Shown here in pieces: positions 1 to 64,000 of a stretch of DNA of 64,000 nt. The first letter of the stretch is position 1. Every line of letters begins with the position of its first letter. The DNA is taken from assembly GCA_964479445.1 (NCBI GenBank), contig CAYZMH010000001.1, forward strand, positions 11,805 to 75,804, written 5' to 3'. The translations under genes and the position numbers were made by a program. Origin of the DNA: an uncultured Bacteroidaceae bacterium (GTDB taxonomy: Bacteria; Bacteroidota; Bacteroidia; Bacteroidales; GCA-2748055). The notes under the pieces are model-generated. The model did not search any database and was not told the DNA's origin. It was given only the letters and a program-made list of their open reading frames with translations.

Positions 1-1
1 T

Positions 2-871
2 CATAAGCATGCTTTTAAGGTACGGGTAACCGGACTTCGCGGGGGACACTCGGGTGATGAGATCCATAAAGGATTTGGTAATGCGATTAAGCTGTTGAAC
101 CGTTTTCTGTGGAACGCCGATAAACGCTTTACCATTCGAATAGCCTCTTTTGAAGGAGGGAAATTGCGCAATGCAATCCCCAGGGAAGCTGCCGCTACGC
201 TTGTACTGACGGATAAGACTGCCAATCTGCTCAGGATCTATTTTGAATCCTATAAATCCACGGTCAGCCAGGAATTAGCGGGTATCGAACCCGACTTTGA
301 TATGATCATGGAGGAGGAAACAAACATTCCTGAATTTGGTTTTACCAGGAAATTCCAACGTACCCTGATGAACATGATCTATGCCTGTCCCCATGGTGTG
401 ATCGGATGGAGCAGTGAAATTGATGGTATGGTGGAAACTTCAACAAACCTGGCAGTTATGCGCATGATCGGAGATGAGGAGATTGAGATTCTTACCAGCC
501 AGCGAAGTTCGGTGGAATCGGCCAAGCGCGATATTGCTGACCGGATCTCAGCATTGTTTCAACTCGCCGGCGGTGATGTGATTCATTCCGATGGATACCC
601 GGGATGGAAACCCGATCCCTCTTCACGTATCCTGCAGATCTCTGAGAAGATATATAAGGAGCTATTCAATCAGGAGCCGGAAGTAAAAGCAATACATGCC
701 GGATTAGAATGCGGACTGTTCCTGGAGAAGTATCCGGAGCTGGATATGATATCCTTCGGCCCCACCATCCTGGGTGCTCACACTCCGGATGAGCGCCTGG
801 ATATAGAAACAGTAAAGAAATTCTGGGATTTCCTGCTGAAAATCCTTGAGCAAACACCTGGAAAAAAATAG
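2..871 (+). CDS. pepD: aminoacyl-histidine dipeptidase (PepD, peptidase M20C), C-terminal part; the 5' end lies outside the window
   Basis: The frame of ORF 95..871 stays open back to nt 2 (..HAFKVRVTGLRGGHSGDEIHKGFGNAIKLLNRFL..). This GGHSG / GNAxKLL block is typical of PepD. The track start at 95 is only an in-frame TTG. Confidence 0.85.
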   Translation, partial: HKHAFKVRVTGLRGGHSGDEIHKGFGNAIKLLNRFLWNADKRFTIRIASFEGGKLRNAIPREAAATLVLTDKTANLLRIYFESYKSTVSQELAGIEPDFDMIMEEETNIPEFGFTRKFQRTLMNMIYACPHGVIGWSSEIDGMVETSTNLAVMRMIGDEEIEILTSQRSSVESAKRDIADRISALFQLAGGDVIHSDGYPGWKPDPSSRILQISEKIYKELFNQEPEVKAIHAGLECGLFLEKYPELDMISFGPTILGAHTPDERLDIETVKKFWDFLLKILEQTPGKK

Positions 872-881
872 CACAAACGTA

Positions 882-1043
882 TTAGTCAATCGGTTCAAAT
901 TCCGATTTGGAGACTCCGCATACAGGGCAGTACCAATCATCCGGAATATCTTCAAAAGGAGTGCCCGGAGGAACACCGCCATCGGGATCTCCCTCTTCCG
1001 GGTCATACACAAATCCACAAACCGTACATTGATATTTCTGCAT
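882..1043 (-). CDS. rubredoxin (53 aa), absent from the ORF track because it is under 60 aa
   Basis: Reverse translation gives [53 protein letters not shown]. It has both canonical iron-binding knuckles (CxxCG and CPxCG) and the conserved Y, W and F positions. The ATG lies 10 nt after the stop of the upstream gene. Confidence 0.9.
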
Positions 1044-1053
1044 AATAGATCGA

Positions 1054-1575
1054 TTAAAACCGGTAATACAATCCAGTCTCGCCGGTTAGATTCAACATCC
1101 AGTATTCATCGGTGTCCAGATAGGAGGCTACGCCGAACATTACATTGATTCCCACGCGCTCTTTAATGAGTAATTCAAGTCCGGGTCCCGCACCCACAAT
1201 CCAAGTCAAGATCGTTTGATCCTCGGGAAGATAATCATCCGCGAAAGTTTTATTATAGTGCAGGTGGTTTCCCAGGTAAAAAAAGAAACGGGACCAGCCG
1301 TTATCCTCAACCTGCATCAGACCTGTAGCACCCAGTGAGATCATGCTGCCATACTCGTCATAATAGGGGGCAAAATTCACCTGTATTCCATATTTTTTTG
1401 GCCAGTAACGGAAAGATAATCCATAACCTGTGGAAAAACCTGCTGCTGCACCGATTTCATAAACATAGGTCTGGGTAAAGTCATGGGGTGTATCCTGTGC
1501 TTTAACCGGATCAGGATTCAATATAAAGAGCCCCAACAAGAGGGTACTCACAAAAAGGGTTGCTTTATTCTGCAT
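1054..1575 (-). CDS. small exported beta-barrel-like protein (unknown family), tandem paralog A
   Basis: It has a signal peptide (..[17 protein letters not shown]), alternating-hydrophobic strands and a C-terminal GETGLYYRF ending in an aromatic residue, as in OM beta-barrels. It shares [25 protein letters not shown] and GPG.E motifs with 1587..2150. Confidence 0.6.
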
Positions 1576-1586
1576 GGCTGGATTGT

Positions 1587-2150
1587 TTAAAAACGATAAT
1601 AAAATGCTGTCTCTCCGCTGAACTTAATATAGTATTGCTCCTGTATGGCCCAATCTGAACGGAAACCAAACATTAGATTAAAACTGAATTTTTCTCCCAG
1701 GAGAAATTCAAATCCGGGACCGATCCCGGCTATCCATCGGTGAAAATTGGTAAGATCCCCCTGGATATACTCGTAATATTCATTTTCTTCATTCCACACC
1801 TCCTCGTATTCATAATCCCGGTTTAACATGTAGTGGTTTCCAAAATAGAGATAGAACCTGAACCAGTTGATCTTCTGCAGCTCAATGAGCATCGTGGCAC
1901 CCAGACTGCTTGTAGAATAAGCCTCATTGGAAATATAAGGCGTGGTGGTTAGTTGAATACCTATCTTGTTTGGGAAATACCGGTAGGAGATTCCGTAACC
2001 CGTGGAAAAACCGGCCGCCATACCTATGTAGTGCGTGTTATCATGTCTTTCACTACGACCGGTGTTTTTCTCCTGACCGGTTACCTGGAGAGGGATTCCG
2101 ACTAAGGACAGAACAACCAGAATAATCAGCTTTTTCATTGCATCATACAT
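1587..2150 (-). CDS. small exported beta-barrel-like protein (unknown family), tandem paralog B
   Basis: It has a signal peptide (KKLIILVVLSLVGIPLQVTGQ), the same motif set as 1054..1575 and a C-terminal GETAFYYRF. Confidence 0.6.
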   Translation of the reverse strand: MYDAMKKLIILVVLSLVGIPLQVTGQEKNTGRSERHDNTHYIGMAAGFSTGYGISYRYFPNKIGIQLTTTPYISNEAYSTSSLGATMLIELQKINWFRFYLYFGNHYMLNRDYEYEEVWNEENEYYEYIQGDLTNFHRWIAGIGPGFEFLLGEKFSFNLMFGFRSDWAIQEQYYIKFSGETAFYYRF

Positions 2151-2198
2151 TTACATGCTAAGATAGAATTATTTTGGAAAATCCGGTGGTGTGATGCC

Positions 2199-3083
2199 TT
2201 ACCCGTGCGATAAATTCAGCCTCTTTTTTCCTGACTTCATTCGATCAGACCAGATCGCTGCACTTAAAAACATCCCTGTTATCACCTCTTCGCTCTCGTA
2301 GTTGTATTCCGATCCGTTCATACTGTGCGGGATCATGTAGGCTGCGAAGAGAATCGCTGCTGCCAGTACCGCCAGCCAGGGGCGTTCTTTTTTCCGGTTG
2401 AACCACCAGGCGATAAACCAGGCAATGGCCGAAAACAATACCTTGTTATCGGTGAGATCCTCTCCGGCCGGCCAGCCGGTCCAGAACTGCCCGAATGCAT
2501 ATTTCTGAACAATGGGACCAAAGATCAATCCCCCTGTTGCAAAGAGCACAATTGCAATTACCATGTTACGGCGGTAGGAGGGAACCCGGAAAACGGCCTG
2601 TAATCCGGTGGCATTGGACCATAACATGGCAAGAAACATAAGAATCACGTGCGGTATAAGAGCCCATTGAGGAACCGATCCCTTAAAACGTATAACATTG
2701 TTTTGATGCTCCTGTAAATCCACTGGATTCTGCCTGTTGAAAAGCTCCAGGTGATACTCGAGCTTCCCTGCGGGAGGCTGGTGTGGCAAGCTTGCCGTAA
2801 GGGTGTCCCCGCTCCGCTTCATGGTAACGGTATCCCAGGACTCCCCGGTTGGGAAACGCCTGTAAATAACCCTGCCTTCAACTTCCGGATGCATCCGGAT
2901 GGCAATCCGGGCATCACCGGGTCCGCCATGCGAACGGGGTACCTCGAAGCGATAACGATTACCCTCTATGGTAACTTCGTAGGATTTCGGGTGGGTGGGG
3001 CCTGTCATACGCTGGTATACAGAGGCCCCAAGGGTGACCAGGATGGCTGCTGCCCAGATCAGGGTTCCTTTGAATCTCTTCAT
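2199..3083 (-). CDS. hypothetical integral membrane protein
   Basis: The protein has an N-terminal TM helix, a soluble segment of about 130 aa, then 4-5 hydrophobic helices (LIPHVILMFLAMLW, MVIAIVLFATGGLIFGPIV, VLFSAIAWFIAWWF, WLAVLAAAILFAAYMI). I recognise no family. Confidence 0.55.
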   Translation of the reverse strand: MKRFKGTLIWAAAILVTLGASVYQRMTGPTHPKSYEVTIEGNRYRFEVPRSHGGPGDARIAIRMHPEVEGRVIYRRFPTGESWDTVTMKRSGDTLTASLPHQPPAGKLEYHLELFNRQNPVDLQEHQNNVIRFKGSVPQWALIPHVILMFLAMLWSNATGLQAVFRVPSYRRNMVIAIVLFATGGLIFGPIVQKYAFGQFWTGWPAGEDLTDNKVLFSAIAWFIAWWFNRKKERPWLAVLAAAILFAAYMIPHSMNGSEYNYESEEVITGMFLSAAIWSDRMKSGKKRLNLSHG

Positions 3084-3088
3084 AACAA

Positions 3089-4888
3089 TTACAGTTGAAT
3101 CAACAGGTCAAGGGTATCCTGTTTCCGTTTAACCGTTACAATCACATTCTGTCCCTTCTCCAGTTTTCCCAGTCGGGTCATGTAATCATACACATTTCCC
3201 ACCGGTTTTCCGTCCAGGGCCTTTATCGTATCCCCGTCTTTCATTCCGCCGATTGCAGCAGGTTTTCCTTCACTGACAAACATGACAGGCATGCCTTTGT
3301 TTCCTTCGTAGGTCACATCAGGCATCAGGCCCAGGGTTACTTCTCCATATCCATGGCGCGAGGGCGAGGCAGCTTTCGGACCGGCTCTCGAGTAGGGTAT
3401 GGAATCCCGGTAATCTCCTAGCTCATAAGCCAGATCGGCAATAAAACTGATTACCTCGACCATCCCTTCATAATTGAGCTCTGAGGGAGTGTCTGCCGGG
3501 GTATGATAATCGGAGTGGGCTCCCGTTGAGATAAACAATACCGGTATATCTTTGGCGTAAAAGGAGGCATGATCGGAGGGTCCATACCCTTCGCGGGAAT
3601 ATTGTATCCGGAATTCATACTTCTTGTTGACCGTGTCAATAAGACTTCTGAATATGGGAGAAGTTCCCACACCCCCGATCCGAAGCCGACGGTCTTTTCT
3701 TAGTCTCCCTACCATATCTAAGTTTATCATTGTTTTGACCCGATTGATCGCAACAGGGGGATGATCTGCAAAATACCGGGATCCCAGCAGGCCCAGCTCC
3801 TCTGCTCCGAATGTGGCGAAGATAAAACTCCTGGCAGGAGAACGGGAAACCAGGTTCTCCGAAATCTGAATAACACCGGTTACCCCTGATGCATTGTCAT
3901 CTGCCCCGTAATGGATAGCCATGGTATCAGGCTGACGGGATGAAGAGCCTTTTCCACCCCGGCCCAGGTGATCGTGGTGGGCGCCTATCATTATATACTC
4001 ACCGGCATAAGAGGGGACAGATCCTTTCATGGAGGCAAAAACATTATGGGTCTGAATAGTTTCGGTGATGATCTCCGTGACCGCTTCAATCTCTCGCTCT
4101 ATTACCAGGGATAGAGGAACCATCTCTTTTTCAATCTCCTTTTGAAGGGCTTCCACGGTATATCCTTTTTGACTGAAAATATGTGTATTTGCAGCCTGGC
4201 GGGCCATATGCAGAATGGGGATATCCATTGGCGGTTTCCGGTCGTTATAGAAATGAAGCGTATCCTGCGGATTCTTACCGGGCGGGTCAATGAAGATTAC
4301 ACCTGCAGCACCCCGGTCGGCAGCTTCCAACGCCTTATTTCGCAGTGGAGTATAGTCCCTGAAACTCTTTTCTTGCTGATCAGGGCCGGGATGCCCTGTA
4401 AAAAGGATCACCCAGCAGTCTTGTAGATCCACTCCCCGGTAACTGTTCCATTGCATGCTGTCTGTATCGATGATAAACCCGTACCCGGCAAAAACAGCGG
4501 GGGCCGATGTCGTTCCGGATGCTGAAAAAGAACTGACAATGAAATCGTTGTTCTTACTCAGTGGCTTGCCCTCTACCGATAACGAAATAACCGGACCGGG
4601 TTTTACCCGTATCGGAACCGGGAAGGTTTGAATACCCTCCTGCTCACCGGCAACCAGCCCGGCCCGGTCAAACTGCCGGGCAATGTAGTGCGTCAATGCA
4701 CTGTCATCTTCGGTTCCGGGGTAACGGCCCTCCAGACTGTCGGAGGCCAGGAATTGAACGATTGACTGGATTTCACCTCTGGTGATCTCCTTTTCAAAAT
4801 TTGGGGAACAGCCGGTTATCAGAATCAAATAACCAGCTATTGTTAAATGAGATACGGCTCTTGAGATGGAGTTGTATGGTCTATTCAT
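3089..4888 (-). CDS. M28 family zinc aminopeptidase lipoprotein with PA domain and C-terminal PDZ domain
   Basis: Lipobox LILITGC. M28 metal and catalytic motifs are present: GAHHDHLG, DDNASG, GAEELGLLGS, NLDMVG, SDH. The C-terminal 90 aa (GLMPDVTYEG..GMKDGDTIKALDGKPV..) look like a PDZ domain. Confidence 0.8.
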   Translation of the reverse strand: MNRPYNSISRAVSHLTIAGYLILITGCSPNFEKEITRGEIQSIVQFLASDSLEGRYPGTEDDSALTHYIARQFDRAGLVAGEQEGIQTFPVPIRVKPGPVISLSVEGKPLSKNNDFIVSSFSASGTTSAPAVFAGYGFIIDTDSMQWNSYRGVDLQDCWVILFTGHPGPDQQEKSFRDYTPLRNKALEAADRGAAGVIFIDPPGKNPQDTLHFYNDRKPPMDIPILHMARQAANTHIFSQKGYTVEALQKEIEKEMVPLSLVIEREIEAVTEIITETIQTHNVFASMKGSVPSYAGEYIMIGAHHDHLGRGGKGSSSRQPDTMAIHYGADDNASGVTGVIQISENLVSRSPARSFIFATFGAEELGLLGSRYFADHPPVAINRVKTMINLDMVGRLRKDRRLRIGGVGTSPIFRSLIDTVNKKYEFRIQYSREGYGPSDHASFYAKDIPVLFISTGAHSDYHTPADTPSELNYEGMVEVISFIADLAYELGDYRDSIPYSRAGPKAASPSRHGYGEVTLGLMPDVTYEGNKGMPVMFVSEGKPAAIGGMKDGDTIKALDGKPVGNVYDYMTRLGKLEKGQNVIVTVKRKQDTLDLLIQL

Positions 4889-4999
4889 GGTTCAGAGAAT
4901 CAATGATTATGCAGGGAATTGTGTATGAAAGTAATAATTCTGGAAGAAATCCGGAAAAATTTTGTGAAGCAGGAAACTATTTATACTTTTACACAATAG

Positions 5000-5017
5000 T
5001 TAGACAATAATGTCAAA
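5000..5017. promoter_or_regulatory. candidate TetR operator (imperfect palindrome TTAGACAATAATGTCAAA)
   Basis: 14 of 18 positions are self-complementary around GACA-ATAA-TGTC. The site lies about 30 nt upstream of the TetR ATG. Confidence 0.25.
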
Positions 5018-5044
5018 CAAATAGGTTTAACATAAACGTCAATT

Positions 5045-5656
5045 ATGGAATTATCCTCCGAAACGGAAAAGCGAATTATAGAAGCTGCTGAAAAGATTTT
5101 TTACCTCCGCGGCAAAGCAGGTGCCTCCATGCAGGAGATCGCTGATGAGGCAGACATAACACGTACCTCCCTGAACTATTACTATCGGAGTAAGGATAAG
5201 TTATTTGAGGCGGTTTTCAGATCAGCACTGGGGAGTTTTGTTCCTCACCTGGCAAGGTTGTTGAGAACAGATATTTCTATCCGTGAATACTTACCGGAGA
5301 TGATCACCATGATCATCGATACCATGATCGAAAAGCCACAGATCCCGGTTTTTGTGCTGCAGGAGATATCTTCAAACCCTTCCAGGATGCAACAGATAAT
5401 CCGGGAAATGGGCATCGACCCTCAGATAGCGATCGATAAATTCACCCGGGATTGTGAACTGGAACATCTGCCGATAGATCCAAGGCAGGTCCTGATGAAT
5501 GTACTCTCCCTCGGTATTTTTCCATTTGCTGCAAAACCCATCGTAGTTTCAATTCTCTATCGCGGGGATGAGAACGCTTACAGGGAAGCAATGGACAAAC
5601 GAAAAGAGCTATTGCCTCCGATGATCCTGGAGTCTCTTAAAAACCTTGAAACATGA
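5045..5656 (+). CDS. TetR/AcrR family transcriptional regulator
   Basis: An N-terminal HTH (ASMQEIADEADITRTSLNYYYRSKDKLF) is present. The stop overlaps the start of the downstream TolC-like gene (ATGA). Confidence 0.85.
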   Translation: MELSSETEKRIIEAAEKIFYLRGKAGASMQEIADEADITRTSLNYYYRSKDKLFEAVFRSALGSFVPHLARLLRTDISIREYLPEMITMIIDTMIEKPQIPVFVLQEISSNPSRMQQIIREMGIDPQIAIDKFTRDCELEHLPIDPRQVLMNVLSLGIFPFAAKPIVVSILYRGDENAYREAMDKRKELLPPMILESLKNLET

Positions 5657-6918
5657 AATATCTGATTTTCCCGGCTTTATTGTTCCTGCAAATTACACTA
5701 TGGGGCCAGGACACATTGAATCTTGACTGGTGTATCCAACAGGCGGTTGAACACGCTCCGCAGCGTGCCAATCGCGAACAGATCCATCGAAAGGGATCTT
5801 TACAGCAGGAAAATATCCAGACAAACTGGCTGCCCACCCTGGCCCTCAATGGACAGGTTACCTATCAATCCGATGTGGTAAGCCTGGAAATGAGTGATCC
5901 TTCCGTTCCGTTCTCTTTTCCGGATATGCCCCACGAACAGGTGGCACTGAACCTGGATGTGGAACAGACACTCTACGACGGCGGTACTATTACACGAAAG
6001 AAGACCTTGGATCGAATAGAAACCGAAACCGCCCTGCAGCAACTGAAAGTGGATCTCTATGGAATCCGGGAGAACATAACTCAACTTTACTTCTCGGTTC
6101 TGTTACTACAGGAAAACCGGGAAAATGCAGAGATTGCGCTGGATAACCTGAAACAACAGGAAACCCTGGTTCAGGCTGCTCTTGAAAACGGAACTGCCAT
6201 GGAATCCGACCTGCACATTATACGGGTTGAGATCATGGAGATCCTTCAATCACTGGATGAGCTGGATGCCCGGCGCAATGCATTGATTCAGATGATAGCG
6301 ATCCATACTGGAAAAGAGCTGAAACCTGAAACAGTTTGTAAGGTGCCTTACCTGGAGGTGGAGGAGGATTCTGCACTTGTGCGGCCCGAAATGGAACTTT
6401 TTGAATTACAGTCCGCTACTCTGGAAGCCGGAAAAGAACTGGTTCAAGCCAGGCGAAGGCCCCGCGTGTTTGCATTCGGACAGGCAGGATACGGACTTCC
6501 GGGCTATAATATGCTTAATGACGACTGGGATACCTACTACAGGATAGGTGCCGGTGTGCGCTGGCAGATACTGGACTGGAATCAGGTAAAGAGAGAACAA
6601 CAAATTTTTGATGCCCGCCAACAGATGGTCTATAATAACCGGAACAGCTTCGAGCAACAGATCAATGCGGCCATGGTTAAAGAGCGGGAACAGATAAAGC
6701 ATTACCGACATGCGATCGAAATGGATCGTAAAATGCTGAAAATGCGCCGGGAAATAACCCGGGATGCCGCCTCCCGGTTAGAAAACGGGGTTATCAATGC
6801 CACCGAATACACCGTAGAGCTCAACAGGGAACAGCGAGTCCGTGTAAAACTAACCACACACAAAATCAAGCTATTACAAGGTATTGCCAACTATAAAACA
6901 CTTCAGGGAACCTTATAA
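5653..6918 (+). CDS. TolC family outer membrane efflux protein
   Basis: It has a signal peptide, a two-repeat coiled-coil/beta architecture of the right size (421 aa) and sits in an efflux operon. Confidence 0.8.
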   Translation: MKYLIFPALLFLQITLWGQDTLNLDWCIQQAVEHAPQRANREQIHRKGSLQQENIQTNWLPTLALNGQVTYQSDVVSLEMSDPSVPFSFPDMPHEQVALNLDVEQTLYDGGTITRKKTLDRIETETALQQLKVDLYGIRENITQLYFSVLLLQENRENAEIALDNLKQQETLVQAALENGTAMESDLHIIRVEIMEILQSLDELDARRNALIQMIAIHTGKELKPETVCKVPYLEVEEDSALVRPEMELFELQSATLEAGKELVQARRRPRVFAFGQAGYGLPGYNMLNDDWDTYYRIGAGVRWQILDWNQVKREQQIFDARQQMVYNNRNSFEQQINAAMVKEREQIKHYRHAIEMDRKMLKMRREITRDAASRLENGVINATEYTVELNREQRVRVKLTTHKIKLLQGIANYKTLQGTL

Positions 6919-6929
6919 AAGAAAACGTT

Positions 6930-7808
6930 ATGAGAATAGTATCGTGGATAGGAATAGGATCCATCATTCTGTGCAGCGCCTGCCAATCCGGGGAACAAAC
7001 ATCCGATGCCTTCGGTAATTTCGAGGCCGAGGAGGTGCTGGTATCTGCCGAATCACAGGGTAGATTAATTGATTTTTCCATCAGGGAGGGAGATGATCTT
7101 CAGGCGGGCATAATTACCGCCGTTATCGATACAACGGGATTGCACCTGAAAAAAAGGCAACTGGCCGTGGCCATGCAAACCCTTCATACAAAAATGAAAA
7201 CCCTCCGCTCACAGATTGAAATAAAAAAGATCGAAAAAGAGAACCTGGACCGCGAACTGGCCCGGGTAAAACGCCTGTTAAAAGATGGAGCTGCCACCAT
7301 TCGGCAGCGTGATGATCTGAAGGGGAAAGTCAGGGTAGCTGAAGCAGGCATCCGGTCGCTGGAATCACAAATGTCTACGCTGTACGCGGAACGGGAGTCT
7401 TTCGGGGTACAGATCCAGCAGGTAAATAACCAACTCGAGCACGCACGGGTAAAGAATCCGCTCAAAGGGGTGGTTCTTCAGAAATATAAAAAAGAGGGCG
7501 AAGTGGTGGCTCCGGGCCAGGCTTTATATAAAATTGCGAATCTGGATCAGCTGATTCTGCGGGCCTATGTGAGCGGAAATCAGCTGTCGGAAGTGAAACT
7601 TGGGGCTGAAAGTCTCGTTCTATATGATACCCCGGACGGTTTAAAAGAGATACCGGGAACCATCTCATGGGTTGCTTCCGAGGCGGAGTTTACTCCCAGG
7701 ATCATCCAGACCCGGGAAGAACGGGTTAACCTGGTCTATGCCATCAAGGTGCGGGTGGAGAATGATGGAAGCTTAAAGATCGGAATGCCGGGAGAAATCA
7801 GGTTTTAA
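6930..7808 (+). CDS. HlyD/YbhG-like membrane fusion (periplasmic adaptor) lipoprotein
   Basis: Lipobox ILCSAC, a long coiled-coil and a C-terminal barrel segment (..VYAIKVRVENDGSLKIGMPGEIRF). Confidence 0.8.
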   Translation: MRIVSWIGIGSIILCSACQSGEQTSDAFGNFEAEEVLVSAESQGRLIDFSIREGDDLQAGIITAVIDTTGLHLKKRQLAVAMQTLHTKMKTLRSQIEIKKIEKENLDRELARVKRLLKDGAATIRQRDDLKGKVRVAEAGIRSLESQMSTLYAERESFGVQIQQVNNQLEHARVKNPLKGVVLQKYKKEGEVVAPGQALYKIANLDQLILRAYVSGNQLSEVKLGAESLVLYDTPDGLKEIPGTISWVASEAEFTPRIIQTREERVNLVYAIKVRVENDGSLKIGMPGEIRF

Positions 7809-7809
7809 A

Positions 7810-8733
7810 ATGAAGTATCTCATTCAGGCAGAGCGTCTGTCAAAATCTTTTGGCCAGGTCCGGGCAATCAACAATGTCCGTCTCGGGATTGAACAGGGAG
7901 AACTGTTTGGACTGATAGGTCCCGATGGAGCTGGTAAAACCACCCTTTTCAGGATTCTTGTAACCCTGCTCTGTCCTGATGAAGGGGAGGCATGGGTAAA
8001 CGGGTATCACAGCATAAGGGATTCCAGGAAGATCCGCGACCTGATTGGCTACATGCCCGGCAGATTCAGCCTGTACCAGGATCTTTCGGTGCAGGAGAAC
8101 CTGGAGTTCTACGCAACGGTATTCGGAACCACCATCCATGAAAATTATGATATGATCAAAGAGGTCTACCGGCATATCGAACCGTTCCGCGACCGGCTGG
8201 CCGGTCGTCTTTCGGGAGGTATGAAACAGAAACTGGCCCTCTCCTGCGCATTGATTCACAGGCCTTCCATACTTATTCTGGATGAGCCGACAACCGGGGT
8301 AGACGCGGTCTCCAGAAAAGAGTTCTGGGAAATGCTCAAACACATTCAAAAGGAGGGTATAACCATTCTGGTATCGACCCCCTATATGGATGAGGCAGCC
8401 CGGTGCGACCGCATTGCCCTGATGCAAAAAGGTTCAATCCTGGGTATCGATCGACCCGACAAAATGCCGCATTCCGGCCGGCATCCCATGTACTGCCTGA
8501 AAAGTGAAAATGATCTCTATAACCTCTTGCTTAAGGTCAGAAAACAGGTTCCGTGCAAAACAGCGTATCTTTTTGGTAATGAAATTCATGTAACACTGGA
8601 AAAGGAGGGTGACAGAAAGAATGCCGGATCCATTATACAGTCCTGGAACGATCCGACCCTCTCCTGGGAACCCATGCACCCGGGAATTGAAGACTATTTC
8701 ATGGAATTAATGGTGGAAAGTGACGATGGATAA
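7810..8733 (+). CDS. ABC transporter ATP-binding protein (YbhF-like, first half)
   Basis: Walker A GPDGAGKTT, signature LSGGMKQK, Walker B ILILDEPTTGVD. Confidence 0.9.
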   Translation: MKYLIQAERLSKSFGQVRAINNVRLGIEQGELFGLIGPDGAGKTTLFRILVTLLCPDEGEAWVNGYHSIRDSRKIRDLIGYMPGRFSLYQDLSVQENLEFYATVFGTTIHENYDMIKEVYRHIEPFRDRLAGRLSGGMKQKLALSCALIHRPSILILDEPTTGVDAVSRKEFWEMLKHIQKEGITILVSTPYMDEAARCDRIALMQKGSILGIDRPDKMPHSGRHPMYCLKSENDLYNLLLKVRKQVPCKTAYLFGNEIHVTLEKEGDRKNAGSIIQSWNDPTLSWEPMHPGIEDYFMELMVESDDG

Positions 8734-9478
8734 AGGCGATTCGATCATAACGGTAAAAGAGTTGGTGAAAAGGTTCGGGTCCTTTACTGCCAATGATCAT
8801 CTTACCTTTGATGTGAAAAAGGGAGAGATATTTGGATTCCTGGGAGCAAACGGGGCGGGTAAGACTACCGCAATGCGAATTCTGTGCGGTCTGTCATATC
8901 CCTCATCGGGTCAGATCCGGGTTGCGGGTTATGATGTCTATACCCAACGTGAACAGATCAAACGAAGCATAGGGTATATGTCACAGAAATTCTCTCTTTA
9001 CGAGGATCTGACGGTATCGGAGAACATCCGTCTCTATGCGGGTATTTATGGAATGAAGCGCAAGGAGATCAGGGAACGGGAGCAACAGTTGCTTGAGCGG
9101 TTGGGTATGCAGCGCATAAAGGACAGGTTGATCAGTACCATTCCCCTGGGCTGGAAGCAGAAACTTGCTTTTTCTGTAGCTATATTTCACCAGCCCCGCA
9201 TTGTGTTCCTCGATGAGCCTACCGGCGGGGTGGATCCCGTTACACGGCGTAAGTTCTGGGAACTGATTCACGATGCAACGCGCGAGGACATAACCGTATT
9301 TGTGACAACACACTATATGGATGAAGCGGAGTACTGTGACAGGGTTTCTATCATGGTCGATGGTCGGATCGAGGCACTGGATTCTCCGCTGAAACTGAGG
9401 AAAAAATATGGGGTGGAAACTATGAACGATGTCTTTTTGCGTCTTGCAAGAATCTCTAAAAACAACCATTATGAATAA
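8720..9478 (+). CDS. ABC transporter ATP-binding protein (YbhF-like, second half)
   Basis: Walker A GANGAGKTT, variant signature PLGWKQKLAF, Walker B IVFLDEPTGGVD. The gene overlaps the upstream ATPase gene by 14 nt. Confidence 0.9.
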   Translation: MTMDKGDSIITVKELVKRFGSFTANDHLTFDVKKGEIFGFLGANGAGKTTAMRILCGLSYPSSGQIRVAGYDVYTQREQIKRSIGYMSQKFSLYEDLTVSENIRLYAGIYGMKRKEIREREQQLLERLGMQRIKDRLISTIPLGWKQKLAFSVAIFHQPRIVFLDEPTGGVDPVTRRKFWELIHDATREDITVFVTTHYMDEAEYCDRVSIMVDGRIEALDSPLKLRKKYGVETMNDVFLRLARISKNNHYE

Positions 9479-10145
9479 GGACAAAGCTGTAATTTTTGAC
9501 ATGGATGGAGTGATCGTAGATAATTCGGAATACCATTACAGGGCCTGGGAAATATTTTGTGAAAAAGAGGGGTATACCTACAGTCGTGAAGGGGCCAGGT
9601 ATTGGTTCGGGGGCACGAATCAGGATATCCTTGAGAAAGTATACAAAAGGAAAGTGGATCGCGAAGAGGCCAGGGAGAAGGGAGCCATCAAGGAGAAGTT
9701 ATACAGGGATCTCATTGCTCCCGAACTGCGGCCGGTTCCGGGAATCCGTAACCTTTTAAACAACCTGAGGGAAGCCGGGGTGTCACTTGCTGTCGCAACC
9801 TCTGCTCCCGGTGAGAATGTGGATTTTATACTCGACCGCCTGGATTTGCGCTCCTTTTTCGACCACATCGTTGATGCCGATGGGGTAAAAAGGGGTAAGC
9901 CGGATCCGGAGATCTACCTGAAAGCAGCTGATATACTCAAGGTTCATCCACAGAATTGCCTGGTCTTTGAAGACGCAGTGCATGGAATTCAGGCAGCCAG
10001 GGAAGCTGGTATGCAGGTGGTCGGACTCATTACCACACTGGAAGATCAAGAGCTGCAGGGTACCTTGTTCAATATCCGGGATTTTACAAAGATAAAAGCA
10101 GAAAAGCTCATTGAAATAATCAACAAACAGGCAACCTCGCTTTAA
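9471..10145 (+). CDS. HAD-IA family hydrolase (beta-phosphoglucomutase-like)
   Basis: HAD motifs are present: FDMDGV (DxD), ATSA, GKPDPEIY, FEDAVHG. I chose the ATG at 9471 (MNKDKAVIFDMDG). It overlaps the ATPase stop by 8 nt. Confidence 0.8.
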   Translation: MNKDKAVIFDMDGVIVDNSEYHYRAWEIFCEKEGYTYSREGARYWFGGTNQDILEKVYKRKVDREEAREKGAIKEKLYRDLIAPELRPVPGIRNLLNNLREAGVSLAVATSAPGENVDFILDRLDLRSFFDHIVDADGVKRGKPDPEIYLKAADILKVHPQNCLVFEDAVHGIQAAREAGMQVVGLITTLEDQELQGTLFNIRDFTKIKAEKLIEIINKQATSL

Positions 10146-10242
10146 TCGTAGCATCACAAAATGAATGTGATGAGGAATAGCGCAAAGCAGGATGATTCTC
10201 TTTCATGCTGTTTTCACCGTAGCACAGACAGAAATTAAAAGA

Positions 10243-11349
10243 ATGAAACGCTTTTTCGGATTTGTATTAAAAGAGTTCCGCCATATCTTCAGGGATCCCC
10301 GGACCCTTGCCATTCTTTTCGGTCTTCCCATGGTGATGATCATTCTGTTCGGGTATGTGGTTTCAAATGACATCAAGGATATAAGACTTGCCGTAGTGGA
10401 TCCTTCACGGGATGCGGTGACCCGTCAGATCACCGATAAGATCTTATCCTCGGGATATTTTATTTCAGCCGGTTACCTGGAGCAGGAGAAAGATATTGAA
10501 CAAGCATTTCAGGGTGACCGGGCCCGCCTGGTGTTGCTGTTTGGTTCCGACTTTGAAGAGAAGTTAATGCGGGAGAAAAAAGCAGATGTCAGACTCGTAG
10601 TGGATGCTGCAGACGCCAATTCAGCCCAGCTGGCGGTGAATTATGCGGAAGGTATTATCCGCTCGTGGCTGAGGGAGCAGGCCGGAGAGGTTAAACTTCC
10701 GGTGCAGATAGAGGCCATTCCCCGCATGATGTACAACCAGGAGTTGCGTGGTGTTTATATGTTTGTGCCCGGATTGATGGCATTGATCCTGATGCTTATA
10801 TCGGCCCTTATGACCTCTGTAACGATCACCCGCGAAAAGGAGTTCGGTACCATGGAACCTCTGCTGGCCTCTCCGTTGAAGCCCCGCGAGATCATCATGG
10901 GAAAGGTCACTCCCTATGTGTTTCTATCATTCATCAATGCCATAACGATCATCACCCTGGGAATCCTGGTTTTCGGGGTGCCATTGAGGGGGAGCGTGAT
11001 ATTGCTACTGGCTGAGAGTATGCTCTACATTACCCTGGCACTCTCCCTGGGAGTCTTTATCTCATCCCTGGCCAGGTCGCAACAAATTGCTATGGTCATC
11101 TCAATGGTCGGATTGATGTTGCCTACCATCCTGCTTTCAGGATTTATCTTTCCAATCGATAATATGCCGGAGATTCTGCAGGCTTTTTCGACCATTATGC
11201 CTGCACGCTGGTTTATCGTGATCGTCAAGAATATTATGCTTAAAGGAACCGGCCTGGCATTTGTATGGAAGGAAACACTGATATTGCTTGCCATGACACT
11301 GTTTTTCATCATCGCTGCAGTCAGGAAATTTAAAACCCGTCTTGAATAG
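10243..11349 (+). CDS. ABC-2 type transporter permease (YbhS/YbhR-like)
   Basis: The N-terminus MKRFFGFVLKEFRHIFRDPRTL is typical of ABC-2 permeases. It has a large first loop followed by 5 C-terminal TM helices. I moved the start to the ATG at 10243. Confidence 0.85.
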   Translation: MKRFFGFVLKEFRHIFRDPRTLAILFGLPMVMIILFGYVVSNDIKDIRLAVVDPSRDAVTRQITDKILSSGYFISAGYLEQEKDIEQAFQGDRARLVLLFGSDFEEKLMREKKADVRLVVDAADANSAQLAVNYAEGIIRSWLREQAGEVKLPVQIEAIPRMMYNQELRGVYMFVPGLMALILMLISALMTSVTITREKEFGTMEPLLASPLKPREIIMGKVTPYVFLSFINAITIITLGILVFGVPLRGSVILLLAESMLYITLALSLGVFISSLARSQQIAMVISMVGLMLPTILLSGFIFPIDNMPEILQAFSTIMPARWFIVIVKNIMLKGTGLAFVWKETLILLAMTLFFIIAAVRKFKTRLE

Positions 11350-11357
11350 CCATTATC

Positions 11358-12473
11358 ATGAGGATACTTCTGACACTGCTTAAAAAAGAGTTTAAACAGA
11401 TTTTCCGGAACCGGATGATGTTACCGGTGATTTTCGTAATTCCGGTGGTGCAGATGATTCTGCTGGTCTATGCTGCCAGCCTGGAGATGAAGAACATCGA
11501 TTTGGTAGTGGTGGACCATGATCTTTCCCAGACTTCCCGCCGACTCACGGCAAGTTTCGAAGGATCGGATTTTTATACGCTGAAGGGGAATACGCAGCAT
11601 GACGAGGCAGCTGAAAACCTGATGATCAGGGATCGCGCTGATATCATTATTCGCTTTAAGCATGGGTTTGAAGAGGATTTGGTCAATGAAGGAAATGCGG
11701 ATATTCAATTAATAATCAATGCAATAAATGCCACCGAGGCAGGACTGATTCAGGGGAATACGCAACAGATTATCCGGAAATTTAACCAGGATATCAGAAC
11801 CGAGTGGTCGGGGATACAGCATGCAGGACAGGCACAGTGGCGGATGATACCCTCTTTTTGGTTTAACCCCCTTCTTGACTATAAAATTTATATGTTCTCC
11901 GGTATCCTTGTAATCCTGGTAACGCTTATAGGAATGTTCCTGACGGCATTGAATCTTGTTCGGGAAAAGGAACTGGGAACCGCAGAACAAATCAATGTGA
12001 CCCCGGTAAGGAAATATCAATTTTTGGTGTCCAAATTGCTTCCGTTCTGGATCATTGCCCTGTTTGAACTGGCTTTTGGTTTGGTGCTGGGAAGAATACT
12101 TTTTGACCTGCCAATAAGGGGAAGCCTCCCGTTACTTTTTGGCTTCGCCTCCGTATACCTGCTTGCTGTTCTGGGGATCGGTCTCTTCTTTTCCACATTC
12201 TCACAAACGCAACAACAATTGATGTTTGTCGCATTTTTCTTTATGATCACATTCATTCTGATGAGCGGGGTGTTTACGCCGGCCGAAAGCATGCCGGAGT
12301 GGGCTCAGAAGATCAATATTATCAATCCCATGGCTTACTTCATGCGCGTGAACAGGATGATTCTATTGAAAGGGTCAGGTTTCCAGGATATCAGCCGGGA
12401 ATTCTACAGCCTCTGCCTCTTTGCGGTTGTTATGCTTACCCTGGCGATCAATAACTATCGTAAAACATCCTGA
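11358..12473 (+). CDS. ABC-2 type transporter permease (YbhS/YbhR-like)
   Basis: The N-terminus is LLKKEFKQIFRNRMML and the topology matches 10243..11349. Confidence 0.85.
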   Translation: MRILLTLLKKEFKQIFRNRMMLPVIFVIPVVQMILLVYAASLEMKNIDLVVVDHDLSQTSRRLTASFEGSDFYTLKGNTQHDEAAENLMIRDRADIIIRFKHGFEEDLVNEGNADIQLIINAINATEAGLIQGNTQQIIRKFNQDIRTEWSGIQHAGQAQWRMIPSFWFNPLLDYKIYMFSGILVILVTLIGMFLTALNLVREKELGTAEQINVTPVRKYQFLVSKLLPFWIIALFELAFGLVLGRILFDLPIRGSLPLLFGFASVYLLAVLGIGLFFSTFSQTQQQLMFVAFFFMITFILMSGVFTPAESMPEWAQKINIINPMAYFMRVNRMILLKGSGFQDISREFYSLCLFAVVMLTLAINNYRKTS

Positions 12474-13075
12474 TCCAGCAGCTGGTCAAACATCGACCTG
12501 GAAGACCTGGAGTTCCAGTCGGCAGCCCCGGTAATTTTCCGTACAATTCTGCCATCCCTTGATATGATATAAGTGGTGGGAATAGAACGGGAACGAAATA
12601 CTTCGGGAACTCCTCCCTGCGTGTATGATACCGGAAGGTCATATCCGTGCCGCTTCATGAATGGTTCGACCTCCGACGGGGATTGATTGGTAAGCAGCAG
12701 GAAGGTGACACGATCTCCGTATTGTTCATATATTTCCTGTATTTCAGGCATTTCTGCAATACACGGGGGACACCAGGTGGCCCAGAAATTCAGGAAAACA
12801 ACCGAGCCCTGATGATCTGCAAAAGATTGTGTCAGGCCTTCTGAATCGCGGTATTTCCAGGAATAATCAGATCTGTCAAGTTCAACCTGGTTCTTTTCTC
12901 CCGCAACGGATGGTTGCCGGATATGCAGCATAACCTTGTTAACACCGGTTACAATTGCTTTTCTCGGACCCGGGATAATAAGCAGCAACAATAATACCCA
13001 GAAGATAATGTCAATTGCTTTTTGAAGAACCGGTCGCTTTTTCCAGCGTTCAAAACGTTCTTTTATCTTATTCAT
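12455..13075 (-). CDS. TlpA family thiol:disulfide oxidoreductase, membrane anchored
   Basis: It has an N-terminal TM helix (IIFWVLLLLLIIPG) and the thioredoxin active site WATWCPPC. Confidence 0.85.
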   Translation of the reverse strand: MNKIKERFERWKKRPVLQKAIDIIFWVLLLLLIIPGPRKAIVTGVNKVMLHIRQPSVAGEKNQVELDRSDYSWKYRDSEGLTQSFADHQGSVVFLNFWATWCPPCIAEMPEIQEIYEQYGDRVTFLLLTNQSPSEVEPFMKRHGYDLPVSYTQGGVPEVFRSRSIPTTYIISRDGRIVRKITGAADWNSRSSRSMFDQLLDQDVLR

Positions 13076-13767
13076 CAGTTTATATCTATTTTCTCAAGGA
13101 ACAGAGGCTCTCTTTTTCCATGTGCCCTGAGAACAAATCTGAACCGGTTTAGGTTCAAACAAAGGTGGAAATCTGTTTCCGGGGCAAAGTCCTGTTTTTC
13201 GGCTATGAAGAAGCGCTGACCACTGGTAGCACGAATCTCGGTTACCATGGATTCAAAGTCGGGCTGCTTATCTTTCAACCGGTCCCGTATATAGTGGGCA
13301 CAGAAGGTATCCTCTTCAGTGGGGTGCTTAGCGCCGTAACCCATACAGACCAGGGCGACATGTGAAGGGTTCTTTTCCCGGATATAGTGAACAATGGCTT
13401 CGGCATTGACAAAACTTCCTGTTAACACTTCGTCGGCATTAACTGCATTAACAAGCCCCTGTGTACCGGCACTGGTCGTATGAATAAGTGTTTTACCTTG
13501 AATCTTGGACTTAAGTACATGCGATGGTGAGTTTCCAATGTCAAAACCAGGAGGGAGCTTCTCTTCCCGCTCTCCCGCAAGGAGATATTCAGGATGCTCC
13601 TTTTTGAGTCTGTATGCTAGTTCCAGGTTTCCTACCGAATATACATTTGCTGCTCCGCCGTCAAAGGCATAACAGGTAACTGAGAAAGCTCTGAATACGT
13701 CAATCACGACTGTTAGTCCTTTTGCCTGCCGTGCACCTTCCACCATGTTTAGTATCTCAATATTCAT
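13075..13767 (-). CDS. comB: 2-phosphosulfolactate phosphatase (ComB family)
   Basis: VVIDVFRAFS and HTTSAGTQG blocks are present and the length (230 aa) is typical of ComB. Confidence 0.7.
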   Translation of the reverse strand: MNIEILNMVEGARQAKGLTVVIDVFRAFSVTCYAFDGGAANVYSVGNLELAYRLKKEHPEYLLAGEREEKLPPGFDIGNSPSHVLKSKIQGKTLIHTTSAGTQGLVNAVNADEVLTGSFVNAEAIVHYIREKNPSHVALVCMGYGAKHPTEEDTFCAHYIRDRLKDKQPDFESMVTEIRATSGQRFFIAEKQDFAPETDFHLCLNLNRFRFVLRAHGKREPLFLEKIDIN

Positions 13768-14260
13768 TGTTCCAGGCTAATATTTGATGATTATTACAAC
13801 GTATTTTGTTCCCTGTAGCAATCCGTTCCTCCGTATACAGGCATCAAACATGAAAAACATGCCTTTGGCCAGATACAAAAAGTCCCGGGGGCAGCCCTCT
13901 TTTTCTTGAGTCTATTCCTCTGCGAATAGAGGGTAAAAATAATTATTGACCCCGTCATCGTAATCAGGGTCGAACTGACCGGGTATGATGTGATTCCCGT
14001 AGAAATACGATCCTCGGAAAGGGGCACAGTAGCTGTGGTTTTGGGGAGAATCTGCATAAGACGGAAATCTTTCGTTCGTCCCTTTGCATGAAGGGTCATC
14101 ATTGCGATAATAGCACCTGCCGGAAAGAGACCGGGACAACATTTCATGGTGTTGTTTTTTGCAAAAAGGTACGCGTCAGTTGCATACATCGGGAATTATT
14201 TAATGCAAACATAGAAAAAACGCCTGCTTTTTTTGCAGGAATTGTATCTTTGTTTATCAA

Positions 14261-15568
14261 ATGATGACTATGATATCCAGAATCAGGAGATTTCTCAGGG
14301 AAGAGGTATGGTCGGCTGATTTAAAGACCAAGTCAGGAAGAAAGGGCTTTGTTATACGTCAGATTCGCATTTTGACTTATGCATTCAAGGGTTTCTTTGA
14401 AGATAGGGCAGCACTCAGGGCATCGTCACTCACCTATTTCACCATGCTTTCCATTGTTCCCATTTTTGCAATGGGGTTTGGAATTGCAAAAGGGTTTGGA
14501 TTCGAAGACAGACTCCATGGATTCATTAGCAATAATTTCCAGGGGCAGGATCAGATCATTGCCTGGATTACACAAATGGTAGATGATCTGTTGCAAAAAA
14601 CAAGGGGTGGTCTCGTGGCCGGGATCGGGTTTATCATCCTTTTCTGGTCTGTGATCCAGGTCTTAAATAATATTGAGCTCTCTTTTAACGACATCTGGCA
14701 GGTAAAGAAACCCAGGAGTCCGGTTCGTAAATTTTCAGATTACCTGGCCATCATGATTGTCAGTCCGTTTGCCATTGCCATATCGGGAAGCTTCATGGTA
14801 AAAATTCAATCGGCCGCAAGCGATTTTGAATTGTTACAACCCGTCCTGGTATTATTGATCAAAGCAGTCCCCTATGTTGCTATCTGGCTCTTGTTTACGG
14901 TGGTTTATATGGTTATGCCTAATACAAAAGTAAAATTCAAATATGCGATCATCGCCGGGATATTTGCCGGAACGCTTTCACTGATCGTACAGTGGGGATA
15001 TTTTGAATTCCAGATTGGTGTGACTCGCTTTAATACACTGTACGGTAGTTTTGCTGCCATACCACTTTTCCTGGTGTGGTTGCAGATCACCTGGCTGATT
15101 GTGCTTATGGGAGCGGAGGTCTCATTTGCCTATCAGAATATTGAAAACTATGAATATGAGGATGAGGCATTGAAATTAAGCCATAACAACAAACGTATTT
15201 TAACCCTGCTGATCACTCACTATGTGGTTAGAAATTTCGAGGAGGGAGGAGAAGCAAAAAGCGCTGCTATGCTGAGCCATGAATTGGGAATACCCATGCG
15301 CCTGCTGAGCGAGCTTGTCTTTGACCTGATGGAATGCGGTGTAATTGCAGAGCTGGCTTCCGATAATCCCAAGGAACGCTATTATCAGCCAGCCATGGAT
15401 ATTAATAAACTCTCGGTAGATGAGCTTTATACGCGTCTTGAACAGATGGGAGGGGATCATATGATCGTTACGGAATCGGAAAAACTTGATAAAATTACAC
15501 GTATTCACGAACACCTTCTTCACGCCATGAGGGAATCACCATCCAATATTCTGATAAAAGATATCTGA
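14261..15568 (+). CDS. YihY/BrkB family membrane protein with C-terminal soluble extension
   Basis: It has the motif RASSLTYFTMLSIVPIFAM, six TM helices and LMGAEVSFAYQN, followed by a soluble tail of about 130 aa. Confidence 0.8.
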   Translation: MMTMISRIRRFLREEVWSADLKTKSGRKGFVIRQIRILTYAFKGFFEDRAALRASSLTYFTMLSIVPIFAMGFGIAKGFGFEDRLHGFISNNFQGQDQIIAWITQMVDDLLQKTRGGLVAGIGFIILFWSVIQVLNNIELSFNDIWQVKKPRSPVRKFSDYLAIMIVSPFAIAISGSFMVKIQSAASDFELLQPVLVLLIKAVPYVAIWLLFTVVYMVMPNTKVKFKYAIIAGIFAGTLSLIVQWGYFEFQIGVTRFNTLYGSFAAIPLFLVWLQITWLIVLMGAEVSFAYQNIENYEYEDEALKLSHNNKRILTLLITHYVVRNFEEGGEAKSAAMLSHELGIPMRLLSELVFDLMECGVIAELASDNPKERYYQPAMDINKLSVDELYTRLEQMGGDHMIVTESEKLDKITRIHEHLLHAMRESPSNILIKDI

Positions 15569-15632
15569 GAGGGTGATATTTCTGTTGAATTATCGGATTA
15601 TTGAAATCATTAATGATTATTTAATAGTGCTG

Positions 15633-15640
15633 TATATTTG
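15633..15640 (+). promoter_or_regulatory. candidate Bacteroidota -7 promoter element TATATTTG for the his leader/operon
   Basis: It matches TAnnTTTG and lies about 45 nt upstream of the leader-peptide ATG. Confidence 0.4.
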
Positions 15641-15685
15641 ATTATTCAGAATTATTACTTATAATTGCACTGCTAAAATTTGAAA

Positions 15686-15748
15686 ATGAACAGGCTTTTC
15701 ACACATAACGGTCATCATCTCCTGCACCATCACGGTGTTGTCAGGTAA
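15686..15748 (+). CDS. his operon leader peptide (20 aa, MNRLFTHNGHHLLHHHGVVR)
   Basis: 6 of 20 codons are His, and 5 of those fall within 7 consecutive codons (HHLLHHH). The ORF sits between a -7 motif and an intrinsic terminator immediately upstream of hisG. Confidence 0.7.
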   Translation: MNRLFTHNGHHLLHHHGVVR

Positions 15749-15782
15749 TCGTGTGGAAAGTTGTAAACGCTTATAATTCTTG

Positions 15783-15813
15783 AAAGGTTTGCAGTTTCTG
15801 CAGACCTTTTTTT
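15783..15813 (+). terminator. intrinsic terminator (attenuator) preceding hisG
   Basis: A 9-bp stem, GGTTTGCAG / CTGCAGACC with one G-U pair and a 3-nt loop, is flanked by AAA and followed by T7 (15807..15813). It ends 17 nt before the hisG ATG. Confidence 0.7.
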
Positions 15814-15829
15814 GTTAAAACACGGAAGT

Positions 15830-16687
15830 ATGGAAAAACTTAGAATCGCTCTCCAGAAGTCGGGTCGTTTAAGCGAAAAATCTATTAACCTGCTTAAAGA
15901 ATCTGGTATCGCCATGACCAATGGTACAAGGAAGCTCATTGCACCATCCGGTTCATACCCGTTGGAAGCCTTATACCTCAGGGATGATGATATACCTGAA
16001 TATGTGCAAGATGGGGTTGCCGATATCGGTATTGTGGGAGAAAATATTGTAGCTGAAAAAGGAGCGGATGTAAAAATTGAGGAACGGCTGGGCTTTTCAA
16101 AGTGTCGTTTATCTCTGGCCATTCCAAGGCAGGTCTCGTATGATGGTCCCGAGTATTTCATGGGCAGGAAGATAGCCACATCGTATCCGGGAATTCTGGC
16201 AAAATACCTGGAGCAGCAGGGTATCCGTGCTGAGATTCATGAAATCAGTGGTTCAGTTGAGATCGCTCCGGGGATCGGATTGGCTGATTCTATTTTCGAC
16301 ATTGTCAGCTCCGGGAGCACCCTGATTAGTAACGGGCTGAAGGAGGTGGAAACCGTAATGCACTCCGAAGCGGTATTGATAGCCGGGCATCAACTGGATG
16401 AAACCAGGCAGGAATTGCTCAATGATCTACGGTTCAGAATAAAAAGTGTTCTTGCTGCATCCAATAACAAATATATCCTGTTAAACGCACCCAATGATAA
16501 ATTGGATGAGATTATTGCTCAGATTCCCGGCATGAAGAGTCCAACGGTGATGCCTCTGGCGGAGACCGGCTGGAGCTCCGTGCATTCGGTACTCAGTGAA
16601 AAACAGTTCTGGGAAGTGATCGATCGCCTGCGGGAACTGGGTGCCCAGGGAATCCTGGTTATTCCTATTGAGAAAATGATTGTATGA
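15830..16687 (+). CDS. hisG: ATP phosphoribosyltransferase, long form
   Basis: The N-terminus is MEKLRIALQKSGRL and a C-terminal regulatory domain is present. This is the first gene of the his operon. I moved the start to the first ATG at 15830. Confidence 0.9.
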   Translation: MEKLRIALQKSGRLSEKSINLLKESGIAMTNGTRKLIAPSGSYPLEALYLRDDDIPEYVQDGVADIGIVGENIVAEKGADVKIEERLGFSKCRLSLAIPRQVSYDGPEYFMGRKIATSYPGILAKYLEQQGIRAEIHEISGSVEIAPGIGLADSIFDIVSSGSTLISNGLKEVETVMHSEAVLIAGHQLDETRQELLNDLRFRIKSVLAASNNKYILLNAPNDKLDEIIAQIPGMKSPTVMPLAETGWSSVHSVLSEKQFWEVIDRLRELGAQGILVIPIEKMIV

Positions 16688-16702
16688 TGTAAAAAACAGA
16701 TA

Positions 16703-17992
16703 ATGAACGTAATAAAAAATCCCTCAGAAGATCAATGGCCCGATATTTTGAAACGTCCCACCAATGATGTCAGCGATCTTTTTGATTCGGTTCAAAAGAT
16801 TCTGGATGAAGTAAAATCCGGGGGTGATCAGGCTGTGAAATACTATTCCGGGAAATTTGATAAAGTAGCACCCCAAGAGTTACAATGCAGTAAAGTAGAG
16901 CTTACTGCAGCAAAATACAATGTGGACGATTCTCTGAAGAAGGCCATTGATGAGGCCAGGGGCAATATTGAAAAATTTCACGCCCGCCAGTTATGCGAAA
17001 CCGAGGTAATTGAAACCACTCCCGGTGTAAGGTGCTGGCAGAAAACGGTTCCCATCGAGAAAGTGGGACTCTATATTCCCGGGGGTACAGCCCCGCTTCT
17101 ATCTACGGTTTTGATGCTCGGAATACCGGCTAAACTGGCAGGATGCAGTGAGGTTATTCTATGCACACCTCCGGATGAAAAGGGAAATATAGATCCATCC
17201 ATTCTTTACCTGGCCGACCTGCTGGATATTGATAAGGTATTCAGGGTGGGTGGTGTGCAGGCAATTGCTGCCATGGCTTATGGCACGGAAAGCATTCCCG
17301 GTGTCAATAAAATATTCGGACCCGGAAATCAGTATGTAACGGCTGCCAAGCAGCTGGTAAGCCAGGATAGTGTAGCTATTGATATGCCGGCAGGCCCCTC
17401 TGAATTGGCCGTGATAGCTGATAAAACGGCAATTCCTGAATTTATAGCATCTGACTTGCTTTCCCAGGCTGAACATGGTATCGATAGCCAGGTCATCCTT
17501 ATTACAGATTCCGAAGCAATCATCGAAAAGGTGCAGATAGCGATTGAACAGCAGCTTACTGCAATACCACGCAAAGACATTGCTGTCCAGGCGTTGTTGA
17601 ACAGCAAAATTGTACTTATGGAAGATCCCGGTAAGATGATCAAGATGATGAATGCATATGCCCCGGAGCACCTGATAATAGCCTGTGAGAATTACCAGGA
17701 AATGGCAGAAAAGGTAGTGAATGCCGGATCTGTCTTCCTGGGAAATTATACCCCGGAAAGTGCCGGAGATTATGCCTCAGGAACCAACCACACTTTGCCT
17801 ACGAACGGGTGGGCTCATGCTTACAGCGGCCTCAATATGGATAGTTTTGTGAAAAAGATTACCTTTCAGGAAATCAGTAAGTATGGTTTGTTTAATATAA
17901 GTCAGGCTGTTACCACGATGGCAGCCGCGGAAGCCCTGGATGCGCATAAAAATGCCGTAGAGATACGAATGAAAAACGGATCAGAAGAGTAA
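16703..17992 (+). CDS. hisD: histidinol dehydrogenase
   Basis: Motifs IDMPAGPSE, SQAEHG and GDYASGTNHTLPT are present. Confidence 0.95.
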   Translation: MNVIKNPSEDQWPDILKRPTNDVSDLFDSVQKILDEVKSGGDQAVKYYSGKFDKVAPQELQCSKVELTAAKYNVDDSLKKAIDEARGNIEKFHARQLCETEVIETTPGVRCWQKTVPIEKVGLYIPGGTAPLLSTVLMLGIPAKLAGCSEVILCTPPDEKGNIDPSILYLADLLDIDKVFRVGGVQAIAAMAYGTESIPGVNKIFGPGNQYVTAAKQLVSQDSVAIDMPAGPSELAVIADKTAIPEFIASDLLSQAEHGIDSQVILITDSEAIIEKVQIAIEQQLTAIPRKDIAVQALLNSKIVLMEDPGKMIKMMNAYAPEHLIIACENYQEMAEKVVNAGSVFLGNYTPESAGDYASGTNHTLPTNGWAHAYSGLNMDSFVKKITFQEISKYGLFNISQAVTTMAAAEALDAHKNAVEIRMKNGSEE

Positions 17993-19041
17993 TGATAGCT
18001 AAGATTGATCATCTTGTGAGAGAGAACATTCGTTCCCTTGTGCCTTACTCATCAGCCCGAAATGAGTACTCGGGAAGTGATGCGGTGTTGATGGATGCCA
18101 ACGAAAATCCGTTTAACCATCCCTATAACCGCTATCCGGATCCTATGCAGATGGCTTTGAAAGAGCGGATATCTGAATTAAAGGAGATTCCTGGCGAGAT
18201 GATATTCCTGGGAAACGGTTCCGATGAAGCAATAGACAACTTGTACCGAGTATTTTGCGAACCTGGGAAGGATCATGTGTTATCGATAGAACCCACTTAC
18301 GGGATGTACCAGGTGTGTGCAGATATCAATAACATTGCAGTCAGGAAAATACCTCTTAATCCGGACTATAGTCTGGATATACGTTCAATACTGGAAGCCG
18401 TCAATGATCATACAAAATTGATCTTTATTTGTTCCCCCAACAATCCTACTTCAAATTCCTTTCCTGCGGAGGATATTTTGAAAGTTGTGAAGGAATCAGA
18501 TGCCCTGGTAGTTCTGGATGAGGCCTATATTGATTTTTCTGCCTCGGAAAGCATGCTCAGAAAGGTGATGGAGTTCCCCAACCTGGTGATCTTACAGACC
18601 TTCTCAAAAGCATGGGGTATGGCAGGTATACGCCTGGGAATGGCCATAGCCCAACCCGAAGTGATGACCTATTTGAACCGGGTTAAATACCCTTATAATG
18701 TGAACCGGTTAACCCTGGAGCATGCATTGGAAGCACTTAACAAGCCGGAAAGGAAGGATCGCTGGGTGGAAATGATCCTGAATGAAAGGAACAAACTGGC
18801 TGAGCGCCTGGGATCCTATCCATATGTGGAAGAGGTCTATCCCTCCGATGCGAATTTTCTACTGGTGCGCGTGCAAAATCCAACGGCTTTATATAACTAT
18901 TTGAAATCAAATGGAATGATTGTTAGAGATAGATCACGGGTTCCTCTCTGTGAGGGGGCTTTGCGAATTACAGTGGGGACTGAACAAGAGAATCAGCAAT
19001 TAATAGGCCTGTTGGATCGTTTTCCACTGCAATCCCAATGA
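17992..19041 (+). CDS. hisC: histidinol-phosphate aminotransferase
   Basis: It has the features of a class-II aminotransferase, including SKAWGMAGIRLG (the PLP lysine). It lies within the his operon. Confidence 0.9.
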   Translation: MIAKIDHLVRENIRSLVPYSSARNEYSGSDAVLMDANENPFNHPYNRYPDPMQMALKERISELKEIPGEMIFLGNGSDEAIDNLYRVFCEPGKDHVLSIEPTYGMYQVCADINNIAVRKIPLNPDYSLDIRSILEAVNDHTKLIFICSPNNPTSNSFPAEDILKVVKESDALVVLDEAYIDFSASESMLRKVMEFPNLVILQTFSKAWGMAGIRLGMAIAQPEVMTYLNRVKYPYNVNRLTLEHALEALNKPERKDRWVEMILNERNKLAERLGSYPYVEEVYPSDANFLLVRVQNPTALYNYLKSNGMIVRDRSRVPLCEGALRITVGTEQENQQLIGLLDRFPLQSQ

Positions 19042-19083
19042 GAATCTATTTATAAACAGGAATATAACGATAGTTCAATACCC

Positions 19084-20208
19084 ATGAAACGAGTGTTATT
19101 CATTGATAGGGACGGTACGCTGATTGTTGAGCCAGAGGGAGATTACCAGGTGGATTCCCTGGAGAAACTGGAGTTCATGCCCGGGGTTTTCAGGAATCTT
19201 TACAGGTTAACAAAGACAACTCCCTTTGAATTGGTAATGGTCTCTAACCAGGATGGCATGGGGACCGGGTCATATCCTGAAGATGCATTCCTTGCCCCGC
19301 ACAATAAAGTCCTTAAGGCATTTGAGAACGAAGGAGTGATATTTGATGCAGTACATATTGATTCGTCACTTCCCGGGGATCATTCTCCCAATCGCAAACC
19401 AGGTACCGGTATGCTTACCGGGTATTTCGATGACATGTATGATTTGGAACGGTCCTATGTGATCGGTGACCGTCTTACCGATATAGAGCTTGCTAAAAAT
19501 TTGGGTGCAAAAGGTATATGGCTGACTTCTCCCGGTCGAACGGATGAGTTAGTTAAGCACGGACTGAGTTCGTATTGTGAGTTGATCACCGAATCATGGG
19601 ATGAGATATACCGTTTCCTTCGTGCCTCTATAAGGACAGGGAAGGTGGTTCGTAAGACCCGGGAAACCGACGTGGAGGTCACAGTTGCTTTGGATGGAAG
19701 CGGCAGGTCCGGGGTTGAAACCGGACTGGGATTCCTGGATCACATGCTGGAACAAATTGCACGACACGGACAGGTGGATCTTGTTGTACAAACCCGGGGA
19801 GATCTGCATGTGGATGAACATCATACGGTGGAAGATACGGCCCTTGCCCTGGGTGAAGCGTTCTATAAAGCGTTGGGTGATAAAAGGGGAATAAGCCGGT
19901 ATGGATTCACACTGCCTATGGATGAAAGTCTGGCTCAGGTTGCGTTGGATTTTAGTGGCAGACCATGGTTGGTGTGGAATGCAACGTTTAACAGGGAACG
20001 CATAGGAGATGTGCCTACAGAATTATTTTTTCATTTTTTTAAGTCTTTTTCGGATGCTGCACGCTGTAATCTCAATATACAAGTAGAAGGGGAAAATGAG
20101 CATCATAAGATCGAAGCTATTTTCAAGGCATTTGCAAAGGCTATCCATCAGGCAGTGGCTGCCGGAGACGACAATGAACAGCTCCCTACCACCAAGGGAA
20201 TGTTGTGA
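19084..20208 (+). CDS. hisB: bifunctional histidinol-phosphatase / imidazoleglycerol-phosphate dehydratase
   Basis: The N-terminal HAD domain has FIDRDGTLI. The C-terminal IGPD domain has DHMLEQIARHG, DEHHTVED and HHKIEAIFKAFA. Confidence 0.95.
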   Translation: MKRVLFIDRDGTLIVEPEGDYQVDSLEKLEFMPGVFRNLYRLTKTTPFELVMVSNQDGMGTGSYPEDAFLAPHNKVLKAFENEGVIFDAVHIDSSLPGDHSPNRKPGTGMLTGYFDDMYDLERSYVIGDRLTDIELAKNLGAKGIWLTSPGRTDELVKHGLSSYCELITESWDEIYRFLRASIRTGKVVRKTRETDVEVTVALDGSGRSGVETGLGFLDHMLEQIARHGQVDLVVQTRGDLHVDEHHTVEDTALALGEAFYKALGDKRGISRYGFTLPMDESLAQVALDFSGRPWLVWNATFNRERIGDVPTELFFHFFKSFSDAARCNLNIQVEGENEHHKIEAIFKAFAKAIHQAVAAGDDNEQLPTTKGML

Positions 20209-20267
20209 ATGGACCGTTGTTGCCTGAAAGAGATGCCAAAAGATCTTTGTAAGGAAAAAAGCAAACT

Positions 20268-20849
20268 ATGAAAGTTGCAATCATTAAATACAATGCAGGG
20301 AACATTCGTTCGGTGGATTTCGCACTTCAACGCCTTGGAATCCGCGCGGCAGTAACGGCAGATCCGGACTATATTAAAAATGCCGATAAGGTTATCTTTC
20401 CGGGTGTAGGGGAAGCCGGAACCACTATGAAATACCTGCGGGATCATAAATTGGATTCTCTTCTTCGTGAACTAACCCAGCCGGTACTCGGAATCTGCCT
20501 GGGGCAGCAGCTGATGTGCCGTGCATCGGAGGAAGGAAATACCGGGTGTATTGGGATTTACAATGAAACCGTTCGCCGGTTTCCGGAGGGAAAAAAAATA
20601 CCTCATATGGGCTGGAACAGTCTGAAAGAAAGAAAAGGTGATCTTTTCAAAAATATGGAAGAAGAACCATATGTATATTTTGTGCACTCCTATTATGTGC
20701 CACTTTGTGAAGATACAGCTGCAGTGTGTGACTATGGAATATCCTTTAGTGCAGCGATGCAGCGCGAAAATTATTATGCTACCCAGTTCCATCCTGAAAA
20801 AAGCGGGGATATAGGACATTATATTCTGGAACGATTTTTAAAATTATGA
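20268..20849 (+). CDS. hisH: imidazole glycerol phosphate synthase, glutaminase subunit
   Basis: GATase-1 motifs are present: GICLGQQ (catalytic Cys) and QFHPEKS. Confidence 0.95.
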   Translation: MKVAIIKYNAGNIRSVDFALQRLGIRAAVTADPDYIKNADKVIFPGVGEAGTTMKYLRDHKLDSLLRELTQPVLGICLGQQLMCRASEEGNTGCIGIYNETVRRFPEGKKIPHMGWNSLKERKGDLFKNMEEEPYVYFVHSYYVPLCEDTAAVCDYGISFSAAMQRENYYATQFHPEKSGDIGHYILERFLKL

Positions 20850-21565
20850 TAGAAATTATACCGGCTATTGACCTGATCAATGGTAAATGTGTCAGACTCA
20901 GCAGGGGTGATTATACGCAAAAGACCGAATACCGGGAAAATCCGGTGGAGATGGCTCAGCGGTTCGAAGATCATGGGATGAAGCGATTGCACCTGGTTGA
21001 TTTGGATGGTGCGAAAGCGGGAAAAGTAATGAATTACAGAGTTCTTGAAAGAATCGCCGGTCATACGCGGCTTGTGATTGACGCAGGTGGTGGTTTATAT
21101 TCGGATGAAGACTTGCGGATAGTTTTTGAGAACGGAGCCTCTATGGCTACAGGAGGAAGTCTGGCAGTAAAAAACCCCGATCTGTTTAAGAAATGGCTGG
21201 AAAAATACGGATCCCAACGGATAATCCTTGGGAGTGATTTTTTGGATGGTAACATTGTGATCTCCGGCTGGCAGGAGCAAACCGGGTACAGTCTCTATGA
21301 ATTCCTGCAGGACTGGATAGCAGAGGGGATTAAACAGACCATCTGCACGGATGTCTCCAAAGATGGTCTTTTGCAGGGATCTGCTGTAACAATCTATCGT
21401 GCTATCCGAGAACGATTTCCTGATCTTTACATGGTAGCCAGCGGAGGGATTGCTTCCATGGAGGACATCCATGAACTTGAAAGGTGGGGAATCCCTGCTG
21501 TTATTATCGGGAAAGCCATTTATGAAGGAAAGATAAGGTTGAACGAATTGGCAAAATTTCTTTAA
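20846..21565 (+). CDS. hisA: 1-(5-phosphoribosyl)-5-[(5-phosphoribosylamino)methylideneamino]imidazole-4-carboxamide isomerase
   Basis: The N-terminus is IIPAIDLINGKCVRL, a HisA/HisF-type TIM barrel, and the gene is in the expected operon position. Confidence 0.9.
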   Translation: MIEIIPAIDLINGKCVRLSRGDYTQKTEYRENPVEMAQRFEDHGMKRLHLVDLDGAKAGKVMNYRVLERIAGHTRLVIDAGGGLYSDEDLRIVFENGASMATGGSLAVKNPDLFKKWLEKYGSQRIILGSDFLDGNIVISGWQEQTGYSLYEFLQDWIAEGIKQTICTDVSKDGLLQGSAVTIYRAIRERFPDLYMVASGGIASMEDIHELERWGIPAVIIGKAIYEGKIRLNELAKFL

Positions 21566-21574
21566 AGACAACCT

Positions 21575-22327
21575 ATGCTGGCGAAAAGAATTATACCATG
21601 CCTCGATATCCGTGATGGTAAAACGGTTAAAGGAATCAATTTTGAAGATATCCGGGAAGTGGGTGACCCCGTAGAATTGGGTGCAAAGTATGCAAGAGAA
21701 GGTGCTGATGAACTGGTTTACCTGGATATTACTGCATCCCATGAAAAGAGAAAATTGTTTACTGACCTGGTCCGCCGGATAGCAGAAAATCTGAATATTC
21801 CATTCTCGGTAGGAGGCGGTATCAATGAGAGGAGGGATGCAGAGGTTTTATTGGAGGCCGGGGCCGATAAATTATCGGTTAACTCGTCTGCTGTAAGAAC
21901 CCCGGAATTAGTGGATGAAATAGCGCAAAATTTCGGGAATCAATTTGTTATTGTTGCCATTGATGCCAGGTTGGAGCAGGGCCGGTGGTTGGTATACATA
22001 AACGGTGGGCGTATACCCACCGGAAAAGAACTATTCTCCTGGGCAAAAGAGGTGGAAAACAGGGGAGCCGGAGAGATTCTTTTCACCTCCATGAACCATG
22101 ATGGAACCAGGAACGGATTTGCATGTGAAGCGCTCTCGGAATTGTCGCAGCATGTTTCGATCCCTGTTATTGCTTCGGGAGGAGCAGGGGAGAGTCGGCA
22201 TTTTCACGAGGTTTTTACCAGGGGTAAAGCCGATGCAGCGCTGGCTGCAAGCATATTTCACTACAATGAGATCCCCATTCCTGCATTAAAAAAGTACCTA
22301 AAAGAAAACCAAATAATAGTACGATAG
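21575..22327 (+). CDS. hisF: imidazole glycerol phosphate synthase, cyclase subunit
   Basis: Motifs [28 protein letters not shown] and SVGGGI are present. Confidence 0.95.
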
Positions 22328-22330
22328 CTC

Positions 22331-22924
22331 ATGATGGATTTTAATAAGATGAATGGATTATTACCGGCCATCATTCAGGATTTTTCAACAGGCAAAGTGC
22401 TTATGCTGGGTTTTATGAATGAAGAGGCATACCGGAAAACCCTTGAAGACCGGAGAGTTACTTTTTACAGCCGAACCAGGGAGAGACTATGGACCAAGGG
22501 TGAAGAGAGTGGTAACTATTTGGAAGTAAAAGAGATATTGGAGGATTGCGATCAGGATACACTCCTGGTAAAAGTCAATCCGGCAGGTCCGGTCTGCCAT
22601 ACAGGCAGTGATACCTGCTTTGATGAAGTGAACAGGGAATCTCTGAAATTTCTCGCTGATTTGCAACAGCTAATTAGCCGCCGGAGAGAGGAGATGCCTG
22701 AAGGGAGTTATACTACAAAACTTTTTGAAAAAGGGATTAATAAAATCGCCCAGAAATTGGGCGAAGAGGCTGTGGAATTGGTTATTGAATCCAAAGATGA
22801 AAATGATACGCTCTTCCTCAATGAGGCTGCTGACCTGGTATACCATTTTCTAGTATTGCTTTCGGCAAAAGGCTACGGAATTCATGATGTAGTAAAGGTC
22901 CTGGAAGAGAGGCACCGCAAATAG
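22331..22924 (+). CDS. hisI: bifunctional phosphoribosyl-AMP cyclohydrolase / phosphoribosyl-ATP diphosphatase
   Basis: The N-terminal HisI part has LLPAIIQD and CHTGSDTCF. The C-terminal HisE part has KIAQKLGEEAVELVIE. Confidence 0.9.
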   Translation: MMDFNKMNGLLPAIIQDFSTGKVLMLGFMNEEAYRKTLEDRRVTFYSRTRERLWTKGEESGNYLEVKEILEDCDQDTLLVKVNPAGPVCHTGSDTCFDEVNRESLKFLADLQQLISRRREEMPEGSYTTKLFEKGINKIAQKLGEEAVELVIESKDENDTLFLNEAADLVYHFLVLLSAKGYGIHDVVKVLEERHRK

Positions 22925-22945
22925 TTTTTTCCTGAACCTCAATTT

Positions 22946-24904
22946 TTACCAGATGCGGGCTCGCGCTGATTTTTCAATGTACATGGTTGACCTATCGGTT
23001 ATGGAAAAAGCTTCATAAAACTCATCCACATTGGGAAGAATTCCATTAACCCGGTGTGCACCAAGGGAGTGCACATCTTCATAGGTAAGCCTGATTTTTT
23101 CTTTCTCTCGTATATTATTAGCCCATAAATGCGCATATGAGAGAAAAAACCGTTGCAGGGGAGTGAGTCCATCTGTTACATTATCAGGGATTTGTTGAGA
23201 CCAGGCTTTTCGTAGTGCTGAAAGAGCGATATTTACCCCGCCCAAATCAGCAATATTCTCTCCAAGAGTCAATTCGCCATTTGCATACAAATCACCCTCT
23301 ATCGGGATGTTATTAAATTGCCGGGTAAGTACCCGGGTACGCTCCTCGAATCGCTGCCTGTCCTCTTTGTTCCACCAATCGCGAAGGTTACCATGGTGAT
23401 CATATTTACGCCCCTGGTCATCGAAGCCATGTGTCATCTCATGTCCGATCACGACCCCGATAGCCCCGTAATTCACAGCATCGTCTGCTTCCAGGTAGAA
23501 GAATGGGGGTTGTAAAATTCCCGCGGGAAAGACGATCTCATTTAGCATAGGATGATAATAGGCATTGACCGTTTGCGGGGTCATACCCCATTCATCAGGA
23601 TCCACCGGTTTACCTATTTTCTTTAATTCATAAGCCTGGTTAAACCGGGATGCAGCAAGATAATCGTCGAAAAATGAACGGTTGCTGAGTGATAACTGCG
23701 AAAAGTCCCTCCACTTGTCGGGATACCCGATCTTCACCCGCATTTTTGAGAGCTTTTCAAGCGCCTCTTTTTTGGTGGATGAAGACATCCATTCAAGCGA
23801 TTGAATACGATCATGAAGGGCTTCTCGAAGATTTTCTACCATCGCGAGCATGCGCTTTTTTCCCTCAGGGGGGAAATATTTGGCAACAAATAGTTCCCCC
23901 AGGGCTTCTCCCAGGGCTGTTTCGGTTGCGCTGGTAACTCTTTTCCAGCGGGATTGCATTACCTCTTTGCCTGAAAGATAGGTACCATAGAAACGGAACC
24001 GTTCTTGCTCGAATTCACTGGATAGAAGAGGTGCAGAGATGTTAAGGATCCGCCATTTGAAGAATGATTTCCACGATTCAAGGGGTATTTCTTCCAACAT
24101 GGTGGATATTTCCTTAAAAAAGCCGGGCTGACTAACATTCACGGCATCTTCAACCGGCAATTTTAATTCTTGCAGGAAGAGGGTCCAGTCAAAGGAAGGA
24201 GCCAGCTTGCCAAGATCTCCGGGGTTCATTTTATGGAAGGTTGCATGCGGATCCCGGCGTTCCAGCAGGGTCATAGCGCTATAGGCTAAGCGGCGTTCCA
24301 TGGCCAGGATCGAACTGGCTATAGCAGCAGAACGTTCAGGCTCCTCGCCGCTCAATTCAAATATCCGGCTGATATAACTATGGTATGTTGCACGTATGGC
24401 TTTTGAACGGTCATCATTTTTCCGGTAGTATTCGACTTCGGGTAATCCCATTCCACCCTGGTAAAAGTTGGCAACAACCATTTCAGCATTTTCCCTGTCA
24501 GGACTGGGAAACATGTGAAACAGGGTTGGTATCCCTTTCCTGAATAAATGGGTTAATGTGGCTTGCAATTCACTCCTGCTTGTAATCGAGTCGATGGTCT
24601 TAAAAATGGGGTTTATCGGTTCAATTCCCTGCCGGTCAATGGTCTCCTGGTCCATGCCCGTCCGGTAGAAACTTCCTATGAGCTGTGCAACAGGATCATC
24701 ATCATCCGGTTTTGAAGAAACCTCCTCGATTAAATTACGTACCAGCTTTTTATTCTCCTCGCGAAGTATGTCAAATGTGCCATACCGGCTGAATTCATCC
24801 GGGATGGGGTGTTTTTTTAACCATCCACCATTGGCATAGTGATAGAAATCAGACGAAGGATTGGTGGTAGGATCCAGGTTCGAAGAATCAATTGGTTTTC
24901 TCAT
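22946..24904 (-). CDS. pepO: M13 family metalloendopeptidase (PepO/neprilysin-like), no signal peptide
   Basis: HEMTHGFD (HExxH) and GENIADLGG (ENxADxGG) are present. The track start at 24925 is a TTG inside a terminator hairpin, so I moved the start to the ATG at 24904 (MRKPIDSS..). Confidence 0.85.
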   Translation of the reverse strand: MRKPIDSSNLDPTTNPSSDFYHYANGGWLKKHPIPDEFSRYGTFDILREENKKLVRNLIEEVSSKPDDDDPVAQLIGSFYRTGMDQETIDRQGIEPINPIFKTIDSITSRSELQATLTHLFRKGIPTLFHMFPSPDRENAEMVVANFYQGGMGLPEVEYYRKNDDRSKAIRATYHSYISRIFELSGEEPERSAAIASSILAMERRLAYSAMTLLERRDPHATFHKMNPGDLGKLAPSFDWTLFLQELKLPVEDAVNVSQPGFFKEISTMLEEIPLESWKSFFKWRILNISAPLLSSEFEQERFRFYGTYLSGKEVMQSRWKRVTSATETALGEALGELFVAKYFPPEGKKRMLAMVENLREALHDRIQSLEWMSSSTKKEALEKLSKMRVKIGYPDKWRDFSQLSLSNRSFFDDYLAASRFNQAYELKKIGKPVDPDEWGMTPQTVNAYYHPMLNEIVFPAGILQPPFFYLEADDAVNYGAIGVVIGHEMTHGFDDQGRKYDHHGNLRDWWNKEDRQRFEERTRVLTRQFNNIPIEGDLYANGELTLGENIADLGGVNIALSALRKAWSQQIPDNVTDGLTPLQRFFLSYAHLWANNIREKEKIRLTYEDVHSLGAHRVNGILPNVDEFYEAFSITDRSTMYIEKSARARIW

Positions 24905-24920
24905 AATTACAAAACTAAAA

Positions 24921-24945
24921 GGCAATCATCCGGAAGATGATTGCC
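24921..24945 (-). terminator. intrinsic terminator downstream of rocD
   Basis: A perfect 10-bp stem, GGCAATCATC-N5-GATGATTGCC, is followed on the minus strand by TTTTAGTTTTG. Confidence 0.65.
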
Positions 24946-24983
24946 ATGTTTTCTATAAAACAAAAAAAAATTGAAATGGTTCT

Positions 24984-26192
24984 CTAAAACCGACTGATGG
25001 TGTCCCTGATGATATCGATGCTTTCCCGGAGCTGCTTTTCAGTGATCACAAGTGGCGGAGCGAACCGGATAATATGCTGATGGGTAGGTTTGGCAAGCAG
25101 CCCGTTTTCCTTCAGTGCGACACATACATCCCAGGCAGTTTTTCCGTTTTTGGGTTCAATCACAATGGCGTTCAATAGCCCTTTTCCTCTCACAATACTA
25201 ACCATGGGGTGATTCATCTTCTTGAGTTCATTACGGAAAATTTCTCCCAGTGCTGTGGCATTATCAGCCAGATTCTCTTCCCTGATCACTTCCAGGGCAC
25301 TAATGGCTACTTTTGCTGCAACGGGATTGCCGCCATAGGTAGATCCGTGCTCCCCCGGTTGGATGGTAAGCATGATATCATCATCGGCCAGAACCGCAGA
25401 TACAGGGTAGACACCGCCTGATAGCGCTTTTCCAAGGATCAGTATATCAGGTCGGACCTCTTCATGGTCGCAAGCAAGCAACTTGCCGGTCCTTGCAAGC
25501 CCGGTTTGCACTTCGTCTGCAATAAAAAGTACATTGTTGGCTTTACACAGATCATACGCTTTTTTAAGATATCCGTCATCCGGGACATACACTCCTGCTT
25601 CACCCTGGATTGGTTCAATCAGGAAACCTGCAACATGCGGATCCTGGAGCGCCTCTTCAAGTGCATCCACGTCGTTGTAAGGAACGGTAACAAACCCCGG
25701 GGTGTAGGGTCCATATCCCCGGTATGAATCAGGATCACTTGACATGGAAATGATCGTTATGGTCCTTCCGTGGAAATTACCCTCGCAGACTACGATTTTT
25801 GCTTCGTTTTCCGGTATCCCTTTTTTCTCATAGGCCCATTTGCGGCATAACTTCAGAGCGGTTTCATCCCCCTCTGCACCTGAGTTCATAGGCAAAACCT
25901 TGTCATAACCAAAATAGCTGGTTACATACTCTTCGAACTCTCCCAGAACACTGTTGTAGAATGCCCTGGATGTCAGTGTAAGTTTTTGAGCCTGGTTATT
26001 CAGCGCATTGACGATTTTGGGATGACAGTGTCCCTGGTTGACTGCTGAGTAGGCAGATAAAAAATCATAATATTTTTTCCCTTCCACATCCCAGACATGC
26101 ACGCCCTCACCCCGGTCCAGCACTACCGGCAGGGGATGGTAGTTGTGCGCGCCGAATTTCTCTTCCCTTTTAATGTAGTCTTGCGTATTCAT
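24984..26192 (-). CDS. rocD: ornithine--oxo-acid aminotransferase
   Basis: The N-terminus [46 protein letters not shown] is typical of OAT. The protein is a class-III aminotransferase. Confidence 0.85.
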
Positions 26193-26368
26193 TGGCGAAT
26201 GTTATTTTAATAGGTACCTGTAAGCGGCGGTAAAGTTATATAATACCTCGCTTTTAACCCTATTTCAGAAAATAAAAAAACCGTTCTCTTCCATACTCTA
26301 AAACATATACCATGCCTGCTTAAACAAATGTAGGGCTGATCTGTTAATGTGATAACAAGATTGGAACT

Positions 26369-26929
26369 ATGAAAATACATCCTTTACTGGAAAAACGGTG
26401 GAGTCCTGTAGCCTTTTCCGACAAACCTGTTACGGAGCAGACCCTGGAAACCCTTTTTGAAGCTGCACGTTGGGCTCCTTCAAGCCGTAATGTGCAACCC
26501 TGGCGATTCATAGTTGCATTTAAAGAAGATCCCCATTATAATACTCTTTTTGAATTGCTTTATGAGGGAAACAAAGTCTGGGCAAAAACAGCACCGGTAC
26601 TTGCACTCAGTGTTGCAGAACTGATTCCCGCAGGCAGGGATACGGAGAATTTATACGCTTTTCATGATACTGGAATGGCCATGGGAAACCTGTTAGTTCA
26701 GGCAACAGAGATGGATTTGTATGTGCATCAGATGGGCGGATACGACAGAGAAAGGGCAATCAAAGAACTTGAGATTGCTCAGCGATATGCACCGGTCGCT
26801 ATGATGGCGATAGGATATAAGGGGGATGCGGGACAGCTCCCTCCCGATGTAGCAGAAAGGGAAACATCAGCGCGTACCCGAAAAGAGAAGCATGAATTTG
26901 TTTTTCGGGAAACCTTCCGGGATCTTTAA
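26369..26929 (+). CDS. nitroreductase family protein
   Basis: The motif RWSPVAFSDKPV...AARWAPSSRNVQPWRF is characteristic of the nitroreductase fold. Confidence 0.8.
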   Translation: MKIHPLLEKRWSPVAFSDKPVTEQTLETLFEAARWAPSSRNVQPWRFIVAFKEDPHYNTLFELLYEGNKVWAKTAPVLALSVAELIPAGRDTENLYAFHDTGMAMGNLLVQATEMDLYVHQMGGYDRERAIKELEIAQRYAPVAMMAIGYKGDAGQLPPDVAERETSARTRKEKHEFVFRETFRDL

Positions 26930-29409
26930 AACTTTGCACTAATCTTTATGTTGAATCTCCTGCCGGTAAGGTAATTGGGAACTCCGAACCGACCAGGTAC
27001 GCCCTGCTGGTTGGAGATGGTTTTAATCCAGATATAAGAGGCTTCATTGTTGATCCCAAGCAAATTGAATACCTCTCCACTGATCCATACCGAGTTGAAA
27101 AAACGGAAAAGTCTACCGGTGGGTTTATCGCCACCTTCGCGGATGAGAGCCTTGGAAAATCCAATATCTACCCGCCTGTAGGGACGCATCCGCAGTTCCG
27201 TGTAGTAGCGTCCTTCGTCGGGATGACTGAGAGGAAGTCCGGTTCCGTAAAATGCACTTAGATGAACTTTGTAACCGGGGTTGCTGGGAAGATAGTCCTG
27301 GAAGAAGAGCCCCACAGTGAGCAGTTGTTCGGTCGGACGCGCATAATAGCCGGCCTCCTGCATTACCTGCTCACCCTCCTGGTTGTATACAAGGATAGAA
27401 TCCCCCATAATATCCTCCCTGGTTTGCAAAAGTGATGCGGTTAACCATGACTGTACTCCCGGTACAAATTCGCCATTTATTTTCAGATCCAGGCCTGTGG
27501 CATATCCCCTGGCAAGGTTTTCTCCGGCATACCGTATGCGAACATTTTCAATCTTATAGGGGATCAGGTCATTAAGCCATTTATAATACACCTCTGCTGT
27601 GAGTTTAAATGGGCGGTTCCAGGCGTTGAAAATATAGTCACCACCGGCCAGTAAATGGATGGAGCGCTGTGGTTTTATTTCTGTATTAATCTGGTCATTG
27701 GGAAGTCGCATCTCTTTGTAAAAGGGGGGTTGAAAATAGTATCCCCATGATAGATGAAACATCATGTCCCGTTCCCAGGCCGGCTGCATACTTAACGTTA
27801 ACCTCGGACTCACCATAAAGGTGCGGTTAAAATTCCACAATGAGCCACGTACACCGGATGTGAAGAAATAATCGGCACTTGGGGTGTTGACCTCCCAGGT
27901 ATCCTGGATAAACGCATTGAAAAGATCATATTGTATCGTTGTCTCCGACCGGGAGGAGGTTTGAACAGATACATGCTTCCCGTCATATGGCAGCGAATAA
28001 CCGGCTGAATCGATCAATTCCCATTCACTGATCCGGTCATAAAAGTCCTGGTACTGGTACTTCAATCCCCACTTGATATGATGTGACCCCGTATTCCAGT
28101 TTCCAATGTGCGAACCAGATAATACGTATGCATCCAGGTAATTCCGCGCATGATTGAGCAGTGTGCCAACACCGATGTTCAGTATACTGTCTCCGTATGT
28201 TTCAGAACCGGCTGTGTTATCCAATTCATTGATAAGGTACTGTCCTTGAATATCATACGTCTCCTGCTCATTGGTCTGAAAACCCGAAGCGATAAACTTC
28301 AGGTTGAGGTTTTGTGTCGGATTAATGTCCAGTGATAAGGCTCCCAGGTAGGTATTGAACTGATCGACCTCCTGTCCGTCATAGTAAATTTTGAGGTTGA
28401 AAGGAAGTTCATTGGTTCCGAATTCGGTATTCCGGGTTTCAGGAATAAACTGATATTTGTTAGATGAATAATTGCCCAGGAAAGAGAGCGCGACCCTCGA
28501 GGAGAACCGGTAGGTCATGAGCATCTGGTAATCGGCAAACTGCGGCTTGTAATCTCCGCTGGTCTGCAGTGTGTTCAACAAATAGGAGGTGGTTTTGTAT
28601 CGATAACCGGAAAGAAACGTAAAGCGTTGATTCCGGCTTGCTCCTTCCAAATGGGCAGATGCTCCCAGCAAACTGATTGAAGCAGAACCGGCAAAACGGG
28701 TGGGATGCCGGTAGGTGATATCCAATGCAGACGACATTTTATCTCCGTACCGGGCGTTATATCCTCCGGCAGAAAAACGGATTGATGACACCAGGTCGGA
28801 GTTGATAAAACTTAACCCCTCCTGCTCCCCTGACCGTACAAGAAAAGGCCGATAGATTTCAATGTCATTTACATATACGAGGTTTTCATCAAAATTTCCG
28901 CCTCGAACCGAGTATTGAGAGGTAAGTTCATTGTTGGAACTCACTCCGGCTTGGGATTTTATTACCGCTTCCACCTTTCCAGTAGTAGTCGGTATATAGT
29001 TTAATTCTTCCAGGTTGATGCGCTGAAAAGTGCTGGCGCGTTCCTGGCGGGCACTGACTGATACTTCAGAGAGGGCTTCCACACTGGTAGCTAAAACCAC
29101 ATCAAGTTTTTTTCTCTCGCCGGGTTTAAGAGTAATCTGTTTTTCCTCGGGCAGGTAGCCGACACAGGAAAAGAGAAGCTCCAGCTCCAGTCCGGGGGAT
29201 ACGGTCAGCTCGTAATAGCCGTTTTCACCGGTCATAGTGCCAGCCTGGGAATCCCTGACCGACACATTAGCAAGATCAATGGGATTACCAGTCGAATCAG
29301 TGATGTGCCCGAAAAGTACAGAACCTGGCTGGGCCAATGATGGAATCCACAGTACGAAAAGCAACAGTTGTATGAGCAGCCTTTTTTTTCTCATCTCAGA
29401 CCATAACAC
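26926..29409 (-). CDS. TonB-dependent receptor-like outer membrane protein with N-terminal CarboxypepD_reg domain
   Basis: It has a signal peptide, a carboxypeptidase-regulatory-like domain (FGHITDSTGNPIDLANVSV..GYYEL), a plug-like segment, a long beta-rich region and a C-terminal ..KISAKF. Confidence 0.75.
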   Translation of the reverse strand: MLWSEMRKKRLLIQLLLFVLWIPSLAQPGSVLFGHITDSTGNPIDLANVSVRDSQAGTMTGENGYYELTVSPGLELELLFSCVGYLPEEKQITLKPGERKKLDVVLATSVEALSEVSVSARQERASTFQRINLEELNYIPTTTGKVEAVIKSQAGVSSNNELTSQYSVRGGNFDENLVYVNDIEIYRPFLVRSGEQEGLSFINSDLVSSIRFSAGGYNARYGDKMSSALDITYRHPTRFAGSASISLLGASAHLEGASRNQRFTFLSGYRYKTTSYLLNTLQTSGDYKPQFADYQMLMTYRFSSRVALSFLGNYSSNKYQFIPETRNTEFGTNELPFNLKIYYDGQEVDQFNTYLGALSLDINPTQNLNLKFIASGFQTNEQETYDIQGQYLINELDNTAGSETYGDSILNIGVGTLLNHARNYLDAYVLSGSHIGNWNTGSHHIKWGLKYQYQDFYDRISEWELIDSAGYSLPYDGKHVSVQTSSRSETTIQYDLFNAFIQDTWEVNTPSADYFFTSGVRGSLWNFNRTFMVSPRLTLSMQPAWERDMMFHLSWGYYFQPPFYKEMRLPNDQINTEIKPQRSIHLLAGGDYIFNAWNRPFKLTAEVYYKWLNDLIPYKIENVRIRYAGENLARGYATGLDLKINGEFVPGVQSWLTASLLQTREDIMGDSILVYNQEGEQVMQEAGYYARPTEQLLTVGLFFQDYLPSNPGYKVHLSAFYGTGLPLSHPDEGRYYTELRMRPYRRVDIGFSKALIREGGDKPTGRLFRFFNSVWISGEVFNLLGINNEASYIWIKTISNQQGVPGRFGVPNYLTGRRFNIKISAKF

Positions 29410-29471
29410 TTATCATAACTCACAAGGGATTAAAAAATTGTATACAGAAACGATTTTTGAAACACCATTAT

Positions 29472-30155
29472 CTAATCCTCTCTGAATTCACCGTTTTTTA
29501 ACGCATCAAAAAATTCGGCCCAGCGCATGGGATCAAAAATGGTATAGTAGGGATACTGACCTTCATAATAGAGCTGGTTGTATTGTTGTTTCATCACTTC
29601 CCGGAAATTGATGTTGGGACTGGCGCCCTGTTCATTGATCTTGATCTGGGTCTTGATAAGGGCAATGTTGCGATAAGCCCGCTGCTCATCGTCATCGGGT
29701 AACTCCATCTCAACGAATGCCTGCTTGAACTCTTCGTAAGTTTTCCATGGAAAAACCTTGACTTCTGCAAGCCTGAATGTATCACTAACCATGAAAATAT
29801 CGGATGGATACTGATCAGATTCCAGGGTATCGGGAATAATATGCAGAGTAGGTTTAAATCCAACGTGGCTGAAAAGTATGGTGTCATTGGGTTCTACTAC
29901 GAAAGAGAATAGCCCTCTCTGGTCGGCAGTGGTACCCCGGTCCTTATTCAGGATCACAATATTGACATGCGGAAGAGGCCTGTATTGCAAATCCCGGATC
30001 ATGCCGGAAAACTGGACCAATTCCTCGTCTTGTTCATTTCCAAACCATTGCTGTCCACTGGCAGTGGATACACCGCACATGAATACCAATACAAGCAGCA
30101 ATAAATACCCTATTTTATAACAACACCTCATATAAGCGACCTCAAAAATAGCCAA
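29472..30155 (-). CDS. CarboxypepD_reg-like domain protein (exported)
   Basis: A hydrophobic signal segment (YLLLLVLVFMCGVSTASGQ) is followed by FSGMIRDLQYRPLPHVNIVILNKDRGTTADQRGLFSF. The true start may be the internal ATG at 30131. Confidence 0.6.
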   Translation of the reverse strand: MAIFEVAYMRCCYKIGYLLLLVLVFMCGVSTASGQQWFGNEQDEELVQFSGMIRDLQYRPLPHVNIVILNKDRGTTADQRGLFSFVVEPNDTILFSHVGFKPTLHIIPDTLESDQYPSDIFMVSDTFRLAEVKVFPWKTYEEFKQAFVEMELPDDDEQRAYRNIALIKTQIKINEQGASPNINFREVMKQQYNQLYYEGQYPYYTIFDPMRWAEFFDALKNGEFRED

Positions 30156-30231
30156 AAAAATGAGTAAGAAATGGGATGCTCATTATATAACTCATAATTT
30201 TGTAAAATGTTAACAATTATTAAGAGATCAT

Positions 30232-30642
30232 ATGATTTATCAAAAAGAAATAACCCTGCAAGCAGCCGGTCGTGGGTACCATCTTGTTACAAAAGAAATT
30301 GAAGAGGCGCTGGATGATTTACCGAAAGAGGGCTTGCTGCATGTTTTCATGAAACACACCTCGGCCGGACTTACCCTGAATGAAAATGCTGATCCTTCAG
30401 TTCGAACTGATTTTGAGGGATTTCTCAACCAACTGGTGCCGGAGAATGATCCGGTTTATTCTCATACCCTGGAGGGACCGGATGATATGCCGGCTCACTT
30501 AAAGTCATCATTGCTTGGATCATCTCTCACAATACCTGTTACCGGGGGAAAGCTCAACCTGGGAACCTGGCAGGGCATTTATCTGTGTGAATTCAGGAAT
30601 CACCCGGGAGTAAGAAAGGTTGTACTGACGGTATACAGTTGA
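30232..30642 (+). CDS. yjbQ: YjbQ/UPF0047 family protein (secondary thiamine-phosphate synthase-like)
   Basis: Motifs HTSAGLTLNENADPSVRTD, DDMPAHLKSSLLG and GTWQGIYLCEFR are present. Confidence 0.8.
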   Translation: MIYQKEITLQAAGRGYHLVTKEIEEALDDLPKEGLLHVFMKHTSAGLTLNENADPSVRTDFEGFLNQLVPENDPVYSHTLEGPDDMPAHLKSSLLGSSLTIPVTGGKLNLGTWQGIYLCEFRNHPGVRKVVLTVYS

Positions 30643-30716
30643 TAGATGTTTTAGAATAGTTAGCTGCTCCCCCGTTTTTTAACTAATTTTAAAAGTTAAT
30701 TAAGGAATATCTGCAC

Positions 30717-32318
30717 ATGGAAAAGATCGTATTACTCGGTGATGAAGCGATAGGCCGGGGAGCACTGGACGCAGGACTATCGGGTGTGTATGCTTACCCC
30801 GGCACCCCCTCCACAGAAATTACGGAATATATACAACAACAAAAAGATGCACAGCGTCGCGGAATTCATTCCGATTGGTCGGCTAATGAAAAAACAGCCA
30901 TGGAGGCGGCGCTGGGAATGTCCTATGCAGGCAAACGTGCGATGGTATGCATGAAACATGTGGGACTTAACGTAGCCGCTGACGCATTTATCAACTCAGC
31001 CATAACCGGGGTGAAGGGTGGATTGGTTGTTGTAGTGGCGGATGATCCCTCCATGCATTCTTCACAAAATGAACAGGATTCAAGGTTTTATGCCCGTTTT
31101 TCAATGATCCCGGTCTTTGAACCGGCAAACCAGCAAGAGTGTTATGATTTTACATACCAGGCATTTAAAAGCTCTGAGGAGTTTGGCCTGCCTGTAATGA
31201 TACGTATAACCACCAGGCTGGCCCATTCCCGCTCCGGTGTGACCCGAAATAAGATAATACCTCAAAATCAGTTGGAGTTACCGGATGACCCCACTCAGTT
31301 CATTCTGCTTCCTGCTTTTGCGCGAAAAAGGTATCGTGGGCTCCTGGATAAGCAACCTGATCTGGAAAAAGCATCAGAAGAATCAGGATTTAACCGGTAT
31401 AAGGAAGGATCTGATCACTCCAGGGGAATCATCGCCTGTGGGATAGCCTATAACTATTACCAGGAGGTGGCCCGCAAAAATCAATTGGATTACCCGGTAC
31501 TCAAGGTGGCTCAATACCCGGTCCCTGTGAATACAATCCAACAAATGGCTGACGAAAATGAAAGTTTGGTGATATTTGAGGAGGGATATCCCATTATTGA
31601 AGAGTTGTTGAAGGGTCAATTAAAAAGCCTTTATAGAATACATGGACGGCTGGACGGAACACTGCCACGCGATGGAGAGTTGCATCCGGCTCTGATAATG
31701 AAGGCAATGGGCATCGAGTACCAGGAGGGTGGAGAAGTGCCTTCTGTGGTTGTAAACCGACCCCCGGCTCTGTGCAAAGGATGTAGCCATATTGACATGT
31801 ACAATGCCCTTAACGCTGCTCTGCAGCCTTTCAGTCCGGGAAGAGTCTTTTCCGATATCGGGTGTTATACCCTTGGAGCTTTACCCCCGTATAATGCGAT
31901 CAATTCATGTGTTGATATGGGAGCCTCTGTAACCATGGCCAAAGGGGCAGCAGATGCAGGACTATTTCCCTCGGTAGCCGTCATTGGTGATTCCACATTC
32001 ACCCATTCAGGAATGACGGGCCTGTTGGATGCCGTTATCGAAAATACTCCTGTAACCGTTATCATTTCAGATAATTCCACTACAGGAATGACAGGCGGAC
32101 AGGATTCGCATGCGACAGACCGGTTGATTGAAATATGCCGGGGACTTGGCGTAGAGCCAGACCATATAATAACCATTAATCCACTAAAGAAATTTCATGA
32201 ACAGAATACGGAACTAATAAGCAATGAACTAAACTATAGAGGAGTTTCCGTGATACTATCCAGAAGGGAGTGCATTCAAACCCTTGCAAGGAAGAAAAAA
32301 GCTGCAAAATCAACCTGA
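30717..32318 (+). CDS. iorA: indolepyruvate:ferredoxin oxidoreductase, alpha subunit
   Basis: It has a TPP-enzyme N-terminus (GDEAIGRGALDAGLSGVYAYPGTPSTEI) and a GDSTFTHSG TPP-binding motif, and it is paired with iorB. Confidence 0.8.
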   Translation: MEKIVLLGDEAIGRGALDAGLSGVYAYPGTPSTEITEYIQQQKDAQRRGIHSDWSANEKTAMEAALGMSYAGKRAMVCMKHVGLNVAADAFINSAITGVKGGLVVVVADDPSMHSSQNEQDSRFYARFSMIPVFEPANQQECYDFTYQAFKSSEEFGLPVMIRITTRLAHSRSGVTRNKIIPQNQLELPDDPTQFILLPAFARKRYRGLLDKQPDLEKASEESGFNRYKEGSDHSRGIIACGIAYNYYQEVARKNQLDYPVLKVAQYPVPVNTIQQMADENESLVIFEEGYPIIEELLKGQLKSLYRIHGRLDGTLPRDGELHPALIMKAMGIEYQEGGEVPSVVVNRPPALCKGCSHIDMYNALNAALQPFSPGRVFSDIGCYTLGALPPYNAINSCVDMGASVTMAKGAADAGLFPSVAVIGDSTFTHSGMTGLLDAVIENTPVTVIISDNSTTGMTGGQDSHATDRLIEICRGLGVEPDHIITINPLKKFHEQNTELISNELNYRGVSVILSRRECIQTLARKKKAAKST

Positions 32319-32452
32319 GATCATAACCTGATCTTTTATTTAATGCAGGATGAAATAGGAAATAATATGTAACAATTAGCTTATAGAACCTTGGAAAAGA
32401 AAATGATCTCATGTTCATACGAATTTCGTGAATACCAGTTGTAATCAACAAT

Positions 32453-33034
32453 ATGCGAATGAAAACAGATATAATCTTATCAGGTGTGGGTGGACAGGGT
32501 ATCCTTTCTATCGCTGCCGTTATCGGCACTGCTGCAATTGATGCAAACCTGTTTATGAAACAATCTGAGGTTCATGGAATGAGTCAGCGTGGCGGAGCTG
32601 TACAATCCCACCTGAGAATTTCAGAGCAACCGGTGGAATCAGACCTGATTCCTCACGGTTCTTGTGACCTGATCCTCTCGGTTGAACCCATGGAATCTCT
32701 TCGTTATTTACCTTATCTATCGGTGAAAGGATGGGTGATTACCAATGTGAATCCTCTAAAGAATATCTACAACTACCCGGATGAAGAGGATCTTTTTAAA
32801 ACTATTAAAGATTTGTCCAACCACAGGATGATCGATGCCGACAAGATTGCTCATGAAATAGGTACACGTAAAGTGTCCAATATGGTAATGCTCGGGGCAG
32901 CCTCTGATAAGATTGGACTCTCGCGGGAACAATTAAAAAAGAGCATCCAAAAAATATTTACACGAAAAGGACAGGATATTATTGATTTAAATCTCCGTGC
33001 TTTTGATCAGGGTAGGAATGCAGTGGCAAAATAA
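32453..33034 (+). CDS. iorB: indolepyruvate:ferredoxin oxidoreductase, beta subunit
   Basis: It has a gamma-domain type motif, GVGGQGILSIAAVIG..EVHGMSQRGGAV. Confidence 0.8.
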   Translation: MRMKTDIILSGVGGQGILSIAAVIGTAAIDANLFMKQSEVHGMSQRGGAVQSHLRISEQPVESDLIPHGSCDLILSVEPMESLRYLPYLSVKGWVITNVNPLKNIYNYPDEEDLFKTIKDLSNHRMIDADKIAHEIGTRKVSNMVMLGAASDKIGLSREQLKKSIQKIFTRKGQDIIDLNLRAFDQGRNAVAK

Positions 33035-33068
33035 AAAAATAGTTTGTAAATTTAGATGAATCATCTCA

Positions 33069-34598
33069 ATGCCTATGTTTAGTGAATCTGATCTTCAGCA
33101 TTTTGCAGAGAAAAATATCTCCAGGGAAGAGATAGAATACCAGCTCATGAAGTTTCGTAACGGGTTTCTGCCGGCAGATATTGTAAAACCCGCAACCATA
33201 GGTAACGGGATAAGGGTCTTTTCCAAAGAGGATAAAGATATGTTGAAGGAGCGTTTCGATAAAGGGACAGAATCAATAGAGCTTAAACGGTTTATTCCCG
33301 CTTCGGGAGCAGCATCCCGAATGTTTAAAGATCTTTTTAATTCCTATGAAGAGCTGAGGTTGATGAATTACCCGGATCAGACACAATGGGTAAAGGAACA
33401 CCCGGAATTACAGCAGTTCTTTGATCAGCTCGAATCCTATCCTTTTAAGGATGAACTGGAATTGACCGGAAGTGAATCTCATGCGGAGCTCCTTGAATTG
33501 CTGTTGACCCCCGGAAAACTGAATTATGGAAATTTGCCCAAGGGATTGCTAACTTTTCACTCCTATGCAGATCGAAGCAGAACAGCAATGGAGGAGCATT
33601 TGAGGGAGGCAGCATCCTATTGCAGGAATGGAGATGTCGTGCCATTGCACTTAACGATATCGCCCGAACATCAGGCTATGTTTCATGAAAAGTTGTTCGA
33701 GATTCAAGCTGACCTTGAAGTAGAATTAGGAGTAAGTTTTGATGTCTCTTTCTCATTTCAACGATCTTCTACCGATACCCTGGCAGTTGATCTGAATAAT
33801 GAACCTTTCAGGGATTCTCAGGGCAGGCTGGTATTCAGACCTGGAGGCCATGGAGCCCTGCTCGAAAACCTTAATGGAATGACTGCTGATCAGGTTTTTA
33901 TCAGCAACATTGATAATGTGGCAATTGATCAGAAAAAACCGGTAAGGGTCAATTACAAAAAAATATTGTCAGGACTCTTAACCAAATTGCGCAGTGAATC
34001 CTTTGCTTACCTGGAGGCCTTAAAAAAGCCAGAAGGTTCGAATGACACCTTTTTTAAAGAACTCTTTCATTGGATGCAGGAGCAACTTATGCAACCGGTT
34101 CCAAACCTAGTTCAGGAGGGCTCGCCTGAATATAAACGCAACTGGTGCATGGATCTTCTCGACAGACCCATACGAGTTTGCGGAATGGTGCGAAATGAAG
34201 GACAACCGGGAGGAGGTCCATTCTACGTCAGGAATAGTCAGGGAGAGGTTAGTCTTCAAATAGTGGAAGCATCACAGATCGATACGAGCAACCCTGAAAA
34301 AAAGCATATTATGGAACAATCAACCCATTTCAATCCGGTTGATATGGTATGCAGTTTTCGAAAAGCCGATGGGAGTAATTATAACCTAATGGAATTCAGG
34401 GATCCGGAAACAGGATTCATTTCAAAAAAATCCATGCAGGGAAAAGCTCTGAAAGCTTTGGAACTGCCCGGACTCTGGAATGGGGCCATGGCCGGGTGGA
34501 TTACGGTATTTGTGGAAGTGCCTATCTCTACTTTCTCACCTGTAAAGACGGTTTTTGACTTGTTAAACCCGGAGCATCAACCGGTGAGCAAGGGTTAA
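33069..34598 (+). CDS. DUF4301-like protein of about 509 aa, possible sugar-nucleotide pyrophosphorylase fold
   Basis: I recall this size and sequence as the Bacteroidota DUF4301 family. The motifs IPASGAASRMFK and RPGGHGALLENLN resemble UGPase/UAP-type nucleotidyltransferase motifs. That resemblance is my inference. Confidence 0.5.
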   Translation: MPMFSESDLQHFAEKNISREEIEYQLMKFRNGFLPADIVKPATIGNGIRVFSKEDKDMLKERFDKGTESIELKRFIPASGAASRMFKDLFNSYEELRLMNYPDQTQWVKEHPELQQFFDQLESYPFKDELELTGSESHAELLELLLTPGKLNYGNLPKGLLTFHSYADRSRTAMEEHLREAASYCRNGDVVPLHLTISPEHQAMFHEKLFEIQADLEVELGVSFDVSFSFQRSSTDTLAVDLNNEPFRDSQGRLVFRPGGHGALLENLNGMTADQVFISNIDNVAIDQKKPVRVNYKKILSGLLTKLRSESFAYLEALKKPEGSNDTFFKELFHWMQEQLMQPVPNLVQEGSPEYKRNWCMDLLDRPIRVCGMVRNEGQPGGGPFYVRNSQGEVSLQIVEASQIDTSNPEKKHIMEQSTHFNPVDMVCSFRKADGSNYNLMEFRDPETGFISKKSMQGKALKALELPGLWNGAMAGWITVFVEVPISTFSPVKTVFDLLNPEHQPVSKG

Positions 34599-34693
34599 TC
34601 CCGTGAGCCCGTATTCAAAGAGGGAAGAGAAATGATTGGGAAATAAAATGGTTTACGGTTTTTTTTTACCTTTATTGACCAAATAAATAACCT

Positions 34694-35395
34694 ATGAATT
34701 GGAGTGATTATAAACTTCTTCTTGTAGATGATGAGAAGGATATATTGGAGTTTTTAAGTTACAACCTTCATAATGAGGGTTTTGTGATATATAAAGCTAC
34801 CAATGGCAAGGAGGCATTGAAGATTGCACGTCAGGTGAAACCTCATTTGGTATTGTTGGACGTAATGATGCCAGAAATGGATGGGATAGAGACCTGTGAA
34901 GAGATTAGAAAAATCCCTGAAATGGAATCCACCCTTGTAGCTTTTCTTACTGCACGGGGAGAAGATTATTCGCAAATAGCAGGTTTTGAAGCGGGGGGTG
35001 ATGACTACATCACGAAGCCTGTTAAACCCAAAGTATTGGTTAGCAAAATAAAAGCCCTGCTGAAACGCACGAAAACCGACCCTGAATCGCAAGGCAAAAG
35101 TCTTTCTGATCATCAAATAGTTTCAGGGGATTTGATAATCGATAAAGAAAGATACCTGATCATTCTAAAGGGCGAGGAGGTTTTTTTTCCCCGTAAAGAA
35201 TTTGAGTTGCTTTCCCTTCTGATTTCAAAACCTGAGAAGGTATTCTCCCGTGAAGAGATCTTTGACCGGATCTGGGGAGAAAACATTGTAGTTGGCGATC
35301 GTACCATTGATGTCCATATACGAAAGCTGCGGGAAAAATTAGGTGATAAATATATAAAAACAGTTAAAGGGATTGGATACAAATACGTGAGATAG
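34694..35395 (+). CDS. OmpR/PhoB-family response regulator (orphan), paralog 1
   Basis: The receiver has LLLVDDE, LVLLDVMMPEMDG (acceptor Asp) and YITKP. A winged-helix output domain follows (RTIDVHIRKLREKLG..IKTVKGIGYKY). Confidence 0.9.
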   Translation: MNWSDYKLLLVDDEKDILEFLSYNLHNEGFVIYKATNGKEALKIARQVKPHLVLLDVMMPEMDGIETCEEIRKIPEMESTLVAFLTARGEDYSQIAGFEAGGDDYITKPVKPKVLVSKIKALLKRTKTDPESQGKSLSDHQIVSGDLIIDKERYLIILKGEEVFFPRKEFELLSLLISKPEKVFSREEIFDRIWGENIVVGDRTIDVHIRKLREKLGDKYIKTVKGIGYKYVR

Positions 35396-35435
35396 AGAGT
35401 ATCCGGACTGATTTGATTTCCTCTATTTCTCCTAA

Positions 35436-37694
35436 TTATTTTAAGTCGCCCACCGCTTTCCGTTGAATTGATGCGTTGAGTTCCTTGCTCGATCTTAACA
35501 ATTCCACTATCTGAAGAAGTAAAGTCTTGGTCTCTGTAAGCATCTCAATATAGGTCATGCTGACCTTGGTTCCTTTCTGCTTCTTCTTAAGGATTTTTAT
35601 CCTGTTTCGAATGATAGTGTTAATCAGACTGATCATATCATCCCGTTTTCCAACAAGTTCATCAAGTTTTTCATAATCTTGCTTCTGGAGCAGGGTCAGG
35701 GTAAAATTGAAGAATTCACTAACCTGCTCATTGAAACGCAGTAATTCTTTGCTCTGCTCCTTATCCAGGGGATGATTATTATTGATGTGATTATATGCCG
35801 TTCGTATAATGTGATAAAGGGAATTTGAAGACTCTTTGAGATGATCAACCAAAAGGACATAGTGGTGGCCTGTTTCGATCTCATTCTCTTTAAAGGTTTT
35901 TAATGTACCAGGCAACCCCTCCTTTATCTCGTCAATGGATTTATTCAGCTTTTTGGACTGCTTTCTGATTGATTTCAGCTCATTTCTATGCTCCTGAGAA
36001 AAACTGTGATAGGCAAGAAAGAGAAGTTTTGATATTTGAATGACGGAACTCTTTACCTCCTGTTCGCAATTATTTAAAACCTGCACGCTTTCAGTAACAC
36101 TGCTCGCCTCTTTCTTCTTATCTGCCAGGGCTACCCGCTTTCTGTGAAGTGCGTGCGTTCGGAAAACAACGAAAATGGCCAGCGCGATCATCACCAGTAT
36201 GACCGGCAGTTTCCCGAAGTAGATGATCGTTGCAATTATGAAAGAGGCTGAAAATGCACTAAAAGCTGTGAAAAACCATCCTCCGACTACTGTGAGTACT
36301 CCGGTGATCCTGTAAACGGCACTTTCTCGTCCCCATGCACCGTCTGATAACGACGTTCCCATTGCCACCATAAAGGTGACATAGGTAGTGGATAGGGGTA
36401 ATTTCAGTGATGTACCGAATGCTATTAAAATACTGGCAACAACCAGGTTGACAGAAGCTCTTACAAGATCAAAAGCCAGGCTTTCTTCATTGGCTTTTCC
36501 CTGTTCCTCCTCCTGTGCAAAACGCGATTTCAAAATACGTTTTATCCGCCCGGGAATGATGCGATCAAAAAACGTACTGATCTCCACCGAACGCCGAACC
36601 AGGAATCTCGCCAGGAGCGTGGACTGAAACCTCTCGGAGCCTTCTCCCTGCCGACTCAGGTCTATGGTAGTGGCGGTTACTGACTTGGCTTTTCTGGATA
36701 GTCGCAGCGTGATAACCATTATTAATCCGGCAGCAATCAGGAAATAGATGGGCGTATTTACCGGTTTGGCAAGGGCGGACATAAAGAATCCGGAAGGATC
36801 TGACATGCCCGATGCAGCAAACGCTTTAAAGGATTCGTAACCGGCCAGAGGTACTCCGATAAAATTTACAAGATCGTTTCCGGCAAATGCCATGGCCAGG
36901 GCAAAAGTGCCTATTAAAACGGTGATTTTGAGTACACTGAAACGGGAGAAGAGCAATAATAGCTGAAAAATAATGGTAAATGCAATCAGGCTCACCAGTA
37001 AAATGGAACCGGTATTGGTTACAATAAATGCATGTGCCTCATCGGTAACAAGGGTAGATCCTTTGGCTCCTTTTATCAAAAGGAAATAGAAAATGGCCGT
37101 TATGGAGATACCACCCCATAATCCACCCCAGTATTTCAGGGTTTTACCAACCCGGAATGTGAATGCAAGTCTTACCAGCCATTGAACGATCATTCCCACC
37201 GTAAAAGCAATTATGACAGATAAAAATATCCCGGCAATAATACCCAGGGCCCGATCGGTATTAATGTAATTCACCATGCTTTCTGCACCCTCTCCGGCAG
37301 CCCTGATCTTGTATAAAGCTACAGCCACAGAAGCCCCAAGAAGTTCAAAAACAATGGATACTGTTGTGGATGTGGGAAGCCCCATTGTGTTAAAGAAATC
37401 AAGTAGCAGAATGTCTGTCATCATTACAGCCAAAAAAAGCACCATGATCTCATCAAAACTGAATTGTGATGGATGAAAAACTCCTTTTCGGGCCACTTCC
37501 ATCATTCCGTTGGAGAAAGATGCACCTATAATCACCCCTATTGCGGCAATGAGAATGATAACCCTGAAAGATGCTGCCCTGGAACCAATCGCTGAGTTTA
37601 GAAAGTTAACTGCATCATTACTAACGCCTACAATCAGATCGGAAATGGCAAGAAAAAACAGTACTGCAACGATCAATATGTAATATGACTCCAT
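35436..37694 (-). CDS. PiT family inorganic phosphate transporter fused to a C-terminal PhoU-like helical domain (752 aa)
   Basis: PHO4-type repeats are present (GVSNDAVNFLNSAIG and FAGNDLVNFIGVPL; GTSLSDGAWG) with about 12 TM helices. They are followed by about 220 aa of charged helical sequence. Confidence 0.8.
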   Translation of the reverse strand: MESYYILIVAVLFFLAISDLIVGVSNDAVNFLNSAIGSRAASFRVIILIAAIGVIIGASFSNGMMEVARKGVFHPSQFSFDEIMVLFLAVMMTDILLLDFFNTMGLPTSTTVSIVFELLGASVAVALYKIRAAGEGAESMVNYINTDRALGIIAGIFLSVIIAFTVGMIVQWLVRLAFTFRVGKTLKYWGGLWGGISITAIFYFLLIKGAKGSTLVTDEAHAFIVTNTGSILLVSLIAFTIIFQLLLLFSRFSVLKITVLIGTFALAMAFAGNDLVNFIGVPLAGYESFKAFAASGMSDPSGFFMSALAKPVNTPIYFLIAAGLIMVITLRLSRKAKSVTATTIDLSRQGEGSERFQSTLLARFLVRRSVEISTFFDRIIPGRIKRILKSRFAQEEEQGKANEESLAFDLVRASVNLVVASILIAFGTSLKLPLSTTYVTFMVAMGTSLSDGAWGRESAVYRITGVLTVVGGWFFTAFSAFSASFIIATIIYFGKLPVILVMIALAIFVVFRTHALHRKRVALADKKKEASSVTESVQVLNNCEQEVKSSVIQISKLLFLAYHSFSQEHRNELKSIRKQSKKLNKSIDEIKEGLPGTLKTFKENEIETGHHYVLLVDHLKESSNSLYHIIRTAYNHINNNHPLDKEQSKELLRFNEQVSEFFNFTLTLLQKQDYEKLDELVGKRDDMISLINTIIRNRIKILKKKQKGTKVSMTYIEMLTETKTLLLQIVELLRSSKELNASIQRKAVGDLK

Positions 37695-37893
37695 CTATTG
37701 CTTTTCTAAATTTTATACCTCAAAAATAGATTTATTCAGCAAGCTTAATATTAATCTTATGTTAAGTTAAAGTAAACCCAACCTTATGTACTTATTCTGA
37801 TCCATACTAAGATTCTTCCAAAGATAACAGTCAGTTAACGATTAGTTAAATGCATCAAATTAGTTTAGCATTGAGATTAATTCCAATGGGATA

Positions 37894-38598
37894 ATGGACG
37901 AAACAAAACAAAAGATACTGGTTGTTGACGATGAGGAGGACATTCTGGAGTTTATTTCCTATAACCTAAAGAAAGAAGGTTACCAGGTGGTTACGGCAAA
38001 AGACGGGAGGCTGGCCATTGAACAGGTGAAAAAACACAAGCCACGCCTGATCCTGCTTGATGTGATGATGCCCGAGATAGATGGAATTGAAGTATGCGAA
38101 GAAATACGGCAGACTCCGGAGATCAGCAATACAGTGATAGCCCTGATTACAGCGCGATCAGAAAGCTATAGCCAGATAGCGGGTTTTGAAGCGGGTGCCG
38201 ATGACTATATTACCAAACCCATCAGACCCAGGGTGCTGATGAGCAGAATCAGGGCGCTTCTTAAACGATATTCATACACCCTTCAGGACCGGGAAACGTT
38301 AAGCCCAGTCCCCAGGGAACTGGGAAATCTGGTGATAGATATTGAAAAACACCTGGTTAAAGTAAATGGAAATGTTTTAGAGCTTCCCAAAAAAGAGTTT
38401 AGCCTGCTTTCCCTCCTTACCTCCCGGCCATCCCGGGTTTTTACCCGCCAGGAAATATATAATTCTGTCTGGGGTTCAGATGTATACGTATGTGACAGAA
38501 CCATAGATGTATACATACGAAAACTTCGTGAAAAGATAGGTAAGGATCGGATTCGCACCATAAAAGGGGTCGGATACCGATTCGAGGCAAGGGGCTGA
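37894..38598 (+). CDS. OmpR/PhoB-family response regulator (orphan), paralog 2
   Basis: It has the same architecture as 34694..35395. By hand alignment the receiver domains are roughly 60 percent identical. Confidence 0.9.
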   Translation: MDETKQKILVVDDEEDILEFISYNLKKEGYQVVTAKDGRLAIEQVKKHKPRLILLDVMMPEIDGIEVCEEIRQTPEISNTVIALITARSESYSQIAGFEAGADDYITKPIRPRVLMSRIRALLKRYSYTLQDRETLSPVPRELGNLVIDIEKHLVKVNGNVLELPKKEFSLLSLLTSRPSRVFTRQEIYNSVWGSDVYVCDRTIDVYIRKLREKIGKDRIRTIKGVGYRFEARG

Positions 38599-38733
38599 AC
38601 GTTTTCTCTTCCTTTGCGCATAGCTGTTTTTTTGTTTACTTGTGTTAAAATATTTCTTACTTTTATTCGTAAAAGGGAGTTTTAAATGCTCTGTTTTTAC
38701 GATCTCCTAATGTATTTGTAAAAAAACAGGAAA

Positions 38734-39870
38734 ATGAAAGCCTTCAAAACTGTTCTTATTATTGTCGCCGTGATTATTCTTCTGCCGTTCTTTGGGCTAT
38801 TAGGGTGGTTTCTGAAAAAAGAGCAACCCATGGAAGTTGTGGTGATCAACAAATCGATGCTTGAATTTCAGGGTAGTGAGAACAAGGCCATTAATTGGGT
38901 GCTCAATGATCAGAAGGTTTTCACAAATGGGAACCGGAAATATAATATGAAGGTGGACTATTATGGATATCATAAGATGAAAGACGATTATCGGATCCGT
39001 TATCCGAGGCTAAAAGAGTTGGATCGTATGACCGAAAAATCAGATTTCGTCTATTTTGCGGATGTTGCCGGTATTTCAAAGCCACAACGAAATGCTAATC
39101 CAAAAAGCAGCAGTAAAAGCCTTGAATACGGTGGTTTGAATAATACCGATTACGTATTTTGCCGAAAATTGATCGAAAGCGGTAAACCTCTGGTGGTAGA
39201 ATGCAATTTTTTCGGACCTCCAACAGAACCCCTGGTACGCTATAATATGGAGCAGCTCACAGATGTGTATTACGCAGGATGGATGGGAAAGTATGTAAAG
39301 GATCTCTCCAAACCACTGTCAGGAAAGGAAGAGACAGACTGGAAAAAAGTTTATGAGTCGTATGCCGGAAAACCATGGGATTTTACCGGGAAAGGATTGA
39401 TCTTTATTAATTTGGAAAACACCCGGGTGGTTGTGCTTAGAGAAGGTGAAGACATTCGAACTAAAAAAGGATTTATTGTTACACTCGAAGAGGGATTGGA
39501 AGAGTTTGACCTTCCCGAAACAGCCAACTATACAGGATGGTTTACCCTGGTGCATCCCGGGAAGAATAAGGTAATCGCCAATTTTAGTCTGAATCCAACC
39601 GAAACAGGAGTTCAGAAATTACAACAGAATGGATTGCCCCATGATTTCCCGGCCATTATACAGCCCGGTGAACAATTCTATTTTCTGGCTGGAGATTTTG
39701 GAAAGTCTAAAGTAAACCTGGTTTTTTCCCGGACCCTGTTTTTTAATAACCTGGTTTCAATACTGAAGGGTGGGGGATCCAATGCCTCCAATTTCTTCTA
39801 TAGCTATTATCAGCCATTTATGGATCATGTGCTTTCAGAGAGCCGGGGCCAGGTGGAAGATACAGAGTAG
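38734..39870 (+). CDS. hypothetical membrane-anchored protein
   Basis: It has an N-terminal TM helix (VLIIVAVIILLPFFGLLGWFL) followed by about 345 aa of soluble sequence. I recognise no family. Confidence 0.55.
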   Translation: MKAFKTVLIIVAVIILLPFFGLLGWFLKKEQPMEVVVINKSMLEFQGSENKAINWVLNDQKVFTNGNRKYNMKVDYYGYHKMKDDYRIRYPRLKELDRMTEKSDFVYFADVAGISKPQRNANPKSSSKSLEYGGLNNTDYVFCRKLIESGKPLVVECNFFGPPTEPLVRYNMEQLTDVYYAGWMGKYVKDLSKPLSGKEETDWKKVYESYAGKPWDFTGKGLIFINLENTRVVVLREGEDIRTKKGFIVTLEEGLEEFDLPETANYTGWFTLVHPGKNKVIANFSLNPTETGVQKLQQNGLPHDFPAIIQPGEQFYFLAGDFGKSKVNLVFSRTLFFNNLVSILKGGGSNASNFFYSYYQPFMDHVLSESRGQVEDTE

Positions 39871-39923
39871 GTCCGCTACCCGACCAGAAAATATCCATTG
39901 CGTCTTATTATATCATCTGTTTT

Positions 39924-40712
39924 ATGCCTTCACAATCCATTGAAATCGCACTGATTCAGCCCGATACGCTGTGGGAAGACATTCCTGGTAACCTTGATAA
40001 CCTGGACAACCTCTTCGGCTCTGTAAAGTCAGGTACCAATCTTGTCATACTTCCTGAAACATTTTCAACAGGTTTTTCCATGAATGTGCATGCTTGTGCC
40101 GATGACGGAAAAGTCAGGGAATGGATGCAGAACAGATCTTCTGAATATGGCTGGAATATTACCGGGAGTGCAATCACGCGGGAAGAACAGGGATTCTATA
40201 ACAGGATGCAGTGGATCACACCCTATCCGGATTATTTCCTGTGGTACGATAAAAAACACCTTTTTCGCATGGGTAGCGAAGAGAAGAATTTCTTGCCGGG
40301 AAACAGGCGCGTCATTGCACAGACAGGGGGAGTCAGGGTTTTATTGCAAATATGTTATGACATCCGATTTCCTGTGTTTAGCCGGAACAGGAATGACTAC
40401 GATCTGATTATCTATATTGCTAACTGGCCGGAAGCCAGGCAACACGTCTGGGATACGTTACTTGCAGCCCGGGCGTTGGAAAACCAGGCTTATGTAATTG
40501 GCGTCAATCGCGTTGGGACCGATGGAGAGGGTGTATCCTACGTGGGAGGGTCATGCGCTATTGATCCGAAAGGACAACGTCTGGCCTCCCTGGATGAACC
40601 AAAAGAGGGTATATTGCATGTGAGTCTCGATATCAATGAGCTACGGCGATTCAGGAGCTCATTTCCCGTATGGAAAGATGCAGATTCCTTTACAATGCCC
40701 GGGGTCGATTGA
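39924..40712 (+). CDS. carbon-nitrogen hydrolase family amidohydrolase (omega-amidase YafV-like)
   Basis: The Glu-Lys-Cys triad context is present: LVILPETF, DKKHLF, LLQICYDIRFP. Confidence 0.8.
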   Translation: MPSQSIEIALIQPDTLWEDIPGNLDNLDNLFGSVKSGTNLVILPETFSTGFSMNVHACADDGKVREWMQNRSSEYGWNITGSAITREEQGFYNRMQWITPYPDYFLWYDKKHLFRMGSEEKNFLPGNRRVIAQTGGVRVLLQICYDIRFPVFSRNRNDYDLIIYIANWPEARQHVWDTLLAARALENQAYVIGVNRVGTDGEGVSYVGGSCAIDPKGQRLASLDEPKEGILHVSLDINELRRFRSSFPVWKDADSFTMPGVD

Positions 40713-40765
40713 TAGTGAGAAGAGAGAAGCGGTTGCCCTGTCAAAGACAACCGCATGATGCTGAA

Positions 40766-41311
40766 TTAACAGTTACAATCTTTTTCGTCCTCCCCGCAAT
40801 CTTCGCAGTTCTTGTCATTGTGGGCATGACCATGTGATAACTCCTCTTCGGTGGCTTCTCTTATTTCAGTTACCTCACCGGTGAAGTGCAGATCAGATCC
40901 GGCCATGGGATGATTGAAATCCATTTTTACAACTTCATCTTCGATTTCTAAAATCTTCCCGTTCAGCCTTCGCCCGTCCTTATCCATCATGGGAACCATA
41001 TTGCCTGTTTGCAATATGTTTTCATCAATTTTACCGTCAATTTCAAAAATATTTTTGGGAACATGCACGATGGCATTTTCAAGAACGGGTCCATACGCAT
41101 CATCGGATGGGAGCAAGAATGAGAAAGAATCCCCTATTTTTAACCCCGATAAATTCTCCTCGAATTTAGGCAATAAATTTCCATTCCCGTATAGGAAGGT
41201 AAGGGGTTGTTCCTGGTTTACCTTCTCAACCACATTGCCTTGTTCTGAATCTTTTCTCAATTCGTATGCAACCGATACAACTTTGTCTTTTGTAATTTCC
41301 ATATCCATCAA
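40766..41311 (-). CDS. slyD: FKBP-type peptidyl-prolyl isomerase SlyD-like with Cys/His-rich tail
   Basis: It has an FKBP domain with an IF-insert (LTFLYGNGNLLPKFEENL, DFNHPMAGSDLHFTGEV) and the tail HGHAHNDKNCEDCGEDEKDCNC. Confidence 0.85.
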   Translation of the reverse strand: MMDMEITKDKVVSVAYELRKDSEQGNVVEKVNQEQPLTFLYGNGNLLPKFEENLSGLKIGDSFSFLLPSDDAYGPVLENAIVHVPKNIFEIDGKIDENILQTGNMVPMMDKDGRRLNGKILEIEDEVVKMDFNHPMAGSDLHFTGEVTEIREATEEELSHGHAHNDKNCEDCGEDEKDCNC

Positions 41312-41510
41312 ATATTATTTAACACAAAGAAAACAAATATATTGTGATAATGAAACGGGCATGTTAAAGATTATCGCTATGGAGAATGAATCTTTTCATT
41401 TTTCCCATGCAAATATTTTCCAATGGATTAGATGCATGGATAACCCTGTATTATCCGGCGAGTGCAAAATGCTGATGCCCTTATACCTGGATTTACAACG
41501 AAAATTACTT

Positions 41511-42089
41511 TTACAGATAAAGATTGATCCCAACACGAATCAGGGGATTGTTATATGGTGAAGCAATACCTTCATTAAGGTTCCATAAAGCCATAATAGT
41601 TAATGAACTAAAGCTCCCCATGCGCTGGGTAATACCACCTCCCACAAAAAGGTGGTTCATCCAAAAACGACCTTCATCCTGGAAACCTGGAGCATCAAAA
41701 TATCTCCTCTCTGCATTGATGGTCTCGTACTCTAAATGAGCAAACAGATCACTGAATAAGTTAACGGGCAGGTACTGCTCAGCATTTACTATAAGATAGA
41801 ACCGGGTGAACGCCTTGATCCCGTACATGTGGGTGGAAAACGACTGCGGTGTCAGGGGAGTGGCATTCTGCTTAAAATAGGTGTATTGTACCCCTGATCC
41901 AATCACCAGCCTGTCTGTTATATGGTACCCGATCTGCGGCGCAACCTCAATATTGGTCAGTGTTCCAAATTGCAGGCCAAGCTCCGGAACCAGGAAAAAC
42001 TTTCCTTTTCGGGAAGATTCGTCTTCTTGTCCCGACAAGGGTCCGCTTAACAGCAATCCGACCAGTACATACCAAACAATCTTTTTCAT
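41511..42089 (-). CDS. hypothetical exported beta-barrel-like protein
   Basis: It has a signal peptide (IVWYVLVGLLLSGPLSGQ) and an amphipathic strand pattern. I recognise no family. Confidence 0.5.
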   Translation of the reverse strand: MKKIVWYVLVGLLLSGPLSGQEDESSRKGKFFLVPELGLQFGTLTNIEVAPQIGYHITDRLVIGSGVQYTYFKQNATPLTPQSFSTHMYGIKAFTRFYLIVNAEQYLPVNLFSDLFAHLEYETINAERRYFDAPGFQDEGRFWMNHLFVGGGITQRMGSFSSLTIMALWNLNEGIASPYNNPLIRVGINLYL

Positions 42090-42119
42090 ATTCGCCTTTG
42101 ATTATCGGTTAGGTGAAAA

Positions 42120-42863
42120 ATGCGTAATTTTAACTGCAAAGATATTATTCTCATGGTAATACTCATTACAGGCGCCAGCAAAGGCATAGGGGCAGAACTT
42201 GCAAAAGCCATGGCAGCAGAGGAATGTACCCTGTTACTGGTTGCCCGGAACGAAACGCTGCTGGAGGAGGTCGCTGATCAATGCAGGAAAGTGAATCCGG
42301 CTTCGAAGACCATTCCCCTGGCACTTGACCTGCTTGATCTGCCCGGACAATCGGCAAAATGGATACAACTGATTTCATCCCATACCGACCACCTTGACGT
42401 ACTGGTGAATAATGCTGGTTTGTTGGTAAATAAGCGTTTTGAGTCCCTGACAGCCCGGGAGATGGAGCAGATGGTACATGTCAATTTCCTCTCACCTGCC
42501 TGGTTGACCCGGGAATTGATCCCGCTGTTAAAATCCTCTGAATCTCCCCGAATTGTCAATGTAACCAGTATGGGAGGGATACAGGGAAGTGAAAAATTCC
42601 CCGGACTCTCCATGTACAGTTCGTCCAAAGGAGGGCTGAATACACTAACCGAATGCCTCGCAGAAGAGCTACGCGATTATCCCATTTCGGTCAACGCACT
42701 GGCCTTGGGAGCCGTTCAAACCGAGATGTTAAAGGAGGCATTTCCTGGGGTGGAAGCACCGGTCGGACCCGTCCAGACTGCAGAATTTCTCAGATGGTTC
42801 GTGCGGGAAGGATACCGGTTTTTCCAGGGGAAAATCCTTCCGGTCTCTACAACAACTCCATAA
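42120..42863 (+). CDS. short-chain dehydrogenase/reductase (SDR)
   Basis: TGASKGIG cofactor motif, NNAG, and YSSSK (YxxxK). The start could instead be the ATG at 42153. Confidence 0.85.
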   Translation: MRNFNCKDIILMVILITGASKGIGAELAKAMAAEECTLLLVARNETLLEEVADQCRKVNPASKTIPLALDLLDLPGQSAKWIQLISSHTDHLDVLVNNAGLLVNKRFESLTAREMEQMVHVNFLSPAWLTRELIPLLKSSESPRIVNVTSMGGIQGSEKFPGLSMYSSSKGGLNTLTECLAEELRDYPISVNALALGAVQTEMLKEAFPGVEAPVGPVQTAEFLRWFVREGYRFFQGKILPVSTTTP

Positions 42864-42875
42864 TCAATAATGATT

Positions 42876-44000
42876 TCAGGCCTTGTCGAGCTCATCCAGT
42901 TCAATCCCCTTTACAAAGTTTTCCTCTCTGTATTCCATGGGCTGAATACGTTCCTTCAGGATAAGATTGCCGTTCATTGCCAGGGCACGCATCTCATCCT
43001 CACCCGGGTAGATGAACACCGGTGCAATAAAACCTACATGTTCTTTTATATAACCCGTGAGATCCGGATTGTGGGCTATGCCACCGGTAAGAATGATCGC
43101 ATGAACTTCTCCGGCAAGCACAGCGGCCATAGCACCAATCTCCTTGCTGATCTGGTAGGCCATGGCTTCCTGAATAAGACGTGCTTTCTTGTTTCCCTGC
43201 CTTGCCATGATCTCCAGCTTATGGGCATCGTTGAAGCCCATGTATGCCATTAACCCTCCCTTCCCGGTAATCATACTCCTGAGATCATCATAACTGTACC
43301 CCTCCGTATGACACAGATCGACCAGGCTTCGCAGGGGAAGGGATCCCGATCGCTCCGGAGTGAACGGTCCATCACCGTCCAGGGCGTTGTTCACGTCTAT
43401 CACCCTCCCTTTTTTGTGGGCTCCCACCGATATTCCGCCACCAAGGTGCGCAATGATCAGGTTCAGCTCATGGTAATCCATTCCACAGGATTGAGCATAG
43501 GTGCGGGCTGTGGATTTTTGATTCAACGCATGAAAAATAGACCTTCTTTTAATAGCAGGATGACCTGATAAACGCGCAACATCCTGTAATTCATCCACAA
43601 CTACCGGGTCAGCAATGTACGCCCGGGCATCCGGAAACTCCCGGGCAATGTCCATTGCAATAAGTCCGCCCAGGTTAGAGGCATGCTCACCCAGGATCCC
43701 CTCTTTTAAATCCCGTATCATCGCATCATTAACCTCGTATACCCCGGAAAGAATCGGTTTAACCAGCCCTCCCCGTCCAATAACTATGCGAATCTTGTCC
43801 AGGGGAATGGCATTGTCTTTCACTTCATTCAATACCAGTTTCTTCCTGAATTCAAATTGATCGGTAATGAGCCTGAAACGGGCCAGTTCATCGCATTCAT
43901 GACGAATGGTTTTGAGGAAAACGGACTTCTCTCCCTGGTATACCGCAATTTTTGTGGAGGTCGAACCGGGATTGATTGCAAGAATATAACCTTTATCCAT
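42876..44000 (-). CDS. buk: butyrate kinase
   Basis: It has the ASKHA fold with ILAINPGSTSTKIAVY, HASNLG and IILTGGIAHN, and it is adjacent to ptb. Confidence 0.9.
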   Translation of the reverse strand: MDKGYILAINPGSTSTKIAVYQGEKSVFLKTIRHECDELARFRLITDQFEFRKKLVLNEVKDNAIPLDKIRIVIGRGGLVKPILSGVYEVNDAMIRDLKEGILGEHASNLGGLIAMDIAREFPDARAYIADPVVVDELQDVARLSGHPAIKRRSIFHALNQKSTARTYAQSCGMDYHELNLIIAHLGGGISVGAHKKGRVIDVNNALDGDGPFTPERSGSLPLRSLVDLCHTEGYSYDDLRSMITGKGGLMAYMGFNDAHKLEIMARQGNKKARLIQEAMAYQISKEIGAMAAVLAGEVHAIILTGGIAHNPDLTGYIKEHVGFIAPVFIYPGEDEMRALAMNGNLILKERIQPMEYREENFVKGIELDELDKA

Positions 44001-44153
44001 TATACTTTCTCTTTTTGTGATGCTTGTTTACAGATGGAAAGAGCGTTACAATCATAGGCCTGATATTTGCCGGAATAAAAATTGATGCAGGGGATCAGCT
44101 TCAATCATACCATTCATGGTAACAGAGGGTAACATGCTGCTTACCTGTTATTC

Positions 44154-45053
44154 CTAGGCCGTTGCTGCTGCCAGGAGAATGGAATCAAACTTGGCCTGCT
44201 CTGAATCCGAACGGGAGGTAAGTACAATCGGAGCTTTTGCTCCCACGATCATGGAGGCCACCTTGGCCCTGGCAAAGAAAACAAGGGATTTATACAATAC
44301 ATTGCCCACCTCAATATCAGGCATAAGCAACAGGTCGGTGTCCCCGGCCACCTCGCTCTTGATCTCTTTATGCCGGGCACTCTCCATACTCACCGCGTTA
44401 TCGAAGGCAAGCGGCCCATCCACCAGGCAATTACGTATCTGTCCGCGTTGATTCATCTTGGAAAGAAGCGCTGCATCGGTGGTTGCACTCATGTGCGTGT
44501 TGACCTTTTCAACAGCGCCAAGAACAGCGACCTTCGGTTCTGCAACTCCCAGTTTGTTTAACACCCAGACTGAATTGTTCAGGATCGCAATCTTATCTGC
44601 AAGATCGGGGGCAATGTTCATTGCCACATCCGTAACACTGATCAGTTTATGATAGGTCTCTACTTCAAATAGCGCAAAGTGGGAGAGGAGTTTACCGGTG
44701 CGCAGACCATACTCTTTATCAAGTACCGCTTTAAGCAGTTCTGATGTGCCAACCTTTCCCTTCATCAGCACGTCGGCTTTCCCTTGATGAACCATCTTAA
44801 CTGCCTTGATGACAGCCTGGTTAGTATCTTTTTCTTCCAGGAACCTGACCTTTTTTAAATCAATATTCATTACCTCGGCCAGCCCCTCTGTTTTTTCGCG
44901 GTCTCCGACCAGGATGGGTTCAATCACCTTTTCCTGGGCAGCACGAATTACTGCACCCAGTGAGTGGGCATCTTCGGATGCGGCCAGGACCAGTCTTTTT
45001 GGATTTCCCTCGGAAGGAAGCAGGTCGCGGAGGTCGTTCAGTTTCAAAAGCAT
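44154..45053 (-). CDS. ptb: phosphate butyryltransferase
   Basis: It is a 299-aa PTA_PTB family protein (ADVLMKGKVGTSELL, GNVLYKSL) located upstream of buk. Confidence 0.85.
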   Translation of the reverse strand: MLLKLNDLRDLLPSEGNPKRLVLAASEDAHSLGAVIRAAQEKVIEPILVGDREKTEGLAEVMNIDLKKVRFLEEKDTNQAVIKAVKMVHQGKADVLMKGKVGTSELLKAVLDKEYGLRTGKLLSHFALFEVETYHKLISVTDVAMNIAPDLADKIAILNNSVWVLNKLGVAEPKVAVLGAVEKVNTHMSATTDAALLSKMNQRGQIRNCLVDGPLAFDNAVSMESARHKEIKSEVAGDTDLLLMPDIEVGNVLYKSLVFFARAKVASMIVGAKAPIVLTSRSDSEQAKFDSILLAAATA

Positions 45054-45089
45054 GGTGTTCAGTTTGGATTCACATGCAAATAAAGATAA

Positions 45090-45111
45090 AACCGGGTTAT
45101 AAAACCCGGTT
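45090..45111 (-). terminator. intrinsic terminator downstream of ackA
   Basis: A perfect 9-bp stem, AACCGGGTT-N4-AACCCGGTT, is followed on the minus strand by TTTATCTTTATTT. Confidence 0.65.
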
Positions 45112-45124
45112 CGCTCTTATGATG

Positions 45125-46339
45125 TTAAACACATTTCTGAACGATTTTATGGGTGTCGGAAGCAATCACCAGCTCTTCATTGGTTTTTATAACCGCAGCA
45201 GTTACTCTTGATTTGTCTTTACTGATGACCTTGTCCTCCCCTTTAACACCGTGATTTGCTACCTCATCGAATTCCAGGCCGAGATACTCCAGTTGCTGAC
45301 AGATCATCCGCCTGATATTGAAATCATTCTCTCCAACACCCCCTGTGAATATCAGGGCATCCAAGCCGTTCATAATGGCAGTATAGGCACCAATGAATTT
45401 TTTTACTCTGTAGGCATACATGGTGAGAGCCAGGGAGGCACGCTCATTACCCTCATAATAGGCAAGCTCCAGATCCCTCATGTCACTGGATATCTCTGAG
45501 ATACCCATCATACCGCTTCTTTTGTTGATCACGTTGCTGATCCCTTTCAGACTCAAATGCTCTTTGTCGGCAAGATAAAGCAGAACCCCGGGATCAATAT
45601 CTCCCGTCCGGGTACCCATGATCAATCCATCCACAGGGGTGAATCCCATGGAGGTGTCAATCGATTTCCCGTTCTCAATGGCAGTGATTGAAGCACCGTT
45701 ACCAAGGTGACAGGTTACCATTTTCATTTTGCGGCTATCCCGGCCAATTACCTCGCTGGCCCGCTTGGATACAAACTTGTGGGACGTACCGTGATACCCG
45801 TATTTCCTTATTTTGTACTTCTTGTAATACTCCCGTGGGATGGCATACATGTAGGCATGTTCCGGCATAGTCTGGTGAAAAGAGGTGTCAAAAACAGCTA
45901 CCTGTGGGATCCCCGGCATCAGGGTCTCCACCGATAGAATGCCCTTCAGGTTGGCAGGATTATGCAGGGGAGCCAGGTCACTGTTCTCCTCGACATCCTT
46001 GATGACCTCCTTGGTGATGAGAACACTCTCTGTATACTTTTCACCTCCCTGAACCACGCGGTGACCAACCGCATTGATTTCCCCGGTGTCCTTGATTACT
46101 CCGTGCTCCTCATCGGTGAGGGCTTTGAAAACCATGTTGATGCCCACCGTATGATCGGGTATGGCAGTAACCTCTTTGTATTTCTCCTTGCCCGCCGGTT
46201 TGTGATTCAAAAGGGCGTCATTCAGACCAATCCGTTCTACAATTCCTTTGGCAATTACTTCAGCTTCACCCTCTTCTTGCATATTAAAAAGCTGGTACTT
46301 GATCGAAGAACTACCGCAGTTAAGTACTAATATGATCAT
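45125..46339 (-). CDS. ackA: acetate kinase
   Basis: Motifs ILVLNCGSSSIKYQLF, GHRVVQGG, YGYHGTSH and LIFTGGVGEN are present. Confidence 0.95.
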   Translation of the reverse strand: MIILVLNCGSSSIKYQLFNMQEEGEAEVIAKGIVERIGLNDALLNHKPAGKEKYKEVTAIPDHTVGINMVFKALTDEEHGVIKDTGEINAVGHRVVQGGEKYTESVLITKEVIKDVEENSDLAPLHNPANLKGILSVETLMPGIPQVAVFDTSFHQTMPEHAYMYAIPREYYKKYKIRKYGYHGTSHKFVSKRASEVIGRDSRKMKMVTCHLGNGASITAIENGKSIDTSMGFTPVDGLIMGTRTGDIDPGVLLYLADKEHLSLKGISNVINKRSGMMGISEISSDMRDLELAYYEGNERASLALTMYAYRVKKFIGAYTAIMNGLDALIFTGGVGENDFNIRRMICQQLEYLGLEFDEVANHGVKGEDKVISKDKSRVTAAVIKTNEELVIASDTHKIVQKCV

Positions 46340-46359
46340 AGTGCGTATTTAATAGGATA

Positions 46360-47367
46360 TTAATTTTTATTACCTGAAGCCTGGTTGGCGGTTATAGCTA
46401 CCAGGTTTACAATGTCGCTAACTGAGCATCCACGCGACAAATCGTTAATCGGGGCCGCCATTCCCTGTAAAACCGGACCGATGGCCTCGGCATGGGCAAG
46501 CCTCTGAACCAGTTTGTAGGCGATATTGCCTGAATTGAGATCAGGAAAAATCATTACATTGGCATTACCGGGAACCGGACTTCCCGGGGCCTTGCTTTTT
46601 GCAATGGAGGGGATCAGGGCAGCATCGATCTGCAGATCGCCGTCAATTGTGAGACTGGGGTCCATCTCTTTGGCCAGCCTGGTAGCTTCCACAACCTTGT
46701 CCACCATTGGATGCGATGCACTCCCCTTTGTGGAAAAGCTGCACATGGCAATGCGCGGTTCAAAACCTAAAATCGAACGGGTGGTTTTTGCAGTGGATAT
46801 GGCAATTTCAGCCAGCTCCCTGTCTGTAGGATCGGGATGTACAGCCCCATCGGCAAATACCAGTACTCCCTCTTCTCCGAATTCCTGGTCCTTGAGGATC
46901 ATGATAAATGCACCCGATACCACACTGATTCCGGGAATGGTTTTTACGATCTGAAAGGCCGGGCGTAAGACATCCCCCGTAGCATTCTTTGCACCGGCAA
47001 CCTCTCCATCTGCATCTCCGGCTTTAATCATTAAAGTTGCCAGGTAAAGGGGATCCTCCACCAGGCGGGCAGCTTTCTCCTCATTCATGCCCTTATGTTT
47101 TCTCAATTCTACCAGCAACTGGATGTAGGCATCCTTCTTTTCGTGATTTACAGGGTCTACAATGGTGGCTTTTTCGATATTCTTCAGACCGTATTTTTCC
47201 GCCTGCTTCATGACCATGTCGGGATTGCCTATGATGGTAACACCGGCAAGTTTTTCTCGAATGACCGTGTCCGCAGCAAGGATTGTACGCTCTTCATCCC
47301 CCTCAGGTAACACGATCTTCTGACAGTTCTCTTGGGCTTTTTGCCGTATTTTCTCAATTAAATCCAT
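46360..47367 (-). CDS. pta: phosphate acetyltransferase (short form)
   Basis: It is a 335-aa PTA_PTB family protein (IVLPEGDEERTL-like, GNIAYKLVQRL, SRGCSVSDIVN) directly upstream of ackA. Confidence 0.9.
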   Translation of the reverse strand: MDLIEKIRQKAQENCQKIVLPEGDEERTILAADTVIREKLAGVTIIGNPDMVMKQAEKYGLKNIEKATIVDPVNHEKKDAYIQLLVELRKHKGMNEEKAARLVEDPLYLATLMIKAGDADGEVAGAKNATGDVLRPAFQIVKTIPGISVVSGAFIMILKDQEFGEEGVLVFADGAVHPDPTDRELAEIAISTAKTTRSILGFEPRIAMCSFSTKGSASHPMVDKVVEATRLAKEMDPSLTIDGDLQIDAALIPSIAKSKAPGSPVPGNANVMIFPDLNSGNIAYKLVQRLAHAEAIGPVLQGMAAPINDLSRGCSVSDIVNLVAITANQASGNKN

Positions 47368-47527
47368 TGGAAATCAATTATTTAAATTAACAGAAAAGAA
47401 CGACTAAAAATAGCAAAAATCTCTAACTTTCCTCATGATATTGAAATGATTTAAATCATATTCCATCGAATTAACAACCAAATTATGCATTCAGGGGTTA
47501 TACTAGTAAACCTAAAAATTTTAAATC

Positions 47528-48331
47528 ATGCAGATTGAACATTTGATGGACCGATTGTGGGTCCAGTATGCTTCGCAAAACCCCTCCGCGAAAAAGATCC
47601 ATTCGCTGTTCGAGGAAAAAGGGGAGGAGATTGTCAATGATCACATCGCTTTCCGTACCCTGAATGACCCGAGGATCTCCATTGATGTTCTTGCCCGGCC
47701 TTTTAAAAGTGCCGGCTACGTGGCATCAGGGGAGTACCATTTTAAAAAGAAAAAGCTGTTTGCCAAACACTTTGAGATACCGGGCAGAAACGATATGCCA
47801 CGGATTTTTATCAGTGAGTTGCTGTTGGAGCAGTTCTCCGAAGATCTTAACCAGGCATTGGAGCGGGCCCTTGAAGACTTGAGCGCCTCCTTCTTCGATT
47901 CTGAACTGATGGTGCTCTCGGGATCTGTTTTTGATCCCCTGTCCTATAAAACCTATGAAAAACTGCGCCGGGAATCAGAGTACGCAGCATGGTTTTATGT
48001 ACACGGATTCCGTGCCAATCACTTCACGGTAAGCGTAAACGGATTAAATCATTTCAAGTCCCTCCGGGAGGTGAATAATTTCCTTAAAAGAAACGGATTT
48101 GAGATGAATGATTCCGGGGGAGAAATCAAAGGGGATCCGGACCAGTTGCTTGAACAATCCAGCACACTGGCCGACAAGGTGAAGGTTTCTTTCAAAGAAG
48201 GAGATTACAAGGTCCCAACCTGCTATTACGAGTTCGCCCGTCGCTATCCTGATAAACAGGGCCGCCTTTTCAGCGGGTTTATCGCAGATTCCGCGGATAA
48301 GATATTCGAGAGTACCGACTTCAGGAAATAG
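47528..48331 (+). CDS. DUF1338 family metalloenzyme (short form; HglS/YdcJ superfamily)
   Basis: DUF1338 signature blocks are present: NDHIAFRT, ANHFTVSVN and YYEFARR. Confidence 0.65.
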   Translation: MQIEHLMDRLWVQYASQNPSAKKIHSLFEEKGEEIVNDHIAFRTLNDPRISIDVLARPFKSAGYVASGEYHFKKKKLFAKHFEIPGRNDMPRIFISELLLEQFSEDLNQALERALEDLSASFFDSELMVLSGSVFDPLSYKTYEKLRRESEYAAWFYVHGFRANHFTVSVNGLNHFKSLREVNNFLKRNGFEMNDSGGEIKGDPDQLLEQSSTLADKVKVSFKEGDYKVPTCYYEFARRYPDKQGRLFSGFIADSADKIFESTDFRK

Positions 48332-48405
48332 TCCCGTTCCGGGCGTCACCCGTATCTCCTCCTTGAAAATTCTGCTATCTTTGCTTTTCAATCAACAGGA
48401 TTGAA

Positions 48406-51399
48406 ATGAAGGTCAGTACCGCGAAAGAGAAGCAGTTGATCAACGAGAAACTGGGTAAAGAACTGCAGTCAGATCTCCGAACACTCGACGCAAGACTGGA
48501 CGGAGACCTCTTTTTTGATACCCCGCGAAGATGGATGTATGCAACCGATGCGTCTGCATACCGTGAACTGCCCCTGGCCGTCTGCAGGCCCAAAAATGAG
48601 CAGGATGTCCGGGAATTAACCAGGTTTGCACGGAACAAAAAGATCACGTTGATCCCGAGAGCTGCCGGTACTTCATTGGCCGGACAGGTAGTGGGAAGAG
48701 GAATGGTGGTGGATATCTCCAGGTATATGACCGCCATTCTCGATTTCAATCCGGAAAAACGCCTTGTGAAAGTGCAACCCGGCGTGGTTCCCGATGAACT
48801 GAACCGGTTCCTGGCACCTTACGGACTCTTCTTTTCCCCGGAAACTTCCACTTCCAATCGCTGCATGATCGGGGGTATGATCGGAAACAATAGCAGCGGC
48901 CTGCACTCCCTGGTTTATGGAACTACCCGGGAACACATTCGCTCCCTTCGGATGGTGCTGGCAGACGGGAGCGGGGTTGAATTCGGACCGGTGGATGAGA
49001 AAGCATTCCATGAAAAGTGCGGGATACAGGGAACCGAGGGAGACGTCTATCGCTTTGTAAGGGACAAGCTGGGGGAGAAGCGTATTCGCAATACCATCAA
49101 AAATGAATTCCCCGATTCCCGGGTGAAGAGAAGAAATACGGGGTATGCCCTGGATGAATTACTGGATTGTGAGCTTTTCAGCGGAACGGAAGCTTCGCAG
49201 GAAAGTTTCAACTTCTGCCGCCTGATCGCGGGTTCTGAAGGCACCCTGGGGATGATTACCGAAGCAACCCTGGAACTGGACCCCCTGCCGCCCCCCGAAA
49301 AAGCCCTGATCCCGGTACATATGCGTTCGGTTAAAGAAGCTATACAGGGCAACCTGGTGGCCCTTCGCCATTCACCTTCTGCTGTGGAACTTATGGACAG
49401 CACTATCCTTGACCTTACCCGCGAAAACCTCACCCAGCGAAAGAATCGCTTCTTCGTGAAAGACCACCCCGGGGCTATCCTCATCGTGGAGATGAATGCT
49501 CCCACTCCGGAGGTGTTGCAACGTAACATGGATGGGATGATTGCCGATTTTGAGGAATCCGGACTGGGATATCACTTCCCGGTGGTAAGAGGTGAGAATA
49601 TCCCCAGGGTGTGGGCCCTGCGTAAGGCCGGATTGGGCGTGCTCTCCAAGATGGAGGGCGATGCCAAACCGGTGTCGGTGATTGAAGATACAAGCGTGGT
49701 GCCGGAAAGACTGGAGGAGTATATCAATCAGTTCAATGCGATGCTCGATAAGTACGGACTTGATTGCGTGTACCATGCCCATATCTCCGTGGGAGAACTT
49801 CACCTCCGCCCCTTGCTGAACCTGAAAGATCCCGAACATGTAAAACTGTTCCATACCCTGGCCGGGGAGACGGCCCGGCTTGTAAAAAGCTTTGGCGGAT
49901 CGCTCAGCGGTGAGCATGGAGATGGCAGACTCAGAGGAGAATTTATCCCGCTCATGGTAGGCGATGAGCTCTATGAATTGATGCGGGAATTAAAACATAC
50001 ATGGGATCCCCGGGGGATATTTAACCGGGGTAAGATCACCGATACACCCCCGATGAATACGTCCTTGCGATACCGGTCCGCCCCGGGCGCAGATACGATC
50101 GAAACCATATTTGATTTTAAAGCAGATGGCGGTATGATGCGCCATATCGAACAGTGCAACGGCTCGGGAGATTGCAGGAAGACAGAAGTGGTGGGTGGTA
50201 CCATGTGTCCCAGCTATATGGCCACGAGGGAGGAGTGGACAACCACCAGGGCTAGAGCCAATATGTTGCGGGAATTCATAGCAAGCGATCCTGAAAAAGC
50301 TCCTTTCGATCACCCGGAGATCTACAAGGTGCTGGACCTCTGCCTCTCCTGTAAAGCATGCAAATCGGAGTGTCCCTCGAGTGTGGATATGGCCAAACTG
50401 AAAGCTGAATTCCTTCAGCACTGGTACGATCAGCACGGTATTCCTCTGAGAACGAGAATGATTGCTTACATTACCAGCATCAATAAACTGGGATCCCATA
50501 TGCCGTCTCTCTTCAATTATGTGGCCACATCACCGCTGTCCTCTAATCTGCTGAAAAAATTCCTGGGATTTGCCACCACCCGCAGTATACCAACCCTTGC
50601 AAGGGTTCCGCTTAGAAAGTGGGCCCGACGCCACCTGGATGCTCTCAATAACTCCCTGCCTGAAGAGGCACCGGAGGTAATCTATTTTGCAGATGAGTTC
50701 ACCGAGTATAACGATACCTCCATCGGAATTACCGCTATTCGACTACTTAACAGACTGGGATACAGGGTGATGATTACCGGTCACGGACAGAGCGGACGGA
50801 CCTTTATCTCTAAGGGATTGCTGAGAACAGCTCGCAAACATGCACGAAGGTGTGTAAAAGCGCTGGCTCCGCTGGTAAATGATGACAGACCCCTGGTGGG
50901 AACTGAACCTTCGGCAATTCTGGGTTTTCGGGATGAATTTCCCGAACTGGTGGGCGAGGATATGAAAGAGGAGGCGACCCAATTATCGGAAAATGCCCTG
51001 ATGATCGAAGAGTTTCTTATGGTGGCCTATAAGAAGAAACAGTTTACCAATGAGGTGTTTACAAAGAGTGTACAACGCATAAAACTGCACGGCCACTGCC
51101 AGCAAAAGGCGGTTGCATCAACCCGGACCACCCTGGAACTGCTCTCCCTGCCCGATAATTACACGGTGGAGGAGATCCCGTCGGGGTGTTGCGGTATGGC
51201 GGGTTCCTTCGGGTATGAAAAAGAACACTACGATGTCGCTATGAAAGTAGGCGAACTGGTTTTGTTCCCCGCAGTAAGACAATCAGAAGAAGGGACCCTG
51301 ATTGCTGCGCCGGGAACCAGCTGCCGGCACCAGATCTGGGACGGTACCGGAACCAGGGCATGGCATCCGGTGGAAATACTTTACGAAGCACTCATTTGA
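48406..51399 (+). CDS. ydiJ: FAD-binding oxidase fused to 4Fe-4S and CCG domains (YdiJ-like, putative D-2-hydroxyacid dehydrogenase)
   Basis: It has an FAD_binding_4 N-terminus (IPRAAGTSLAGQ), the cluster motifs CNGSGDCRK..CPS and CLSCKACKSECP, and a C-terminal CCGMAGSFG. The length of 997 aa resembles E. coli YdiJ. Confidence 0.7.
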   Translation: MKVSTAKEKQLINEKLGKELQSDLRTLDARLDGDLFFDTPRRWMYATDASAYRELPLAVCRPKNEQDVRELTRFARNKKITLIPRAAGTSLAGQVVGRGMVVDISRYMTAILDFNPEKRLVKVQPGVVPDELNRFLAPYGLFFSPETSTSNRCMIGGMIGNNSSGLHSLVYGTTREHIRSLRMVLADGSGVEFGPVDEKAFHEKCGIQGTEGDVYRFVRDKLGEKRIRNTIKNEFPDSRVKRRNTGYALDELLDCELFSGTEASQESFNFCRLIAGSEGTLGMITEATLELDPLPPPEKALIPVHMRSVKEAIQGNLVALRHSPSAVELMDSTILDLTRENLTQRKNRFFVKDHPGAILIVEMNAPTPEVLQRNMDGMIADFEESGLGYHFPVVRGENIPRVWALRKAGLGVLSKMEGDAKPVSVIEDTSVVPERLEEYINQFNAMLDKYGLDCVYHAHISVGELHLRPLLNLKDPEHVKLFHTLAGETARLVKSFGGSLSGEHGDGRLRGEFIPLMVGDELYELMRELKHTWDPRGIFNRGKITDTPPMNTSLRYRSAPGADTIETIFDFKADGGMMRHIEQCNGSGDCRKTEVVGGTMCPSYMATREEWTTTRARANMLREFIASDPEKAPFDHPEIYKVLDLCLSCKACKSECPSSVDMAKLKAEFLQHWYDQHGIPLRTRMIAYITSINKLGSHMPSLFNYVATSPLSSNLLKKFLGFATTRSIPTLARVPLRKWARRHLDALNNSLPEEAPEVIYFADEFTEYNDTSIGITAIRLLNRLGYRVMITGHGQSGRTFISKGLLRTARKHARRCVKALAPLVNDDRPLVGTEPSAILGFRDEFPELVGEDMKEEATQLSENALMIEEFLMVAYKKKQFTNEVFTKSVQRIKLHGHCQQKAVASTRTTLELLSLPDNYTVEEIPSGCCGMAGSFGYEKEHYDVAMKVGELVLFPAVRQSEEGTLIAAPGTSCRHQIWDGTGTRAWHPVEILYEALI

Positions 51400-51455
51400 A
51401 AGAATAAATCTGGCTTTATAACCATCATTTGTTGAACACTACTAAGAGAATAACG

Positions 51456-52754
51456 ATGCTTAAAAAATTACCTCTCTGGGCTAAGATATTTATAGGAATG
51501 GGTCTGGGCATTGTATGGGGCCTGGTCGCTGTATGGCTGGAGTTTGATGAATTTACCACCAACTGGATCAAACCCTGGGGGAATATCTTTCTCAAGCTGC
51601 TGAAACTCATCGCCGTTCCACTTATTTTTGTATCCCTGGTAAAAGGGATATCCAGCCTTTCTAATATTACCAAATTATCCCGTATCGGATTGAAAACCAT
51701 CGGGATCTATATTTTTACCACGCTGGTCGCCACTACGCTTGGATTGATCATGGTGAATTCCATCCAGCCCGGGAATGTCTTTCCCGAAGAGCGACAGGAG
51801 TCCTACCGGGAACGCTTCATGGATGACGTCTCCGCCAGTCAGCTGTCCGCAGAATCACTGGAGAAAGAGTCACCGCTTGTTTTTCTCGAAGACATGATAC
51901 CGGAAAATATCTTTGCAGCAGCCGGGGATAACTCGAAAATGCTCCAGGTCATTTTCTTTGCGATCCTTTTCTCCATCGCGATTGTCATGATACCGGATAA
52001 ACAAACCGAAGTGGTAAGAAGGTTTTTTGACGGTCTGAATGCCATTGTATTGAAAATTATCGACATGATCATGTTCACAGCTCCATATGGTGTATTTGCA
52101 CTGATGGCAGCACTGATTGTCGATTTTTCAGGTGATGCGGAACTCTTTGGGGCCCTTGGTATGTATATTCTTACCGCCGCCATAAGCCTCTTTATCCTGA
52201 TTCTTATTTTCTATCCCCTGATTATCCGCCTGGTTGCATCTATTCCGTTGTTTCGCTTTCTTCGCGGCATCCTGCCTGCACAAATGGTTGCGTTCTCCAC
52301 CAGTTCGAGCGCCGCGACACTGCCCGTCACGATGAAACAGGTGATCAATGAGTTCAGGGTCTCACGCGGTATCGCCAACTTTGTACTCCCCGTGGGGGTG
52401 ACCATCAATATGGACGGAACATCCTGTTACCAGGCAGTAGCTGCTGTATTTATTGCCCAGGTATTTGGAATGGACCTTACCCTGAGTCAGCAACTGATTA
52501 TCGTCCTTACAGCAACCCTGGCCTCAATTGGAACTCCCGGTGTACCGGGGGGCAGCATCGTGATGCTGGTCATTGTGCTTAACTCCGTGGGAATACCCGC
52601 AGAAGGACTGGCACTTATTCTTGGGGTGGACCGACCTATCGATATGCTCCGAACGGTCGTTAATATTACCGGCGATTCTACCGTCGCGACAGTGGTTGCA
52701 AAATCTGAAAATGAGCTGGGTACCGACGAATCACCCGATCTGTCAACCTCCTGA
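51456..52754 (+). CDS. dicarboxylate/amino acid:cation symporter (DAACS, GltP family)
   Basis: Motifs FSTSSSAATLPV, NMDGTSCYQAVAAVFIAQ and VDRPIDMLRTVVNITGD are present. I moved the start to the first ATG at 51456. Confidence 0.85.
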   Translation: MLKKLPLWAKIFIGMGLGIVWGLVAVWLEFDEFTTNWIKPWGNIFLKLLKLIAVPLIFVSLVKGISSLSNITKLSRIGLKTIGIYIFTTLVATTLGLIMVNSIQPGNVFPEERQESYRERFMDDVSASQLSAESLEKESPLVFLEDMIPENIFAAAGDNSKMLQVIFFAILFSIAIVMIPDKQTEVVRRFFDGLNAIVLKIIDMIMFTAPYGVFALMAALIVDFSGDAELFGALGMYILTAAISLFILILIFYPLIIRLVASIPLFRFLRGILPAQMVAFSTSSSAATLPVTMKQVINEFRVSRGIANFVLPVGVTINMDGTSCYQAVAAVFIAQVFGMDLTLSQQLIIVLTATLASIGTPGVPGGSIVMLVIVLNSVGIPAEGLALILGVDRPIDMLRTVVNITGDSTVATVVAKSENELGTDESPDLSTS

Positions 52755-53179
52755 GAATGCCATATTTTAAAAATAGCAGGGGAGAGGGCGTAAATAGTTA
52801 AAACAGAAACGGGAAAAAATAGTCATCCTAAAATACCAGCTTAACTACCTGAGTAACCCACATCAATAACAAAACAGGAAGCGGAACGTAAACGTTACCA
52901 CCCGGAAGAAAATGCTGTCACCAGAAAAGCAAAGTTGTCAGCCAAAAGAACCCCCGCACAGTTATCCATAAACTAAGACCACCGGGAATTGATACGCCCG
53001 CTACAAACAATTGTAAATTCCTTCTTACACACTTCAGAAATATTTCCCGACAGGGAAAATAAAAATATATTACAAAATAAAACAAGTATAATTTATAAAT
53101 GTTAACAGAACAGGAACCTCTTTCGGTCCGGCTAAGCCAGAACGCAGGTTACACATGTAAACGTTGTTTCAACAAGCTT

Positions 53180-53440
53180 AGGATTTATAAATTATTACGT
53201 ATTATTAACTGTAAATCAATTATATATATATTTATATATAAATAAAAGGTTCAATTAAACATCGCAACATAATGGATTTATGCCTTATAATATGTAAATA
53301 TTTTATATTATAATGCAGAATATCAGCATTATATAAAATATATATAAAGTTTTAATTTAAATATGCAATAAAACAGTAAAATTAACTCTAATATACAGTA
53401 ATATAGACATATAATATATAACAATATGATCATACCGGGA
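53180..53440. other. AT-rich core of an ORF-free intergenic region of about 0.8 kb
   Basis: By hand count there are 29 G/C in the 180 nt from 53221 to 53400, about 84 percent AT. Runs such as TATATATATATTTATATATAAATAAAA occur. No ORF of 60 aa or more exists in any frame between 52771 and 53574. Confidence 0.8.
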
Positions 53441-53574
53441 TAAAATCAATAGGTTTACCTGACCCCCTGGCAACCTGCATACAAGTCAACCAAACAACTA
53501 AAGTTACAAAAGTAAACTACATAAATTCACACATGTGAACTACAGATTTGTTACATTTGTAAAAACATGTTATA

Positions 53575-54102
53575 ATGAATGAACGATTGCGTAAATTGCT
53601 CGCGAGTGAACAGCTCTCATCTTCTGCATTTGCTGATATAATAGGAGTTCAGCGCTCTAGCATTTCGCACCTGCTGGCCGGTCGTAACAAGCCCAGTTAT
53701 GATTTCCTTATTAAAACACTGGAGGCATTTCCCGGATTGAGGGCTGATTGGTTATTGCTAGGAGAGGGAAGTATGTATAAAGAAGATTTCAATCCGTCCG
53801 GTACAGTTCTGTCAGGTGGAAAAAGCGAAAACAAAACAGAGGAGAAGGATGATGGAAACTCTGTTGCAGGGAGAGATAGTAGTACGGATATCCATAAAAA
53901 AGAAAGCAATTTATTCTCGCAATCCAATGTGTTTAAAGATGTAAACAATGAGAAAAACGGTGAATCCGATTCTGTAACCGGGGATAATGGACTGGATGAG
54001 GATCTTACAGTAAGTCGGGCTGAGAAGAGTCCGGATAAACACATAAAGAGGGTCATGGTACTCTATTCCGATCATACTTTTCAATCCTATGAACCTGAAT
54101 AA
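53575..54102 (+). CDS. XRE-family helix-turn-helix protein with low-complexity C-terminal half
   Basis: The N-terminal HTH is LSSSAFADIIGVQRSSISHLLAGRNKPSYDFLIKTLEAFP. The acidic, Ser/Asn-rich remainder has no recognisable domain. Confidence 0.7.
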   Translation: MNERLRKLLASEQLSSSAFADIIGVQRSSISHLLAGRNKPSYDFLIKTLEAFPGLRADWLLLGEGSMYKEDFNPSGTVLSGGKSENKTEEKDDGNSVAGRDSSTDIHKKESNLFSQSNVFKDVNNEKNGESDSVTGDNGLDEDLTVSRAEKSPDKHIKRVMVLYSDHTFQSYEPE

Positions 54103-54135
54103 TGATTTCTGTGTATATTTGCCAGCAAAAATTGC

Positions 54136-55179
54136 ATGTATAAGCGCATCATACGTCCCCTCCTGTTTCTTTTTGCCCCTGAGACCATACATCATTTTTT
54201 AGTAAACGGATTATCTATTCTTTTCCGGGTACCCGGTTTTAGTGCTTTGATAAGGGCAATTTATAAGGTAAGGGATCCACGGCTTGAAACCGAATTCCTG
54301 GGAATGAAGCTGGAATCACCGGTTGGGCTGGCAGCAGGATTTGATAAAAACGGACTGGTATACAATGAATTTTACGATTTTGGTTTCTCTTTCATTGAGG
54401 TGGGAACAGTTACCCCCGAGGGTCAGCCTGGAAATCCCAAACCAAGAAGCTTCCGGATACCACGAGATTGCGGACTTATAAACAGGATGGGGTTCAATAA
54501 CAGGGGAGCAGATGCCATGGTCGGACAGCTCCAAAAAAAACGTCGCAGGAGTCTGGTGATAGGCGGTAATATCGGGAAAAACACCGCCACCCCAAATGCA
54601 AAGGCTGCACACGATTATGAATTCAGTTTCCGAACACTTTATCCGTGGGTGGATTATTTTGTAGTCAATGTGAGTTGTCCGAATATTACCGATCTCCATG
54701 AATTGCAGGACCAGGATTCACTTGAGCAGATTCTCAGCAGGTTAACGGGTATTCGAGATGAGATGGATCACAGGCTGCCCCTGTTGCTGAAGATCTCTCC
54801 CGATCTGAATAACGCCCAGATTGATATGTCCCTGGCCCTTGTGCAAAAGCTGGGTCTGGATGGCGTTGTGGCTACAAATACCACCATAAAGCGTGAGGGC
54901 TTGAAAACCGGCAAAAAGCGGTTGGAACAGATAGGAGACGGCGGAATGAGCGGTGCACCAATTACTGGTCGAAGCCTGGAAGTAGTCCGTTATATCTCCG
55001 AAAAAACAGGTGGTACCATGCCGATAATGGGAGTTGGAGGAATTATGTCGGTAGAAGACGCCCTCCGCATGCTGGATGCCGGAGCTTCCGTGATCCAGCT
55101 GTATACGGGATTCATCTATGAGGGTCCGGCCCTCATAAAACGAATTCAGAAAGCGATCCTGGAACGCCGCCTCACCTAG
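54136..55179 (+). CDS. pyrD: dihydroorotate dehydrogenase (quinone), class 2
   Basis: Motifs GLAAGFDKNG, EVGTVTP, NRMGFNN, NVSCPN and GVGGI are present. Confidence 0.95.
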   Translation: MYKRIIRPLLFLFAPETIHHFLVNGLSILFRVPGFSALIRAIYKVRDPRLETEFLGMKLESPVGLAAGFDKNGLVYNEFYDFGFSFIEVGTVTPEGQPGNPKPRSFRIPRDCGLINRMGFNNRGADAMVGQLQKKRRRSLVIGGNIGKNTATPNAKAAHDYEFSFRTLYPWVDYFVVNVSCPNITDLHELQDQDSLEQILSRLTGIRDEMDHRLPLLLKISPDLNNAQIDMSLALVQKLGLDGVVATNTTIKREGLKTGKKRLEQIGDGGMSGAPITGRSLEVVRYISEKTGGTMPIMGVGGIMSVEDALRMLDAGASVIQLYTGFIYEGPALIKRIQKAILERRLT

Positions 55180-56590
55180 CAGGGTATACCAGCGGACCTT
55201 TGTCAGGCAACGGCATGGTAAGACGGTTTTTGAGATTCTTTACCGGATCGGGCAACACCTCGTAACCCGGTTTTGCAGGCAGTCCCTTGGTTGCTATGGG
55301 GGAAACCCCGGTAATCGCTTCCAGTGTCCGGGCCAGAATCGGATCGGTAATATCTCCGAATGGCCTGGCAGTGAGCAGATCATCGTAAACCTCTAAATCA
55401 GGTTCCAGTCCGTCCACAAATCCCGAAAACCCTGTAGCACTGGTATATTTAAAAACGATTGGCTGCATGGCCCAGCTATGCCGTGGAGGCTCCTCTGTAT
55501 CGGGAATGGTGATCGACCCGTAAAATTTACCGTTGGTATAATCCCCAACATGGGTAACATCCAGGTAAGGATCCACCCCTATGATCAGCAGCTCGCTTGC
55601 AGAAGCCGACCGGCCGGAGGTCATGAAATAGACATCGGGCAGACCAAGATCAACCGATGGGTCTTTCTCGAGCAGTTGAACGAGGTACTCCGATTCCGGA
55701 CCGTAATCAGGGTTGTTCGTGAAGTAATCCTGGTAGTAATCGTTCCACTGGTATCGTACGAAAATATCTTCACTGCTGGTTACGGAGGCCGGACTGAGCA
55801 CCGACCCTATATGGGTGGCCATATTCACAGAGCCTCCCGGATTGTATCGAAGGTCAATCACAATATCATCGATCCCTTCGCTTACAAACTCGGTGAAAAC
55901 ATTATCCAGTGCGGTTAGATATTTGTCATTTTCTCCGCCGGTGAACTGGTTGTATACAAGGTACCCTATTTTTAGATCCTCGTAATCGATCACCTCATAA
56001 TGATGTACCGGGTTTTCATCAATGACTTCTGCCTGCAGAGTTACCTCTTTACCATTGGCCGTGAGTGTATTGGCTTCCTCATCATAATCTGAAAATTCAA
56101 GGGTCACATCATCAGCGTAGAACAGGTCAAGGTAATTATCGATGGTGATCACCTGGTCATTAATACGCGTTACAATTTCGCCCCGCGTGAGTCCGGCATC
56201 CTCAGCCGGAGAACCCTTCACGATATAGGCCGCAACCAGGATCACTTCATCTGTTCCTGAAATGCGGATGAAATAAGGAGATATCCCGTTGCCCTCCTCA
56301 ATATTGTTGAAACTTTTTTGCAGCTCCTCGTAGTCGTCCACGATCCATGAGAACCGGTCATCGGGATGAAGCAGTTTATAGAAAAAAGCTTCCGGATCGC
56401 TCTCCTCCATGGGATCAAGATCCTGGGGAACATCTTCAGCCCAGAAATAGACATCGTTCATCACATCCCAAATCCACTGATTCAGGATCTCGGTTTCCGT
56501 GGGTTCCTGCTCTTCTTCTTCCTTATCGCAAGCTGTAGCAAAGACCACCAGGGCCAGAGCCATCAATATCCATTGTAATTTGCCTTTCAT
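55172..56590 (-). CDS. S41 family (C-terminal processing type) peptidase lipoprotein with PDZ domain
   Basis: Lipobox VFATAC, a PDZ-like segment (GSPAEDAGLTRGEIVTRIN), and the S41 core DLRYNPGGSV and TSGRSASASELL. Confidence 0.8.
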   Translation of the reverse strand: MKGKLQWILMALALVVFATACDKEEEEQEPTETEILNQWIWDVMNDVYFWAEDVPQDLDPMEESDPEAFFYKLLHPDDRFSWIVDDYEELQKSFNNIEEGNGISPYFIRISGTDEVILVAAYIVKGSPAEDAGLTRGEIVTRINDQVITIDNYLDLFYADDVTLEFSDYDEEANTLTANGKEVTLQAEVIDENPVHHYEVIDYEDLKIGYLVYNQFTGGENDKYLTALDNVFTEFVSEGIDDIVIDLRYNPGGSVNMATHIGSVLSPASVTSSEDIFVRYQWNDYYQDYFTNNPDYGPESEYLVQLLEKDPSVDLGLPDVYFMTSGRSASASELLIIGVDPYLDVTHVGDYTNGKFYGSITIPDTEEPPRHSWAMQPIVFKYTSATGFSGFVDGLEPDLEVYDDLLTARPFGDITDPILARTLEAITGVSPIATKGLPAKPGYEVLPDPVKNLKNRLTMPLPDKGPLVYPAR

Positions 56591-56804
56591 GATATTAAAG
56601 GGGTTGATACATTTTTATTATAACAAAAATAGCGTTTTAGAGTTTGAATGATGTCAGAAAAACCAAAGAATCCACCTGGTAAATTGAAAAAGGTCGGCAA
56701 TCGGCAAAATAAGCGGGGGATTGTTCAGTAGCCGCAACAGGAATCTATACCGGTTACACCGGCAGGTAATTATTCTCCGCCAATGATACGATTATCCCGG
56801 CAGG

Positions 56805-57566
56805 TTAATCCTTATCCTGCGCTTTCCCGGTCATGGGTACAAACCGAACCGGATACTGGCTCTCACGGATCAGTTTCCCGCGCTTGTTCTTCTTCATAAT
56901 GATCAATTGCTGGTTCCAGCTATTCTTTCCTACCGGGATAACGATCCAACCACCGGGTTTCAACTGTTCAATAAGCGGCTCCGGAACATCCTTCGGAGAA
57001 CAGGTTACAATGATCTTATCAAATGGTGCATGTTCAGGCCATCCCAGATATCCATCTCCCGTTTTCACCTTAATATGATCGTATCCCAGTTCTTTTAACG
57101 TCCGCGATGCCCTGACACTCAACTCCGGCACGATCTCTATACTATATACATGCGCCGATAACTCCCCCAGGATAGCAGCCTGGTATCCACTCCCCGTACC
57201 AACCTCCAGGATTCTGTCATCAGGCTGAACATCAAGTAACTGGGTCATATGGGCCACGATTACAGGCTGTGAGATGGTTTGATCATACCCAATGGATAAC
57301 GGGTGATTCCGGTACGCCACATCCTGAAATTGCCGGGGTACAAATGCATGGCGCGGCACAATACGCATGGCTTTCAATACATCAGGATCTGATACATCCA
57401 TATGAGGATACTCCTCGATAGAGTTTTTCACCAGGGAATAGCGCTCCCTTACCCGCTCCGAGAAAGCAGGATGATCATGGTTCATGGTATCCCGCGGATG
57501 CTGCCCGTAAACAGTTCCTGCGCCTGTGCAATACAAAATCAGAAAAATAATAATCCTCTTCGTCAT
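56805..57566 (-). CDS. pcm: protein-L-isoaspartate O-methyltransferase with N-terminal signal/anchor sequence
   Basis: PRHAFVP, QTISQP and the SAM motif ILEVGTGSGYQAAIL are present. I moved the start to the ATG at 57566 (MTKRIIIFLILYCTGAGTVYGQ). The upstream part of the track ORF abuts the tRNA terminator. Confidence 0.85.
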   Translation of the reverse strand: MTKRIIIFLILYCTGAGTVYGQHPRDTMNHDHPAFSERVRERYSLVKNSIEEYPHMDVSDPDVLKAMRIVPRHAFVPRQFQDVAYRNHPLSIGYDQTISQPVIVAHMTQLLDVQPDDRILEVGTGSGYQAAILGELSAHVYSIEIVPELSVRASRTLKELGYDHIKVKTGDGYLGWPEHAPFDKIIVTCSPKDVPEPLIEQLKPGGWIVIPVGKNSWNQQLIIMKKNKRGKLIRESQYPVRFVPMTGKAQDKD

Positions 57567-57672
57567 ACCCCCAAGATACAAAATCACCGGTTGGGAATCA
57601 AGAGGAGCGAGGTTACCCGGAAACTGCGCTATCCTATCAGGCTCATTAGTGTGAAAAGGAGGGGGTACAGCC

Positions 57673-57703
57673 AAAAAAATCCCCGGAAAAAATATTTCCG
57701 GGG
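57673..57703 (-). terminator. intrinsic terminator downstream of tRNA-Lys
   Basis: A perfect 9-bp stem, CCCCGGAAA-N5-TTTCCGGGG, is followed on the minus strand by T7. Confidence 0.7.
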
Positions 57704-57712
57704 ATCTCTGGG

Positions 57713-57788
57713 TGGTGATTCAGCTGAGGCTCGAACTCAGGACCCCCTCCTTAAAAGGGAGGTGCTCTACCAACTGAGCTACTGAATC
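57713..57788 (-). tRNA. tRNA-Lys (anticodon UUU), CCA encoded
   Basis: The hand-folded cloverleaf is: acceptor GATTCAG/CTGAATC, D arm GCTC-AGTTGGTA-GAGC, anticodon arm CCTCC-CTTTTAA-GGAGG, variable loop GGGTC, T arm CTGAG-TTCGAGC-CTCAG, discriminator A, then CCA. Total 76 nt. Confidence 0.95.
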
Positions 57789-57816
57789 AACCAGTTTCAT
57801 TTTTGTAAAGCGGTTG

Positions 57817-57824
57817 CAAAGATA
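57817..57824 (-). promoter_or_regulatory. candidate -7 promoter element TATCTTTG for tRNA-Lys
   Basis: It matches TAnnTTTG on the minus strand, about 30 nt upstream of the mature tRNA 5' end. Confidence 0.35.
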
Positions 57825-58048
57825 GGAACTATAAATAACTATGCAAATTCTATCCCTAAATTTTATCTCCGCAGAGAAATCTGACTGGTCAGATTGTATT
57901 GATATTCATATATATAACAAAAACCAAACAGGTAGAGTTCAATACGTGGAGTAAAATAAATCAACGGGAGCTGTAATAAAAAGTATCCCTGTTCGTCTTC
58001 CGCTTAGAAACCTGAATTAAAACATTGTTCAATTAAAAACAAACCATT

Positions 58049-58570
58049 ATGAAACGTATTAGTCTGATTACCGCATTGATGCTTGTACCCCTGTTCCTGC
58101 TCGGACAGAATAGCGCCGTTGATAAAATTTTTCAGAAATACCAGGGACAGGAAGGTGTAACCGTAGTTAACATCAGCGCCGAGCTCTTCCAGGTAGTATC
58201 TGCAATGGATACACAGGAGATGGGTGCCCCCGATTTTCCGATGGATAAGCTTACATGCCTGAAAGTTCTGGCCATCGAAGAACCCGAAGTCCTCAAAGGA
58301 GTCAACTTCTATGATGAGATCATCACCGATCTGGACGTGGACCGGTATGCCGAGGTAATGACCGTGCATGACGGGGAGGAGGACGTACGGATGTGGATGA
58401 AGAATGATGGTCCAAGCATCCTGGAGTTTCTCCTGGTCGTTGGCAGTCCCGATGAAAATGTGCTTGTCTATATCCAGGGTGATTTCACCATGAACGATAT
58501 TGAAGGTCTTGCTCAATCTGTGGGTGGAATGCAGGGTATGGAGGAGCTGAATAACCTGGAAATTGATTAA
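58049..58570 (+). CDS. DUF4252 family exported protein
   Basis: It has a signal peptide and the N-terminal block AVDKIFQKYQGQEGVTVVNIS, as I recall for DUF4252. It precedes an ECF sigma gene. Confidence 0.7.
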   Translation: MKRISLITALMLVPLFLLGQNSAVDKIFQKYQGQEGVTVVNISAELFQVVSAMDTQEMGAPDFPMDKLTCLKVLAIEEPEVLKGVNFYDEIITDLDVDRYAEVMTVHDGEEDVRMWMKNDGPSILEFLLVVGSPDENVLVYIQGDFTMNDIEGLAQSVGGMQGMEELNNLEID

Positions 58571-58596
58571 CTTGTAGCCCGTGAAAAGCAGGGCGT

Positions 58597-59118
58597 ATGA
58601 TGAGATCCTCAGAATTTAAATTGATGGTAATGCCATATGCTTCCCGGTTGTATCGCCTGGCCTTCAGGATGATGGGCAACCGGGAAGAGGCTGAGGATGT
58701 GGTACAGGAGGTCTACCTGAAATTGTGGAAAATGAGAAATGAATTGCCCTCCTACCAGAGCATCGAAGCCCTCGCAGTGAGGATAACCCGCAACCAGTGT
58801 CTTGACCTGCTGCGAAGAAGGAAAACGACCATGGATGTGATCGAATCAGAGAAACGGGAGCAGGAGTCGCATAAGCAGTCAACCCCGCAGGATCATGCGG
58901 AAAAAGAAGAAAAGATGCAGTTGATGCATGAAATGATCAACCGGTTGCCAGAGCCGCAACGCTCACTGATCCATCTGCGTCATATTGAAGGCAAGGAATA
59001 CGAAGAGATTGCTGCTATAGTCAATATGACAGGAAATGCAATCCGGGTAAATATCTCAAGAGCCCGGAAAAAACTCAGGGAAATGCTAAATACACAATAC
59101 TCCCCATGGAAAAACTAG
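58597..59118 (+). CDS. ECF-type RNA polymerase sigma-70 factor
   Basis: Region 2 is REEAEDVVQEVYLKLW. Region 4 is LPEPQRSLIHLRHIEGKEYEEIAAIVNMTGNAIRVNISRARKKL. Confidence 0.9.
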   Translation: MMRSSEFKLMVMPYASRLYRLAFRMMGNREEAEDVVQEVYLKLWKMRNELPSYQSIEALAVRITRNQCLDLLRRRKTTMDVIESEKREQESHKQSTPQDHAEKEEKMQLMHEMINRLPEPQRSLIHLRHIEGKEYEEIAAIVNMTGNAIRVNISRARKKLREMLNTQYSPWKN

Positions 59119-59681
59119 AGCACATAAAACAGTTGCTTCAACGGTTTTACGAGGGTGAATCAACGCTCGCGGAAGAGCAGGAATTGCTGGATTATTTTTC
59201 ACAGGAACCTGTTCCCGACGAGTTTTTGCCCGAAAAGGAGTTGTTCGAAGCACTGCAATTGGCTTCAGGGAAGCCTGTGGATGTACCCGGTAGCCTGAAT
59301 GAAAGGATTCTTTCAGCCATCGATGAGGTCGATGATAAAGAGGCCAGGGTGAGACGCGTCAGCTGGTTGTCGCTTTCCGGACTCGCAGCGGGATTGCTGG
59401 TACTGCTGGGAATCTATTTTATGTTTTTGAGGGAAGAACCATCCAGTAACCTGATCGCGGAAGATACCTATGAAAACCCCATGGTAGCCTACAGGGAAGC
59501 TAAGAAAGCGCTCTCTTTTGTCTCTTACAAGTTCAGCCAGGGCACCGGTGAACTTCAACCCCTGAAAGAGGTCAATGAGACCATGCAGACCATACAACCG
59601 ATCACCAAGATATCCAGTGGAAGTAAACAGCTGCAATTGCTGGGAAAATTCGATGTGAGCGGGGAAACCAGGACACAATAA
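59106..59681 (+). CDS. putative anti-sigma factor / single-pass membrane protein
   Basis: The gene overlaps the sigma gene by 13 nt. The protein has one central TM helix (LSLSGLAAGLLVLLGIYFMFL). Confidence 0.55.
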   Translation: MEKLEHIKQLLQRFYEGESTLAEEQELLDYFSQEPVPDEFLPEKELFEALQLASGKPVDVPGSLNERILSAIDEVDDKEARVRRVSWLSLSGLAAGLLVLLGIYFMFLREEPSSNLIAEDTYENPMVAYREAKKALSFVSYKFSQGTGELQPLKEVNETMQTIQPITKISSGSKQLQLLGKFDVSGETRTQ

Positions 59682-59700
59682 GTACTGAAAACATAAGACC

Positions 59701-60216
59701 ATGAAAAAAATAGTAACCACAATCATTTTGCTCTCAGGGGTGCTGATGCTATTCGCTCAAACCCCGGTCGATCGCGTTTTTGATAAATATGCGGGAAAAG
59801 ACGGCTATACCACCGTCTACATATCGAGCTATATGTTTAAACTGATGTCCAATATTGAAACCAGTGATCCGGACTACGAGGAGTTTAAGAAAGCTTCTTC
59901 AGGTATTGAATCGATCCGGATCCTTGCACAGGAAGGCTCCTCCGGACCCGGTTTTGCGCGCGAGTTGCTCGATATTCTCCCGCGAAGTGAATACCAGGAG
60001 TTGATGGTCGTAAAGGAGGAGAACGAAGAGGTGCTCTTCCTGGCCCGGGAAGAACAGGGGAAGATCTCCGAATTTTTACTGATCGTTGACAGTGGTGGGG
60101 AGGATGCCCTGATCGTTATTACCGGTGATATTGACCTGGAGAGTATTTCAAGCCTGGCCAATAGCATGGATATGCCCGCAATGAAAAACCTGGAGGAGCT
60201 GGAAGAGAATCAGTAG
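59701..60216 (+). CDS. DUF4252 family exported protein (second copy)
   Basis: It has a signal peptide and PVDRVFDKYAGKDGYTTVYIS, parallel to 58049..58570. Confidence 0.7.
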   Translation: MKKIVTTIILLSGVLMLFAQTPVDRVFDKYAGKDGYTTVYISSYMFKLMSNIETSDPDYEEFKKASSGIESIRILAQEGSSGPGFARELLDILPRSEYQELMVVKEENEEVLFLAREEQGKISEFLLIVDSGGEDALIVITGDIDLESISSLANSMDMPAMKNLEELEENQ

Positions 60217-61598
60217 TAAAGGATCTTCTCAACCTGGTGTTTACGGAGCCAGGTGCTCAGTATTTGCCTGACATCCCGGTTGTCCAGTCCGGGTTGCACA
60301 CAATCCAGCATCTGCTCGATACTCACATATCCTTCATCTACAGGCAGATATCCGTATCCCATATAGATGCCTTTCTCAATTCTTACCAGGCTTCGTTCAT
60401 CGGCCGTTCTGCCCTGGTCAATGATCAGCATGTTAGACCGGTCAAGTCTGAACCGCTCCAGCATTGCTTCCACGCGTTTGTTATACCCCCTGACAGCTTC
60501 TTTCTGAATACATGCTCCGTTGCACTGCCGGATCTCGTAATGAAAACAGGCTCCTTCCGTTTTATAGAGTCCGCATAATTTCTGACAAAGCCAGTATTTT
60601 TCTGCCAGGCGGGAGAGCGCTTGCTTCGCTTCAATTTTATTGTTGTAACAGGTGACCGGTTTTTCAGGCGATTCATTGATCTTTTTTAGGTCCAGGGTAA
60701 TGTAACCGTACGGATCTTTTCTGGTATACAACCCCCAGTAGGAGGATTGTCTTCGCTGAGCACGGTTATAGAGGGGACGGTTTTGCTTGATCTCAGCCGA
60801 CTCCTTAAGGAGTGCGATCAGTTCACTTCCAGTAAGGTCAAAGGATATAGAGGCAATGCGCTGCTTCATCTCCATGGCTCGCTTGCCCCGGGTATTGCCA
60901 AGATGTGAAAGAATCCTTTTCCTGATGTTGGTACTTTTGCCTATATAGATCAGGATGTTGTTTTCATCGTAGAAGTAGTAGGTCCCCGTTTTTTCCGGTA
61001 GCTTCTCGATATCAGAAACCGACAGGTTGGCATTTAAATTTTTATACCGGACATTCCGGGGAAGCATGCTCTCCAATTCCTGTCCGTTTTTCCCCATTTT
61101 CTCCCGTAGCAGATCGAAGAGTTTGACCGTGGCCATTGCATCACCTGCTGCCCGGTGTCTCCCGTTTATCGTTATGCCCAGTTCTTCGCACAATCTTCCC
61201 AGGCTATAGGATTTAAATCCCGGTATGATCTTGCGGCTCAGTTTGACCGTGCAGAGAACTTCGCGCTGGTAGTCATAGCCAAGGCGGGTAAACTCACTTT
61301 TTATGAAGTTGTAGTCGAAGATCACATTGTGACCAACAATGACATGGTTTTCAGTCCGCTCCACCAGGTCCCGGGCAATCTCATAAAAGCGGGGAGCATC
61401 TGCTACCATCTCATTGGTGATGCCTGTTAAGCCGGTAATGAAGTAGGGAATGCTCTTTTCCGGATTGATCAGGCTAGACCACTCATCCACGATTCGATCT
61501 CCATCGTGAAAGAAAATGGCAATTTCAGTGATCTTCTCGGTCTTGGGACTCCCTCCCGTGGTTTCAATATCCAGGATTGCGTACATGATGTGCTTCAA
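60210..61598 (-). CDS. DnaQ-like 3'-5' exonuclease fused to GIY-YIG (UvrC N-terminal/Cho-like) nuclease domain
   Basis: Exonuclease motifs I to III are present: AILDIETTG, GHNVIFDYNFI, HRAAGDAMAT. The GIY-YIG block GTYYFYDENNILIYIGKSTNIRKRILSH follows. Confidence 0.8.
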   Translation of the reverse strand: MKHIMYAILDIETTGGSPKTEKITEIAIFFHDGDRIVDEWSSLINPEKSIPYFITGLTGITNEMVADAPRFYEIARDLVERTENHVIVGHNVIFDYNFIKSEFTRLGYDYQREVLCTVKLSRKIIPGFKSYSLGRLCEELGITINGRHRAAGDAMATVKLFDLLREKMGKNGQELESMLPRNVRYKNLNANLSVSDIEKLPEKTGTYYFYDENNILIYIGKSTNIRKRILSHLGNTRGKRAMEMKQRIASISFDLTGSELIALLKESAEIKQNRPLYNRAQRRQSSYWGLYTRKDPYGYITLDLKKINESPEKPVTCYNNKIEAKQALSRLAEKYWLCQKLCGLYKTEGACFHYEIRQCNGACIQKEAVRGYNKRVEAMLERFRLDRSNMLIIDQGRTADERSLVRIEKGIYMGYGYLPVDEGYVSIEQMLDCVQPGLDNRDVRQILSTWLRKHQVEKILYY

Positions 61599-61648
61599 TG
61601 GGTAGCCACCTCATGCAGAAAAGGGAATCATTGAATTGAGACGGACGA

Positions 61649-62350
61649 TTAGTTGTTGTCAGCCTCTTCTTTTCCCGATTCCTTGGTAGTCTCTTCTTTC
61701 TTATCTTCAGTCGGTGTTTTATCCCCGGCCTTGCCCGCGGGTTTCTTCTCATTTTTAGAATCAGGTTTACCTGCCTTCCCGGCTGTTTCAGGCTTCTTCG
61801 CACCCTTCTCTTTAGACTGAGTCACACCAGAGGCTTCTTTTTTTGATCCCCGATCCTTCGCCTTTTCGCCTGGATCTCCTGACTCAGTCGCTTTTTTTAC
61901 AGACCTGGAATCAGCCCCTTTCCGGGTCTCCTCTGACTGCTTATCAGCGGCTTTCTTTGTCTCTTTGGTTGTGGATTCATCTTTATCTTTCCGGGCTGTA
62001 TCCCCTGCAGGCTCTGATGCTTTCCCTGGGGTGGCAGATGCAGCCTTCTGTTTTTTGACCGGAGTGGCTTCTTTAGCCTGCTCAATTGATTTACTACCTG
62101 CTGCTTTCCTGGTTGTCTTTTCAGTTACAGGTGGTGTAGAAGATTCAGGTGCTTTTTCCGGGGCTGCCGCTTTGGCACCCGTTGGCTTTTTAACACCGGA
62201 TGTTGACTCGGCAACTGGTTGCTCTTTCTTCTTCTGACTCGCTCCGGGCTGAGGAATACTCTTTCTACTTACCTTTTTTCGTGGTCTTCGCTTTCCGTAG
62301 GTTTTACTGAATAGTTTCCCACGCCTTGTCTTTTGGTCACCTTTTCCCAT
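61649..62350 (-). CDS. ribosomal protein bTHX-like N-terminus fused to a Lys/Ala/Glu/Thr/Pro-rich disordered tail of about 200 aa
   Basis: The N-terminal MGKGDQKTRRGKLFSKTYGKRRPRKK closely matches the Thermus Thx peptide as I remember it ([25 protein letters not shown]). The remainder is low-complexity and lysine-rich. Confidence 0.7.
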   Translation of the reverse strand: MGKGDQKTRRGKLFSKTYGKRRPRKKVSRKSIPQPGASQKKKEQPVAESTSGVKKPTGAKAAAPEKAPESSTPPVTEKTTRKAAGSKSIEQAKEATPVKKQKAASATPGKASEPAGDTARKDKDESTTKETKKAADKQSEETRKGADSRSVKKATESGDPGEKAKDRGSKKEASGVTQSKEKGAKKPETAGKAGKPDSKNEKKPAGKAGDKTPTEDKKEETTKESGKEEADNN

Positions 62351-62427
62351 TTTAATCTGTTTTTTAGTGCGGTGTTTAAAAGTACTAAATAAATATTCTT
62401 CTTACAAATAGAGCGAACTGGATAAAA

Positions 62428-62928
62428 TCATTCCTCTTCGGGAATGAAGTTCATAGAAACTGAATTCACACAATGCCTGGTATCTTTTGGTGTAAAACCC
62501 TCTCCTTTAAACACATGACCAAGGTGACCTCCACAATTACTGCATATAATCTCGGTACGTATTCCATCTGCATCCTGCTGGCGCGTAACAGCGCCTTCAA
62601 TTTCATCATCAAAGCTGGGCCACCCGCAATGACTGTTGAATTTATCTTCAGACCGGAACAGGGGAGCGTTGCAGCGCTTGCAAACATAAACTCCCTTCTC
62701 TTTGTGATCTACGTATTTTCCGGACCACGGTCTTTCTGTTCCTTTTTGATCAATTACATACTTCTCAAATGTATTCAATGGATTATAATTCATAGGATCT
62801 TCAATTACATTGATTTTCAATTCACTTATGGGATTAACATTCTCATTTCCTGCATTTTCCGGTTCCTGTGCGCATGCAGCCGGGATAAACAACAGGAATA
62901 ACCATATCATACTCACTGCATTTTTCAT
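62428..62928 (-). CDS. msrB: peptide-methionine (R)-S-oxide reductase MsrB with N-terminal signal peptide
   Basis: The signal is [16 protein letters not shown]. Zn-site pairs CKRC and CSNC are present, along with GHLGHVF and the catalytic RHCVNS. Confidence 0.9.
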
Positions 62929-63038
62929 GGCTGTTTCCTTTCAGGTTAAGGGGTTGTGTGCTGGAGATCGGTTTGAAGTGTAACAACAGCAGGACCTGTT
63001 TGGTTCAGCGTGGGGGAGAACTGTGATTGGTGAGTGGA

Positions 63039-63500
63039 TCAGGTTCCTGCCTTGATATACTCCTTGTATTCCAGGTAGAACTCTTCAAGTTTTTCCATGT
63101 GTCTGTAAAAGAATCGATAAGCCTCACTCCATGTCTCCCGGTTGTAAATATCCAGACCCTCTTCGGATATATAGATGCGGCTTACCGATTTACCGTTTTC
63201 GCGAATGTAATCGAGTTCCCAGGTCATTTCTCTCTCCATCACCTGGTGCAGCAATTTCTTCAGGCTTTCCAGTTTTTCGTAAAGCGCAAACCTCTTGTCC
63301 ATATTTCTTGTTTCAATATCAATGCCGGCGAGGGCTTTTTCCCGGTCTATATGCAGCCGCAGGTTAAGCGCATTGATGCCGGTCCTGTCCAGGATCCACC
63401 AGGAGGGTTTTCCTGCTTTCACTCTTCGTTTCCGGGTGTAAACCCTGAAACCGTCCCAGAACTCCATTCGTAACTGTTTGGCTTCTTCCTTTGAGAACAT
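63039..63500 (-). CDS. DUF4268-like protein
   Basis: The block MFSKEEAKQLRMEFWDGFRVYT is as I recall for DUF4268. I chose the ATG at 63500; the track ORF extends to 63512. Confidence 0.5.
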   Translation of the reverse strand: MFSKEEAKQLRMEFWDGFRVYTRKRRVKAGKPSWWILDRTGINALNLRLHIDREKALAGIDIETRNMDKRFALYEKLESLKKLLHQVMEREMTWELDYIRENGKSVSRIYISEEGLDIYNRETWSEAYRFFYRHMEKLEEFYLEYKEYIKAGT

Positions 63501-63779
63501 ATGTATGGTCACTTTTTTACCGGGTGATCGGCCATCCGCGTATCACATGAGAATAAAGATAACAAATATTCATCATCGTTATATACCGATTAAATTCCAG
63601 ATTCTTTTTCGCATTCTGCACGGACAGTTAAACCGAGTTTGAAAAACCTACTTAATAAATGGGAGGTAGATTCCTGGTCCTGAAAAAAGCCAGGTACAGA
63701 AAATGGCTCTTTCAAACTTAGATCGGGGTAAAAAGCACTATATTGCTAATATGTCTCTGCTTCAGAGACGAAAGAAACA

Positions 63780-63900
63780 ATTATAAATAATTAAATAAAC
63801 TTATATATTAATTAATCATTAAAAATTATTATTATCTAATATATATAAAAATAAAATTATATTTATTTTTATAATATTTAAAGATAATATATCTTATTAA
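63780..63900. other. extremely AT-rich block (about 95 percent AT)
   Basis: By hand count there are 6 G/C in the 120 nt from 63781 to 63900. The block ends about 25 nt before the ATG at 63925. Confidence 0.8.
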
Positions 63901-63924
63901 CCTGACATCAAATCACGTTACAGG

Positions 63925-64000
63925 ATGCGAAATTCATTGTTTTCAAGAAAACGCTTTATCGCTTTACTTTCGATGGGTGTAACAACTCTTGGGATGAGTC
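63925..64000 (+). CDS. 5' end of an exported protein gene (truncated by the window end)
   Basis: The ATG opens MRNSLFSRKRFIALLSMGVTTLGMS.., a basic n-region followed by a hydrophobic stretch. This may be a Tat-like SRKRF motif. Only 25 codons are visible. Confidence 0.35.
   Translation, partial: MRNSLFSRKRFIALLSMGVTTLGMS

Follow-up and report, generated by a model that had tools for sequence, protein, structure and literature searches.

An uncultured Bacteroidales bacterium has the promoter and leader of its his operon at 15638-15829 of the window (the whole stretch of 64,000 nucleotides that was analysed). This leader is very probably a transcription attenuator of the ribosome-mediated (leader-peptide) kind, with charged tRNA-His as the sensed signal. 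A his attenuator of hisL-type logic in a Bacteroidota genome had been proposed earlier from the letters of the window (hereafter the sequence-only reading), and the mini-ORF, terminator and antiterminator that recur before hisG lend support to this proposal. The region combines a short upstream ORF enriched in the codon cognate to the operon (six His codons before hisGDCBHAFIE), an intrinsic terminator between this ORF and the first structural gene, and an antiterminator that overlaps the terminator in sequence and can compete with it in energy. The coordinates of all features are given in Table 1.

Table 1. Features of the his operon leader, in positions of the window
Feature	Position	Strand	Remarks
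Putative -33 element TTG, promoter of the Bacteroidota sigma-A type	15638..15640	+	3' end of TATATTTG (15633-40)
Putative -7 box TATAATTG, followed by a conserved CA	15660..15667	+	Block nearly invariant in alignment A2
Predicted transcription start	15672..15675	+	By analogy with F. psychrophilum and B. thetaiotaomicron, where mapped starts follow the -7 box by ~6 nt
Leader ORF, MNRLFTHNGHHLLHHHGVVR*, 20 codons	15686..15748	+	ATG at 15686, TAA at 15746-48
Segment 1, candidate anti-antiterminator strand	15690..15704	+	ORF codons 2-7, up to and including base 1 of His7; partner in the MFE fold is 15751-15764
Segment 2, candidate antiterminator 5' strand	15751..15768	+	Box GTGTGGAAAGTTGTAAAC just 3' of the stop codon; conserved block in alignment A2
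Intrinsic terminator	15782..15813	+	Stem 15782-94/15798-15810, loop TTT, U-run 15807-13
Segment 3, candidate antiterminator 3' strand	15787..15801	+	Top of the terminator 5' arm GTTTGCAG, loop TTT, initial CTGC of the 3' arm
hisG, first gene of the complete hisGDCBHAFIE operon	15830-16687	+	
his operon, hisG-D-C-B-H-A-F-IE	15830..22924	+	NCBIfam equivalog matches above the cut-off for every gene

Operon and promoter

The attenuator-like element lies directly 5' of a complete his operon, the ATG of hisG being at 15830. The genes stand in the order hisG, hisD, hisC, hisB, hisH, hisA, hisF, hisIE, and hisB is bifunctional.

In 11 of 11 aligned close relatives (alignment A2) a TTG is found exactly 19 nt 5' of a TAnnnTTG box. 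The sequence-only reading had taken TATATTTG for the -7 motif of the promoter; because the TTG-19 nt-TAnnnTTG spacing is conserved, TATAATTG is preferred as the -7 box and TATATTTG is instead the likely source of the -33 TTG. TATATTTG was dropped as a -7 box and may still have a role as a second promoter. A sigma-70 style scan paired 15638-43 with 15660-65 as promoter elements. The -7 box of the relatives reads TAATATTG, and motifs of the same type precede the mapped hisG transcription starts of F. psychrophilum (TATATTTGCA; PMC9723704) and B. thetaiotaomicron (TACTTTTG; PMC7366714 supplement), the quoted -7 consensus being TAnnTTTG (PMC9723704). By analogy with these starts, transcription from the predicted site would give an A-rich 5' UTR of ~12 nt before the leader ATG and a hisG 5' UTR of ~157 nt. 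The hisG 5' UTR is 183 nt long in F. psychrophilum (PMC9723704) and 188 nt in B. thetaiotaomicron (PMC7366714 supplement).

Terminator and antiterminator

The terminator scan yielded one site in this region, with a stem of 13 pairs and a loop of 3 nt (15782-15810). Its core GGTTTGCAG/CTGCAGACC (15786-94/15798-15806) is followed by T7; the stem, the T7 and the hisG ATG behind it are all as the sequence-only reading had described them. Folding of the 141-nt leader gives -39.1 kcal/mol, at a z of -3.6; none of 200 shuffles is as stable. The terminator is 90% paired in 22 relatives and is present between leader and hisG in 119 of 134 loci (a count that ignores phylogenetic relatedness). RNAalifold, applied to an alignment of 11 sequences, found the terminator as the only common structure, and the alternative pairings therefore needed explicit tests.

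Three mutually exclusive pairings had been proposed in the sequence-only reading: (i) CCATCACG (15727-34) with CGTGTGG (15750-56), (ii) GTAAACGCTT (15763-72) with AAGGTTTGC (15784-92), given as the 5' arm of the terminator, and (iii) the terminator. These sequences are all in place, as is TATATTTG at 15633-40. Pairings (ii) and (iii) do exclude each other, but (i) and (ii) do not, because they have no nucleotide in common. Pairing (ii) is the inner part of a real duplex but is weak alone (-5.6 to -6.9 kcal/mol). The functional antiterminator, as modelled by folding, is the extended duplex of 15753-68 with 15787-15801, in which 15753-59 and 15761-68 are paired. Its energy is -14.4 to -15.7 kcal/mol versus -16.9 kcal/mol for the terminator; once extended, the antiterminator is thus competitive (~-15 against ~-17 kcal/mol). 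It is the MFE structure, at -14.4 kcal/mol, when the lower 3' arm of the terminator is unavailable; if segment 2 is free, it keeps this place until the transcript end reaches 15806. Full-length transcripts always have their lowest energy in the terminator state, and the antiterminator must therefore act kinetically.

Complementarity and covariation of the antiterminator, as of the segment 1:2 helix, were observed in silico. When 22 relatives were aligned by MAFFT without fitting, the antiterminator was 82.9% paired (0 of 500 shuffles are as high, and slid controls reach 32-49%), and 3 pairs and 10 cells had compensatory change (2 of 500 shuffles). The terminator loop varies among UUU, AUU, AUA, AUG, GCAC, UUAC and CAU, and each variant is matched by the post-stop box, which reads GGGTAGAATATTGTAAAC in relatives. 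The 11 close relatives contain one compensatory pair, their sequences being too conserved for much covariation. Across the phylum, the segment after the His codons is complementary to the terminator apex, with a mean z of -2.18 versus dinucleotide shuffles and p < 0.05 in 58% of 113 loci (statistics that ignore phylogenetic relatedness). The energies of own and swapped antiterminator partners are -15.5 and -11.5 kcal/mol, respectively, with 0 of 5000 permutations as good, and the mean energies across loci are -14.8 kcal/mol for the antiterminator and -15.8 kcal/mol for the terminator. When the antiterminator 5' strand was limited to the stretch between stop codon and terminator, no signal was obtained outside the clade of the window (mean z = -0.6); when the search was widened to start after the His cluster, most lineages were found to place this strand inside the end of the ORF.

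Candidate anti-antiterminator

Pairing (i) of the sequence-only reading is a bulged hairpin of ~-9 kcal/mol when 15727 onward is free, and it can form, yet it has no conserved counterpart in relatives, whereas the segment 1:2 helix is conserved. Pairing (i), neither conserved nor overlapping with (ii), was dropped as the main anti-antiterminator and kept as a local competitor. The conserved anti-antiterminator is modelled as ORF codons 2-7 paired with 15751-64, a helix of -12.7 kcal/mol alone.

The part played by this helix separates the preferred scheme from a simpler His attenuator with two states, in which only the occlusion of the antiterminator strand by the ribosome would count: a ribosome at the stop codon would block segment 2, a ribosome stalled upstream would leave it free, and segment 1:2 would be incidental, or a pause or protective hairpin. 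This simpler switch is considered unlikely for the window. In its favour, the antiterminator 5' strand starts inside the 3' end of the ORF in 79% of 113 Bacteroidota leaders and no further than stop+12, where a terminating ribosome can reach it, in 98%, and across the phylum the segment 1:2 signal is weak (mean z = -0.68, p < 0.05 in 21% of loci); these phylum-wide values ignore phylogenetic relatedness. It is also favoured by the window's own 10-bp core of segment 1:2, which can coexist with the inner antiterminator (pairing ii). In the clade of the window, however, the antiterminator strand lies entirely 3' of the stop codon (with segment 2 starting 3 nt past it), and a terminating ribosome therefore covers only ~4 of its 15 paired bases. 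Moreover, the 5' part of the ORF is predicted to pair with the post-stop box in 11 of 11 close relatives despite differences in sequence and register, own partners in the clade reach -14.3 kcal/mol versus -11.0 kcal/mol for swapped ones (0 of 5000 permutations as good), and the helix ties up 15751-64, precisely the outer strand of the antiterminator.

Energies were also compared for transcripts ending at 15806. With segment 1:2 formed, the terminator state is favoured by ~6 kcal/mol; with segment 1 masked, it is level with the antiterminator. In the masked versus unmasked MFE series, the length at which the terminator takes over differs by 2-4 nt only. The geometry would suit a choice of structure by ribosome position, since stalls at His7 and His10-11 would cover segment 1 (codons 2-7); a ribosome stalled on His14-16, however, would leave segments 1 and 2 exposed, with a linker of 18 nt in all for any pairing around it.

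Proposed mechanism

The preferred attenuator scheme with an anti-antiterminator would operate as follows. Transcription would start near 15673, and a ribosome would then enter the 20-codon ORF with its six His codons. Segment 2 (15751-68) would have the choice between segment 1 and the terminator apex (segment 3). When histidine is plentiful, the ribosome would reach the stop codon with its footprint over the first bases of segment 2, and after its release segment 1 would re-pair with segment 2; segment 3 would then be free for the terminator (15782-15813), and most transcripts would end in the U-run before hisG. When histidine is scarce, the ribosome would be slow on His7, His10-11 and His14-16 and would mask segment 1 or part it from segment 2, with hairpin (i) masked too. 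Segment 2, left free, would catch segment 3 on its emergence, the terminator would be blocked, and RNA polymerase would continue into hisGDCBHAFIE. The leader ORF is thus presumed to be translated and to stall ribosomes at its His codons, and the timing of ribosome and polymerase and the dependence on histidine are taken to be those of the scheme. In F. psychrophilum, hisG has a mapped transcription start, a structured 5' region of 129 nt to the terminator and a His-rich ORF of 19 aa (PMC9723704); its authors report condition-specific read-through and induction of the operon in minimal nutrient media (PMC9723704).

Leader open reading frame

The leader ORF is present with the length, position and six His codons that the sequence-only reading had assigned to it. 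The His codons are 7, 10, 11, 14, 15 and 16 (15704-06, 15713-18 and 15725-33), five of them within codons 10-16. A mini-ORF upstream of hisG, defined by an ATG start and at least four His in eight codons, was found in 126 of 170 Bacteroidota hisG upstream regions, in 0 of 170 reverse complements and in 2 of 3400 shuffles (statistics that ignore phylogenetic relatedness), and a chance origin is therefore excluded. The His-rich mini-ORF is in this sense conserved in relatives, as the sequence-only reading would require. His is the sole residue enriched in these mini-ORFs. In 113 of 123 loci the open frame is the one that carries the His codons, as against 7 and 2 loci for the other frames.

These properties also bear on what is read from the ORF. 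There is very little probability that its product is a functional His-rich micropeptide (e.g., metal-binding) and that the hairpin, either a leaky terminator or an element for RNA stability, takes no part in tRNA-His sensing. The ORF is kept as an ORF, and small proteins are common and often missed, but conservation is confined to the His codons and the distances between them, while the residues at both termini, the length (11-43 aa across loci) and even the register drift freely; moreover, the ORF is located specifically 5' of hisG across orders and goes together with a terminator that has, at its apex, complementarity to sequence by the ORF end. Just as improbable is a reading of the CAU/CAC repeats as RNA, by a protein or by uncharged tRNA-His in the manner of a T-box, with the same terminator being switched. 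His-responsive T-boxes and RNA-binding attenuation proteins control his genes in other phyla (PMC9413887), but neither a T-box nor another Rfam family was matched by the window leader at E ≤ 10 or by 20 related loci at the gathering score, the T-box leader RF00230 being absent from the permissive scan of the leader, and an RNA-only reader would not need the in-frame ATG and stop that bracket the His run in the 113 loci. The probability is negligible that a chance ORF merely precedes a terminator that belongs to the BrkB/YihY-family gene upstream (14261-15568), with no regulation: this gene is co-directional and ends 214 nt 5' of the hairpin, but a conserved promoter lies between it and the leader ORF, the leader-terminator unit also precedes hisG where the upstream neighbours differ, and such an ORF arises by chance at a rate of ~2 in 3400.

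Relation to known systems

The His_leader family RF00514 gave no match to 15500-15900 even at E ≤ 10, in agreement with the view of the sequence-only reading that this model omits the Bacteroidota element. A scan of the whole window at the gathering score returned nothing relevant at the site. The permissive Rfam scan of the leader gave sub-threshold chance matches only, the best being cyano_het_sRNA (26.7 bits versus a gathering score of 35.7). This cyano_het_sRNA match merely mirrors the terminator hairpin.

In hisL of E. coli and Salmonella, a stalled ribosome leads to the antiterminator and hence to read-through (PMC9413887). The window element resembles hisL in its short ORF with a cluster of His codons directly 5' of hisG and in its competing hairpins, which include an intrinsic terminator. 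It differs in that homology by RF00514 is not detectable and in that its six His codons are distributed over codons 7-16, whereas hisL has seven in a row. The E. coli his attenuator follows a six-segment A-F scheme, whereas four segments (1:2, 2:3, 3:4) make up the scheme proposed for the window. Furthermore, in the window element the antiterminator strand is located past the stop codon, and its pairing spans the terminator loop; the promoter belongs to the Bacteroidota -33/-7 type, and the leader ATG stands in A-rich surroundings without a Shine-Dalgarno sequence.

The sequence-only reading expected a Bacteroidota version to be poorly described or undescribed. The former holds; "undescribed" is not fair, because a His leader-peptide attenuation element is annotated for hisG of F. 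psychrophilum (Guérin et al. 2021, ISME Commun, SI D9 and Table S7; PMC9723704). The two elements belong to the same phylum and operon and share a His-rich leader of comparable size (19 aa in F. psychrophilum, of the MSLQFLHHHHFHICSQAKC type, MSLNQLHHHHFHICSQAKC in the table), a short A-rich 5' UTR, a terminator before hisG and the lack of an Rfam match. The F. psychrophilum-type leader is also found in Flavobacteriales loci (L024, L078, L119 and L150). It is not alignable with the leader of the window, its terminator stem is a different one (AACCCGTTTGA.../...TCAAACGGGTT), and its antiterminator strand is predicted inside the 3' part of the ORF. The F. psychrophilum element has a mapped transcription start and condition-dependent expression, whereas the start of the window element is a prediction.

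The Bacteroid-trp leader RF01692 is a curated cis-regulatory leader motif of Bacteroidetes (Weinberg et al. 2010, PMC2864571) and is described by Guérin et al. as a tryptophan peptide leader 5' of trpE (PMC9723704); it differs by its Trp codons and its operon and has no match to the region in the window. His leader-peptide attenuators of Firmicutes are located at hisZ/hisS in the B. cereus group, Peptostreptococcaceae and Erysipelotrichales (PMC2965389, PMC9413887). They likewise consist of a His-run mini-ORF with terminator and antiterminator hairpins and were recognised by comparative genomics outside Proteobacteria (PMC2965389, PMC9413887), but they belong to another phylum, have no known sequence relation to the window element and are reported as lineage-restricted, versus occurrence at about three quarters of the sampled Bacteroidota hisG loci.

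The His leader-peptide attenuator is common across Bacteroidota and has already been noted in the literature, without a curated model. Vitreschak et al. reportedly predicted attenuators in Bacteroidetes/Chlorobi in 2004. That the window holds a member of a never-modelled, phylum-wide Bacteroidota family of His attenuators with lineage-specific architectures is put forward tentatively and is somewhat doubtful. A new curated RNA family would be justified if these attenuators have been described nowhere systematically apart from the 2004 prediction and one annotation in a supplementary table. A phylum-wide family, if true, would be a test bed for transcription-translation coupling in Bacteroidota, which initiate translation without Shine-Dalgarno pairing and have an unusual sigma-A promoter. 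Leader-peptide attenuation needs a ribosome close behind RNA polymerase, and the conservation of the attenuator in Bacteroidota therefore argues that close ribosome-polymerase coupling operates there. The textbook mechanism of attenuation is unchanged by the window element. A compact histidine-responsive switch of this kind, native to Bacteroides and relatives, would be a possible genetic part for gut-microbiome engineering.

Relatives and model R1

The close relatives (HisG 75-79% identical, same synteny) keep the promoter boxes, His7, His10 and His14-16, the post-stop box and the terminator, while the other residues of the ORF and the rest of the leader drift. The metagenome scan gave no relative above 72% HisG identity; the closer relatives came from exact-protein look-ups. 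Model R1 represents the Bacteroidales/Marinilabiliales hisG leader, with a post-stop box complementary to the terminator apex, directly 5' of hisG. The window leader scores 74.5 bits by construction, the window being part of the seed. Non-seed loci are matched on the + strand just before hisG with 60 (L001), 49 (L012), 45 (L022) and 66 bits (L165), and weaker matches occur in ~15 further non-seed loci. MAGs lack annotation of these leader ORFs of 11-43 codons and of the terminators behind them, Rfam has no entry for them, and with an R1-like model pipelines could label such leaders and avoid hypothetical-protein or sRNA calls. Within the tentatively proposed family, some Cytophagales have the His ORF but no intrinsic terminator that can be recognised, a hint at another kind of read-out, and some relatives (L006 and L058) would contain two complete attenuators in series.

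Leader and operon

The region upstream of hisG very probably holds a ribosome-mediated his attenuator, as the sequence-only reading had proposed; that reading is right in substance, with its pairing scheme and promoter corrected here. Reading of 15400-16000 placed all its quoted elements where it had put them: TATATTTG, the ORF, three pairings, the stem with seven T and the hisG ATG. A terminator scan gave a single site (13-pair stem, 3-nt loop), and the RNA 15680-15820 folds at -39.1 kcal/mol (z = -3.6; 0 of 200 shuffles as stable). The downstream ORFs (15830-22924) are hisG, hisD, hisC, bifunctional hisB, hisH, hisA, hisF and hisIE, each above the cut-off of NCBIfam equivalog models; the upstream neighbour encodes a YihY/BrkB-family membrane protein. 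The nearest HisG proteins are from uncultured Bacteroidales (75-79% identity). A mechanical ORF list starts hisG at TTG 15812, within the U-run region; the 285-aa homologues align from ATG 15830, the likely start in preference to the TTG.

Features of the his leader and the one RNA gene recognised in the window (forward strand unless marked; energies in kcal/mol)
Feature	Position	Sequence or content	Energy
-33 TTG	15638-15640	within TATATTTG (15633-15640)	
-7 box	15660-15667	within TATAATTGCA (15660-15669)	
Predicted transcription start	near 15673		
Leader ORF (+)	ATG 15686 to TAA 15746-15748	MNRLFTHNGHHLLHHHGVVR	
Leader His codons	15686-15748	codons 7, 10, 11, 14, 15, 16	
Post-stop box	15751-15769	GTGTGGAAAGTTGTAAACG	
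Segment 1:2 helix	15690-15693 and 15695-15704 with 15751-15764		-12.7
Outer antiterminator	15753-15759 with 15795-15801	GUGGAAA with UUUCUGC	
Inner antiterminator, alone	15761-15768 with 15787-15794	UUGUAAAC with GUUUGCAG	-5.6
Extended antiterminator			-14.4 to -15.7
Terminator	stem 15782-15810; T run 15807-15813	GGTTTGCAG/CTGCAGACC, then seven T	-16.9
hisG start codon	15830	ATG	
tRNA-Lys (UUU) (-)	57713-57788		

Predicted promoter

The BrkB-leader-hisG-hisD synteny is common to 11 distinct close relatives, whose leaders can be aligned (alignment A2). The conserved blocks are a TTG followed after exactly 19 nt by TAATATTGCA (TATAATTGCA in the window), the start codon, His7, His10 and His14-16, a box directly after the stop codon (GGGTAGAATATTGTAAACA; GTGTGGAAAGTTGTAAACG in the window) and the terminator AGGTTTGCAG-ATT-CTGCARRCCTTTTTT. 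TATATTTG, first taken as the -7 motif, is a perfect Bacteroidota -7 consensus, but the pair conserved in the relatives is TTG-19 nt-TAnnnTTG(CA). Since every close relative keeps this pair, the -7 box is placed at its second element, and TATATTTG becomes the carrier of the -33 TTG. An additional promoter, second to this one, may be present. The hisG promoters mapped in F. psychrophilum (TATATTTGCA; PMC9723704) and B. thetaiotaomicron (TACTTTTG; PMC7366714) have the same form and start transcription about 6 nt downstream, from which the start in the window is predicted.

Alternative pairings and covariation

RNAalifold on the 11 close relatives recovered the terminator only and no further common structure. 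When folded singly, all 11 pair the post-stop box with the start-proximal part of the ORF, despite its differing sequence and register; in the window this is the helix of segment 1 (15690-15704, codons 2-7) with segment 2 (15751-15768). The antiterminator of the sequence-only reading (15763-72 with 15784-92) is the inner part of a longer duplex between segment 2 and the terminator apex (segment 3, 15787-15801), the outer part engaging the loop and the leading four bases of the 3' arm. From ATG to box, small inner hairpins included, the leader folds at -21.2 kcal/mol. As long as segment 2 is free, the antiterminator has the lowest energy of all structures up to transcript end 15806. At that end the terminator state leads by about 6 kcal/mol when 1:2 is formed, and the two are level when segment 1 is masked. 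The masked-fold states of the window leader differ little. The global minimum is the terminator in every case, which requires a kinetic switch.

Across the 11 close relatives, antiterminator pairing reaches 97% with one compensatory change only, which the window itself carries: U-to-A in the box against A-to-U in the loop. A further 11 leaders, more distant but of the same terminator type, brought variation and a total of 22 sequences; the box matches each of the loops UUU, AUU, AUA, AUG, GCAC, UUAC and CAU, as well as the altered stem top of locus L084. On A3, an unfitted MAFFT alignment of the 22, the antiterminator has 82.9% of cells paired (0 of 500 column shuffles as high; slid controls 32-49%), the unpaired cells coming mostly from four or five rows misaligned by MAFFT, and both-side changes in 3 pairs and 10 cells (2 of 500 shuffles). 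Pairing in the terminator is 90%, with almost no sequence variation. In 113 non-redundant loci, counted without regard to relatedness, the post-His segment pairs with its own terminator apex at a mean z of -2.18 against dinucleotide shuffles, which control for composition (58% at p<0.05). Swapping in other loci's terminators, a test inflatable by shared base composition, changed -15.5 to -11.5 kcal/mol (0 of 5000 permutations as good). The 1:2 pairing gave -14.3 (own) vs -11.0 (swapped) kcal/mol in the window's clade (0 of 5000), and is weak phylum-wide.

Proposed mechanism

After the classical model, the most likely sequence of events is as follows. A ribosome at the stop codon would cover the first bases of segment 2, because this starts 3 nt past the stop; upon release, segment 1 would recapture segment 2 and the terminator would form. 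A ribosome waiting at His7 (which overlaps the 3' end of segment 1) or His10-11 would cover segment 1, and one at His14-16 would sit between segments 1 and 2 and cover the 5' strand of a local hairpin (15727-34/15750-56). In each stalled state segment 2 would be free to capture the nascent terminator apex. Across the phylum, 98% of loci have an antiterminator strand that starts at most 12 nt from the stop codon, and in 79% it starts within the ORF itself; the layout of the window's clade is in the minority and adds an explicit anti-antiterminator.

Relation to known elements

The Rfam His_leader scan (RF00514, proteobacterial) gave no match to the window leader, and no Rfam family matches the related leaders. 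A sub-threshold match to a cyanobacterial heterocyst sRNA (15755-15810; 26.7 bits, gathering 35.7, E = 0.003) covers the terminator hairpin together with the small one preceding it, and was judged to reflect likeness among terminator-bearing RNAs and not homology. The tRNA-Lys is the sole RNA gene recognised within the 64-kb window, with no riboswitches or other curated leaders. Candidate attenuators were reportedly mentioned in Bacteroidetes/Chlorobi by Vitreschak et al. in 2004. In F. psychrophilum the hisG leader is annotated as a His leader-peptide attenuator and has a mapped start; Guérin et al. (PMC9723704) report that specific conditions allow read-through, that minimal nutrient media induce the operon, and that other genera of Flavobacteriaceae conserve the element. 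His leaders outside Proteobacteria are described in Firmicutes (PMC2965389, PMC9413887), the Bacteroid-trp leader RF01692 was defined by Weinberg et al. 2010 (PMC2864571), and Ryan et al. 2020 (PMC7366714) give a 188-nt hisG 5' UTR in B. thetaiotaomicron and remark generally on leader-peptide-like sORFs in some long UTRs. In view of these reports, elements of this kind are already known, in this phylum too, and of the two terms in the sequence-only reading 'poorly described' fits and 'undescribed' does not; a curated record of the clade layout, the phylum-wide frequency or a model was not found in the literature and databases searched.

Distribution and variant loci

Loci of hisG were sampled from 80 Bacteroidota species genomes, 80 metagenome contigs and 12 contigs of closest relatives. 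A His mini-ORF (ATG start, 8-45 codons, at least 4 His in 8 codons, within 300 nt before hisG) was found at 126/170 loci, as against 0/170 reverse complements and 2/3400 shuffles, and histidine is the only residue so enriched. Runs of at least three CAY are spanned by a short ATG-to-stop ORF in the His frame at 113 of 123 loci and in the other frames at 7 and 2; the repeats are thus under selection as codons. With alternative start codons counted, 119 of 134 leaders have a hairpin and U-run before hisG. Carriers include Bacteroides, Phocaeicola, Marinilabiliales, Prolixibacteraceae, Cytophagales, Flavobacteriales and Saprospiraceae. The terminator stems are alike in sequence across orders (L001-L160), with recurring types AGGCTTACC...GGTAAGCCTTTTT, AGGTTTGCAG...CTGCARACCTTTTT and, in Flavobacteriales, AACCCGTTTGA-GTAAA-TCAAACGGGTTT; this likeness is a hint that they share an ancestor and did not arise repeatedly.

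A covariance model (R1) that spans post-stop box, spacer and terminator and takes the antiterminator as its structure matched non-seed loci directly upstream of hisG, four strongly (L001, L012, L022, L165) and about 15 weakly. It exposed two complete attenuators in series, analogous to tandem riboswitches, in L006 (1150-1500) and L058 (830-1165); the order in L006 is promoter-like TATAATTGCA, leader MSLQFVHTVHYHHHHAGNGAVCKFL and its terminator, leader MNQRQHHIHHHHSSENHTRRKIL followed by another terminator, and hisG. The strong matches L001 (1336-1465, 60 bits) and L012 (1360-1487, 49 bits) carry His-poor ORFs (MQIQSAYHHGGAHYQIV, 3 His; MKIIITHTWHSRYLIVYL, 2 His) and may be decaying or differently tuned attenuators. 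A His leader ORF stands without a recognisable hairpin and U-run in L031, L055, L060 and L073 (Cytophagales-type) and in L014, L028, L036, L040, L066 and L067; L047, also listed so, is a detection miss only. Many of these ORFs end ...HHFHHSS, and in place of the terminator hairpin their last codons and stop codon form part of a conserved hairpin, AUUCCUC-(stop)-GAGGAAU; their read-out may be different, translational or factor-dependent. Locus L032, labelled as from a Chlorobiota MAG, has a leader of Prolixibacteraceae/Marinilabiliales type (MNFGLIHYGHHRMILSPGRL; compare L016, L042, L062 and L076), and probably lies on a mis-binned contig or was transferred.

Follow-up and report, generated by a model that had tools for sequence, protein, structure and literature searches.

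Introduction

The ribosomal protein bTHX (Thx) is known as a peptide of 26 to 47 residues. In Thermus thermophilus (PDB 1FJG chain V and others) it is a small basic protein of 26-27 aa in total, encoded in single copy. Thermus Thx and chloroplast bTHXc sit within the 30S subunit head, at 16S rRNA helices h41/h42 (PMC5737520). The same core is found in chloroplast bTHXc (PSRP4, 47 aa when mature) and in plant mitochondrial bTHXm. The extension at the bTHXc C-terminus exits the rRNA pocket and contacts uS13c/uS7c (PMC5737520; bioRxiv 10.64898/2026.07.03.736309), and the second of these studies declared such an extension missing in bacteria. Few ribosomal proteins are less essential than Thx (PMC7782861). 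No Bacteroidota structure containing Thx was present among the PDB matches, and Thx is not mentioned in the Bacteroidota ribosome structure papers PMC12123416 and PMC7797042.

Tails on other proteins of the Bacteroidota translation and transcription machinery offer a further comparison. The C-terminal extensions of Bacteroidota bS16 (Porphyromonas gingivalis), bL21, uS2 and bL17, and the bL21-linker-HhH (helix-hairpin-helix) proteins of Flavobacteriaceae, likewise consist of a core followed by a K/E/A/P-rich tail. The P. gingivalis bS16 extension includes about 100 ordered residues which bridge to uS4 (PMC12123416). The 176-aa KE-rich subdomain of Bacteroides thetaiotaomicron Rho (BtRho) is conserved in composition and not in length or sequence, and it confers RNA-dependent condensation and ppGpp binding through short conserved motifs (PMC13269538). 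Here a Thx protein from an uncultured Bacteroidaceae bacterium is described in which the core is followed by a tail eight times its length, of a type that selection maintains in a large uncultured lineage.

Identification and genomic context of the thx gene

The gene was found in a window of 64,000 nucleotides, which is the whole stretch of DNA that was analysed. The thx ORF is on the minus strand (62350→61649), starts with ATG and encodes 233 aa with no internal stop, while the plus-strand frame across 61649-62350 is broken by many stops. Residues 1-26 (62273..62350, minus strand) form the Thx core, which is predicted to anchor the protein to 16S rRNA in the 30S head. They scored 36.9 bits against PF17070 (E 3e-9; cut-off 29.7) and 44.4 bits against TIGR04560 (NCBIfam ribo_THX; cut-off 26). 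The score of the protein against the Thermus-type model PRK14753 was below its cut-off of 58. In an alignment 19 of the 26 core residues were identical to T. thermophilus Thx. The core invariants G2 K3 G4 D5, R10 G11 K12, Y18 G19 and R22 were all intact; position G16 is K in this protein, as it is in 19 of 152 homologs. No second Thx scored above cut-off in the genome (3.7 Mb, 97% complete). The preliminary description of this DNA had assigned the N-terminal 27 residues or so to Thx, had the ORF running on for about 200 residues past the core without a stop, and had reported long shadow ORFs; it named no strand. The first two claims agree with the scores and the frame given above, and frames of 55-90 aa were present in other reading frames.

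All three genes at the locus are on the minus strand. The conserved upstream neighbour is msrB (SelR domain; 62428..62928), which has an N-terminal hydrophobic, signal-like segment. A weak terminator-like hairpin (62447-62428, minus strand) overlaps the end of msrB. The conserved downstream neighbour encodes a DEDDh exonuclease with a GIY-YIG domain (60210..61586) and is kept in family members without thx. The exonuclease gene was a neighbour of 42 Thx loci and msrB of 39. These recurring neighbours indicate that the Thx genes are orthologs. Judged by its sequence and surroundings, the gene is a true bTHX, present in single copy and orthologous to other Bacteroidota thx genes.

A probable Bacteroidota -7 promoter element, TACTTTTA, was located at 62377..62384 (minus strand), with one mismatch to TAnnTTTG, which we take to be the Bacteroidota -7 consensus. 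A second probable element, the -33 motif TTTG (62405..62408, minus strand), was recognised in the sequence 20 nt further upstream. Exact TAnnTTTG preceded 76 of 157 Thx genes at a distance of no more than 60 nt, compared to 5.3 expected from shuffles, a count in which kin are not independent. The pairing of TACTTTTA with the TTTG further upstream suggests that thx has its own promoter. A sigma-70 promoter scan gave results at chance level; the sigma-70 model is ill-suited to Bacteroidota. The translation initiation region (62351..62370, minus strand) is A-rich and has no Shine-Dalgarno (SD) sequence. It has an A at -3, as do 110 of the 157 Thx homologs. SD pairing is generally unused in Bacteroidetes (PMC7797042). 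Codon usage was considered as a test of high expression; its bias was weak genome-wide and even ribosomal cores overlapped the background.

Composition and predicted structure of the tail

The tail comprises residues 27-233 and, with the TAA stop, occupies 61649..62272 on the minus strand. It thus adds 207 residues after the point at which Thermus Thx ends. Its classification as a disordered K/A/E/S/T/G/P tail is based on composition, predicted coil, family-wide open frames and dN/dS. Residues 31-233 include K43, A29, E24, S20, T20, G17, P16 and D11. Only eight hydrophobic residues (six V and two I) and no aromatic residues occur in this region, in line with the earlier claim that hydrophobic segments are lacking. 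The tail has 48 K+R and 35 D+E, giving a net charge of +13 over 203 aa (0.064 per residue). Half of the net charge of the protein (+13 of +26) is held by the first 30 residues. The tail is therefore a near-balanced, weakly basic K/E polyampholyte. It contains three KKP patches and KKPA once, and its C-terminal end is acidic. The KKPAAKK repeat is absent from this protein. AT-hooks were found neither in this protein nor in the long Thx tails or 150 representatives. Polyphosphate-binding PASK-like windows are defined as 20 aa with 75% D/E/S/K. None was present here (best 14/20), and 37 of 85 relatives had such windows, a raw count given without a shuffle baseline.

An AlphaFold single-sequence model was nearly all coil (mean pLDDT 53, pTM 0.15), as the proposal of a disordered tail had predicted. 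The P. gingivalis bS16 extension is partly ordered, whereas no ordered part was predicted in this tail. The plant bTHX extension is about 20 aa long, partly ordered and hydrophobic; the tail here is ten times longer and has no hydrophobic content. DNA repeats within the tail were limited to short, weak two-copy matches. None of 5000 mononucleotide shuffles of the tail DNA stayed open.

Distribution and length of Thx in related genomes

Thx was found in 62 of 91 genomes of the host family. The open frames ranged in size from 65 to 250 aa with a median of 164 aa and were ≥100 aa in 54 of the 62; open-frame lengths take in a few upstream codons and are rough upper bounds. The family Thx proteins ranged from 48 to 233 aa. 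In the sample from the order, Thx was present in 180 of 401 genomes. Among the 149 listed, the median open frame was 108 aa and 10 were ≥200 aa. Outside the order, in the rest of the phylum, the median was 47.5 aa. Seven of 152 complete extracted Thx proteins exceed the present one, the longest being 287 aa. The named relatives were almost all uncultured Bacteroidales metagenome-assembled genomes. Among cultured bacteria, Chryseobacterium lacus encodes a Thx of 91 aa. The preliminary description had named orthologs ending at 30-60 aa in close relatives as the finding that would count against a long tail; the family orthologs were mostly >100 aa. It had also implied that the tail is rare. This did not hold, as long tails are the norm in the family, are common in the order and occur on other ribosomal proteins too.

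At least 769 Thx clusters of 75 aa or more are present in databases, and forms of up to 252 aa are already labelled ribosomal protein THX in NCBI and JGI. A search of largely open-access literature found no paper that deals with long Thx tails in bacteria. Long Thx tails are apparently annotated in databases and undescribed in papers. Two unusual forms were seen. A 252-aa Thx (L058:817-1575) has a last segment of about 80 residues which is hydrophobic and helical-looking and has no Pfam match, and this may be an extra domain or read-through. A 380-aa protein found on eight contigs (P0378) joins Thx through a short linker to a DUF4238 (PF14022) domain and is a candidate fusion or read-through.

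Short forms and losses were also found. Orthologs of 48-76 aa occupy the same locus. In four genomes of other genera thx is absent beside the exonuclease gene and elsewhere. One copy (L051, genome G406), a close relative of L093, has a premature stop at thx codon 97 followed by an intact in-frame tail remnant. Given the short orthologs, the nonsense-truncated copy and the genera that have lost thx, both the tail and the gene itself look dispensable.

The same strain is represented in a second assembly by the JGI contig Ga0102938_10018853, which differs by two mismatches and one indel over 2516 nt. It has no stop following the Thx core. One C is missing from the C4 run at 62160-62163, which leads to a predicted product of 74 aa with a frameshift after codon 63. 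The tail DNA is otherwise identical and intact, so the missing base may have arisen in assembly; the alternative is a real allele with a truncated product. An origin of the long ORF in a lost stop codon or an assembly artefact was rejected on the basis of the long family orthologs, the dN/dS values and the lack of a stop after the core in this contig.

Selection and conserved composition

For the tails, dN was 0.18, dS 0.84 and dN/dS 0.21, pooled over 13 non-overlapping close-relative pairs which were drawn from relatives and not from this species and were prefiltered for alignability. The dN/dS of the Thx head in close-relative pairs was 0.09. Neutral simulations passed through the identical alignment and filter pipeline gave dN/dS of 0.67-0.76. 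In DNA-only alignments third-position mismatches were in excess (161 compared to 102 and 91). The low tail dN/dS and the third-position excess, both measured in relatives, show that the tails are translated and constrained.

Across 78 long tails the composition was K 28%, E 18%, A 15%, P 9%, V 8.5% and T 8%, with aromatics close to 0. The median net charge per residue was 0.08 and the charged fraction 0.48. The net charge of long-form tails spanned -6 to +37. Mean charge was basic near the core, neutral in mid-tail (0 net per residue) and highest over the distal third, where deciles 8-9 had 0.17-0.20 net per residue. An internal repeated 6-mer was present in 52 of the 78 long tails (12.6 expected). 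KKPA was observed 74 times across tails (10 expected) and KKP[AVT][AT]KK 39 times (0.4 expected); both were enriched distally, and the relative positions of the latter had a median of 0.7. S/T-PKK showed no enrichment across tails (7 compared to 7.5 expected). The tail was unalignable outside close kin. No short motif was common to the Thx tails, and comparison of the own tail with shuffled others gave a mean z of 1.2. The sequences thus indicate that composition is conserved, and not sequence or length.

A likeness to the C-terminal tail of histone H1 had been proposed, with the tail described as polycationic. Histone H1 tails, Hc2, AlgP and the HupB tail are strongly polycationic and have few acidic residues. 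They share K/A/P-rich disorder with the Thx tails; KKPA/PAKK repeats occur in about half of the relatives, and a precomputed match to HC2 (PF07382) exists for one relative. Unlike the H1-type tails, the present tail contains 35 acidic residues and has no H1-like Pfam match. A polycationic H1-like tail was rejected because of the low net charge and the family median, and the proposal gave way to that of a K/E polyampholyte in which S/T-PKK is not enriched.

The BtRho KE-rich subdomain is a further likeness. It is similar in length, K/E-rich and conserved in composition only, and it occurs in the same order on an RNA-binding machine. The two share no homology. BtRho is a hexamer with a prion-like domain and short charged motifs that are conserved, whereas there is one Thx per ribosome. 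Thx tails have the basic-neutral-basic charge trend and motifs at genus level, and these motifs are not shared with the present protein.

Tails on other ribosomal proteins

Among all ORFs of the genome the longest hydrophobe-free K/E stretch was that of Thx (204 aa), followed by bL21 (169 aa), IF2 (157 aa), bS16 (122 aa), uS2 (117 aa) and then a second bS16. Long K/E-rich disordered regions were present in bL21 (262 aa; G000:C35:11503-12291), bS16 (295 aa, with an N-gap in the repeat tail; G000:C9:26450-27337), uS2 (333 aa; G000:C10:30638-31639), bL17 (264 aa; G000:C6:32848-33642) and IF2 (G000:C45:22794-25751). The second bS16 is divergent (238 aa, acidic tail; G000:C168:443-1159, L184), lies on a 3.2-kb contig and is either a paralog or bin contamination. 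The similar tails on bL21, bS16, uS2 and bL17 in the same genome point to a lineage-wide trait of the ribosome surface. In 30 family members bL21 ranged from 129 to 262 aa with K/A/P tails. Thx and bL21 lengths were not correlated within the family (rho 0.004, n=59; rough open-frame lengths), which argues against a single genome-wide setting for tails.

In at least four clusters, one of them from a Flavobacteriaceae genome, Thx is joined through a K/E/A linker to a C-terminal HhH domain. These fusions are 176-200 aa long (L142:1400-2002; P0002, P0003, P0027, P0065). The Thx-linked HhH has approximately 75-85% identity to its counterpart on Flavobacteriaceae bL21, so that the same module caps a few Thx proteins and not the present one, from which an HhH domain is absent. 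HhH also occurs on bL17 and bL27 in some genomes and is doubled at times (P0005, P0008). No paper on DUF4332/HhH ribosomal fusions was found in the same largely open-access literature.

Proposed role of the tail

We infer that the protein is incorporated into the ribosome with its tail exposed at the surface, and that the tail has a physical role. Our leading reading, which is tentative and stops somewhat short of probable, is that the 30S head holds the core as an anchor, while the tail forms a charged brush that is dispensable and contacts RNA weakly. A single 233-aa protein would be expressed from the promoter of thx itself. By homology to Thermus Thx and bTHXc, its first 26 residues would occupy the pocket that 16S rRNA forms in the 30S head. 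The C-terminus would then emerge at the head surface, where the chloroplast extension meets uS13/uS7 (a contact described in plants only). The remaining 200 or so residues would be disordered in the solvent, forming a K/E/A/P/T brush of almost balanced charge. Selection would hold the composition (charged, non-hydrophobic and more basic distally) and not the exact sequence or length, and the length would shift up and down through short-repeat slippage. The action of the tail would be generic and physicochemical. It may solubilise the very basic core and shield the ribosome surface, and lysine patches may give weak, transient RNA contacts. The Thx tail would be one of several on the ribosome of this lineage, along with those of bL21, bS16, uS2 and bL17, and core translation could dispense with it. 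By analogy, the bTHXc extensions, which ribosome binding tolerates, are compatible with a brush (PMC5737520; bioRxiv 10.64898/2026.07.03.736309). Purifying selection and the shared charge pattern (a basic distal part and the KKPA excess) could be read against it, as signs of a specific binding role.

Such a binding role is the substance of the main alternative, in which the tail is an active tether through which the 30S head would hold on to nucleic acid (nascent mRNA, pre-rRNA or nucleoid DNA) or enter RNA-dependent condensates. The condensation with RNA and ppGpp binding of the BtRho subdomain (PMC13269538) make this conceivable, as do the fusions of Thx, bL17 and bL27 to HhH, the more basic distal tails and the distally placed, enriched KKP[AVT][AT]KK motif. 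The present protein has no HhH, AT-hook or KKPAAKK repeat and has an acidic end. BtRho depends on short conserved motifs, and no such motif is common to the Thx tails. The net charge of long forms varies widely in both magnitude and sign, and aromatic or arginine-rich stickers are absent. We regard a tether as rather unlikely, and less still is to be said for a functionless tail, one that repeat slippage has produced at an exposed C-terminus and that is tolerated there, with selection removing only stops and sticky hydrophobics. The five-fold range of ortholog lengths at one locus, the internal repeats, the truncated and absent copies and the same-strain assembly with its 1-nt deletion would fit the latter. 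Adding 200 aa to a stoichiometric ribosomal protein is costly, however, and nonsense mutations should erode such a tail; long frames are retained in 54 of 62 family members at a tail dN/dS of about 0.2, and the frameshifted copy may itself be an assembly error. Improbable as that account is, it is far more credible than one of artefact or processing, in which a stop was lost or misassembled or the tail is cleaved so that only a short peptide enters the ribosome. The frameshift in one same-strain assembly speaks for it. The absence of a stop after the core in that second metagenome assembly, the long orthologs throughout the family and an alignment with no conserved cleavage-like motif after the core all speak against it.

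A broader proposal is that the ribosomes of environmental Bacteroidales are coated with long K/E-rich tails (bTHX, bL21, bS16, uS2 and bL17) in which distal lysine patches, or HhH in some Flavobacteriaceae, bind nucleic acid. We consider this doubtful. If it were true, ribosomes might be tethered to nascent RNA or the nucleoid, or held in starvation condensates controlled by RNA and ppGpp in the manner of Bacteroides Rho. Together the tails on Thx, bL21, bS16, uS2 and bL17 would add roughly 700-800 disordered, charged residues per ribosome. Since Thx is non-essential and its gene looks monocistronic, it would be a convenient handle on disordered ribosomal-protein tails in bacteria. Should the tail be merely a solubility brush, the result amounts to a modest note on annotation and evolution.

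Two other proteins of this genome contain long low-complexity segments. An FtsH-like protein, recognised by eye (G000:C3:81424-83703), has a C-terminal K/S-rich disordered tail of about 100 aa. Rho (661 aa; G000:C116:4540-6525, L186) has an insertion of about 240 aa which is Q/S/P/R/K-rich and not KE-rich as in B. thetaiotaomicron.
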